Shown here piece after piece: positions 1 through 64,000 of a stretch of DNA of 64,000 nt. Origin of the DNA: Callorhinchus milii. Taxonomy: Eukaryota. Where the stretch lies: NCBI RefSeq assembly GCF_018977255.1, contig NW_024704742.1:97838001-97902000 (forward strand). The letters run 5' to 3'. The stretch's first letter is position 1; each line of letters begins with the position of its first letter. Both the position numbers and the translations under genes were made by a program. Under the pieces are notes generated by a model, which saw only the letters and a program-made list of their open reading frames with translations, did no database searches and was not told where the DNA came from.

Positions 1-156
1 GCCTACATGAAGTCACCTTTACTGTTTGTACAGTAAACTATGGATAATTCAACACTCAGAGGGAAAAAGGCTTAGTGATGAGTCACCAGATATGACGAGT
101 TAGGCATAGATCCTCTGACTACAAGGCGTGCTATGAATACATACTGAATGTATGAA

Positions 157-712
157 CAACAACAATAAAATTACATTTGTAAAGCGCCTTTCACGTCGGG
201 AGGATGTCCTAAGGCACTGGACAGACAGAATTCCGGACGCAAGCTGGGGGCGGGGTGGGGAAGGGTGGAGGGCGGGCGGGAAGCAGGGAGATCAAAAGTA
301 TGGTTGAAGAGGAGGACCTTGAGATGAGTCTTGAACGTGGCAAGGGAGGGGGTGAGGCGGAGGAACTGTGGGATGGAGTTCCAGAGGGTGTGGGCAGAAT
401 GGCGGAATAGCCTGCCAATAATGGGGCGAGCAAGGCAGGGAACATGAAGCAGGCCGGAGCCCGCTGAGCAGAGAGAGTGACCAGGATAGTAGGGGGTTAG
501 GAGGTCACAGAGGTAGGGGGGAGCAAGACTGTGGAGGGCTTTGAAGGTGAGGACCAGGATCTTGAACTGTATCCTCCGTGTGATGGGAAGCCAGTAGAGT
601 TGGGCAAGGATGGGGATGATAGGGCCGTGGAACCTAGTGCAGGAGAGGACACGGGCTGCAGAGTTCTGGATGATCTGCAGCCTATGGGGGAAGGAGTGGG
701 GAGGCCGACAAG
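157..712 (-). mobile_element. L2 LINE 3' fragment
   Basis: Same body and tail as the 62722-63830 copy, with a (TTG)n-like tail. Confidence 0.85.
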
Positions 713-974
713 CAATCAGTCAAACACACACTGCACTTGTGCAGAGCACGCAGCTATCACTGTGACGGACCAACCCTGGTCCCCACGACTATCAGTTTAT
801 TTGTTAAAACTTCTTTAAGTATAAATTGATTTATTAAAACTTATGCTATCAGGCCTCTCAATCTAGCACCTGCTCGCTCCCAGAGACACTTCATCCAAAC
901 TTCAACACCCAACCTCCACCAAGTCACAGGATAGGGCAGGACACCACTGCAATGCAAGGTGCCATTCATACTAC

Positions 975-1525
975 AACTATAATTTGTATTTATATGGCGC
1001 CCTTCATGCAGGATAGTGTCTTGGAGAGCTTAACAATGGCAGACCCTGACACAGAGCCGGGGGAGGGAGGAGGTGACCGTAAGCCTGGTTGAAGAGGAAG
1101 ATCTTCCATAGTGATCTGAAAAGGGGAGCAAGTTGGAGGAAGAGAGTTCCAAAGATTCAGGCCTTAGGGGTTGAAAGCATAGTGGTCAATAGTGTAGCAG
1201 ATGGAATGCCGCAAGCGAAGGCCAGAGCCATCTGAACAAAGCCAGTGGATTGGAGAGTGAGCATGTTGGAGCGGTAGGAAGGTGCCAGTGTGTGAAGGGA
1301 TTTGTAGACAAGCGTGAGGATCTTGAAGTTGATCCTTTCTGGAATACGGAGCCAGCGGAGCCTGGAAAGGACTGGTGTGATGGATGTACGAGTTTACAGC
1401 AGAGTGATGGAAGTTTGGATTATTTGGATTTTGTGGATAGTGGAGCAGGGTATACCGGTGAGGATGGCGTTGGGAAAAATCGAGGCAGGAGGTAACAGTG
1501 AGTTCTGAGCTACAGGACGAGTTAT
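975..1525 (-). mobile_element. L2 LINE 3' fragment (older)
   Basis: L2-type tail (AAGGGCGCCATATAAATACAAATT on minus) and an IQIIQ-like ORF2 remnant. Confidence 0.75.
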
Positions 1526-2224
1526 CCAATCAATTTTACATTGCAAGTATCTTAGATGAATTTCTAGAATGAGACAAATTAAGTGTAAAGTGATGGCCCT
1601 TATTAATATTTTGCATGGGAAGCAGTTGGGATATTGATAGCACAACAACTTAAGTAATAGTGACGAGTTAAGCCAGGGTTAAGTTGTCTGGAGTTTACTG
1701 TATTTCAAAAGTAAACAGAAAACTATATTCTGGGTCTTGTGTTTTTCTCCCCTAAAAGATTTGTAAATAGCAAGTCCTGCAGAGGTACCTGGAGGATTTG
1801 CCTCAGGTGGTCTGTCTGAAACTCTCCTTAGAAACCAAACTCAGTTTCAACTTCCACGAAGCTGGCCTGCAGCCAAAGGAGTTCCTGGTACCTGGCATGC
1901 GATCATTGACCAAAAAGAGGGCCAACCTGGGGGATCTGACGTTTACAATTCCTCTGGCGAATATCATAAATTAGAACAGGCTGCTTATTTGTGGTTTTGG
2001 TAGCCGAATGTCTGACGCATATGGAAACCCATTGTCATGCTTAAGAATATCCAAATGAAATGGGAGTTGCAAATTTCTAAGTGTGGAAATTGCCTTACAT
2101 CTGGAATGAAATGTACACTCTCTCCCTGAAGGGACACATCGTGCTTACCCAATTCCAGAAGTTACAAAGCCGTACTCACCAGATTTCCCATATCTGCCTT
2201 CCACAATCTACAGAACATCCACAA

Positions 2225-2690
2225 CTCTGCAACTGGTTCCATGCTAGGCTCTGGAAGCCCATCATTCACCCATCCTCACTGGTCCCCACTGGCTCCACAT
2301 TCCCTAGTCAATCAACTTCAAGATCCTCATACTCACACAATTCACTCCACAGCCAATGTCCCACTTTCCTCTGTGACTACTACTCCAGCCACTCCATCTG
2401 CTCAAATACCTGCTTGCTTCATGTTCCCACCCAATCCTCCAAAGGCAGTGGATAAACCATTCTCCGCCCACACCCCCTCAACTCTCACAAACTAGATTGT
2501 GCAGAACCTCTATTCCTTGGCCCCACCCCTCTCTGCCTTCAAAGCCAGCCTCAAAATCTCTCTTTGGCCACCTTTCCCCTCCTCAGCCCCCACCCCTCCC
2601 ATGTACCCACTCAGGTTCCCAGTCAGCTATGTGAACTGCTCAGAGACAACCACCTGATGTGAATAGCGCTATAAAATTGTAAATTGGTGC
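2225..2690 (+). mobile_element. L2 LINE 3' fragment
   Basis: CACTGGCTCC (HWL) segment, CTTCAAGATCCTCAT, and tail GTGAATAGCGCTATAAAATTG. Confidence 0.7.
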
Positions 2691-3144
2691 TGTATTAGGT
2701 GCAGATTGGTGAGAGCCAAAGCCTAGAGACCCTAGAATGTACTTTAGAGCCCTGCTGGAGACATTTCCTAGCAATTTTATATTAAAAATGCTTCCCACAT
2801 ACTTCAGCTCTCCACTTATTAATTGGGAAGCCCAAATGGAACAACTGTCCAATCTATCAGATTATGCTCATTAAGCAGAGCCCATTAGTACCACTTAAAC
2901 ACACTGGAAATCAATTGGCACCTGACAACACATTAACTAGATCCATTTACAGCATCTATCCTGCAAGGACACAATCGTAACCAGTGCACAAGAACAATGC
3001 TGTATTGTCGGCAAGCAGTCGCCTTCAGATGACAGCCTTGGAACACAGTGTGAAAAGTTACTGGAAAGGAGAATGGGTTGTTCTAACAGTCTTAACCCTT
3101 GAAAAAGGGGCAGAACTATTTAGCCAACAGGTTCCTGTTTTCAA

Positions 3145-3720
3145 ATAACAACAACAAGGATTTATATAGCGCCCTCCACGCCGGACGGCGTCTCAGAGCG
3201 CTTTACAGTAACGGATCTCGGGACCGAGCCAGGGGGAGGAGGAGGAAGGTGACCAAAGGCGCGGTTGAAGAGAAAGGTCTTCAGCAGAGACCTGAAAATG
3301 GGAAGAGAGGGAGCGAGACGAAGGGAGTGAGGAAGGCAGTTCCAGAGCCTCGGGGTATAGTGGCTGAAGGCACAGCCGCCGAGGGTGGAGCGGAGGACTC
3401 GGGGGACGAGGAGGCCAGACCCGGAGGAATGGAGGCAACGGATACTGTTTTGAGGAGAGAGATCAGAAAGGTAGAGGGATGCAGAGGAATGCAGGGACTT
3501 GAATCAAAGGGTGAGGATCTTGAAATCGATCCTCTCTGGGACAGGCAGCCAGTGCAGTCTGGCGAGGACTGGGGTGATCAGGGAGCGGAGTTTCGTATGG
3601 GTGAGAATGCGGGCGCAGAGTTTTGAATGATTTGGATTTTATGGATGGTAGCGGATGGGAGACCGGCAAGGAGGGTGTTAAGAGTAGTCCAGCCGAATAC
3701 ACAAGGGAGAAGAGAAGCAG
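3145..3720 (-). mobile_element. L2 LINE 3' fragment, second tail subfamily
   Basis: Tail GAGACGCCGTCCGGCGTGGAGGGCGCTATATAAAT(TTG)n, shared with 43480-43645. Retains CpGs, so relatively young. Confidence 0.85.
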
Positions 3721-5029
3721 AGGTGCATTAAAGAAGCAGTGAAAACAGCAGCAATCCTTAATGCACAAGAGGAAATATCCTTTCAAAGCAACACAGGGAA
3801 CAATGCTTCTGGACTCTTCTTGAACAATTTTACATATATATTATATATAAAATTTATACACACACACACAACACCTTTCATATTGGGCGAGCTTTCAAAA
3901 TGCTTCGTAGAACTGACCAGGGGCCCGAGCTAGGGTGGGGGAGAAAAAGATGATCAAGAGCATGTTCGAAAAGGTCTTAACATGGGTTTAATTATTCAAT
4001 TGAAAAAATACAAATGTTTCTCATTTGGACAGGATAGTATAACATCAACATAAAATATACATTAAAAAATTGATTTCATGAAGGTGAAGCTCCAAGATTT
4101 TAATATCGTAACGATTGAAAGGAACAAAAATAAAATAAGTCGAGCACTGTAGTTGTAAGGCAATGCCGAGCTTGTATGGGAGAAGAAAGCAGTTTCCGGC
4201 TCAACAATGTTTCAGAAAACAATGTTAAGAACAGAAGATAATGAAAGACTTTAGATGTTAACAGTGAGGATGTAGAGAGATGAGATAGCATGTGCAGTCA
4301 CCTGATTGATGTGCACAAGGAATGTTTGGAGGAACAGCATCTATAATTAGTGATCACTTTTCATGACAGTAGAATAAATATGAACAAGCTTCCAAGAGAT
4401 TAGTGAAGATGGGCTGAGTGCCAATGGATAAAGAGACAAAAATAGGCTGGAGATCAAATGGTGGGTTATCACGTGGACCAGAAACCTTATTTAGGTTCAG
4501 AAGATCCAGCAGGTATGGCAAAAAGAAACCTGACATCACAACAAAATAAGGAATGAAGGGTTCTGAGGAAAGAATCATACTTGGAATCATAAAAATTTAC
4601 AGCACAGAAGGCCATTTGGCCCACCGTGGTCCAAGTGTACAAATCAGTGCCACTAAGAAATCGATCCCAGCTCAAAGGCTGGGTTCGATCCCTTACACTG
4701 ACAAGTTTATTTGCTAATTGACCTGTTCTCAATGTATCAAGTTGGTATGAAGCTCTTCCAGAGATCCAGCATAGAAATAACAGGCAAATGGCCTTCATGG
4801 TGAAACATTCTAACCAATGCTTCCTTGGTTCGGTGGGATCCCAATTGAAGCTTTCAGTAAAATTAGATATATTGTATGATGATATTGAAGCTTAAGGAAG
4901 AAAGCAGCTAAAGGTTTGTAACAAATGGGAATTTACGGGCTGTGTTGTCATAAGTCACCTACAAAAAAGTCACTGCACTTCACAGTAAAAATACTATGAA
5001 GTATTTGAGATACTGTACTATCGATGGTC

Positions 5030-5245
5030 AAGCCTTCGACCTCTCTGCCCCCACCCTTTGGAGCTACGTCCCAGCCCCTTCGCCGCTCTCCCTCCCTTGC
5101 TTCCTTCAAGGCACAGCTTGGATCCCTCCTCTTCGACCGCGCCTTCAGCCACCCACCTCGTCTCCCTGAATACAACCTCCCCTGCTTGGTCCAAAACACT
5201 GACTGTCCTCCCGACATGAAAGGCGCTATACAAATGTAATTTTCT
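5030..5245 (+). mobile_element. L2 LINE 3' end
   Basis: Tail CTCCCGACATGAAAGGCGCTATACAAATG and the matching pyrimidine-rich 3' region. Confidence 0.8.
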
Positions 5246-6477
5246 ATTTTATCAAATGCAAGAATCATTTTTTTAAATAAAAGATTTGTTAAAGAATGTA
5301 ATGCAACTGCATTGTCCAGTTGGTCAATAGAAACAATGTTTCATATTTACATATTTGTAGTCTATTGAAGCAAACAGTTTACTGTACAAAAATAACCACA
5401 ACTTCCTCAGTTTAAAAAAACACAGCTATCTGAACTTTAGCAACAGTAAAACAATAGATTCATACCAGATTAAATGTTCGGGTTTACTTTGCTCAGTGGT
5501 TAGCATTGGAGTCGACCAGGAGATCCCTGGTCACTAGCTGCAGACCAACCTAAACGGCTACAAGACAGCAGAGGCCAAGTGGGTACTGATGCGTCAAGGG
5601 TGGAGAAACGAGATATTTCACGATCAGCACAAAATCGAGAGGTGGACGAAAGTCAAGAAACTAAATGGTGTAAAATGACCTTAGTCACAGAAGAATTTCA
5701 CCTATTCATTTTAGCTACCATGCATCATAAAACAATGCATAACAAATCCATAGGCTGAAATAATTTTTTAATCAATTCTTTACATAAAGTAGGTGGACCC
5801 AGTCTAACGTTTTTTTTCTAAATGATTGCTTCCAATACCCTTAATTTGTACCTCAATATTTTCTTAAATAAATGCTCTTACTAAACCAACTCATCAAACA
5901 AGCAATATGTACCCAAAACACAGCACAGCATCACACATGGATATACACTGCAAGGCCCTGGTACTTCAATTGGATGATACTTGGAAGTAATCCCAGATTG
6001 TTACTGCAAAGTAAAATGGGCAGCAAAAACCCAAAGACAAAGTGAAATCTGGATCAAATTTCCACTAATTTTCTCACTTTTAGTCCATGATTGAATTGCA
6101 GATAACACATTGACAAAGATGCTGCATAGTACAATGGCAAGATAGTGATGCTGAAATACAGTGTTCACAACATGATTTGTAAACACTGAATTATGCTACT
6201 TGTTGCAAGAGTCACAAGAACACTACTTGTTTCTTTCAGGATACGTTGCAGTGGTGTTCCCATAAGTCATCAGTTCTAAATAGGATTAAAGCTTTTTACA
6301 TGTCTATGACCCCAGTAAATTTTCTTAATTTAAAATCATTTTTACTTTGAATGATAAATGTTTGGAGCATTATGAAGATGTGTAGTGGCCAAAACATTAG
6401 GATGAATCAAACCTTGAATAGGTGCTGTTAGTTGAGATTTTATGTTTGTATTCCAATAAATCTCAGGAATTCCCATA

Positions 6478-6795
6478 TAATAATAATCCTTGCATTTGAT
6501 GTAACGATTTTCACCTCTTCTAGATGTCTCAAAGTGTTTCACAGAATATACCATAAAGTGAATTGACTGTATATTCGTGGGCGAAATGTGGGAGCCAATT
6601 GCGCACAGCAGTGTCCCACAAACAACTGTAGATTGAGTGACCAAATTATTATTTTGGGAGGGGGGGGGGGTGGTTGGGGATTATTATCCCCAGAAAAGCG
6701 ATCCACCAATCGATTAACAACTGGATTCCTACTTAATACTAGGTAAACAGAAACATGTGGAGTAAGGAAACTTGCCCAACATTTCGCCCTGCTGA
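6478..6795 (-). mobile_element. 5'-truncated SINE (long form)
   Basis: Core and tail of the same family, head missing. Confidence 0.8.
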
Positions 6796-9700
6796 GGTGA
6801 GATGCATGGAATTCAGTCTGGTTTGATTACTCTTAAACATAGTGATGGTTTCCACACAAGTCAGTCATCCAACTGACCAAAAGAGAATTTATGTATTATA
6901 GAGATCCATTACTCTGGGGTGTATGGTCTTCCCTAACCATTAACTTTTTTTTAAAAAAAGCATTCATGGTGTTAACCCAGTATGCCTTCCATCAGCTCAG
7001 GCACACTTAATCTTCAAATCTGAATCACACAGACAGGACCTGTGGCTATAAGTGTGCTGCCAGTGATGTTCATTATTAGGTCAATGGTTTCTGGAGTGTT
7101 CAATCACTTCATGTCAGACTGACACAAGCATCACAAGCTCACGATGAGAATGCAGCTTTGTGACGATCTTGCTCCTGTCACTACAATAAAGAGAGATATT
7201 GAACCAATAGAACTGTGGTTCGAGAGAAATAGTTGTAGAAGGGTTAAAGCGAAGGTTAGAAGATTAGTGCAGAGAACTATTGGATACGTTACCACCAGTA
7301 GTTATTGGAGCCGAAGCCTGATAAACAGTTAAAAAGGAACAATATAAAAAGTTCCAGAAAATATGAAAAATTTGGACTTGAACAGCTGCCTTCAGTGGAG
7401 AAGTTTGCATAGGTTCAATTACTTCCTTCCATGTTGTAATTTGTAAGATTCGATGAGCCATCCGATGAAGCCATCACCTGAGTTGATTAAAGACTCAAGC
7501 ATTCAAGGCAGTATGGCTACGAAGTGAAATGTTAGAAGGCAAATTGACTGCAACGACACAGGAGTGGCAGAGAAACTCGATGACACCTGCGGCAAGTTTA
7601 AATTACAATAGGATGAGCAGAAGAACATGCAAGTGATTTTAGCTCATCTTTCATCGTCTCAGCTTTTTGGGCCTCTGGATTATCAGCTGGGAATTTGAGA
7701 ATGCAGTTTTTTTAAGTATACAAAAATTCCAAACAAAACATGTTTTTGTATTGTTCAAGCAGAGATGATCTTGGGGAGCTAATTGTCCCCTCACCTGATA
7801 TTCAAAGAAGTGTGTCCTCCACTGATAGTGTGAGCGAGATAGTACCTGAATGCACTTACAAAATGGTGGGGAAACAATGATGCAAAACATGCTCCACTAC
7901 TCCTCCCCAACCAAACCCTTCCTAGCTCAGGGAATATTGATCCTAATGAGTGCCCAAGGTAGCTCCTAATCTGGTTAGTGCAGTAAATACAGTACAGGCC
8001 TTTCACCCACTGAGCCATGAAAACAAAATCAAGATTTGATTTTAAATTTAGCCATCATACCAGGACTCGAAAAAATCACAGCTTTGGGAAATTTTACAAT
8101 CAAGAACACAGAATTGCATTAGTAATTTCTAATTTATTTAAAAGTTGGTGGTCCCTTGTTAGTATCACCACTGAGCAGCAAGGATTCAATATTTAGCCCC
8201 AGTATCCCTAACCTAGTAGCTAGATTGGGCAGGAAAATTTAAAGAGTTCCACTACTATATTATTAGATTATAGTGTATTTCCGATCTTGGCTTAATTTGT
8301 CACTACCAATAGTCTTCATGCTGTCGATATCCCAGCCACATTTATTTATACATATGCCAAATGCACCACTCTGGATAACTCATCACTGAGACCTTTACCC
8401 TTGGAGCAACGAGTTATCTGGTGTGTTCTGTAATTCAATGTAGCGCTGAATGGTGGAAATTTTTTAAAAATGTTTATAAAATTATTGCACTGGCATTTAC
8501 TAATCTGCATTTATGCAATGCTCCCCAGAAAGGGGAGCTGAGGTTAAGGAAAAAATTAAGCGAAAACGGGGGAAAAAAAATACAACTGCTTTCTAAGTAC
8601 AGGAGGAATAAGGATATGGTTACAAAACAACTTTTCTATGAACAAAGTAGCCAGTATAACTAAACAAGCACTCTTTAGATTACTTAAAACCTGGCTAATG
8701 TTTGCATAAATGTGATTCACTTGAAGAGATTGTGAGCGATAGCTGTGACGAAGAAGCGCCCACAGCAACTGCTGGAGTCAGAACCACATAAAAGCAACAG
8801 AAACCTTTGAGTAATGAATTTGCTAGTTTGTACGGCTTGAAAGATGAGGCCAGGAACTTTGCTGCCAGATTCCTGGGAGTCACTGTACACACTATAGTGC
8901 AGCTTCAGCCAAGAGCAGCCACTTTGAGCACTGGATATTTCACACCCTGGTACTCTATCTCACATGAACACTCAGACTCATCCACTATATTTTTTTTGAA
9001 TGCGCCCAGTCAGTTGTAGGCACCCACAAAATACACAGTCAATCCGCTTTACAATATATTCGGTTGAGAGATTTGAGACGCCTAATGACATGATAAGGCA
9101 CTAAATCAAATGTAAGTTATTATTTTCATCTTCAAGTCTATTTGTGGGGCATTGCTCTGTGCAAATTGGTTGCCGTGTTCTTCTACTAAACACAGTTATT
9201 ACACAGTATTTCCTGCAAAATGTTTTGAGACATCCTCCCAATGTGAAACGTGCTGCATTAAATATAAGGAATAATTAATTGAATGTTGTCTAATTTTATC
9301 TCGTGAAATGTGGTGTATCACTTAAAAATGATAGTTTGGACTAAAAATACATTGAAATAAAATTCAAGCTGTCGCTACTTCAACAGTAGCAACTTGTATC
9401 ATCTTAATGTCTTTTGTGTGCAAAAAACAGTGCTTGAGGAACGCATTAACCTTAGAACAGGGTAAGGAAAGGTGATCAATTTATCTGCTCCATCAAAAAA
9501 GCGGTTTGGATTAACACATCCCTTCAGCCTATCTGATCTCATCGTTCCAGAATACCCATCCTACCATCTTCCCATCACAGTATCAAGTTTGTTTTTAAAA
9601 ATGATTCCAGTACCTGGGCATCAACCACTCTTCCTGTTAACCAGTTGTTAATTACCCTCTGGGTAAAGAAATAATTCCCGATATCTATCATCCAATTACC

Positions 9701-9854
9701 CTTTGCAACTCTAAACCCATGTTCTCTTGTTCTACTGCCTTTGTACATCCTAACATATTGTTCATTTTCAGTTCAATTTAACAGTCTTATACACCCCTTT
9801 CCTTTCAAGACTGAAGAACGCTAACTTGTCTGATCACTGCTTAAAGCTCAACTT

Positions 9855-10140
9855 TCCAAGGTTTGGATCATCCTCATCACTTTCCTCTGCATTGCATCTT
9901 GGGCCTTATCAACCTGTCCGCTCCCTCCGCTCCGGCCTGCTCCATGTCCCCCAGCCGGCCCGCCCCACCCCACCCTCGGCGGGTGGGCCTTCAGCCTCTC
10001 TGCCCCCACCCTCTGGAAATCCATCCCAAATTCCCTTCGCTCCCCTCCCTCCTTCAAAGCACGCCTCAAGATACTCTTCTTTGTCCATGCCTTCGGCCAC
10101 CCTCCACCACCCCTGATCCCAACCCCCGCCCCACCCGCTT
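9855..10140 (+). mobile_element. L2 LINE 3' fragment
   Basis: Reverse complement of the same body seen at 45555-45995. Confidence 0.75.
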
Positions 10141-13100
10141 AATAATTCTCCTGCTGTTTGGACCACTTCTGCTTCTTCCCCTTCAGTCAATTCTGAATCC
10201 ATGTCCACGTCTAATCAAAGATGTATGTTTTAATGGAGGTTTTTTTGGAGGCAGAGAGATAACACAAGGCAAAGTTGTGGTAACAGAGCTCAAGAGGTTT
10301 GTTGGGTGAAGGCTCAACAACCAATTCAGTGAAGTGGAAAGGAAGCAAGAGCCAACAGGTAGAAGACCAGTTGTTACAGACTGGAAAAGCTCTATAGATA
10401 GAGTGGAGCAAAACAATACACAGGTTTGTAGACCAGGAAAAGGATCTTGAACTTGATCCTTTATTGTTAAGTATGAAATATGAAACTTCTAGACTGAGCA
10501 AATGCTGAGTTTAATTGTCCAGTAATTTAATAGCCTTTGTTTCGTTTTCCTCTCCTTCTCCATTACCAATGTTAGATATAAGCAACCAAGACTTCATAAA
10601 TGTTTTAATAACATTGGTTCTGCAACTTTTAGTTATAGAGCAAAGACAGCTATGAAACAGCTGTATGGAGAGATGCAACAACAATAATCATGAATCCCAC
10701 TCGAGGGACTTTAATCCCACTTCAAGCACTCAGAGATGCCCCCCTGGGTAGAGGGAGCTACAATAAATAAAGCTGTTGCTGTTGTACGTTATTCACATAA
10801 AATCGGCAAGACCCAAAATAAAATGGAAAGACAGATGCTGGAAATTCCACAACACAGCAGTCAGCATCTGAAAAGAGAAAGAATCCTACAACAGAAACCT
10901 TTGGTGATGAGACCATATCCTCAACCAGTCTTCACATTAAGTAGTGCGCATCCACACACGCTCTTCATACAACTATTGTTCATTTAACAAGCTAAGTGCT
11001 GATAGGAACTGGAGAAAAATGCACAGTCCAAAGTTTGCAACCCCAATGAAGAAGACCAGACTACCGATAGAGGGTTCTGACCCCCACAGATGATTCGATA
11101 AACAGAGTTGTTTCAAAGTAATAAATGTAAATCACAATTTTTGTTTCTTACTGTTGAATCTTCCACCTCTCCCCTACCCCACCCACCCACCAATCTAGCC
11201 ATCTCAGGAAGTGGGTGAAGTGGAATGAGCCAGTACTGTATAATAAAAAAAATTGCCAGCAAAAAGGTACTGAGAAACAGAACAAAAAATGACAACTAGT
11301 AACATTGGAGACAATCTTTACATTGTTTGAGGCAATAACCTGCCTTGTGAACTTTGCAACACCAAAGACAGGACTGCCAAGGGCAATACCACTGTAAGAT
11401 GATTGAAAATGCATCACTAGGAGAGGGGGAAGACGGTGGAATGAAAAAGGAGAAAGAGCACTGTCCAACCAGAGGCAGGGAATCGTAACCTCTTCCACAA
11501 GTATCTTACTCTGATATAGAAAACACATGGCTTCATAAAACAGAGGGGTGGGAGGATATGGAGAATTTACATTTTCACACATTCCTCCTGATCAGTTTCA
11601 GTGGAGGTGCAGCACTCCATTCACTTCATGAAGGACCTGTGTACAACAGCAAGGTCAGCTTTTCAGGAACACGTGGTAATGTGCTCCCACCTCAGAGCAG
11701 TGTGCCCAGCCGAAAGCTCCAGACCAGAGCTTGAAACCACTCACATTTAGTGCCACAATAAAATACTTGTTTGTGGTCACTGTTTTCCTTCTGCTTTGGG
11801 GCTTTAGAGGAACATGTGCGTATCAGCCACTGACAGAAAATGCTGCTCTGTTAAGAGTATTTATTGACAGCCAAACAAATGTTTGATTGAGCAAGGAAGC
11901 ATACACACATATCCAACAACAGTGCAAACAAACCCGCTTAAAGGGGCCTCTGTAATGCCAAAAGCTACAGCAAAACAAGCAGAGTGAATGGATCATAAAA
12001 CATCAAACATTACACCGATTCAGAAAGAATGATTCTATACTCAGAAACCATACTCAGGGGATGTGGTGAATTCAGCCTAAGTCACAGATATCATTATTAT
12101 GTAATGATACAAAAGTTAAAATTATAAACGCTTTTTTTAAAAAATTAACCAATCTAAGAACCTCTGTATTTATGATAAGATTTATTTGGGGGTAAAATTC
12201 TACCTGGATCTAGATTTATTCTATTAATATAGCATTGCTAAGTGCACAGAAATTTGGCAAATTCTTAAATGCAATCTTAATTTTGAAGCTGTTTTTCTGC
12301 AAGTTCTTTTAAGAACCACAGAAAACAATTCAAAAGGGAGACTGAATTCAGCAATTTACTAGATTTTGGATGTTCTGAGAGNAAAAAAAGTTTACAGATA
12401 AAGAGCTTCAAAATAAGGTCATATTTAAGAAGTTGCCAAATTCTAACTTTTGTGTTTTATTTTATGTGCATTGACCAGCATGGCAAAATACCCTGATTTC
12501 CCAGTTTGTTATTTACCATTGCAAAATAGCATGCAAATACGTGCACACAAGTGCTAGCAAATATGAGACAGACAAATATTGGCTTCAGTACCAGTTGTTT
12601 TGGTGGGTGGGTGGGTGGTGGGGGAAGGAAAGAAGAAAACTGAAGAGAAGAAAATATAAATTTAGCAAGGAAAAAGAAAAAGTGATTTTCTATCCACTGT
12701 TATTTTCTGGCACGAACAGAATGCATCAAGTGTGGACAGGATGGATCTCTGCAATAAAGCCCTCCTAATTCACAGACCTAGACATAGTAGTATTTTACTT
12801 CCATTTCTTTAAGAATAATGTAAGCTATTGAGAGACAACAGTGAGGCAATTCTGAATGAAGTGGGTACCTTTGCTATTAAGGTTAATGTACCATAAACCT
12901 ATATAGAAAAGATATAGAAGAGAAAAGATTAATGTACTATTAACCTGACTAACCTATTACCACAGACATTGTCCTGTCGTCTTGGGCACATACTAAACAT
13001 TGTGGTTAGGGCTTATCAGTGATCATGCTCGATTACAATTGAGGTTTGGGTATAATCTTAAACAGGAGAAAAGGAAAGAAGGCACACTTAACTCTCAAAT

Positions 13101-13724
13101 ATCCAAATAAGGATTAAAAGGCACGAGGCCTCTGCTGCAGAGAGTACAATTAAATACTGTGGAACATGTACTTAAAATTCCGGGACCCATAATTTTAGGA
13201 GGACTTGTGTAGCAATAAGCTCCTAAATGTAATGTGCTTTTTAATTAAAAGCTTGGTTTAAACGAGATGGCATTTTATGGATCAAAAAATCCAGATGGGA
13301 ACAAGTCCAATTCTACATTGGAACGTTAAGTGCAGGAGCTGATAGAACAGACAATTTATGTGTTGAAGGACCACCCTTAATACAAAACATCCTGGGTGGA
13401 CTTTATACAAGCAACGTTTTTTTTTCTATTCAGCTGCAAAAGAGCCATATATTCTCAGATCCAATTTGCACATTGGGTTAGTTGTTTGGATGATATTACT
13501 GCTCTTGGCCTCAGCATCCAGACTGGGGAACTCGGGGAAGGATGGGGTGAAAGAATGGGGCAGGGGTGGCTGGCGAAAAAGAGGAGAAACATGGTACCCA
13601 CCCAATGACCTCCAGTCTTACTCTCGCTCTCTGAAACCACCACCACCAACCTTCCAAGCAAATGCATTTTTTGTTTCAAGTGGATAAGGCTCGCCTGACA
13701 CTAATCAGCTAAACCTATTAATGT

Positions 13725-14090
13725 AGGTTCATAATCCTCATCCTCGCCTTCAAGACCCTCATGGCCTTGCTCCTTCCTACCTCTGTGACCTACTAACCCC
13801 ATATCAACCCGTCTGCTCCGATCGCTTAGCAGGCTCTGGCTTACTCCATGTTACCCGCCCAGCTCACCATCGGCAATCGGGCCTCCAGCCTCTCTGCCTT
13901 TGGAACTCCATCCTACATTCCCTTTGCTCCCTCCCTTGCCTTCTCAAAACTCTCCACTTCATCCACACCTTCAGCCACCCTCCTACCGTCCCTGATCCCA
14001 GCCGCCCTGCTGAGGTCCAATTCGCTGACTGTCCAGTACCTTGGGACGTACTCCTCATAGGAAAGGCACTATACAAATGTAATTTTATAT
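13725..14090 (+). mobile_element. L2 LINE 3' fragment
   Basis: Same body. Tail TTGGGACGTACTCCTCATAGGAAAGGCACTATACAAATG. Confidence 0.8.
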
Positions 14091-14189
14091 TGCATGTGCT
14101 CATGGTCTAGGCTAGCACATATGGTACAAGGAGACTGGCATCAACCACATGAAACCCAAATGAAGAGGGGGGTAGGAGAGAAAAAGAGG

Positions 14190-14615
14190 AAATCAGGAAA
14201 ACTGACCAGGAAGTGATACTAAAGTCATGCCATCTGTAAACTTTTTCTAGACTGGACAAACCGAGTTTTCCCGAGAACAGAACGTTGAGCAGAAATCTAT
14301 TAGAGGTATTTAAATCCTCTGCGAGGTTTGGAAAACGTACAGAGGAATTTCCACTGGCCAACGAGATGGTAACTAGAAAACACAGATTTAAGGTAATTAC
14401 CAGAAAAGCAAAGAGATCAGTTCGATTTTTTTATTTTATTAAACACAGAGGACATGGAATTCCCTACCTGAAACTATGATTGAGGCAGAATCCACATTAG
14501 CTTTTAAGAGGGAATTACATAAATGTCTGAAAAGGATAAACATATAAAAAGATCTGGAGAAATGGACTAAAACAGTTAGCTCTTTCAGATACCCAGCACA
14601 GGCAGATTGGGCAAA
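14190..14615 (+). mobile_element. CR1 LINE 3' fragment
   Basis: L.EVFK, TRKHRFKV and FKRELHK-type remnants followed by a CR1-like 3'UTR. Confidence 0.7.
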
Positions 14616-17153
14616 ATCCTCAGGCAAGACATAGGGAGAGGTGCTGCACAGACCACTGTCCTCCGCCCCTCCTGATACCAACCCCCAGCTCGGGTCCAAA
14701 TCCTTGACTGTCCATCACCTTGGGATGACTTCCCAATGGGAAAGGCACTTTACAAATATAATTTGTTGTTGATGGCCACCTGTATATCAAATTTCCAAAC
14801 ACAGGAATTTCCATTTGTAGGCAGCATGTACAGAACTCTGGTTGGTTTGGATACTCTTAAGCAACGTGATGGATGTATTTCCGAATGCATCAAGAAAACC
14901 GACTAGCCAAAAAAAATCAGAGAAGTGACATGCAGACCACCTGAATATCAACTCAGTACCTGGATTTTAACTCTGCATTATCGATGCTTGCACTCGTTTT
15001 CTCATGTTGAAGTGATCCGCACAAGAAATTGTAAACTCCATTTTCGTTGTAATAGTACAGCCAAATAAAAACAATGATCATGAATGTGTGCAACATTAGT
15101 TCCAACAAGAAGTAAATTATTGTCATCAGTTAGCTATGGTCTGGAAACAAAAGATTAGAGCCATTTGAAGCTTAATATATGCATTCAGATCCCATTTATA
15201 GAGCCCACAAGTTGTTGCTCAGTGAAAGAAATGTGTATGGCTGTCTTCACACTGTGCATCTTAAGAGAAGAGATAACAAATGTAAATTGTAATGTTCTTT
15301 TGACAGTATGCACTTTAGGAGTGGGATAAGACTTGAAAAAAGTCACATCAGTAAATACCTAGATATGACTGTCTGCACTAACAGTGAATTTTCCAACAAG
15401 ATCTTAAAGCAGAATGTTCTAGAAATTATAGGAATAGAAAGTACATGCAACATATTAGACTATGAAAGTTTAATGATACCGTTTATAAAAAAAACCTTGG
15501 GACTTATCCAAAGCACCTTGCAATGTTGGGATTAACTGGCAATGCTGTATTTCATTGTGGCTTTGCCAGGATGCCTTGCAAGATTCCTTTTGCACAATTT
15601 TCAAAATTGCTGCTTATACAGTCAATAGAGCTGTTGTGCATACCTTAGATTTACTACCTAAAACATATTTTTCACCATAACTACCACCCTGCCACTTTTC
15701 AGAACGGACAGCTATTTCCAATGAAAAATAAATAGAAAAAGAGTAATGGGCAGACGCACGCAGTGTCTTGGAATGATATGGGGGGGGGGGTGGTTTGGGG
15801 AGAGAGTGTGACAGATAAATTAGGATGGGGCAGTGCAGAGAAAAAGAGATTTCAATATCAAAAAGCTTTGGAATTCAGTTTTATAATAATTGCTCCATTG
15901 AGGCCTTTTTTTATTGTTAGCATACACTTAGCTCAAATAGAGGCAGACCAAAATCAAGTTGTATCAGAGAGGGGGAGACCATTTGCTGCAAACCTAAATG
16001 ACTGTGATTTACTTTAAACCATTGTCTATAGTAGTTTGCACTGAGGAGCCCAGCCCACTCACATGCTGTACAAAGGTACACTGACCAATGCAAAGCGAGA
16101 CTTGACACAATGCCTAACTTTCAGCACCTCAAAAAAAAACATAATCTCAAGGCTCACATTGAACTTTCACAGCTCACTGAGAAAAGTTGCTGTGGAAACA
16201 TTCCACTTCAGTTTAGCTCAGCTTTGATTTAGGTTGCCTTGCCTTAAAAAAATTCTTTTTGGAATTTAACAATAATTAAATTGAAGGACATTTTACTTAA
16301 TCTACACTTAGGTAAGTCAGATATGAATGCTTATTAGTAATAAATTCATACAATTTGTTCTATGGGAATGAATGCTAATTTCACAGCCCAATGGACCAAT
16401 AGCAGCTCCAGGAAAGAATAAAAGCAACAAGGTGTGCAAATATACACCAACTGTCGAGATTGCTTTCTAGAATTTATATGGCAACAGTTTTTGATAAAAG
16501 GGGAATTCTGTGCTGTGCTTTATTCCTACAATAATTAGCTCAAAAACACAACCCCCACACATTGAAGGCTGGAACTCAAAATAAAGTTTAAAAGACATCT
16601 AGGGACCATTCAAATTTCACCTCCATTAGATTACAGGGTCTAATTTGTGGTATTTCTTAATAAGGAATCAGAGTAATACAGAAATAGGCCTCCTTCCAAT
16701 AACTGTAAGTATGCCTTGCTGACCTGTAAACTCTGCACCAATGCTTCAATTTAATTCGGGTATGGAGTTAGGGGGATGCGAATTATACGCTAAAGGTACT
16801 TCATTACAAAATACTACAAATCTCAAATTAAACCTACAATATTTCAAATCTCTTCGCAAGGCAACTAATTTATTCTATCTAGTGCTCAGACTGACTTTAG
16901 TCTATCTAGCCCAATTGCATAGGTTTAACAAAAGACTCTCAACTCAATGTTGTTTCATTTCATAAAACAGCCCCTCAGAAAAACAGTTATCTGATAGCAC
17001 ACGTCAACTCTTCTGAGACCAGCACTGAATCAAAGAACATCTCTTGGTGTGAAATTTCCAATAAATAATGGAACACCAGTCTCAATGACAAAAGGTTGGT
17101 TATTCTCTGTAGGGAATGAGAGACAGTGGCACAGGACACTAAAGCCTCCTCAC

Positions 17154-17258
17154 CTTTGGTTCCATTGAGATGAAGCTGTGCGATCCCCGACTGGATATCG
17201 TTGACCTTTTCATCGTTCTACTGTGGTAAAAGTGGTAGTAGTCTTTCAAGGAGCCAAT
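17154..17258 (-). CDS. PCSK5: PCSK5 coding exon 2 (prodomain)
   Basis: 105 bp, too short for the ORF track. Preceded by a polypyrimidine tract and ttgcag acceptor, followed by donor AAG|GTGAGG. Translates IGSLKDYYHFYHSRTMKRSTISSRGSHSFISMEPK in phase with exon 1. Closer to remembered PCSK5 (IGALKDYYHFYHSRTIKRSVISSRGTHSFISMEPK) than to PCSK6/PACE4. Confidence 0.96.
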
Positions 17259-18394
17259 CTGCAAGGGAAAAAAAGAAAGGCGTTTAAACACTGACCAGAC
17301 TAGGTTTTAGCAAGTTTTTTCTCCAGTGCAGCTTATACATTATTTAGTTTCATTTGAGCCAAGTGATCAAGTGTCAATTTGTTCCTCAGGATCACCTTCC
17401 AACAAAAAAAAGCATGCAAAAGCAGCACAATACAAAATGCATCATTGTGCTTCCATGGGCTCGCTTAGCTTTGTAGAGTACGTAGTTGTAAAACCTTAAA
17501 ATAAACAAAATTACTGTAAAAAACAAACAACGAGATGTAATCATTGCCTCCACATGAGCATTTCTTTAATAATAGCAAGTGATAACGACAGTCAGGATCC
17601 AGAATGCAGCTTTGTTTGGATGCAGTGAATGGTCAGCTGCTGTTCTCCACTATTAACAGCTGCAGACAGAAGTACCTCACACAGTGAAACTCATCAAAAA
17701 GACAATTTGTTCACAAACAAAAATACTTGAACATCAGGGCTTGAAATCTGTTAAACAAAAAAGCGGATGGTAAATTTCACATGATTTTGGTAAAGTGATA
17801 CTTGTGTTCAGTTGAAAAGACAAGTTATATTCACCATACCAAGTTCAGCTTGAGTTAAATTGGTTTCATTTTGAATACGGTGTCCTCATCTGATGGAAAT
17901 TATCTAAAGCTGTGTGCTCCCAGTGGGCACTATGCCATACAGTCTGGATGGATGCAGGTTAGAATTCAGAAACTGTGCAGAGTTCAGCCGCTCATCCAGG
18001 GCAAGAGTTTGTGCGTTACAAATAGCTTCAGCTCCCCTGGGGCAAGGGAGGGGAAATCAAAATAATTAGCCATCTCCTGCTTGCAAGGTTAAGACTTTAT
18101 CCTAGGTGAGGTGTGCGATATAAATGAGTTGTGTGGCTGTCTGGCGAGACAGGATCAGACTAAACTGTAAGTTATCAACTTTCAACACAAGGAGATTTAA
18201 GCAAAATATCAAAAAAGCAACCTTTGCCTACGCTGTGGTCCAGTAGTAGGAAACAGGAGTCAGACAGAGGAAGAATCGAAGAAGAAATAACAACTTACAT
18301 TTTTATAACACAGTATTATTCAGAAACTGTCTCAAAGCACTGTACTGTCAAATGTCATGACCTTTTCTACTGTAGGCAAATGCTGCGATCATTT

Positions 18395-18751
18395 GGAGTC
18401 CTGTGGTTCAGTGGCTAGAGCACTTGCCTCGCAAGCGAGAGACCTGGGTTCGACTCTCAGCAGGATGAAATGTTGGGCAAGTTTCCTTACTCCACACGCC
18501 TCTGTTTACCTCGCAGTAAGTAGGAACCCGGTTGTTAGTCGATTGACTGATCGCTTTTCCGGGGGTAATAAGTCCTTAAAAAAAAGTCACTCAATCCACA
18601 ACTGTTTGTGGGACACTGCTGTGCGCAATTGGCTGCCGCGTTTCGTCAACATAATATATAGTCAATTCACATTACAGTATATTCTGTGACGTGCTTTGAG
18701 ACGTTTCGAAGATGTGATAAGGCATTATATCAATGCAAGGATTATTATTAT
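18395..18751 (+). mobile_element. Full-length tRNA-Ala-derived Deu-domain SINE (long form)
   Basis: tRNA-like head with A/B boxes, core TGCTGTGCGCAATTGGCTGCCGCGTT, L2-like tail and (TTA)n. Inserted into an older minus-strand SINE at ATTT. Confidence 0.88.
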
Positions 18752-20457
18752 TTTGTGCACAGCGAGATTCCACAGCCAATCAGGAGGTGAACGTTCAATT
18801 AATCTTGAGGATTTTTGACCAGGAGAAACCCGTTTTACTTTCCATTACGGAAAGTATCAAAAATTTTAACATCCATTTGAATAGCAGGCAGATGGGACTT
18901 TGTTTCTACATCTCATTCCCAAGACAGCAGAGTATTCAATAATAATAACAATAATACAATAACATCCAATCCAGATAGGATCCAGAGAAATTATTTCCTC
19001 TGGTACGGGAATCCAGAACAGGAAACCTAATTTGTTAGGTCAGATAACGGATATGGGGCAAGAGCAGGTAACTAGACTTGAGATAGAGATCAGCCATGAT
19101 CTTATAAAACAGCAGAACAGGCTTGAGGCGCTGAAAAGCCTACTCCTGTTTCTGTTACTGCATTTCCATTTGGTAAGAGTAAAGAATGAATGAAGAAAAG
19201 CAAAATGTAAAACTTTCTGGCACTTAAAGCGCCTGGAAAAAAATTGATATGCTCCCCTTCACACTGAGGAATGCTGCATTGTAGAGTTAGAAGTTGGATA
19301 AGAATAGCCAATCATGCAAAGCCATTCACTTTATAAGCACAGTACATGCTGTGATAATAGTGCACATCTTAGAAACATTGGAACGAATATCGGAGTAATA
19401 GTGGTACAGGATTTATTCATTCGGCTGGAGTGAATTCTAATTTCACAGCCCAATGGTGCAATAATGTGAACTGAGTTTTTTTTAAAAAAACAAGTTTTCT
19501 CTAGTTTAAAATAAATAGATGCCTGGTTCAGCAATGATCTTAGTGCATGAGGGAGAGGGAATCCAAGCCAGCCCTGGCTGAGAGACACAAGACAAGGTCT
19601 TGCAGTCTCCAGATTCCAGTGCTGTGGGAGCTGCTGAGTTTATATTGCTAGCCAGTTTCCACAGCACAAACAAAACAATGGACATTTACAGCTGCTCTTC
19701 ATTCGCCAACAAATGCTACACTTCATAGTAAAACCCTGTGCAACACGTCTCAAAGATGTAATAAAGTGCTACATAGTCATCAAATGACTTTTATTCATTT
19801 TTTTGTGTACTTTATAACTGTCTGGTCACAGTTCCTTCCTATGACTGTTGACCTATGCTTCTTAGCCTACTAACTGCCCAAAAAACCCATGGCTACCTCA
19901 TACAACAAGCGCAGCCCACCCATGTGTCCTCATCAGAAGCAACACAACCTCCGAGGGACACCTGGAGAAATCACCTCTTTAAGAAGATCTCAACCCCTCT
20001 GAAAGAATCAGCATCATATTTACTCTAACTGTGCTGGATTCAATTAGAGCCATTAAGGTGGAGTCTTCACAGCTATTTCAGAACAATGGAGTCAAAGACG
20101 AGGCATTTTGCAAAGCCTTGGGAAAGATCATTGCCTCAGAAAAGCAATTATCATGTTTTTGAATCATTTCAGGCTATGTTACAGGACAGAGCAGCACGGA
20201 ACTATGAGTACCATTAAGTCACAAGGTCTAGTTTACAAAGGGGCCCCAGCAGAAAGATAAGATAGAGACAAACAGTAACCCGAGCAATGCCACACACTGC
20301 AGATTAAAGATTGCCAACTATTTGAATTCCAGGAACGGGGTGGGGGGTTGGGTGCCAAACACATTTTATTTAATATTTGCAAAGTAAAGTAGTAATTTTA
20401 TAAAACTATTAGACTTGGCTAACATCAAACTAAAGGATCTGAATCTCAAAGAATACC

Positions 20458-20807
20458 AATAATAATCCCATTTGATATAGCGCTTTATCACATCTCAAAG
20501 CGCTTTACAGAATATACTGTAAGTGAATGGACTACATTTTGTGGGTGAAACGCAGCAGCCAATTGCGTACAGCAGTGACCCACAAATAATTGTGGATTAA
20601 GTGACCAATTATTTATTTTTTTTGAAAGATTATTACTGCCAGAAAAGTGATCCGCCAATTGACTAACAACCGGGTTCCTACTTACTGCCAGGTAAACAGA
20701 GCCTGTGGAGTAAGGAAACTTGCCCAACGTTTTGCCCCGTCCGGGAATCGAACCCAGGTCCTCTTGCTTGCTAGTCGAGTGCTCTAACCACTAAGCTACA
20801 AGATTCC
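20458..20807 (-). mobile_element. Full-length SINE (long form)
   Basis: Reverse complement of the 18395 family. Confidence 0.88.
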
Positions 20808-20874
20808 ACAATGAAGAGTAAGAGGAAGATGAAGTTGATGAGGAAGATGAAGGTGATGAAGATGAGAAAATTGT

Positions 20875-21319
20875 TCAGGTCTCCACCGTGTTGAGCACAG
20901 GGCTGGTGGTGCCCGGATGGGCACCGACTTGTGGTGCTTGTTCAGGTAGGGCTTGAGGACGAAGATCTTGTGGCAGCGCTTGGAGCTGAAGTGCTTGAAG
21001 GCCGAGGGCGTCAGCATGTGGGCGCGCAGGTTGGAGCGGTCAACGATAGACTTGTTGCATTGTGCGCAGCCGAAGGGCTTCTCCCCAGTGTGCGAGTGCA
21101 TGTGGCCCTGCAGCAGCCATGGCCGCCTGAAGGCTTTGCCGCAAGCCCCACATATGTGCCGCAGGTCGTGGGTCAGCAGATGCATGGCCACACCGGCATG
21201 GACACATAGACCATGCCACATTTCGGGCATTTGCGCCCCAGTTTGCCATCCAGGCTGCGGTGGGTCCGCATGTGGAGGCTCAGGTTGGACGAAATGGCAT
21301 GGGTCTTGAATACACCACA
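20875..21319 (-). pseudogene. Scratch-family (SCRT1-like) C2H2 zinc-finger pseudogene fragment
   Basis: Reads [42 protein letters not shown], then a -1 frameshift at about 21189-21193, then [88 protein letters not shown]. This follows the five-finger Scratch array. Zn ligands are lost (H->P in finger 4, C->S in finger 5) and there is no SNAG or N-terminal region. Confidence 0.9.
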
Positions 21320-21384
21320 AAGCATATCAGATGCGCAGGGAACAATCAGACAAGTATCAAAAGCAGATGGAGAGATAAACGCAT

Positions 21385-21505
21385 CGGTGGGAACACTCAG
21401 CAGGTCAGGCAGTATCTATGGAGAAAGGAAAGTGATTTGACATTTCAGGTCAAAGACCTTCATTAGTTCTGATGAAAGGTCATCAAATTGAAATGTCAAA
21501 TCACC
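21385..21505. mobile_element. Penelope-like repeat end with an internal inverted repeat
   Basis: GGGAACACTCAGCAGGTCAGGCAGTATCTATGGAGAAAGG is near-identical to 58820-58859. It is followed by a hairpin with perfect 16-bp outer arms. Confidence 0.6.
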
Positions 21506-24500
21506 TTTCTTTTATTTTTAAGTAGTTATGAATGTAATATTCCAGGACTATGTTACACATCATTACAACATCACCTTTAAGTTGTGATTATATTTGTTTA
21601 AAATATAGGACTTCCAGAAATCCAAATAGACATTATATGTCAAATCGAGGATGGAAAATGTTGTGTACTATTTGCCAAGATGAATATAACCACAAATCTA
21701 CTACAAATTTTATTTTTTCAAAATCAGAAGCTCAGCGAAAGGCCATGGCCATATAGCACAGCACATTTAGTTGGTCAGCTGGGTGTCTGACACATGCAGA
21801 AACCCATCACCACGCTTAAGTGTATCCAAACCAAGCTGAGATTTGATTCCCACCTACATATGGAAATTCCAGAGACAGATTATTGGAATGGAATGCACAC
21901 TCTCTCCCTGGAGGGACGCATCCTGCTTATCTAATTCTGGAAGGTATTAGGCGCAAGTTGGCAAGAACCAAAGCTTGGGGACCCCAGAGTGCGTGTGGAG
22001 TTATTGCTGGAGTCTAACCAGCTAAAACCGCATAGCTTGCCATTGACATTCCTATCTGGCAAGCTTTCCCACTGTTTCTCCAACTAGGAATACCCAACCC
22101 ATTAGAGCTTTGGCTTGCAGGGTTAACAGCAGCTGAGTGGGAAGACTCCCAGCACCCAGTGACTGATCTGCCCTTCCGGGTCCTGCCAATGAGCCAGGCT
22201 GTCTGTGCAATCATCAGAGTGCCCTGGAGTACTGCAGATCAAAAGCGAACTACCAATATGTAAGCGCCATTTAACATCCACCTGAACAGGCATACAGGCC
22301 TTAGTTTAGCATCTCATTCAAAGGCTAGCACCTTCAACAATGCAGCACAACCCCAGTACTACACTGGCATGTCAGCCTAAACTGTAAACCTCCTGATGTG
22401 GGGTTTGAATCCACAGGGAGAGTAAGATTAATTTCAAGTTTTCATGCCATTCGAAGGAACAATGACCATGAAATAGTTGAATCTCAGCTTGTGAGATTCA
22501 TCAATGAAGGCAATTTACCAATCCCACCAGTTATTCTGGTCTTTTTCTCCCCCCCATTCCAAACTGATCAACAAAATCTCAAATAACAATAAGGGTAAGT
22601 TCCCATTGTATTGTTGTTAAGGTGGGAAAGGTGGCAAGTCAGAAAAATATAGCATTTGGCAAGCTTCCATAGATATTTGAGAAAAGTTCAAGTCTTATAC
22701 AAATGTGAATTTTAAAAATTTGAAACTTTTGGCACAAAAGAGGAAGCCTTACATCATGGCTTTGAGCTCATAATCTGGGCTGACACTTTTTCTTCAAGAA
22801 CCTCACCCATTCTTGTCCCAGCACATCCATATCTGTGATCTTCTACCCCACTCTTCTGCTTACCCAATTCAGGCCTACCACATATCCTGCCTTCCTCCAG
22901 ATCACCATTGATGCTGGAGGCTTCAGCTACTGCACCCCTAACTTCTGCAATTCCCTTCCTCTATCCCTACATCCTGCCTTCTCTCCAACTTTAAATCCTG
23001 CCTAAAAACATACAGTACTTCTTTGTGCTTATTGTTACATCCCCACCCCACCCCCCCCCCCCTTCTGAGAATCTGGCTCCAACTTTATGAAATGCATCAA
23101 GATGTCATCCTTCTTGAAGGGCAACATAAGATTGTAGATGGTTGAAATTGTTTTGAGGGAACAGTAAATTGTCGCAGGCAGAAAAATTAGATAGCATAAA
23201 ATATTTGCTGCATTAGTTCCTCTGATTACTCAGTGTGCTACGCAATGGGGAACTCAGCCAGACTACAAAGGTTTACCAGGTTCAATCCTTTCAGCACATT
23301 GGTTGATTTCATCATGGGAGGGGATGAATAGTCAAGAGCTTCTGCATCCAATTGACATCCATCACTTCCAATTGGAAGTACATATAGATACCATTGGATT
23401 CTTCAAGGTGTGATGCTTCACCAACATAAGTTAGACAGTCTGCTAACCAATCATTGTTTCAGGTTCATGTCACTTGGGCGATGTAGAAGAGGCTGTGAGT
23501 CACCATGAATCTCACCTCAAAAGATTTAGTTTGAAAGAAACACACAGAATGTGTATTTTTCTTTCGGATTTGGTTGTAAAGCAACACAAAAGAAGGTAAG
23601 ACTCAGAATAACCAGTTGCAGGATTGCTGGCACACACACAAAAACAGAAGGTAAAGCTATATAGAATCAACTCTACATTTGGGTTGGTCAAAATCTAGCT
23701 ACAGGATAAACATGCTAATTTCACCAATAGGTGATAGTATCCAAATACCAAGAACTATTCTAAATGTGTTTTGAAGCACAAACAATTGGATCATTGTTCA
23801 GTAAATTAATAATGCTCTGGATATTACACAGGGAGTTGGTTTTGGTGTCTCCCAAACATTGATTGAATGAGCCGCTCATCATTAAGGCTGTTTTCTTAAG
23901 TGAGGTGCAGACTTTTGGACAAGACATTAAAATAGGTCATGGCTGCCGATTCAAGAGGATATTAAAGATCACATGCCATTATTCAAAAAACAGAAGAGAT
24001 TTTCTCCCAATGTCCTGGTTGACAATCCGCTAGATAAAATTGGTCATTCACATTTTGACTGTTTGTGGGATATTGCTGTGTGTAAATTGGCTGATGCATA
24101 TAAATGCAATCACTACATTTTACAATAAATCTTAAGTGCCTCAAGACTTTGCACAAAATGATAAAGTACTATATCAACTAATCAAATGCAAGGATTATTA
24201 TGAATTCATATCATTAGGCATTAAGCCTACAGAGAATGATGTACAATATAATCTAGTACTAGTTAATAATGCATCAACTTTTACTTTAGAATTCTTTGGC
24301 CTTTTTACTGAAAAAGATTGGAATGTCAAATCTACATACTGGATTTCACGCCAGTTAATACAGTATGTGTAAAGGAAGAACAAGTGCATACCAAGTTGGC
24401 AAGTAATAACAGATCTTGTGACATGAAGAATTGATCAACAGACTTTTGTTCCATGCTGGAGGCATTATCACCCCTCCCAACTTATTTAATCAAGCAGTAG

Positions 24501-27500
24501 CACCTAATGACAGATTTCTTTTTGCAAACTAGGTTTTGGAAGGAAAGCTACATGGAAGAGTTTGTACTCATCAGTCCAGATCAGACTTATTTGGGTAGCT
24601 ATGTCAGACAGCAACATGTAAATTATCGAGAAGTGAAAATACAGACTTAGTTTCAGCTAAATACATACGACACACATCAATGCTATACTGCAAACATCAT
24701 GGATCAAATAGCAGATGCAGTCTGTGTGTGTATATACAGTTTGCACGTTTTCAATCACCTCTGTGTAATTTGGCAATGAAACAGGAACCCATCTACAATT
24801 TGAATCATTTCTAAAAATGTTCTTACTATTTGGCCAAAAGCAATTTGTTCTTTTACCACTTAAATGAAAAACGATAGATACTGATATAAAGTAGAATGAG
24901 AGCAAAAACACATATTAAATACAAAACCCCAAGAGGATTCAACATTTTGTTTTCTCATACAACCAGAACATTCAGCAAAAGGGAAATGGCTAGATTCCCA
25001 AAACAACGGAACCCAGCACACAAATGCAGGTAGAAGATGACATTATGTATTCTGAATGAAGACCTAAATCATAATGTGAGCTGAATATTTTTTCCATTTT
25101 ACTTATGATTTTGAATCTTGTAACTACCTGCAATAATCGCACATCTTATCTTGTTTTTTCAGCTTCTAATTATTTTGGGACTATAGTACTGCCAACTGAA
25201 CACTTCCATTTGTTGTACCCAGAGTCAGGTTAGCAACCAAGCTCCTACTGTACTATTCCAGCCATGCACTTCCAACATGCACTATTCTAGCATCACTGTA
25301 GACTTACTCAAGTAGAGAATTTCCAACACCACCTACTTAGGTGCGACTGAACAGTGCTGCCAATTAATAATACCAATTGCACATTTTGAATCCATCAGGA
25401 CTCAACTTCCTAGAATTCTAATCCGCATCATAATTCAATACTGAACGTCTAGGACACTATCCTGATCTGCATGACTCCTAGCCAAGGTAAAATACAATGG
25501 GATCAACTCCAGAACATTAGGTTGGGAAATATTATCAGCATATTCTAGAATGAATCATAAGATTTTTGTTCCCTGCTTGATACTTCTGAAATATCAGTGT
25601 TGATCCCCTGGGCAGAATGACTTAAATTTCCTAATTAAATGATGCACTGGTATCCAGGTTGACTGGATGCCATTTACTTTATAACAACTTTATTAGTTAT
25701 ATTCAAATAGGTATTGTAAAGAAAAATGGGCAATGAATACAAAGGCATCAGTAGGCACATGGTTTGATACCAGAAATGTAGTGCTGAATTTATCGTCAAA
25801 TTAAATTCATTCCCAGGCTGCCAGAATAATTCTGGATCATATTCTATAAATGAAGCACTTCTATACCATTTCTACTACCCAGGAAATAATTTTTCAATGA
25901 AGTTCAGCACGCTTGTGCCTTGATGCATGAAAAATTAAAAATGCATATTTATACTGCAGAGACCCTTGAAACCAAAGAGAAAGAAACCGACATTTTGCTG
26001 GCCTCAAGAGACTTGCTAAATTCAACAACTTGCATTTATATAGTGTCCCTCATGCAGGGCGGCATCTCAATAGTGCTTTATAATTATTATTATTATAATT
26101 ATAATAGCAGGGCACAGTGCCAAGCAGGAGTAGGTGCTCATAGTTACTAAAATCACTGAATGTTCTCTTCCAGCGAAGAAATAGGTGCTGGTAGCAATAT
26201 TTGGATTGCCGTGGGCAGCTTGGATGGGTAGTACTTCTCCTGCAGGCAGCACAAAAAGCTATCTAATCAGGTGGGTCTCAGTCTTAGACAACCAACTCTG
26301 CTTCAATCAGTGAACCTAATGTAGTCAATGTGGTACAATATTGTAAATTTGGGGAGAGGGGAGAACACAAAGAAAAGGTTACTTCCATTTTTAAGCAAAA
26401 AAATCGCATAATAAAGACAACGGAAATCTCCCTTGCCTCAATATATTTCTCATTCTTATCATAAAACTTGCAAATAGATTGATTAGTTTTCATTGGAACA
26501 CAGCAACTAATAAAGCTCATCAAATCTCTTCAGAATAGTGAAAGATTATTCTCATTGCTCTAAAAGAACAGTAACCGGAAGGTAGGGGTGGGGGAAATGC
26601 TCAAGATTGCCACTGGAAGAGCAAAGGAGGTTAGAAGGAAGTTTTTCAAGTGGAGGGTTATTAGAACATTTAGTCATAAATTGCTACTAACGCAAGACCA
26701 TACCATGTAAAAGGGAATTAGATAAACATGTGAAGAGGAACGATATAGAAGGTTGTGGGAGGGAATAGGGATTAGAGTAATTAACCATTGGAGGAGGGAG
26801 AACCAGCATGGGCTCAATGGCCCGAATGATCTCCTTCTGTGATGTTATTGCAAAAGATTTTGTGTGTTATAATAGTGCTTTACACACAAGATCAGTGCAA
26901 TCCTCCAAAGGATCCCACTAGCATTTTCCGACTTGGTTAATGATCCAAGAAGTCACAGCTATGGAAAATTCTTCCTCAGTCAGATTCTTTTATAATTCCT
27001 TTGGACATTGGCATAAGGTGTACCTTTCTGAATGATTAATGACAGAGTGGGCTGATGAGTAATATGCCTGGTTATACATTAAAGCCACTATTAAGAGAGC
27101 CTCTCAATTTCTTGGGAAAATGCACTGCCCAGTGTAGTACTGAGACATTTAGAGCAGGACCAGCTTAGAGTTATTTAGTCTCAACCAAGATCCTTCACCT
27201 GGTTGGAATCCAGTGATTTCTCTGAAAAGAATTTGTGTGCAAAAAAAACAAAAACAGGATGAAGCTTAGTTATGCTTCATCCCAGGTTAAAAAAAAATCT
27301 GACATTAATAGTCGCTTGGGTGAAGGACCAGAAACCTGCCATTACTAACAGGACCACACCCCAGAAGGTGTCAGGGTTATCAGAAGGGGAAAACTATCTG
27401 GATCACAAGGAGAATGTTTAATAAGCAAGTTATGAAGCCTTCATGTTGGTTATTTGCTCTTTTTGAACATTTATTCATGTATTTTTAATTTCAACTAATC

Positions 27501-27549
27501 AATAATTTCAGTTTCTTGAAACTCACCCAACTCCCTTTAATTTAATTAC

Positions 27550-28460
27550 ATAAGAGACGAAAAAAAACCAAGGTCCATCGAGTTCGCCTTCCACTTCCTT
27601 GCAGTCACATATGTCCCGAGCTACCTATGTACTATATCCCATAATATTATTTCCTAAAAGAAAACTCTAATCTGGGTTTGAAAGAATCAAAACTTCCTAC
27701 TTCAACCGTCTCCCTGTTCCACAGGTTCACTATTCGCTCACTCAAATAGTGTTTGTGTAGATTTCTTCTGAATTTACCCCCTTGAATCTCAGGCCATGTT
27801 CTCTGGTTTTACTATTCTGGACAAGTTACAACAGCCTGTCATGATCTATAATGTTTAGCCATTTTAGAATCTTAAAGACAGCGATCATGTCTCCTCTCAA
27901 TCTTCTCTTCTCCAGTGAACATGCCAATTCACTTAGTCGCTCCTCATCGTCCAGTCCTTCCAATCATTTTTGTTGCGCTCCTCTATATCTTCTCGATTTC
28001 TCCAATATCCTTTTTGTACTGCGGCGACCAGAACTGTACACAGTACTCTAAGCATGCAGTTTATAAAGTGGCAGGATTACCCCACTATTTCAACTTGCTA
28101 TTGATCTTTTGATACATCCCAATATCTGGTTTGCTTTATTCACTGCCACAGAGCATTGTTGGGAGAGCCTCAATTTATTGTCAATCAGGACCCCCAGGTC
28201 CTTTTCATTTTCCATAAATATTATTTTCCTTCTGTTCAAATAATAGTCCATTCCAGGATTTTTTGTTCCCATGTGAAGTACTTTACATTTCTCCACATTG
28301 AATTTCAATTGCCACCAATTTGCCCAATTCCAAAGTATGTTCAAATCCCCCTGTGGCCCATCTTGTTCATCTTAGCAAACTACCACCTTCATTAAATTGG
28401 TGTCACCTGCAAACTTAGCCACTGTGCTTGTGACTCCCAGTTCCAAATCATTTATAACGT
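27550..28460 (-). mobile_element. CR1 LINE 3' fragment
   Basis: KFAGDT (degenerate FADDT), WANWWQLKFNVEKCKVLHMG, EKDLGVLIDNKL and KANQILGCIKRSI are classic CR1 ORF2 motifs. Confidence 0.92.
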
Positions 28461-28734
28461 TCACTTAATTGTTCTGTCCATGCAATGATTTTTTTTCCCC
28501 CCAAAGGATGACAAAGGGCACTGTTATGTCAAGATGAAAAGCCTGCATGTCGAACTGTAGGGAAACACCATTAAAATTCACACCGCAGCAATTTTCATGT
28601 CAAGGTCAACAACTTGCCTATCTCAAACCAATTCAAAAATCAAACCTTCAGACAAAATGTTCTTAGAAGGGAAGTGATTGCAAAGGAAAACAAGTTATCT
28701 TATCAGGGTATGAATACCGCAAACATTTGTCAGA

Positions 28735-29170
28735 CAGGCTCAGTTGGTAGGAAGCTCACTTCTGTCAGAAAGTTGTGGATTCAAGCCTAACACAGTACTT
28801 GTACACACATAATCTAACTTGATAATTCAATGCAGCGCTAGGCATGCGTTGTATTGTTGGAGGTATCATCCTTTGGATGAGACATTAAAGCCATCTGTCT
28901 GTTCAAGGGGATGTCAAAGATCCTGTGGCACTTCTCAAAACAGAAGGGAGTTTGCGGAATTCTTCTGACTAACAATCCCCCAAATTACATTTTAAAAGTG
29001 ATCATTCATTTCATGGCTATTTGTGCCACTCTTCTGTGCAAATGCACTATCGGGTTTGCGCACAAATACATAATCACTACACTTCACAGTAAATCCTACG
29101 AAGCACTTTGAGACTTCTTCCCGACATGAAAGGCTAGATACCGATTGGATTATCCAAGGATTATTATTGT
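28735..29170 (+). mobile_element. Older DeuSINE (SacSINE1/AmnSINE1-like). Further copies at about 37270-37670, 37985-38260, 47060-47425(-), 48000-48450, 54250-54600(-) and 55995-56400
   Basis: GGATGAGACATTAAA...TCTGTCTGTTCAAGGGGATGTCAAAGATCCTGTGGCAC segment followed by the Deu core and an L2-like tail. Family name from remembered consensus. Confidence 0.6.
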
Positions 29171-29320
29171 TATCCTTCCCAGCTGTATTTTTAAAACTTG
29201 TGATAATAGCTGAGATTGCTAAATATAGAATTAAAAAGCCTGAACTAGGATCAAACTTGAGACCTTCCTGATTGGTTTGTATTACACAACTACCATACAA
29301 GGCAATGAGTGTATTTATGT

Positions 29321-29642
29321 GGAGTCCTGTAGCTCAGTGGTTAGAGCACTCGCTTTGCAAGTGAGAGACCTGAGTTCAATTCCAGGCAGAGCGAAACCTT
29401 GGGCAAGTTTCCTTACTCCACACGCCTAATAATAATCCCTTCAAAAACCAAAAACAATAATTAATTGGTCATTTTCAATCTACGACTGTTTGTGGGACAT
29501 TGCTGTGCGCAATTGGCTGCCGCGTTCGCCCACAAATATACAGTCAATTCACTTTGCAGTATGTTCTGTGAAGCGCTTTGGGACGTCTTCCCGACGTGAA
29601 AAGCGCTATATCAAATGCAAGGATTATTATTATTATTATTAT
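29321..29642 (+). mobile_element. Full-length SINE (short form)
   Basis: Head GGAGTCCTGTAGCTCAGTGGTTAGAGCACTCGCTTTGCAAGTGAG, internal deletion relative to the long form, (TTA)n tail. Confidence 0.9.
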
Positions 29643-30635
29643 CCACTGGGCCATCAGGAGAAAGCACATTTCTACCCTTCTGTGTGAGTTAATAGAGTAA
29701 GATGGGGTAGATGTGGGTATACTGCAATCGGTCTCACTGTCCCTTGGTTGGGGAGAAAAGATGTTAGAACAGAATCCTCCTGAAACACACAATAGTCATG
29801 GTGTCTTCTTCAGAAATCGCTCTCCAGCCATCGCTGTTCAAATTGGCACGTGGCTGGAATCATACTGGGTTGTTATGGTCCACACAATCCAATAACCTAC
29901 CAACAATCATTGTCCTCGTGAAGAACAACCCCTTTGCCAAACATTGTTAGACTGTTGGCATCAGCAGAAGCATATCTTCAGAGTAACGGTCATCAACTTT
30001 AAAAAGGAAACATTCTTACAAAGGTGGATCTGATGACTAGTCTACTACTGCAGTTATATTACCACCCCTAATTGGAGGACATTTTTATTTTATTGAATTA
30101 TTTGTACTGCAGACCTATTACAGTACAAATAAATAATAATCCTTTCATTTGATATGGCAACTAATCACATTGTTGAAGTGCCTCAAAGCACTTCACAAGC
30201 TTCTACCTTGAAGTGCAGTGACTGTGTATTTGTAGCCGAACACGACAGCCGATTTCCGCACAGCAATGTCCCAAAGCAACCGGTGAATGATCAATCTTAT
30301 CTGGTGGATTGTCGGCCAGGACGCCATGAGAAATCTCTTTTCAAATAGTGCCAAGGAATCTTTGTAACATTCACTTGAACAGGCAGACAGAGCTTTGGTG
30401 TAATGTCTCATCCGAAGGAGAAAAAGTTTGCATTTTCTTGTGCAAAACACAAGTTTACCCCAACCTCGTGCAGGTGTAAGCCATACATGCCAGAAGATTG
30501 AGGGCTTAGTTCATAGTCTGCTGAGCCAGCTGAGCTCAGCAATAGTGGCAATATAAATGGCCTCAACACTACCTTAGGATTGATAGCCTGAGTTCCCTGC
30601 TCCCACTCAGTAGGCCCATTGGAAAGGGCACGGTG

Positions 30636-31020
30636 ATAATTATAATACTTGCATTTGATATAGTGCCTTATCACATCGACATATCTTAAAGCAGTTCACA
30701 GAATACACTGTAAAGTGTAATGGCTGTGTTTTGTGGGCGACGCATGGCAGCACAATTGCACACAGCAGTGTCCCACAAACAGTGGTGGAGTAAGTGTCCA
30801 CTTTTTTTTAATATATAATTTTTGTTGAAGGGATTATTATCCCTGGAAAGCAATCTGCCAATCGACTAACACCTGGGTTCCTACTTACTGTTAGGTAAAC
30901 AGAAGCGTGTTGTGTGAAATAAGGAAACTTGCCTAAGATTTCGCCCTACCTGCCCAGGAATCGAACCCGGGTCCTCTTGCTTGTGAGGTGAATGGGATAA
31001 ACACTATGCTACAAGACTCC
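30636..31020 (-). mobile_element. Full-length SINE (long form)
   Basis: Head, core and tail are all recognisable on the minus strand. Confidence 0.85.
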
Positions 31021-31929
31021 ACTATGGATGGAGGGAGTGCTGCAGGCAGGTGGGTGACAGATTGGGAGTCAGGAGAACAGGACAGGCTTGTGATGTTTAC
31101 ATTGATAAACCAGTCCTGGCTGCCTCGGTTTACACATGAAGAATGTTTACTTCAGTGAGATATAGGATTGAAGATCTGCCAATGCTTACAGAACATTACA
31201 CCAGCAATAGTCACCCTCTTAGTGAGATGAGGAGAGAAAAATCGGCAACAAAAATAAGGCACTTCCACTTTCCAAACTGACAAGAGGCAAGATGGAAGAA
31301 AAGGTTATAGATTTTTTTTAATGAAAAGTGTAAGGGGCAAAACATTTTTTATTTTTTTAAAAATACAATGAAAGATTGAAGGTGAGTAAGAGACATGGGC
31401 AAAACATTTTTCATCATGTCTATGGAGAGGAAGATTGTATTGAATCCTTATCTGTGCTAAGTTAGCTGTTCTCAAACAGGGCAGTATTCATGGAACTACA
31501 GTTGGCCTCGGCACTCCTGGGTTAAGGAATTGGTGTGGGTGGGAGAAATAAAATCAGGCTTTGTCAGATTCCTGATCTCTAAACAATAGATCCTTGCTAA
31601 AGGTGTCTGAGTGATGACAGGAACCTGCTCAGCTGTAATGCTCTCCATGCCCACTAAAACTTACTGACAAACCTCACACACAAGTAGCAAGTTATGGAAA
31701 GGTGCCTTGCACATGTGGAATCATATCCCTATAGGAGAAAGAATGGGACAAAATTGGTGTGTGTGGAGGGAGACAGAAAGTAGCAATGATTTTCTTAATG
31801 TAGCTTTATAATTGTGGCCATAATGAGCTGCAGATATCTGTCAATTTATGGGTTAAATACACAAGGCAAAACATCAAATTCAACATGTATAAAAATAATG
31901 GACCCGAGGCAGAGAACAGAAGTGATCTT

Positions 31930-32231
31930 CATAATAATAACATTTGATATAGCACTTTTCACATCTTCTAGACGTCTCAAAGCGCTTCACTGAATATACC
32001 GTAAAATGAATTGACTGTATATTTGTGGGCAAAACGCAGCAGCCAATTGCGCACAGAGTGTCCCACAAACAGTCGTGGATTGAAGTGACCAATTTATTAT
32101 TGTTTTTTCTTGAGGGATTATTATCAGGCGTGTGGAGTAAGGAAGCTTACCCAAGGTTTCGCCCTGCCAGGAATCGAACCCAGGTCTTTCGCTTGCAAGA
32201 CAAGTGCTCTAACCACTGAGCTACAGGACTC
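31930..32231 (-). mobile_element. Full-length SINE (short form)
   Basis: Same internal deletion as the 29321 copy. Confidence 0.88.
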
Positions 32232-32727
32232 TGATGACTTAAGTATGAGAAGGAAGAAAGGTTTATCGATAATAAATAAGACCAATGTACAATATTTAGT
32301 GGAGGATCGATTGATTGATTAGGTTCATGGTCAAACTTGTGACACAATTAATCTTTCTCTCTCTCCCCCCCTCGTCCACATTACAAACCGAGTTGAAAAC
32401 TAGGTTTTGCATCGATTTCCAAAAAAAAAATGTTAACAGCAATTTTAGGGTGAAAAATATAAATTACATTTAAAGGATCGACCTCGAAGAGTGAGAGCAG
32501 GGGAAAGTGGTGAGCCCCAGACAGGAGGGCGCTTTACTGAGTGCTAATAATAATAAACATTATTAATAATGATATCATAGCTATCATAGTCCACTCTCTC
32601 TCATTGCCAAACAGAGAGGGAAGCACATTCGTGAACGTTTAAACAGAGAGGAATAGATCTTATCCTCTTGATGTCCCAGCTCTGACTCTAACTGAGAGCA
32701 GCTCCTGGAATACCAGTCGGTGAGCAT

Positions 32728-33316
32728 CCACACACACACACACACACACACAGACACACACACACAGAGAGACATCCCCACACACATAGACACACACACA
32801 CACACAGAGAGACATCCCCACACACATAGACACACACACACACACAGACACACACACACACACAGAGACATCCCCACACACACAGAGACATCCCCACACA
32901 CATAGACACACACACGCAGACACACACACAGAGAGACATCCCCACACACATAGACACACACACGCAGACACACACACAGAGAGACATCCCCACACACACA
33001 CAGACACACACACACACACACACACAGAGACATCCCCACACACATAGACACACAGACACAAACACACAGAGACATCCCCACACACACAGAGACATCCCCA
33101 CACACACACACAGACACACACACACAGAGACATCCCCACACACACACAGACACACACACACAGAGACATCCCCACACACACACACACAGAGACATCCCCA
33201 CACACAGAGACATCCCCACACACATAGACACACACACACACACAGACATCCCCACACACAGAGACATCCCCACACACAGAGACACACACACACACACATA
33301 GACACACACACACACA
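32728..33316. repeat. Compound minisatellite: GAGACATCCCC units separated by (CA)n
   Basis: More than a dozen GACATCCCCACAC units with variable (CA)n, CATAGA and CAGA spacers. Confidence 0.95.
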
Positions 33317-33555
33317 CCGCGATCTGTGATCTGTCCATCAGACAGACCGGTAACTCAGTCAGTGCATCTCCCACACCCCCTCCATCGCCTCTCTCCGGTT
33401 TGATGCAGAACCTTGTCCGGACCCTGAGCAACACTTACAGGGCTGCTCCGAGAGGGGGGGGGGGGGGGGAGCACACCTGCCCCGCACCAAACTTGCCTCT
33501 CCACCTGAAAGCATTTGCGGCTGCACTGCTACAACCTCCCAAACTCCCTGCACCC

Positions 33556-33586
<31 letters not shown>

Positions 33587-33984
33587 AGTGAACCGCAAAG
33601 ACTTCATTGCAATAAAGACGTTTTGTTGGGACGATTCGCGTGTGGTACTTCCATTTGGAAATAACCCTTTTATATATATATATATAAATAAATAAATAAA
33701 TCAATAAAAACACACACACACACACGTAAATACTCGAGAGCTGAGTGTAGAGACACGTCTCTGACTGTTCACAAAACCGAACGATTGCAATTAAAAAAAA
33801 GGGGAGGGGGGGGGGGGGGAGAAAAGACTGTCACAGCAGAAGGGGGGGGGGGGGGTTGGGGGGCAGTTGTTAGCCACAACTTCAAATAGATTAGCAGTGA
33901 ATGTGCAGAACAGAACTGTCTTAAATCTACTGAGAGGAGGAGGAGGAAGGAGGAGAGTGAGAGAGACACAGAGAGAAATAAATG

Positions 33985-34371
33985 TCCCCACACACACACA
34001 CCACACACACACACACACCACACACACACACCCACACACACACACCACACACACACCCCACACCACACACACACCCCCCCCACACACACACCCCCCCCAC
34101 CACACCCCCACACACCACACCCCCACACACACCCACACACACCCCCCCACACACACCCCCCCACACACACCCCCACACACACACCCACACACCACACACC
34201 CACACACCCACCCCACACACACACACCCACACACCACACACACACCCACACACACACCCCACACCCCCCCCACACACACACCCACACCCCCCCCACACAC
34301 ACACCCACACCCCCCCCACACACACACCCACACACACCCCCCCCCCCCCCCACACACCCACACACCCACAC
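33985..34371. repeat. C/A-only low-complexity tract
   Basis: About 385 bp made almost entirely of C and A on plus (G and T on the PCSK5 sense strand). Confidence 0.95.
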
Positions 34372-34500
34372 GTTAACCTGTGTCCAGACTGAGAGGCACT
34401 GCACACAGCACAGCACAGGACAGATGTCGTCGAGCGCTGAGCCCGAGCTGTCGGGATAGTGGGAATGCGCAGAAAAGGAATGGCATCGCGCATCGCTCAC

Positions 34501-34686
34501 CTGTCCCAAGTTGTTATATCCGTATTTAGAGGCTATCGTGTCGGCTTCCTCCACTCCTCCGTTTATCCGCACAGCCCAGTGATTCGTGTAGGTCAGGGTC
34601 CTGGAGAAGGGGAGCAAAACCCCCACAAACACCGCCAGGGAGAAGAAGACCCGATCCCGGCTCCTCCAGGTCACTGTTCCACCCAT
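34501..34686 (-). CDS. PCSK5: Proprotein convertase subtilisin/kexin type 5, coding exon 1 (signal peptide and start of prodomain)
   Basis: 62 codons: MGGTVTWRSRDRVFFSLAVFVGVLLPFSRTLTYTNHWAVRINGGVEEADTIASKYGYNNLGQ. Hydrophobic signal peptide followed by the convertase prodomain motif YTNHWAVRI..G..EA..IASKYG..N.GQ. Strong Kozak context (aacATGg). Ends at donor CAG|GTGAG, phase 0. Confidence 0.96.
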
Positions 34687-35400
34687 GTTGGGGTTTTTTT
34701 ATTTTTTTTTTTAAAAAAATAATAAAAAGTCCAGATTTCCCACCTTTTTTTTTTTGTCCCGTCCTCACCCCCCACCACCACCACCACCACCACCACCCAC
34801 CCCAAAAAAAAAGAAGCACAACACACAGAGACACAGACACAGACACACACACACACACACACAAATAAATGCACTTTCCTGGACAATTTCAGTCAGGGAA
34901 ACTAAAGCTGGTCTCTCCTCCCTGTTTGAACAAACTCCGCAACAAGCACGACCTCTGCTTCTCGTGAAGCTTTCCGTGGTGGGTGGGTGGGTGAGGTAGG
35001 TTTTGGATGATAAACCAGGTGGGGAAGGGAAAGAGGGAAGGAGAGAGGGAGAGAGAGAGAGAGAGAAGGTGGTGGTGGTGGTGGAGCACCAGACAGTGCC
35101 TGGACCTTGGATGTGCTCTGCAGACCTGAGCAGGAGAGCTGTTGTCCTCCACTGCTGTGGCCACTCTGAGTCTGTCCTGTGTCCCCCCCACCCTGCCCTG
35201 CCCTGTCTGTGGTAGGCAGCACAGCAGATATGTGCACTGTTTGCAGCTCACTGGCTGCAATGTTAGTGGCTCAGATCATCTGTGCTTTAAGATGGCTACA
35301 GCGCCTCCTCCAACTCCACCGGTAACTCACTTAACCCCCCGCCAGGCAGATTCTGGCTGGAAGACTTCTCCTCGGTCCTAGTGCACCATATATTCTGGAG
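34687..35400 (-). promoter_or_regulatory. Probable PCSK5 5'UTR and proximal promoter
   Basis: Sequence immediately upstream of the ATG, free of interspersed repeats, more GC-rich than the background, with CA, CCA and GA tracts. The TSS cannot be placed from sequence alone. Confidence 0.5.
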
Positions 35401-35470
35401 AGAGATAGCGAGAAGGGGGGGGGGGGGGAGAAGGGTATCTGGAAGGGAAGGATGGAAATCCCACCAATTT

Positions 35471-35826
35471 GGAGTCCTGTAGCATATTGGTTAGTTAGAG
35501 CACTCGCCTCGCAAGCGAGGGGACCCGGGTTTAATTCCCGGCCGAGACGAAACGTTAGGCAAGTTTCCTTACGCCTCACTGTTTGTTTAACAGTGAGTAG
35601 GAACACGGCTGTTAATCGATCGGCGGATCGCTTTTCCGGGGGTAATAATCACTTAAAAAATAAATAAAATAATAATAATAATTTGGTCACTCAATCCACT
35701 GTTTGTGGGACGCTGCTGTGCGCAATTGGCTGCCGCGTTTCACCCACAAAATATACAGTCAATTCACTTTAAAGTATATTCTGTGAAGCGCTTTGAGACA
35801 ACTCAAAGACATGATAAGGTGCTATA
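35471..35826 (+). mobile_element. Full-length SINE (long form), about 0.8 kb upstream of the PCSK5 ATG
   Basis: CpG-rich young copy with head, core and tail. Confidence 0.9.
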
Positions 35827-36959
35827 CCTCTTCTATACACTCTCCCCCCACCCACAACCATAAAGTCTTTTACAACACGTTCATTTTACAAACATACTGG
35901 GTGAATAACACCACAACCTCCCATCCCTAATTCGCACATACACATGCGTACACAAAATAAGAAAGCAATTCTAAGCCATCACCAAGAATGCCATTTCATT
36001 TTATGGAAATCTAACTGTTAAATCTTCTGTAACTTTTTTTATATCGCTTATAAGGTTGAAAATGAATGCAGTGTCAGTCAGAGTAAGCACAGTATTAGAA
36101 TTTGGTAGTTTGAATTACAATCACCTGAATTCCACTTTAAAAGTCAGGGAAACAGAACACAGGACAATTATCTGCCAAAATAGGGCTTGATTCCTATCTT
36201 CAGATCTGATACGTACAAAAAAAATGAGATTTGTTTTTACATTGCTGAAAGATCTGAGAGATCAATAAAGAAGTGGAATCTACAAAAAAAAAGGAAATCA
36301 GAGATGACAAATCATCTTTGTTAAGCACAGATTAAAATGTTGGTTTTATTGACGATGTTCAGAAAGATCATCGAGGACCAGATTTTGGCTGAGTACAGAG
36401 TCATTGCACCATATCCAGGAAATGAGGCCCAGGTCCAAACAAATCTGTAGCCAAAATATTCCCAGCCAGAGGGAATTTAAGAGATAATTATAGACCAAGA
36501 TGAGAAAATACTGCTTGGAACAAAATGGTTTCTTAACTGCTGGGGGGAAGGAGGAATGCTGTCTAGGGGGAGTAGGAGCCAAAGCTGAGTTATTGGAGGT
36601 GTGAAGGGTGGGTGAATCTTACAGAGTTTGTTTTTTGGAAGCTTTGGGAATGGGATTGTCTGTGTGGTATTTCCCGATGTAAAGTACGTTTTGCATAGTC
36701 CCTGTTCTTTGCTTTTAATGCTCTTAAAGATTCTGCTTAAACATAAGGCCACTGACAATAACCAAAACACATGAATAATTGATGTATAATAATATACTAG
36801 CAAAAAAGCCAAAGGCAACTGGTGATTATTATAAAACAATTTTTTCCTCCATTTTCTGCCTTCACTCCTGAAGACGTTGACTTGTGTAATACAGTTCCGC
36901 ATGTGTGGCCATCCTGCTGATATCTCACCCAAGTAACCATTCTTCATGTAAGCCTCGAT

Positions 36960-37266
36960 AATAATAATATAATAATAATCCTTGCATTTGATATATTGCC
37001 ATACACGTCTTTGAGACGTCTCAAAGTGCTCCACAGAATATATTGTAAAGTGAATTGACTGTCTATTTTGTGGGCGAAACACAACAGCCAATTGCGCACA
37101 GCAGTGTCCCATACACAGTCGTGGATTAAATGACCAATTTATTATTATTTTTTTTGAAGGAATTATTACACCCGGAGATATCTCAAAGCGCTTCACAGAA
37201 TATATTGTAAAGTGAATTGACTGCATATTTTATGGTTGCAACATGACAGCCAATTGTACACAGCAG
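36960..37266 (-). mobile_element. SINE 3' half plus a tandem partial second copy
   Basis: TCTCAAAG.GCT.CACAGAATATATTGTAAAGTGAATTGACTG occurs at about 37019 and about 37181. Confidence 0.8.
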
Positions 37267-39127
37267 AAGGTCTAACTGATAATTCAGTGCAGTCTTGGGA
37301 ATGTGCTGCACTGTTAGACAACAACAACAACAACAAGATTCCATTTATAAAGCGCCTTTCACGTCAGGAGGACGTCCCAAGACGTGCTGTCCTTCAAATG
37401 AAACATTAAACTGAGCTTCCATCTGCCTTTTCAGGTGCACATTAAAGATCCCATGGCACAATTCGAAATGAGAAGAAATTTTTCCCGGTGTCCTAGCCAA
37501 CAAATTAAATTTGTCATTCAATTCTGGCTGTTTCTTGGGCATTGCTTTGCACAAATTGGCTGCTGTGTTTGCCTAAAAATATAATCAGTATACATTAAAG
37601 TGATGTGCTTTGAGATGTCTCAATGATGTAGTCAGGCGCTGTATCAATTTCAAGGATTATTATTACTATAATGAGTGTCTGCAATTCTTTGGCCACTTAG
37701 TCATCAAAACTGAGTGTATCGAGTCCCCTCCTGATGTTTACATGTGCACACTTTCCAGCTGAGGTCAGTGGACAACAATCAGGACGGGCCCTGATTAATT
37801 TATTTGGATTTCTAGCCCAAAGCTCTGAGATCAATTGTAGCATCTCAACTGTCACCTTGAGAGAGATCAGTAAATTCAGTATAAACCAGCTATTGAATGT
37901 GGAACCTTTCTCGTCTGGAAGAGCTCAGTATCACACTGTGCGGTGTAATTGCCCACTGAGCCATACACGCAAGCTTATAAATGAGCAGACCGTTAAACTG
38001 AGGTCCCATCTGCACAATCAGGTGGATGTTAAATATCCCCATGCCACTCGTCTAAAAGAGAAGAGAGTTTCTCCTGGGGCCTTAGCTAACAATCCTACAG
38101 GTAAATTTATCATTCACTTCATGGCTCGGTGTTGGATCTTCATGTGTGCGTAATGGCTGTTGCATTAACTACAGTCACGTCATTTTGCCACAATTATCTG
38201 TTAAGCCCTTTGAAACATCACAAAATTATAGGTACTACATCAAATGCAAAGATCATTATTATTAAGAAATAGCATTTCATTGTAAGGTAATATTGTGCCT
38301 GTGTAATGAACGGGCTCTTGATTTTATATGGAGATATAACATGTTGCTCCGATAAGGGGCTGGCACTGCTGTGAAATACAGCTGAAATCCTGGATATGAC
38401 TATTGTAATTGTCCAAACTCTGTTGCTTGATATAATAATAATAATCCTTGCGTTTGATATAATGTCTTATCATGACATTGAGAGGTCTCAAAGCGCTTCG
38501 CAGAATATACTGTAAACTGAATTGACTAGCCAAAATGCAGCTGATTGCACACAGCAGTGTTTAAGATTTCGCCCTGCCTTGATGATCAGTAGCATCAGTT
38601 TAATCTTCTTGTGAACCAGATATGAAACAGAAAAAAAGAAAGAAATCAACCAAACAAAGAAATCAATAGAATGTGCTGCTCAGTTTGCAGATCATCCAGT
38701 AGCAGCACCACTTTATGGGAATCTTTAGCTGAAAACGCATTTGACTGTCAGTGAAATAAAATGATGCCCCATAACAATATGAGACTTTAGCCAGCATGGA
38801 ACAGTAAGTATTCCCAAAACTGACATCTTAAAGATATTTAAGATACTTAATCATACTCCATATGTGCGGTATGAATACAAAATACATTGGGGCAAAGAAA
38901 CCAGTCATGTCACGGCCAGTGTACTTCGCTCAAGCTTGCTGTCCTTGCGTATTGGGCAGCCAAGCTCCAGGCGACAACAACAAAATTACATTTAATACAA
39001 TGTAATTGTATTAATGGTTTCTATTGTTCTGTATTGGCCAGTTGACAGTAAAACCATAGTGTTTCTACTGCAATTCAGAGACTGTTTTCAACTGGTTTCA
39101 GGGTCACTGCAGCATAACCAAGATATT

Positions 39128-39850
39128 CATAGAATCATAGAATTATACAGCACAAAGGAGGTCATTCGGCCCATCGTGTCTGTGCCTGCTCTTTGAAAAG
39201 AGTTATGCAAATCAATCCCACTCCCCCATTCTCTCCCCATAGCCCTGCAAACTTGTCCTCCCCAAATAATTATCTACTTCTTTCTCTTAAAAGTTGTTAT
39301 CGAAATGGCTTCCACCATCCTTTCAGGCAATGTATTCCAGATCCGAACAACTCGCTGTGTGAAAAAATTTCTCCTCACCTTCTCTCTGTTTCTTTCAACA
39401 ACTATCTTAAAATCAGTGTCCTTGGGTTACCGACACACCCACCAGTGGAAATAGTTTCTCCTTGTTCACTCTGTCCAATCCCCTCATCATGTTGAAAACT
39501 TCTATTAAGTCTCCTCTTAATTTTCTGTGCTCCAAGGAGAATAATCCTAGCTTCTCCTGATAACTGGAGTCCCTCAGTTCTGGTACCATCCTGGTAAATC
39601 TCCTTTACACCCTCTCCAATGACCTCGTATCCTTCCTAATGTGTGGTGCCCAGAACTGAACCCAGTCTTTTATAAAGATTCGTCATAACTTCCTGAGTTT
39701 TGTATTCTATGCCCCTATTTATAAAGCCTAGTATTCCGTATGCTTTTTTAACAGTTTTATCTACCTGTCGTGCCACCTTCAAAGATTTACTTTTATGAAC
39801 CCCCAGGTCTCTCTGTTCCTTCACCCCCTTTAAGATTCTACCATCTAGCT
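39128..39850 (-). mobile_element. CR1 LINE 3' fragment
   Basis: EQRDLGVH...KAYGILGFINRGIEYKTQEVM.NLYK, with an (ATTCTATG)n tail at 39128-39145. Confidence 0.92.
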
Positions 39851-41404
39851 TATTAGACTACAGTTTGCAGCCATCCTAATTGCTTACAAGGCTTGTTTTT
39901 TTTATTGCACAGATATGATGCATTCTCAGGATTTGAAAACCCATCAACAAATAGAAGATAGAAACCCAGCATTGAATATGCATGTTCTAAAATGTTTCGA
40001 AAAGCGTGCTGCTGGTGATTATAGCTAACATTGGGGTTTGTCACTATGAATGCTTCAATGTCAGGCAAAATAGCCAAGGTGATTATAGTTTTCACAAGGG
40101 ACAAAACAGCACTCCATTGATATACCCAGGATGGATTTTATGATTTCCCATGGGTCCTAGTCCACCTTGAGTTCACACATAACCAAAAATGGAGGATTTG
40201 CTATTAACCCTTAACAAACACAGGAGTGTATGTGTAGTTTAGTCTTATTGTAATACCTTTTATTTTACAGATACTCAAGGGTTTCCTGTGTGGCCCAAAG
40301 GACTTTTGACCTGAGAGCAATTCAGTGCACTTATCTTTGGTCTTTAAACCCTTTGTGGAACTATTCTTATGTGTGTTTATACACAGCAAATTATCACTTC
40401 ACATGAATGAGACATACATTACAAGGAGTAATGGGCAGAACAACACAGTGCCATGAGCACCACAGATCATATCCAACGGGAGAATCCTATTATTAGTTGT
40501 AAAATATATTCAAAATATAATCAAGGCAGCAGCCTGCAAGTGTGGAGCTCACTTAGAAGATCAAACACCATGTGCTGCTCTTTCTAAATATTCACTTAGG
40601 CACAATAAAGCATTAGCCAGGTCCTCTGATGGCTCAATTTGCCCACAATAGAACTGAGTAATTTGGAACAGGAATGTCCCAAGATCTCTAGTCTTTACTG
40701 AGCTGATTGATTTAAGTTGAGGGTATTACAACTGGTTTGAATGCGCCTGGGCTAAGGGGGTAGAAACAAAATTCCAGAGTTCTTGCACTTGATGACTATC
40801 ACTATAAGAGCTTTGGGACATCCTCCTGATGTGAAAGGAGCTGTATAGATGTACATTTGTATTGTAAATTATATTTGTATTGTATCGAGTGACCACCCCC
40901 CCCCCGTCCGTCCCTCCCTTCCCTGCTGAAAATGGAGTGTGCATGTGTCGCCCAGAAAATATACAGTCAATTCACTTTACAGTATATTCTGTGCAGCACT
41001 TTGAGACATCTCGAAGATATGATAAGGCGCTATATCAAATGCAAGGATTATTATCAGGCTAGTGTGCATGACAGCTGAAGTGTGCACAAATTGAGTTGTG
41101 AATGGTGCTATATAAATGTGATTTGTTGTTGTTGCTGTTGTTGTCATTGTTATTGTGATGCTCCGTTGCCACCCCCCCTGACTAGTTTCATACATGAAGA
41201 ATATAGTTAAGAGATGTGTATGGGCAGAATATGAGCATTTGGGAAACTCCTTTCCTATTGATCAACACCTATCTAATAGAAAGGCTATTTGGGTGACAAT
41301 GTGGATGAACTATTGTTTATCCAGTCCTTGGTAGGTCCTGTTCCTGCCCCAACTGCAGGTGCCTTTGCTGTGCCAAGAAGGAAGCCAATAGTTAGTCCAG
41401 TTCA

Positions 41405-41600
41405 CAGAATCTTACGGCACAGAAGGAGGCCCATCGTGCCTGTGCCAGCTCTTTGAAAGAGCTACCAACTAGTCCCACGTCCCCGCTCCTACCCCATAGC
41501 CCTCCAAATTTTTCCTTTTTAAGTACCTATCCAATTCCCTTTTGAAAGCTACTATCGAATCTGCTTCCACCACCCTTTCAGGCAGTGCATTCCAGACCTC
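41405..41600 (-). mobile_element. CR1 LINE 3' end
   Basis: Similar to 39140-39345. Confidence 0.8.
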
Positions 41601-43479
41601 TGTCTTAATCTATGCAATTTCAAAAAGAATATTTCAATGATCTTCAGTGTGGAGAAGCAGACGGGACGTGCAGCACGTGGTGCTGATCCTGGCTGATTCA
41701 GAAGTTAAAATGATGGCGTGTTTTTATTTTTCTACATTAGGTTGCTTCTGAGTAAGTGGAGTTGGCGTCTGTTTCAACACCACAAATATCCATTTAACCT
41801 CAAGTATATATATGAGTTTCCTGAAGCCTCTCTGTTTGCGAGCACTCACACATATAGTAACACTTCTGTTTCTTGGTAAAATATGTATGAAGTTGTCCTG
41901 AATGTGATTCTTCTGGAGACAGCCAAAACAGGTTCAAAGTGTAAGCCTCCCATTTCTAATCATTAATGTAACCTTACCCTACAATCATAAAATTAAAATA
42001 CTGACTCTTGAACCTTAAAACTTTCCTGTCTACTATACTGCGATAAGTATGGGGATATCTGATGTAGTGTATATTCAGTCCCAGAGCAATATTATACTGT
42101 ATTCTGATAATATTAGATCGCTTCCAGCAATATTCATTTCAAGTCAATTTAAAGAATTCTGAATAAGTCAATTTTCCTGCCTCCTCATAAAGCAGAGAGA
42201 TAACAAATTGATTGACACAATTAAATCAGAGCAAAAGTAATCTTGATTAAGTATTAAAAGGAATTCAAACTGGGAGTTATTTCCTTGTGAAACTCAATGA
42301 AATAAAAGTCCATATTGCTTTAGTTTGAGTCATGTAATAGAGTAATGGGTGGTTGCCTTCAGGAAATTTACTGCTCACCTCTGCTGTCAATTCTTTGCAA
42401 TGGCAAGTGCTTCAGCTCTTTTAATATATATATGAGTCACTTGAAGACAGTCATATATTGATTTAGACATCATTGGAAGTCCTTTAATGTGTTGCTACCT
42501 TGTAACACTAGCAATATGTTATCCTATTTCAGTCAATAAATTCTCACTTGATTTCATCACATTCCTTGTGATGTGCATCGGCATTTCTGATGCAAGGACA
42601 GAGGGAGGTTTTCCGTGCACATATGGCACCCACCTTCAAACTGAACCCAACAAGACTAAAATCCACAAGTATCATCTTCTAATTGAACTCATAGATTGAA
42701 GAGAAAAGAAAAATAGAAATGGAATCTTATCCTACATATATAAAGTCATTAGCATAGAACCAAACGATTTACAGGACAGAAGAAGGCCATTCGGCCCATC
42801 TTGTCTAATCTGGATCTTTTAAAGAGCAATCAGTCCAATTTACCTGCATTTTTCCCCACATAATAGTGAATCCTGTGAAGAGCTTCAAGGTATTTTGATG
42901 TGATAAATGGTTGTAATAAACACAGGATTATTACTATTTTATTATATCTGCTCCTAGCCAAAGTTTATATGTTGAATATAAATCCAATTTACTATCTTTG
43001 GGACATTTCAGTGACTGATAAAAAGGAACAGAAACTATTGGAAATCCTGATAAGTCGTCTGACTCAGTCTATTGCCTGCCTCTAGCCATATTAATCAGTT
43101 TTCTGCTTGCCTTGTCACAATTTTTATTTCTGTTTATTTCTGTTACCAGAAAGACTCATTAATACTATAGTGACACATTATTACAGTGTGCAGCACATTT
43201 ACCTCCCAAGCCAGAATTGTTTTTAAAAGCAAGTCAAATACCTATAATGCTGCAGCACATGACTCTTCAGATCCAGTCTGATTGACGAGAGAAAAACACG
43301 CAAACTTTTTTAACTGATTTAAGAATTTTTTAATGAGGTGAAAGAAGTTGATGTAGAATATTACGATTTATCCTTAATTTATCCTCATAACAGCTTACAC
43401 TACTTTATTTACAATAGCCTGATACAATACACTGCTGCTGATGCACTATTCTGTTTACAACGTTACCATAATTACACTG

Positions 43480-43645
43480 GAGTTCCTACTTTCAGGTCCC
43501 TTCTGAAGACCTTTCTTTTCGACCGTGCCTTTGGTCACCTTCCGCCCCCTCCCCCTGGCTCGGCCCTGGGATTCGTTACTGTGAAGTGCTTTGAGACGCC
43601 GTCCAGCGTGGAGGGCGCTATATAAATTGTTGTTGTTGTTGTTGG
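43480..43645 (+). mobile_element. L2 LINE 3' end, second tail subfamily
   Basis: High similarity to the reverse complement of 3145-3305. Ends in (TTG)n. Confidence 0.85.
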
Positions 43646-44409
43646 AGTTCCATTGCCAATGGTAATACTGTGAGTTAAGTAAGAAGGGAAGCACCATTCC
43701 GAGAGGTGGTTTTCCCTTCTTCTCTGGAGGCAGGGTGGCCAGCAGCAACAAAATAAGGGATATGGAGACACCATGATTTTTTCTGTTTCCTGAGAGTGGA
43801 GGGAGTAGGAGAAAGAGCTGGGTATGACTAACTGAGTCAGGCTGATATCTTTGACCTTAAAATCCTTGTTCTAAACTTCAGATATGTACGTGCTCTTATC
43901 CCATTTGACCTTCATGATTTCCTGTGGTCCTCCTGTCCTGCCCACTCCCTCTGTTCTGCTAACTCAGGCCTGCTTCTTGTCCACTATCACTTCTGTCTCA
44001 CCATCGGAGGGCAAGTTTTAACCATTTTACTGTTGCTCTCTAAAACGCTTCCTAAGTCCCTCTCTGTTTTGAAAATCATCTATAAACCTATCTTTTAATT
44101 GTGTCTTCAGCCTCCTTCCTCCTGCTCACCACCTTTCTTGGACTCCCGCTTTGTCTCCATGAAACACTGAGATGTTTTCCTACATAAAAGGTATTATATA
44201 AGTGCAAATTGTCATTGTCGAGTGGACTTATTTCAGCTGCTTTGGCAGTATATCTGTTTATTTATTGTCAATCTACGCCATTGTTAAGCATTCTGAGATG
44301 CTAGCCCGTGTGAATACTATATAAATAAATTATTGTTGCTCAGAACTATAGAAATTTATGGCACCGAAGAAGGCCATTCAGCCGATCATATCTGTGCCAG
44401 CTCCCTCAA

Positions 44410-45084
44410 TAATAAATAATAATCCCTGCATTTGCTATAATGCCTTATCACATCGTCGAGACATCTCAAAGAGTGACTGTGGATTCTGTGGACGAAACCC
44501 GGCAGCCAACTATGTACAGCAGTGTCTCACAAACAGTCATGGATTGAGTGACCAAATTATTATTATCGTTTATTTTTGAAGGGATTATTATCCCCTGAAA
44601 AGCGATGCACCAATTGAGTAACAACTGGTTCCAACTTACTGCTAGGTAAACAGGGGTGTGTGGAGAAAGGAAACTTGCCTAAGGTTTCACCTTACCCTTA
44701 GCCCGTGGAGTCCTGTAGCTCAGTGGTTAGAGCACTCGCTTTGCAAGCGAGAGACCTCAGCTCAATTCCAGGCAGGGCGAAACCTTGGGCAAGTTTCCTT
44801 ACTCCACACGCCTAATAATAATCCCTCCAAAATCAAAAACAATAATAAATTGGTTATTTTCAATCTACGACTGTTTGTGGGACATTGCTGTGTGCAATTG
44901 ACTGCCGCGTTCGCCCACAAATATACAGTCAATTCACTTTACAGTGTGTTCTGTGAAGAGCTTTGGGACGTCCTCCCGACGTGAAAAATGCTATATCAAG
45001 CATTTATATATTATTACCCAAGAATCAAACCTGGGCCCTCTCGCTTGCGAAGCGAGTGCTCTAACCACTAAGGTACTGGACTCC
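44410..45084. mobile_element. Nested SINEs: short-form plus copy (44707-45013) inside a long-form minus copy
   Basis: The minus copy has its head at 45014-45084 and its body at 44410-44697. TTACCC is present on both sides of the insert. Confidence 0.85.
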
Positions 45085-45554
45085 AACATATTTTCAGTCT
45101 CATTTACCTGCTCTTTTCCCGTACCTCTACAGCCAACTTTTTAAAGGTATTTATGTAGTTCCCTATTGAAGGCCAATATGTGTTCTGCCTCAACCATTGC
45201 TCCCAGTTGGGCATTCCATATCCTAAAACTACTCGGTGAGAAAATGGTTTTCCTAACCTCCTTCGTTTATTATCATAATTTGATGCCCTCTAGTTGCTGA
45301 ATCACCGACCAGTGGAATTTCTCCCAATTGAGTTCCAGCCTTTAGTGAGGCCTTGCACCCTGANTTTTTTTGGAGGCTGAAGAATAATCAAATAATCATC
45401 CAGACTTATGGTTTCTGATCTTCTGCTCTGACTCCCCCTACCCCTTTCTGGAAAATCCCCATACATATGGGATTGCACATGGGTGTGGTGTTGAACTTGC
45501 TTGACTACAGTACCCTCTGTGGAGACATGCTTTGCTCAAGGCACCTCATCACAA

Positions 45555-45995
45555 TTCAACAACAGCAAGATTTCATTTATAGAGCGCCTTTCACGTCGGG
45601 AGGACGTCCCAAGGCGCTGGACAGTTGGGTCGGGACCCGAGCAGGGGGGAAATGGTCAGGGTGAGGGGAGGGAAGGGAGGGAGCGAGGAGGGGGTAGAGA
45701 GTCGAGAGGGGAGCTGAAGGCATGGTCGAAGAGAATGGTCTTGAGACCGGCCTTGAAGGAGGAAAGAAAGGAAGCAAGGCGAAGGCACTGGGGGATGGAG
45801 TTCCAGAGCCTAGGGGCTGAGAGGCTGAAGGCCCGGCCACCGATGGTAGGGCGGTTAGGGCGGGGGATGTGGAGCAGACTGGAGCCAGAGGAACGGAGGG
45901 TACGGGCAGGTACGTAGGGGGATAGTAGGTCGGAGAGGTAGGAGGGAGCAAGGTCGTGAATGGCCTTGTAAGTGAGGATGAGGATCTTGAATTCA
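45555..45995 (-). mobile_element. L2 LINE 3' fragment (young, CpG-retaining)
   Basis: Tail CTTGGGACGTCCTCCCGACGTGAAAGGCGCTCTATAAATG and the family body. Confidence 0.87.
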
Positions 45996-46489
45996 AGCTA
46001 CAGAGTGAAAACTATCTAACTTGGGATATTTCAGTTTCAAATATAATGCCTTTTCCAGATGGTTTGTTTATTTGTGAACATCAAATTCCACAGCTACGCA
46101 GTTTGTTTACCAGTTCCACTCGCTGACCTCAGCTCTTTGCGCCTGCTTCTCTGATTGGCAGGAAACTGGAAGATGAGTGAGAGGCGGCTTCTAATAAACA
46201 GACCATGGGATTTGTGGAGTATGCTCTTTGCCAGAACCGTTTACAAAGATGGGATAAAGACCGTGTTAGAAATGCACAAGTTCTTAAGTAAAAGCTTAGT
46301 TGATTCTTCATTTGCCATGTCTCCGAGAGTGTGAGTTGGCAATAAACAAGGCAAACAGGGTGGTGGACTCACCTTGCCAAAATCAGTTGAGTTTACAGTT
46401 ATATTTACATCCCAGGAAGCCAAACTGTTGATGTATAGTGTTCCGCATACATTTCTAGTTGCCGTGACACAAGAGGGTTACCCAGATCC

Positions 46490-46660
46490 TAGAGGCTATG
46501 AGAAAAGATTAGACAAGTTAGGACTCGTTGGCCTTGAAAATAGACATCTCAGAAGAGACCTTATAGAGATAGATGAGATACTAAAAGATATACAAAAAGT
46601 AAATCCTGAGCAATATGTTTGGATGCGCAAAGCAACAAGACCAGAGGTTCAGAGTGAAAG
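46490..46660 (+). mobile_element. CR1 ORF2 remnant
   Basis: YEKRLDKLGLVGLENRHLRRDLIEIDEILKDI matches the CR1 YEERL..LGL.SLE.RRLRGDLIE.YKI motif. Confidence 0.8.
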
Positions 46661-47599
46661 TTGTTTTCACAAAGTATTTCCTAAATGTAAAAAAGAATGA
46701 AAAAACAATCAGAAACGTTTGAAGTTGTAATATTTTGTTACCTAATATAGCAAGTTCCTTTGTCACTCTATTCAATTACATATATTGCTTATTTCCCTTG
46801 TTTTTCCTCCTGCATATGTATAGAGTAACATTTTCTGTAAAATGTATAGATCTCTGTAGATTTGAGTAGGTTTGTCAGATTTCTACCATTATGGTGACAG
46901 AAGAGCCAAACTACTCTGCCAATTGTATTTGACATGTTTGCTTCTTTGACATTGCTCTGTCAGTGTTCACCTAGGTGTTATGAGATTGCACTCTGGAATA
47001 ATTAATGTAGTCAAAAGAATATGTTAGGTTTTGCTCCAGCATGTTTTTAATAATAATATTCTTTACATTTGGCATAGCATCTTTCAAGTCAGGAAGACAT
47101 CTCAAAGCGCTTCACAGAATATACTGTAAAATTATGTGACTTTTGTGGGTGAACGCAGCAGCTAATTTGCACACAGCAGTGCTCCACAAACAGCCATGAA
47201 GTGAGTAACCAATTTTATTTCGGTGAACATTCACCAGGATACCATGAGAAATTCCCCTCTCTTTTCAAATATTGTCACAGGATCTTTAACATCAGCAACA
47301 ATGCAGCACATCCCCAGCACTGCATTGGAGTGGCAGCTTAGACTATATGAGGTCCAAGTGCTGACATGGGGCTTGAACCCACAATCTTCTGACTCAGAGG
47401 CAGGAGTGCTACCAATTGAGCCAGCCAGATATGGGGTGTTGACTAGCCAGCAATTGTTTTAATGATGTGATCCCTCCATCTACACACTCTGGTTCTCCCT
47501 CAATTTAAAAAAAAACACCATTCTTATTTCCTTTCTCTCTGCGATTCTCTCCTATTGATGATCAACCATCTTCTGGCTGGGTATTGTAATTTACCACTA

Positions 47600-47920
47600 A
47601 GTGGTTCAATATACTGCTTTCTGTGGTATGGTCATACAGACCAGGAAGCTCTCAGGTTCATTTCCTCAAAGTTAGCTGATGAGGCTTCAATAATTGGCCT
47701 CTATCCCTGGAGTAAGGAGTGTGGAATTAAGCCATGGTTCCTGCTTTTGATCACCGTCCAGTCACTCTTGCTGGGAAATATGTGTGTGTTGGAAGAGGAT
47801 GGGATTGGAATTGGCTATGATGTCTCTTCCCTCAGGAAGTAGAATTGCGAGCAGAGCAATCAGTGCCCATAGAACCATACAATAACTTCAGGAGAGGAGT
47901 GAAGAAAAGGGGAGAAAACT
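47600..47920 (+). mobile_element. Ancient AmnSINE2-like SINE. Further diverged copies at about 31440-31760, 56520-56740, 59380-59700, 61180-61310, 27120-27420 and 17990-18180
   Basis: Recurrent GTTAGCTGAT...AATTGGCCTC...CCCTGGG.TAAGGAGGG.AAAT.AGCC...GGTTCCTG.T..TGATC...CTGCTGG.AA...GCTGTGATG pattern. Family assignment from memory. Confidence 0.5.
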
Positions 47921-49129
47921 GGAACTTATCACCGCAGCAGAAGATCAAAACATTTTTGCTATGCAGTTGCCAATCTGGCTCTAATTGGCAACACAGTTAC
48001 CTCTGCATCAGAAAACTGAGTTCAAACCCTCACAGCTGACACTAATGAAGTGCTGGGGAAATGCTGCATTATTGAAAGTGCCATCCATCAGATGAGACAT
48101 TACACAGAGGTCCCATCTACCTGTTCAGTTGGACACAAAAGACCCCGTGACATAGTTTCAAAAGAGACGAGAGCTTCAACAATATAACCACCATATCAAA
48201 CACAAGTTTTATTTATCTTCTTTAGCACTGACTAAAGAGTGGCACAAGATTAACACAGCAGTGATACTGCCACTGGAGGCACTGATTTAGTAGTAAAGTA
48301 TCCTGAACAGCAATTCTCTTTGCGCAAAATTCACTGCCATGTTCGCCTTTAAATAAATAGCCACTTGACTTTACAGGGAAACCTCTGAAGCGCTTTGAGA
48401 TGTTTCGACATGATACGGTTCTATATCAAATGCAAGGATTACTATATTACATAGTTTTGTCAGCATGCCAATAGCAGCAATACTAGATCTTCACATGATG
48501 TAGAAGGGAATAGAAGTGACCTATTTCCATGCTGTACATTCTTTGTAGTTTCATGCTTTCAACAACAACAAAATTACATTTGTATAGTGTCTTTCAGGAG
48601 CATTACTTGGCATTGTCTTGTAACAAGTGGTGTGTAGGCTGAACAGTTTTAACATTGCTGGCCTGTGCAGATCTTTGCCAAACATGAGAGCAGGGGAGTG
48701 ATGATAGTATGAGCTTGTACATGCCCACTTGTCTGAGGCTGTGGTGAGATCTGGCCCACAGTGTAAACGGGCCAAATTCCAGAGTGGCAGCAGCCTCAGG
48801 GCATTACAGAACCACTTCTATTTGAAATGGCTCTGTAACATAAACAGATCATTGATGCCAGAAAGCTGTTTCACGTTGTCGGGAAGTTGCCACCAACAAA
48901 TTTCAAAGGTACTGAACCAATTTTGCTCTAAAAAGCTATCACATCAGCATATGAATAGCATTTTGACTTCCACTAATCTATGAAGTTTTAACGTTCACTA
49001 TTACAGAACTCTTCCAATGATTCAGTTAAGAAAGCCACTGGCTAACATTGCTGCTTCCAAGGTTGTCTTAAACCAGATTCCATGAGCCAGTGTACATGCT
49101 CAGCTCTCTTTTAAGCCTTCCATTTGATC

Positions 49130-49615
49130 CTTCACCAAATCCGCTTCCCTCCATCTCCACAACGTCATCTGCCTCGATCACCTCCTCATTCCCAACATAG
49201 CCAAATCCCTCATCAACATCTTTGTCACCTCTACCCATGATTTCTCCAATACCCTGTTTACCAACCTTCCTAGCTTGATCTTCCACAATCTCTAGATTAT
49301 TTGGAGCCCATATTCTTTCTTATACCAGACTCCATGAATTAATTAACACCTTTCTCAAGAGACCTGAATAGCTCCCTATTCCTCAGCAGATTGATTTTAC
49401 AACAACAACTTGCACCTATATAGCGCCTTCCATGCAGGGTAGCATCTCAGAGTGCTTAACAGTAGCGGAGCCTGACTCCAAGCCGGGGGGAGGGGGTAGT
49501 TGGCTGTAAGCACAGTCAAACAGGAAAGTTTTCAGGTGGAACTTGAAAGAGGGGAGAGTGGGGGCAAGGCACAGGGATTGGATTTGCTGAGTGAATGGAT
49601 TTGAACACAAGAGTG
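49130..49615. mobile_element. Two opposed L2 fragments (ORF2 remnant on plus 49130-49400, 3' end on minus 49400-49615)
   Basis: The plus part resembles the L2 ORF2 C-terminal region. The minus part resembles 50390-50720. Confidence 0.65.
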
Positions 49616-49714
49616 AGTGAAGTCGACGTTAAGATTCTCACTCCTCCATCAGATGTTTCATGCGCTGCAACAGCTGCTGGAAGGTGTCACCTGGATTCCG
49701 AGTTTATGAACACC

Positions 49715-49910
49715 CATCCAGTGCCTGGAGAGAGGCAAGCAGCTGCTGCTTAAGCTCTGCAACTCCAATTGGTGGAACCATCCTTCAATGGGAAGGGACA
49801 TGTGCCTGAGCTGTGGACAGGATGACGGTGGCAATGCTCTCATACATTTCATGCTGAGATGCATTGCCCATCGGGAAGCTTGCAGGGAGTTCCTTGTACC
49901 ACCTAGTGAG
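49715..49910 (+). mobile_element. Non-LTR retrotransposon ORF2 C-terminal CCHC zinc-knuckle remnant
   Basis: In-frame GKQLLLKLCNSNWWNHPSMGRDMCLSCGQDDGGNALIHFMLRCIAHREACREFL resembles the LL.KLR...C..C...HFLL.C..Y...R..F end of several LINE clades. Confidence 0.5.
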
Positions 49911-50389
49911 AGCTCAAACCAGCGCTTATTGGATGTCAACATTGATGGGCGAGTTTTCAGCCACTTTGTCCTGTTCTCTGGAATGCACTGCCTAACTCCT
50001 TCCACTTCGCTTTCAAAACCCTTCTAAAAAAAAACTACCTCTTTCATTATGTCTTTGACCACCTCCCTCCTCATTTGTTGTGACAGGTTAGAGTTAGCAG
50101 CACAATAGTTGTTGCTATTAGCATCCCATTCAGATAACAATTTGATAACAATAATTACTTGCATTTAGATCCCTTATGTAAAGGAATGCCTCAAAGTGAT
50201 CAACAATGGAAATGGTGAACACAGAACAAAGTGGTAGAAGAACTTAGGAGTGACCAAAAGCAAGGTCAAACATTGATCTTGATGGGGTTTTGACAACAGG
50301 TAGCAGGGAAATGATTTGGAAGAGAATTCCAAAGGACAGACCATGGTGGCTCAATACTTTGAATCATATGGGGAATGGAGGGAGTTAGG

Positions 50390-50720
50390 TACAACAACAA
50401 CAATAACTTGCACTTATATAGTGCCCTCCACCCAGCGTAGTGTCTCAAAGTGCTTAACAGTGGTGGAGCCTGACTCTGAGCCGGGGGAGGTGGCCATGAG
50501 CATAAGGAGGGAGGGGAGAGGGGGCAAGGTGGAGGGATTGAGGGAGAGTGTTCCAGAGTTTGGGGGCATAGTGGCTGAAAGTGCACCTCGGATGGTGGGG
50601 AGAGGGTGTGAGGGATGAGCAGGAGGCTGGTGCCAGTCAAGCGGAGGCGCCAGGTGGTGGATTGAGGAGTGAAGAGGTCAGAGAGGTAGGGAGGTGCCAG
50701 GGAGTGAATGGATTTGAACA
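50390..50720 (-). mobile_element. L2 LINE 3' fragment
   Basis: ORF track peptide MFKSIHSLAPPYLSDL is typical of the L2 ORF2 C-terminus. (TTG)n tail. Confidence 0.85.
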
Positions 50721-51457
50721 TCCATTCACTCCTTTATGCATTCCCTTACATAAAGGATCTAAATACAAGTAGTTATTGTTATCAAATTGTTATCTATTAG
50801 ATATTAGAATAGGGTGCTAATAGCAACAATTATTGGGCTGCTAACTCTAACCTGTCACAACAGTTGGGGATGGGAGGTGATCAAAGACACGATGAAAGGT
50901 AGCAATGAACTAGAGTCAAAGGAGTGGGAATTGTTAGCAGGATACAGCACTGGAAAGTAAAGGTGGAGTCAAAATCACTGCCAAAATACTAAGGGGTGAA
51001 AATTCCAATGTTTAATATTTTTAGTTAGTTGGGTTTCTAACACATAGAGAAACCCATTGCTGTGCTTCAGAGTATCCAAATCAGACTGAGAGTTCCACCT
51101 ATATATGCTACCTATACTTGGGAATTTTACTCTCTCTCTGGAAGTACACATCCTGCGTACCTAATTCAAGAAAGTATTAGATGCTGAGCCAAACTTTGAG
51201 GACCCCAGAGTGTGCATTGAGGTGCTACCGGAATTTAACCAACTAAAACCACCTGCGGTTGAGAGAACTAATTGGCAAGTTTCCCAGTGATTGTCCAGTT
51301 AGGACCACCCTACCTCTTAGGGCTTTGGCTTGTATGGTTAATAGGAGCTGAGTGAATTCCTGCTCCCAGTGACCAATCTGCCCCTCCAAGTCCTGTTGAT
51401 AGGCCAGGCTTCCAGGTCTGTTATCACCAACAACAACAAAAAAATTACACCTGTATA

Positions 51458-51692
51458 ACATAACATGTAGGAGCAGGAGTAGGCCATTTGGCCCTTCGAG
51501 CCTGCCCCGCCATTCAATCATGGCTGATCTTCTAATGTAACTCCAGCTAATAACCTAACTCGGCCTTATCCCCATATCCCTTAATCCCTTTTGCAATAAG
51601 AAATCTATCTATCTCAGTCTTGAATATGTTCAAGGTCTGAGCGTCAACAGCCCTTTGGGGTAGTGAGTTCCATACATTCACGACCCTTTGAG
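51458..51692 (-). mobile_element. CR1 LINE 3' end inserted into an L2 tail
   Basis: CR1-type 3'UTR (GAAGGGCCAAATGGCCTACTCCTGCTCCT), flanked by a TGTATA duplication. Confidence 0.8.
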
Positions 51693-53470
51693 TGTATAGC
51701 GCCCTTCAAGTTGGAAAGACCCTGAAGAGAAAGGTCTTTAGATGGGACTTGAAGGAGGCAAGAGAGGGGGTGAGGCAGAGGGATTGCGAGATAGAGTTCG
51801 AGATTATGGGGACAGAGATGCTGAATGCTCGACCTCCAATGGTGGGGCGGGAAGTGCGGGGACCTGAAGCAGGTTAGTCTCCACCGAGCGGAGAGAGTGG
51901 CAGGCTGATGTGGCCTGGGTATTGGAGTACTACAGACCAGCCTAGCTCAGAAATCACAGCACTGAAGCTGTTTCAGAAGGCTAATTCAATTCCAATACTC
52001 TGTTGCCAAGCACGTAACCTTGGAGCTAGTTCTGCTCCAAGGAGACATTACTTATTCCCCCCTCCCTCCAAGGATAGTCACAACATTTCATAACATATTT
52101 GGTGTGATAGCAAGTCCTCATGGCCTTTATCACATTTTCACTTTAATATTTTACAGTGATGCAACAGCTTCAGCCTTGGCAGCAGTTTTGTATTGAGGTA
52201 ACCTTATTGACTAACATGAAGAAAAGTTTCATCTTGTCATAAAATGGGACAGATGCTACAAACTGATGAGAATCTTACAAAACTCACATTTCTATTTCAG
52301 TGAAAGGGTCAGAGAATTAACCCGTACTCGTCAATTCCACAAGGAGCTATGCTTATAGGCTATTAACATTATGCTACATTTTGAAACCTAGTATCCCTTG
52401 GTCTTAAAGAATATTTGAGCAATCTCTATGATAAGATTTGGTAGAAACATTGTTCCAGAGTGAGTAATAGCAGTCCCATTGATGGAAGTTCATTCAATAG
52501 CAACACTGTAATATAAATTAGTAGTGTTGTAATAAATTTTAACTGAACACTGTCTGGCAAGCTTCCCGCTGTAACAGAAATGAGGCATTTTGTTACATCA
52601 TTTAAATCAGGTGGCAATGCAATAGAAATAACGTGGTGTTGAAATGAAGAGTTCTGTACTACAAACTAATTGGTGATGGAATAGAAATGAGTTGGTGCTG
52701 CAACAGAACTGAAGGTGGGCAGCAATGATTTTCCAATCTAAAATCAAACCTCCGCTTTAGAGAAAATTAGACACAGAGAGAGTGAGGACAGAGACAGTGT
52801 GATGTCTCTGCTGTGAGTTTTGATGGAGATCACAGGATAGGGTAAAGGGCAGCTGAGCTCACAGAACAATGATTAAACTTATTTTGTGCTAAAGACACAT
52901 CCTCACCCCATCCAGTTCCCAAACTGATTAAATAACGGTGCTGTAATAGAAATTAGGTGGTGTTTAATAGATGAGAAGGCGTTTTAATAGAATGGAGATT
53001 GTACATTTCGCCCTGTTGGGAATCAAATCTAGGTTTCTCGCTTGCATGGCGAGTGCTGTAACCACCGTGCCACAAGAAGTCATTCTAACTTCTTGTTTTA
53101 TATATTTATTTTCGGTGTTTCATTAGTCAGAGAGGACTGAAATCCCACCTTCTCCAGTCTAGGCCTTGGGTTCACTTGAAAGACATTTCTGAACCAGGGA
53201 AAGAGTATAAATGGAGACCCCTCATCAGCTGTTCTAATCTAGTAAACAAATACTGTACTAATCAAAATAAAATGAGTTAGAAGTCACCCATCAACTTCAA
53301 ATTATATTTTAAATATTTGTCAATTCAAATAAAAAAGTTGTCCAAGTCTCCAAGCCAGAGGAGCGGCCACATACCACTGGGGTGAAAGTTGTAACATTTT
53401 ACAATGCTGTAAATGATGTAAATGAAGTAATGTTGTAATAAACATGAGGCAGCACTGTCCTGTTTCTGTC

Positions 53471-53580
53471 TAGCTGTGTGCTGTGTGAGGGCTGTACTGT
53501 GTTTAGCTGTGTGCTGTGTGAGGGCTGTACTGTGTTTAGCTGTGTGCCTTGTGAGGGCTATACTGTGTCTAACTGTGTGC
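53471..53580. repeat. 33-bp tandem repeat, about 3.3 copies
   Basis: Unit TAGCTGTGTGCTGTGTGAGGGCTGTACTGTGTT. The first two copies are identical and the third is diverged. Confidence 0.9.
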
Positions 53581-55384
53581 AAAGTACTGTATTGGATACA
53601 ATATTGCCTTTGGAGACAGTTACTGCCATCTCCTGAAGTGGCTCTTTAATCATACTTTCTGAGGCAACAGCACCAGGAATGGAAAAGTACATTGTGCCCC
53701 ATGTTCTCTCCGGGTGCATTGACCATTGAAACTTTCTGGCAAAGGATTCAGGCCGCATTGCGGTTTTGGCACTGCAAGTCTGCGTGGAGTTTCTCCAAAA
53801 GTTTGGGGTAGTTTCTTTTTAAAAATACAGGGTGAATCTCACTAAAATGTTCTTTATCAGGAATGTTTTATGAAACATCACAATGTTCACCCCAGTGTTG
53901 CGTGTCACGACCTCTGCCTTGGATTCTGCCCCACACACAGGGCAGAGCACAGGTGGCAGCAGCCTTAGGCTACTGCAGAACCAGTTCTATGCAACTGCGA
54001 TAGTTTGTGTTATCAACAGAGAGCCATCAAATGGCTGAAAAATACTTTATAAGGTAAATAAGGACAAATTATTTCCATTGGCTAAAAGCTAGAGGTATGA
54101 AATTAAGGTTTTTATCATAAAGAAAAGGATAGCAGAATGCTTTTACACTGAGGGTTATTAGGATATAAAATTCTCTACCAAAATCTTGGTTGAAGTAGAA
54201 TCTATCATATATTTTAAAAGGGAATTAGATAAACATTTAAAAAATAAAAAATAATAATCCTTGCATTTGATACAGTGTTTTATCACGTTGTTGAAACTCC
54301 TCAAAGAGCTTCACAGGATTTTACTGTAAAGCCTACAGTAAAGTGACTGTTATTTGTAGGCAAATGCTTAGACCAATTTTTGTACAGCAATGTCCCACAA
54401 ACAGCCACAAAGTGAATGACTAGTTTTATTCTGGAGGACTATTTTCCAGGACACGTTCAGAAACTCCCCTCTCTTTTCGAACAGTGCTCCTTGACATTGA
54501 CCAGCAGACGGGACTTGAACTTCTCATCTGACAATAATGAAGCATTACTGCAGCACTGTTTTAGAGTATCTGCCTTCCTGGACTATTAGCTCAAAGTACA
54601 GATAAAATTATATGGGAAAAGAGTGGGACTAAATGGATAGCTGTTTCAACGAGCTGGCATGGCACTGTGATAATAATAATCGTTTGATTTGATGTAGTGA
54701 AAAAGCTCTATATAAATGTAACTTGTGCCTATAATTTTGAAATGTGCCAAGCACTTCACAGGGAATTGTTGTCAAATGTATTGATTGTATATTTGTAGGC
54801 AAAAGTGGCAGCCAATTTGTGTACAGCCATATCCCACTAAAAGATATAAAGTAAATTACATAAACATATATATAGGAATGTTGGTTATGGAGTTGGGAGA
54901 ACCTACTGATGGGCTAACTGGCTTCCTTTAGTTCAATTCTATGGTTCTATGCAAATGTTATGTTTGAGAGAGAGAGTTGTCTGAACCATTGAATCACAAT
55001 GGAGTTAACTCTTCTGTTATTCTCTTGCAGAGCACTCACATTCTACCAGTGAATTGGTATTTGTTGAAAAATGTGCTTTTGATTAGAATTCTACTTGGTT
55101 CAGTTGTTCTATAATGGGAGTGACATGGGAACAGTACGTATTTATAACCGTTAAGCTGGAATGTGTTTCAAGGCTGTAACACAATCACAAGGGTTGGGTC
55201 ATGTTCATTATTAGCTTCAAGAATAAAGGCTGAATAGTTTGTGTAGCCATCAGATCTCCTGAGGCTGTGTTACAGCAGGTAACTTGCATCAGCCCTTACT
55301 GTTATTTACAGTACATATATCGGCAACACACATCTCTTCCTTGTACACCTGGTAAGATTTCTGTCCATTGCCAATGCCACCTGT

Positions 55385-55980
55385 ATTGGTTTTGGTCAGC
55401 TGGGTTTCTGATACATGTGGGAACCCATTACCATGTTTAAGTGTACCCAAATCAGACTGAGAGTTCCAGATATGTGGAAAAGAAGTAAGGATTTTTTATA
55501 TCACCTACGTATGGAATTTTTCTGTATCTGCAATGGAATGTGCACTCTCTCCCTGGACGAACTCACCCTGCTTACCTAATTCCAAAGATTATTAGATGCA
55601 GTTGGCAAGAGCAAAGGCTTGGGGACCACAGAGTATGTGTAGTGATACTGCTGAAGTTTAACCAGCTAAAATTGCATAGCATGCCTGCATTGAGAATACT
55701 ATTTGACAAGCTTCCAGCTAAGACTATCCTACTGATTAGGGCTTCTGCTTGCAGTCTTAACAGGAATCTTTTATTACAGTCTGTCCCCCATAGTCCTACT
55801 TATGAGTCAGGCTGGTTGTGCTGTCCCCAGCAGCAGCCTGGACTACTGCGGACCTGCCTGCCTTAGGAATTGAACTACTGAGAACCACCACAGAGAATTG
55901 ATTCAATTCCAACATTCTGTTGCCAAGCACATGACTCCAAGGAGTTCCCACTTACCTCCCAACACAAAGAGGATAGTCAA
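55385..55980 (+). repeat. Unclassified interspersed repeat, about 600 bp. Other copies at 1995-2170, 21770-22240 and 51025-52085 (interrupted), with minus partials at 6805-6885 and 14805-14910
   Basis: Shared blocks TTGGTCAGCTGGGTTTCTGA.ACATG, GTATCCAAA.CAGACTGAGAGTTCC, CACTCTCTCCCTGGAGGGAC.CATCCTGCTTACCTAATTC and GGGGACCCCAGAGTG. Confidence 0.8.
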
Positions 55981-57384
55981 TCTTTTGTATGCCACATGTA
56001 GCTCGACTCAATTGGTAGTAATCTCTACTTTGGAGGCTGTAGGTTGAAGCTACAGAACAGAATCTGACAGTCGAGGCTGATACCACAGTACAATACTGGG
56101 GGAGCTCCACATTGTTGTAGGTGCCATCTATGGATAAAATATTAAGTTGAATTAAATCCCATCTGCTTGTTCAGGTAGATGTTAATGATCTCATGATACT
56201 CTTTGAAAAGAAAGTTATTTCTGTGGCCAATAATCCTCCTGATTAATTGGCCATTCGCTTTATTGTTCATTGTAGGACATCAACAAAGAAGTGAATGTGT
56301 ACAAATACATAGTCATTAGTGTTCACAGAAACTTTCTGAAGCCCTTTGAGTCTGTCTTGATAATACGGGTGCTATGTAGAATCTTAAGGATTACGAATAT
56401 TATTTTTGCAGACCTGATGCGATTAGGCAAAACTTGGTATGAGATTTTTGGTCACCAATGAGCCACAAATCTTCATTGCATTGCCTGTAATATAACAATG
56501 ATAAACTGCAACTTTAATGGCCGAGTGGGTAACAGCACGACCCAATGCAATACTAGGCTATACAAAGGAGACAATTGAACATGCAAGTCTTGGTCAATGC
56601 CAAGTTAACTGATTTCAGCCATTGCAATGTTTGAGGTGCCATAATTGACCTTGGTGCAGTGGGTTAGGGAGAGGAAAACAGTCTGGATTATATATAAGGT
56701 TATATTAGGACAATATCATACTCAGCTGTGATGACCCCTTCTCACCAGGGACAAATAGGCACAAGCTTCACCCCTCGAGTCTTCCAGCCCTGAGGTCCTA
56801 GTCATTGCCTCATTATTATAGACAAGACCTTTGTTAAACATCTCATTTGAAGGATGCACCTCCAGCACTGTATTGGAGTGTCACAGATAGGTAACAGATT
56901 TCTGTTCAGGGAGCTCTTATTCATGCATTCCTGCAAATAGTGACATGGGTAATTCTAACTGTATAAAATAAGTGGAAGCTATTTATAGTTAAAATCAAAC
57001 AGCGAAGTTCTGTTTATAAAGAATCCAGTCTCATGTCCTGAGCACTCAGAAAGTAACCATGAGAGAATGATAGTCCTGTTCTAATGAAATTACTACCCAC
57101 TCACAATGGAAACCAGAATCTTAAAGTCTCTTCTTTATCCCATAAGGAGCCAAGAAACATGCCTGCCTGGCAGTGCTTCATTGATCAATGGAAATCAGTG
57201 CAACCTAATCCTAAAGCACATTGATTCTCTCCATTGTATTTTGTAAGTGTCAATTCCAGTTAGGTACAGGAAAGAGTCTGCCTTAGGAATATGATTTCTT
57301 TTTTTCAAAAAAATCTAATTTATATCAGGTTTCAAGATTTTTCAGAAGCAGTAAATGAAGCAGCTCTGAATCTGAGAGTCTAAT

Positions 57385-57600
57385 TCATCAATAATAATCC
57401 CTCAAGAAAAAAAAACATAATACAATTGGTCACTTCAATCCACAACTGTATGTGGGACACTGCTGTGTGCAATTCGTTGCCATGTTTCGCCCACAAATAT
57501 ACAGTCAATTGACTTTACAGTATATTCTGTGAAGCACTTTGAGACATCTAGAAGACGTGAAAAGTGCTATATCAAATGCAAGGATTATTATTATTGTTGT
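57385..57600 (+). mobile_element. SINE 3' half
   Basis: Core and tail of the same family. Confidence 0.8.
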
Positions 57601-58234
57601 TTGATGCAGACCTTCAAGTCGTGCTCACTGTTTGCTTATTTCTCCTTTCCAGAGAAAGTCTAACTCCTTGCAATGGTAACATTTTTGCAGGAAACAAGAT
57701 TTCCCTGAAGCTGGATTGCACCTATCGGATACTTACTATGGACCTAAAATGACAAGTGTATGCTAGGCTCCCCATAACTCTGCATTGTCTGCTGCTTGAA
57801 GACATAATAATGATAACCCTGACATTCAATATAGTGCCTTATCATATCATTGAAATGTCTCAAAGTGCCTCATAGGATTTATTTTAAAGATTGTGTTTGT
57901 AGGTGCACATACCACCTTTGGAGAGTGAGGGTAGGACAGGTGAACTGCTTCTGGTCTGGTGGCCCCTTGTTGATTCTTCTCTATTGGACATTCTTGTTTG
58001 TCAATTTGCCTTGTAATGTAAGGAGGGACAAATTATATTGATCAATAAACACATGAGCTCTTAATAATAGGGTCACATAAACCTTTCCTGCAAGGACATT
58101 CCTCTCTCACTCTTTCTTTCTGCTTCAGTACGATTGATTCCCATTCTTATTGTTCACCTACAAAATACGGTCTCTACACTTTACTTAAATCCTGTGAAGA
58201 GCTTTCAGACATCTTGACGATGTGATAAGTTGCT

Positions 58235-58655
58235 ACAACAACAACAAAATGACATTTGTGTAGCGCCTTTCACGTTGGGAGGACGTCCAAAGGTGCTGTA
58301 TGATCAGTGTTTCGGACCCGAGCTAGGGGTCGGGATAGGGGAGGGTGGAGTGCAGGGGGGAAGAAGGATGATCAAAGGCACGGTCGAGGAGAGTCTTGAG
58401 ATGGGTCTTGAAGGAGGCAAGGGAGGGGGGCGAGGCAGAGGGACTTTGGGATGGAGTTCCAGAGAGTAGGGACAAAGTGGCTGAAGGCCCACCCGCCAAT
58501 GGTGGGGTGGGCGAGGCGGGTGACATAAAGCAGGCAGAGGGAGTGGGCAGGTTGGTAGGGGACTAGGAGGTCACAGAGGTAAGGGGGAGCAAGGCCATGA
58601 AGGGCTTTGAAGGTGAGGACCAGGATCTTGAACTGTATCCTCTGTGTGATGGGAG
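58235..58655 (-). mobile_element. L2 LINE 3' fragment
   Basis: Same family as 157-712 and 62722-63830. Confidence 0.85.
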
Positions 58656-58764
58656 CTATAACAAGTATCTAATTGTTGGTGGAGCTCTTGCCATATCTAA
58701 CACACAGACAGCTTGACACATTATAGTCACATCTTCCCAAGCCAACAACAACAACTTGCTATAA

Positions 58765-58902
58765 TCAAAACGGGAAATACTGCAAATGCTGGAAATCTGA
58801 AACAAAAACAGAAGTTGCTGGGAACACTCAGCAGGTCAGGCAGTGTCTATGGAGAAAGGACAGTAAGTCAACGTTTCAGGTTCACGACCCTTCGTCAGAA
58901 CT
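58765..58902 (-). mobile_element. Penelope-like repeat end containing a hammerhead-like motif
   Basis: AAATGCTGGAAATCTGAAACAAAAACAGAAGTTGCTGGGAACACTCAGCAGGTCAGGCAGTGTCTATGGAGAAAG is partly shared with 21388-21430. It adjoins a CUGACGA...GAAAC motif on the minus strand. Confidence 0.6.
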
Positions 58903-61334
58903 AAATTATTATTAATTTATTTATTTTGAAGGGATTGATACCACGGAAAGTGATCCCCCAATTGACTAACGATCGGGTTCCTACTTACTGCTAAGTAAAC
59001 TGAAATGCTTTACACTGTCCAGCGCCTCGAGACGTCCTCCCAACATGAAAGGCGCTATACAAATGTAATCTTGCTGTTGTTGTGTTGCTGTAAACAGAGG
59101 CAAGATGGGGGCAAACAGCAGCCATCCGTGTGGTAAATTTTTATGCTTCTAAATATTTTACATTTTTTTACATTTTTCATTAATTCTGCCGATGCCTGGG
59201 AGCTATAATACTTTTCTTTGTCATTCTACACCAGCTCTTTGCAGCAAGTGAAAGCACTGTATGTCGGAGGCCAACTTTGATGAATGCCCTTTCCCCCTCC
59301 CATGATCTAGTGGGTAAACGTAGAAGAGTACAAGAACATAAAGACCAGACGTTACTGGTTTTGATGTTGCATTCATAGGTTTGAGCTGGAGTATCAGTTG
59401 GAAGGCTACTCAGGATTCTGGATTAGGAAGGGAAAATCAGCCAGAGTTTCAATGCCGATTGCTCTTCAGAGACCTCTGCTGGAAGATGTAGATGTCATTA
59501 GAGGCGAAGTTTAGCTGTGATACCCCCTCCTCTGTGGTCAAAGAGACTACATACACTCCCTGTCAAGGCTCACGCATAAATAATAGTGTGTTGGGCAAAG
59601 TACCAAATGACATCTGGCATCTATAGAACCATACCTCAGTGGAGAGGAAAAGAATCATATGCCATCAGGAGGGGAGGAGCAGAGAAATTTGGTGCAGGAA
59701 AACAACTGTTTGATGTTGCTCATTACCTCTTACTTCCAGCTCACCCGGGGTTTACACTGTCAGTTTGATGTCAACTTCAGCAGTGACAAGTTGATCATAG
59801 AACTAGGGCACTGACAAGAAAAGTATTTTAAGTAGAAGGTGAAGGCAAAAGGGAGGTGAGGAAAGGAGACAATCTCGTGGGTGGGAGCCGAATCGGAGAC
59901 AGTTCACTAAGACAGTCCGAGATAACTGTACTTCTCTTAAAATGCTTTCTGTGGATGCTGAAACTGATAACTAGTACACTCAGGGCATTGATGCAAACTT
60001 GCCATTTCACATGATAGCTAATGCTATCAAATGTTAGATCCCATATGAACTGATTTTAACTCTCCAACCTGCTATTTTTAGTGCCTTTAGTATTCACCTA
60101 CACCAGAACTTAGTAATAATAAATAATAATCCTTGGATTTGATGTAGCACCTCATCACGTCTTCGAGACATCTCAAAGCACTCCACAGAATATACTATAA
60201 AGTGAATGGATTGTATATTTTTAATAAACTTATAAACTTGCATTTATATAGTGCCCTTCACGTAGTACAACATCTTGGAGTTCTTCACAATGATGGGGTC
60301 GGATGTCGAGCAAAGGAGAAGGAAGAGAGGGAGGAGGGATGGGGGAGGTTACAATAGGTATGGTTGAAGAGGTGGTTACTTTGAGTAAAAATCTCTCTTT
60401 GTGCAAATCAAAAAAATTCAATGCAAATGTTTTTGAGATTCCGCCTTTCTGCTAAAATCAGTTTAAAACTTAATAATCAAATGTTTTAAAAGAAATGAGT
60501 GAGGTACTAATATAGAGGGATCAAATCATTGAATATTACACAACTTCAGTTATCTCCAGATGGAGCGTAGGGATGGTGGGTTCACTTTTCATATCATGCA
60601 GTCACAAAGCATAGCAGAGTAACAACTATAAAACCTCTGCAGTGTAGTGTGGAATGGAGCTGCAATTCAGGGCCCCTGTGAGGTCTATTCATTAAAGATA
60701 AACAAAAGGTTAATTCTCTTCCACAGCCCCTTTATTGGGCATGAAGGGAATCTCAGTTCCTATAAAAGCCAGCACCACTAAGCCACTATGAGAGTAATTG
60801 TCCCTTTTATGCTGCTGGGAGTAAATTAGTTGATGCAGGTTATTCTGACCCCCTTCAGTAAGCCTTGTCAATTTCTTCCTGTGTGCCTAGAAATTACTGC
60901 AAAGTAATGTTATCTCATAAATTTGCAATGTTTTTAATAATAAATTTCACAAGTCAAATTACAGATATTTTTAGGAAAGCCAGGACAAATCCACTTCACC
61001 TGGAATGCATGGAACAGCAGAAAGTCCAGTGATCCTGACGAGGCCAAAATTCTCATCGCAATAGATGGACTCTGCAAGACTTGAACTAGTCTTTCTGCTG
61101 CCTCAAAAGCATTTGACGAGCTCCTTTCACCAGCACAACATGTTTTTTTCAGATTGGAATAAAATGCAACTAGGTAAGCAGGTTCGAATCCCAGTCTGTG
61201 CTAAATTAGTTGATCTCACCCAGTGCATCAATAGGGCCACACAATTGGCTTCAATGGTTGTGGGCTGGAGATAGGAAAGTTCAGCTAGGTTTCCCATTCC
61301 TGATCTTTCTCTCTCTCCGTTTCTACCCTCAACT

Positions 61335-61850
61335 TCAGGACCACTGCTGTCCTGACAAAGTGGCTGTCAGACATCAAATCCTGGATGAGAGCCAATTTTC
61401 TCCAGTTGTATGTTGACAAGACTGAGGCCTTCCTGCTTGGCTCCCATCAGCTGAAACCTCAGGCTCTGACAGCATCACTATTCATGGATGCACTCTTCAC
61501 CTCACTGAGCCAGTGTGGAACCTTGATGTCTTGTTTAACTCTCAACTGTCTTTTAAACCCCACAGCCATGCCCTGTCCTGTTCTGTTTTCCCCCACCTCT
61601 GCAACATTGGCCACATCTGCCACTATTTCACCCCTCAGGTTGCCAAAACCTTTATCCATTACATCCAAGCTTTACTACACCAACACACTTCTTGCGGACT
61701 TCCCAACTCTTCCCTCCACACGCTGCAGATTATTCAGAACTCTGTAGCTCATGTCCTCTCCCACATTAAGCTCCATAAGCCGATCATTCCGTTCTTCACC
61801 CAGCTTCACTGGCTCCCAGAGGATCGACTTCAAGATCCTGGTCCTCATTA
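61335..61850 (+). mobile_element. L2 LINE ORF2 fragment
   Basis: Decayed WMRANFLQL.VDKTE, QIIQNSVAHVL and QLHWLP motifs. Confidence 0.85.
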
Positions 61851-62721
61851 CACTTTAGCTGCAATTTGTTGAGAAGAATGAGAGAAATGTATGATTCTTC
61901 TTTACGGTGGTACTGGTCAATACAGTTGCATTTCCGCAGCACTCCCTTATACAATGCCAAATCTTTTTAAAGCATGACCTATGTCATGCCATTTAGTGGA
62001 ATTTTTGTTATCGTGGCATGGTGCAATGTTTGTCATTGTACATGACTTCCAAGTTCTGTCACAGGAAGCCACGATAAAAACTCACTAGTTGAAAGCACTT
62101 TGTGTGCCAGAGATCTGTTAAAGATTGCATTGGCGTTAATATTTTGCTCAGCTGTAAAGGAAAAATAAATGTTTTTTTCCTCTGGACTGAGAGCCCCTGC
62201 CATAACTATTTAAAGACGGACAAAGACGGTCTCTAGGACAACACGCTTGTACACAAAAGAATTGTGATGTTGCGTTTGCTAAATGTTTTGCTTCACGGAA
62301 TAGTCAAGCACATTTCGATTGAACAATGAAAGTGGAAAGTTGGCTGACAGAAGCACGCTCGAATTATGCTACCTGATGGTGAAATTTTCCCTGGTGCTCA
62401 ATTTAATATTCAAGAGGAATAAAATTCCATTATTAAACTTTGAGATGTTGGCAATGCACATCAATGGGAACAATATATCATCAATATGCTCTAAAAATGT
62501 ATTAAAATGAACACGTGATATTTCTTTCCTTTATTCAAGGACTATAAAACGTCTGAGGCCCCAAATTTCATCTGGTCTTAGCCTGCAGCACTAGTTTGAA
62601 TAAAAATTTAAGATTGCACAGAAATACAAAAAATATTTAAATTAGGCTTAATTTGGAAGTTGATTTTTTTTTACGAACTAGCCAAAAACTGGCTTCCATA
62701 ATAATCAATCAAACCAATCAA

Positions 62722-63830
62722 ACTACATTTGTATAGCACCTTTCATGTCGGAGGACGTCCCTAGGTGCTGGACAGTCAGTGTTTCAGACCCAAGCTGGGG
62801 ATCGGGATTGGAGAGGGTGGAAGGAGGTTGACCAAAGACATGGTTGAAGAGGATGGGCTTGAGATGAGCCTTGAAGGAGGCAAGGGAAGGGGTGAGATGG
62901 AGGGACTGTGGGATGGAGTTCCAGAGGGTGGGGGCAGAGTGGTTGAAGAGGCAGGGGACGTGAAGCAGGCCAGAGCCCTCTGAGCAGAGGGAACGGGCAG
63001 GTTGGTAGGGGGTTAGGAGGTCACAGAAGTAGGGGGGAGCAAGTGAGGACCAGAATCTTGAACTGTATCCTCTGTGTGACAGGAAATCAGTGGAGTCGGG
63101 TGAGGATAAGGGTGATAGGGTCACGGAGCCTGATGCGAGAGAGGACACGGGCTGCAGAGTCCTTGATTATCTGCTGCCTATGGAGGGAGGAGTTGGGGAG
63201 ACTGACAAGCAGGGAGTTTGTGTAGTCGAGCCTGGATGTTATAAATGCACATATGAGGGTCTCAGCGGCCTGTGGAGTGAGACAGTGGCGGAGCCGGGCA
63301 ATGTTACAGAAGTGGGGAAAGGCGGAGTGGGTCATAGAATTGATGTGGGGTATGAAGGACAGTTGAGGGTCAAACAGGAGATGTAGAATGCATTCATGGA
63401 GCGAGATGCTGTCAGTGTCCGTGGTATGGAGGCGCTGACCTGAGCCAAGCAAGAGGGCCTCGGTTTTGTTGATGTTCAACTGCAGGAAGTGAGCGCTCAT
63501 CCAGGAATTGATGCCCGACAGGCAGTCTGTGAGGTGGAATTGAGGGTGGAGGCAGAGAGGTAGAGTTGGGTGTCATCTGCATACATGTGGAAGTTGACCC
63601 CATGTCTGCAGATGATGTTACCAAGGGGGAGCAGATAGATATTGAAAAGGAGAGGGACAAGGACAGAGCCCTGAGGGATGTTGCACGTGTCAGTGCGGGG
63701 GCTGGAGAAGAAGCCGTTAGTGGCGGCAAAGTGGAGAGGGTGGGCGAGGTAGGACTCGAACCAGGCAAGGGCAGGACCGTGAATGTTGAGCTGATAAAAG
63801 AGGCGATGTAGGACGATGGCATGGTCGACA
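62722..63830 (-). mobile_element. L2-clade LINE, 5'-truncated (RT C-terminal part and 3'UTR)
   Basis: Frameshifted ORF2 pieces IPQGSVLVPLLFNIYLLPLG...HMYADDTQLY, FLQLNINKTE and AFITSRLDYTNSLL. 3' tail GGACGTCCTCCGACATGAAAGGTGCTATACAAATG. Confidence 0.93.
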
Positions 63831-64000
63831 GAAGGATAAATTGAAGAATTTTTCACAATTCTGCACCAACTTAAATTAGTTTAACAGACTAAGAATAAAT
63901 GATGTTTCAGGCCTATTAATTATCCTAAGATCATAAGAGGGGTTCAAATGAAAAAGCTCTTTGGTCCATTCACATCTTCAAGACTGAGGTGGGTTAGCTA

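Follow-up and report, generated by a model that had tools for sequence, protein, structure and literature searches.

A short repeat that opens with a complete minimal hammerhead core: likely a Penelope end piece and predicted to be a dead relic

On the minus strand of the DNA analysed here (64 kb, hereafter the window), positions 58866-58902 form a minimal type I hammerhead core with all its parts present. We consider it highly probable that this core opens a solitary unit of ~138 nt, likely an end piece of a Penelope-like element, which is predicted to be a dead relic without cleavage activity. Minimal hammerheads (min-HHRs) in the pseudo-LTRs of metazoan Penelope-like elements were described in 2014 by Cervera and de la Pena (PMC4209133), and thousands of such motifs per genome are known. 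The repeat adds a cartilaginous-fish family to this class known since 2014, and the family could help with the open question of Penelope hammerhead function; the single copy in itself matters little.

Letters, parts and stem II register of the motif

Read from 58902 to 58866 on the minus strand, the motif is AGUU CUGACGA A GGGUC GUG AACCU GAAA CG UU GACU, which confirms the letters from which the initial annotation had proposed a hammerhead core on this strand. All core letters are intact, and CUGANGA, GAAA and UH are present in type I order, as in Penelope min-HHRs. The parts of the motif were placed with a structural descriptor, pairing energies and a covariance model. Stem I pairs 58902-58899 with 58869-58866 (4 bp, one G.U) and is followed by CUGACGA at 58898-58892, with C3 at 58898 and A9 at 58892. 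The A directly after A9 (58891) is left unpaired by the register energies, the descriptor and the covariance model alike. Stem II joins 58890-58887 to 58881-58878 (GGGU/ACCU) by the pairs G.U, G-C, G-C and U-A, the pair between G10.1 and 11.1 being a G.U in this copy. GAAA occupies 58877-58874 (G12 at 58877, A15.1 at 58874), and the palindrome ACGU at 58874-58871 replaces helix III, with C15.2 at 58873, G16.2 at 58872 and U16.1 at 58871. From the motif numbering, the cut is predicted after the U (H17) at 58870. The stem II register suggested earlier (A-U, G-C, G-C, G.A, U-A, with A58891 paired to U58878) proved wrong and was rejected, since it scores +0.6 kcal/mol, 2.7 kcal/mol worse than the -2.1 kcal/mol of the register with A58891 unpaired, and disagrees with both the repeat family and the covariance model. 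The unpaired-A register gives four contiguous pairs and agrees with both.

Penelope min-HHRs are described as marked by an unpaired base after A9, a G10.1-C11.1 pair and a 15.2-16.2 palindrome (PMC4209133). The motif is like those of Cervera and de la Pena in being of type I, in having CUGANGA with one unpaired base, the G10.1 pair and GAAA, and in the palindromic ACGU standing for helix III beside a short helix I. GUU triplets, and a G.U at 10.1-11.1, are also found among the examples of that paper, as here. Among the species named in the text of Fig. S3, no cartilaginous fish was found.

A strict descriptor for a hammerhead with minimal stem III (at least 4 bp in each of stems I and II, a stem III that is palindromic or missing, and UH) matched 58866-58902 alone in the window, and any match occurred in just 1/300 dinucleotide shuffles. 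Looser settings gave matches in 3/300 and, at the loosest, 15/300 shuffles. The core pattern without stems matches at 15 places in the window, where shuffled sequence gives 6.7 on average; being so common, it proves little alone. A comparison of 57500-60500 with Rfam at E<=10 returned no hammerhead family.

The repeat family

The motif stands at the head of a short high-copy repeat unit of ~138 nt (58765-58902, minus strand), the first nucleotides of which are the 5' strand of stem I. This copy carries an optional 3' extension of ~35 nt that resembles a Penelope tail (58765-58801, minus strand, boundaries approximate). Directly upstream of the unit lies a SINE-like fragment of an unrelated abundant window repeat (58905-59005, minus strand), which holds no Penelope coding sequence. 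Four public runs were aligned to 58655-58915 at 80% likeness, and the matching contig pieces numbered 7,186, 14,595, 15,894 and 2,528, which are pieces and not copy numbers. Depth was confined to 58736-58915 in the four runs, and the unique flank had no depth in any of them. These numbers leave no doubt that three organisms carry the family in great abundance, and the earlier statement that the motif belongs to a common short repeat is upheld by thousands of contig pieces in each run. A second family copy in the window has 86% identity. The downstream anchor of the unit had no match in viral, metagenome or prokaryote collections, and a family-style pattern had none in viral contigs.

The 5' boundary of the family coincides with the start of stem I. 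Among the joints listed, 10 of the 14 between opposite strands have one end at 58896-58903; apart from one in X17, the joints listed belong to X7 and X8, which are runs of other organisms, and none belongs to X1. At least one of the joints listed, seen in two runs, is a 127-nt head-to-tail repeat. The 3' ends form two clusters ~35 nt apart in all four runs, one near 58799-58804 and the other near 58765-58775, the latter less sharply placed because the window copy itself is changed at 58773-58774. In all four runs, some copies extend upstream with a shared pyrimidine-rich stretch, and this upstream sequence of the family was not found in the window.

Within the family, C occupies position 11.1 in 55-69% of the depth (four runs), and in a single loose-end line, from run X8 with an agreement of 0.52, five perfect base pairs enclose a loop of 3 nt. 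The expectation that the core would be better conserved than its flanks was not borne out at the level of copies, among the variant rows listed (all outside 58879-58902): G12 varies in 6-8% and C15.2/G16.2 in 11-15%, above most of the downstream sites listed. These three positions are CpG sites within the core, and their variation fits neutral decay after insertion. Downstream of the motif, 58790-58840 on the minus strand resembles a splice acceptor (CTGAC, a pyrimidine run and CAG). Penelope elements have an intron near their 5' end.

Relation to Penelope-like elements

A search with a degenerate stem II pattern gave one metagenome match, contig L001, in which a GIY-YIG ORF on the strand of the motif ends ~160 nt before it; the stem II match was forced by the search pattern, the adjoining ORF was not. 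Relatives of the L001 protein carry RT and GIY-YIG domains. When loci were chosen by protein alone, 7/7 had a hammerhead-like motif ~60-130 nt from the ORF match, two of them canonical, four with C at position 4 and one decayed. The stems of the ORF-linked motifs covary, with 4/7 pairs changed on both sides in five related rows, against 2/500 shuffles. In genome G001, the 3' region of one ORF-linked family gave 50 matches (40/100 candidates scored). Of these, 20 reach the ORF end, 21 have their start at the hammerhead and 20 break off ~55 nt early; several are head-to-head pairs. Moreover, a model built from five ORF-linked motifs without the window sequence ranked the window motif first, at 19.5 bits and with an E-value of 0.005 against 0.48 for the next match, the E-value being rough and the model resting on about three independent families. 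Contig L002, a weak viral match, has no hammerhead motif. The genome bins G001 (L003-L039) and G002 (L009), which are labelled bacterial, hold many eukaryotic Penelope-like copies, so their contigs are likely host (coral-like) DNA; several of these copies have CCGACGA in place of CUGACGA in the core.

No Penelope coding remnant was found by Pfam in 134 reading frames of at least 30 aa near the copies (a set that leaves out 180 further frames), by tblastn of the window with the L001 protein, or by a 74-sequence Penelope profile in 858 six-frame segments of the window. Nor did the window unit show DNA homology to the ORF-linked loci outside the core. With neither an ORF in the window nor such homology, the family is linked to an ORF by architecture only. 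The adjacency to Penelope ORFs that the initial annotation had made a check was not found in the window and is seen, by analogy, in the same layout of the ORF-linked family. The accompanying claim of a Penelope end keeps the part that rests on a min-HHR of the Penelope kind and on insertion hallmarks, while no Penelope ORF attached to the family was found in the window. Taken together, we regard the repeat as likely an end piece (pseudo-LTR derivative) of a Penelope-like element.

The insertion hallmarks are those reported for endonuclease-bearing Penelope elements, namely inverted truncated partners, partial tandems and an optional tail of 30-40 bp (PMC8557442, PMC3846280, PMC11167929). Inverted 5'-truncated partners are present at the family level and in a pair at 21.4 kb in the window, whereas the copy at 58765-58902 is single. 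The two 3'-end clusters match the optional tail, with approximate boundaries. Likewise, most genomic motifs in the account of Cervera and de la Pena are solo and some form opposite-strand pairs (PMC4209133), which is also true of the window family; unlike their elements, the window copy is decayed and its family is known here without an attached ORF. A close parallel with coding sequence is a Neptune-like family (L003-L008), whose hammerhead differs little from that given for Neptune of Acropora digitifera in Fig. S3 of the same paper. It shares with the window family the short copies from stem I, the head-to-head pairs and the two 3' ends, and its hammerhead lies shortly past the GIY-YIG ORF; it differs in a tail of ~55 nt rather than ~35 nt and in several copies with C at position 4.

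In an intact element, as the literature describes it, min-HHRs would lie within the flanking pseudo-LTRs and be inactive as monomers, with weak cleavage when two copies pair via the ACGU palindrome or when the element's protein is present. Indeed, published monomers showed no cleavage and dimers low cleavage (PMC4209133). In Poseidon of Anolis carolinensis, the hammerhead is likewise near the element end, and Frangieh et al. (2024, PMC11167929) report that two internal RT start sites define an optional tail, that uncleaved RNA is the main substrate, that the motif was cleaved only with the protein and that insertion did not need cleavage. Poseidon differs in that its ORF starts within stem II, whereas no ORF follows the window motif, and in that its activity was measured, whereas the window motif is known from its sequence. 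By this route, the RT/GIY-YIG protein would have reverse-transcribed just the last ~100-140 nt of an RNA that had not been cleaved and placed the product here, and the inserted copy would then have decayed neutrally. The copies span the cut site, which implies that the template RNA was uncleaved, and together with their start at stem I this argues that cleavage is not part of insertion.

We also put forward, tentatively and as the less probable case, that Penelope transcripts begin exactly at stem I and that the stubs are cDNAs primed at an internal RT start and extended to the 5' end of uncleaved RNA. Immediately ahead of stem I, the ORF-linked family has a TATA box and, at a distance of 31 nt, an initiator-like motif. 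In L004 (1999-2062), a CCAAT box is accompanied by a TATA box (66) and an initiator-like motif (95), with the core at 105, a placement by which transcription would begin right ahead of stem I. In addition, the short copies of this family start at the hammerhead (21/50 matches), a boundary that the window family shares. That pseudo-LTRs can contain TATA and initiator motifs has been reported before (PMC3846280). If this reading is true, the stubs would map transcription and RT start sites genome-wide, and ribozyme cleavage would not be used in vivo for the insertions.

Among the alternatives to a Penelope end piece, the one that survives best, and still an unlikely one, takes the ~138-nt unit for a non-autonomous mini-element, SINE-like or a monomeric retrozyme, which would be transcribed in its own right and mobilised in trans by Penelope enzymes. 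It would suit the sharp, recurrent 5' boundary at stem I, the very high abundance and the 127-nt head-to-tail joint, as well as the retrozymes of Penelope origin reported by a preprint in one chondrichthyan genome (bioRxiv 10.64898/2026.07.22.740005). The animal non-LTR retrozymes of that preprint are also short, hammerhead-bearing and Penelope-related, but they are defined by tandem arrays, whereas the window copy is a single one, outside any tandem array at its locus, and shorter than their 363-bp chondrichthyan average. Moreover, the copies that continue upstream with shared sequence in all four runs speak against a self-contained unit, as do the short copies of the ORF-linked family that occur beside ORF-attached ones (20/50 reaching the ORF end). 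Among the papers listed by our literature search, none was on a chondrichthyan Penelope hammerhead, and searching by motif sequence strings found no papers; the family may yet be included in supplementary data of Craig 2021, of Frangieh 2024 or of the 2026 preprint.

It is considerably less probable again that the repeat is the end of another class of retroelement (L2/CR1 or a SINE) with a hammerhead by coincidence. No ORF attached to the window family was found and its neighbours are L2-like and SINE-like, which would be in keeping with such an origin, but these neighbouring repeats recur in the window without the motif, the depth drops at both ends of the unit, and head-to-head pairs with an optional tail are features described for Penelope elements (PMC8557442, PMC3846280).

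State of the copy and its surroundings

The copy at 58765-58902 is solitary, the nearest family copies being 37 kb away and decayed, so it has no dimer partner nearby. It differs from the majority of run X1 at at least nine places within 58772-58878 and is ~8% off. Folded alone, it is predicted to favour a competing hairpin (probability about 0.65) over stem II (0.28), and this hairpin would pair the CUGAC core with the stem II loop and bury the core. The majority base at 58878 raises the predicted stem II to 0.88, and with the flanks included neither stem II register forms; secondary-structure programs do not model hammerhead cores. No target-site duplication of at least 6 nt was found at the copy. 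These data predict that the copy does not cut. The core was rightly called intact in its letters, but an intact core does not make an active copy, because this one is solitary, ~8% off the majority and predicted to misfold.

For these reasons we hold it highly improbable that the copy is kept as a working ribozyme affecting transcription upstream of the convertase gene. The intact core letters and the strand shared with the gene are what such a role would lead one to expect, but an intact core is expected in some of thousands of copies, and the motif lies 24 kb upstream of the gene, without a partner and with a predicted misfold. Least credible of all is a chance arrangement of letters, for which the commonness of the core pattern alone, the missing Rfam match and a fold z-score of -0.16 could be cited, and which is already largely refuted by a family majority that improves stem II, by the 1/300 shuffles and by the match of the independent model to the window motif.

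The first coding exon of the proprotein convertase lies at 34501-34686 on the minus strand (Pfam S8 pro-domain, E 1.6e-7). The gene is putatively PCSK5, the name used in the initial annotation. The location given there, on the same strand as PCSK5 and ~24 kb upstream, is right as to strand and distance (24.2 kb); no link between repeat and gene emerged. Because the repeat is so abundant, its position relative to PCSK5 carries no weight. The contigs of run X17, a run only guessed to be RNA, contained nothing on the motif locus.

The pair at 21388-21510 consists of two head-to-head copies that both start at stem I. One arm (21388-21467, minus strand) is a decayed family copy with mutated core and palindrome, and the other (21463-21510, plus strand) is a decayed short inverted partner that keeps CUGAUGA, has a damaged stem II and palindrome and matches the model at a non-significant E of 0.77. 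In stem II (A-U in place of G-C at 10.1-11.1) and in stem I, the pair suggests A-U pairs where the main family has G-C and G.U, and from these two decayed copies it is perhaps a second subfamily. A frameshifted Scratch-1-like zinc-finger pseudogene fragment (20799-21330, minus strand) lies in the first intron of the convertase gene, with Callorhinchus milii scratch 1 as its best match (75% over 55% of the frame). It begins ~60 nt past the 3' end of the inverted Penelope-type pair, which may have carried it in or may merely adjoin it. The window also holds many L2-like 3' fragments (156-714, 58235-58654, 61304-63880 and others) and an abundant SINE-like repeat of ~360 nt, for example at 18389-18749.
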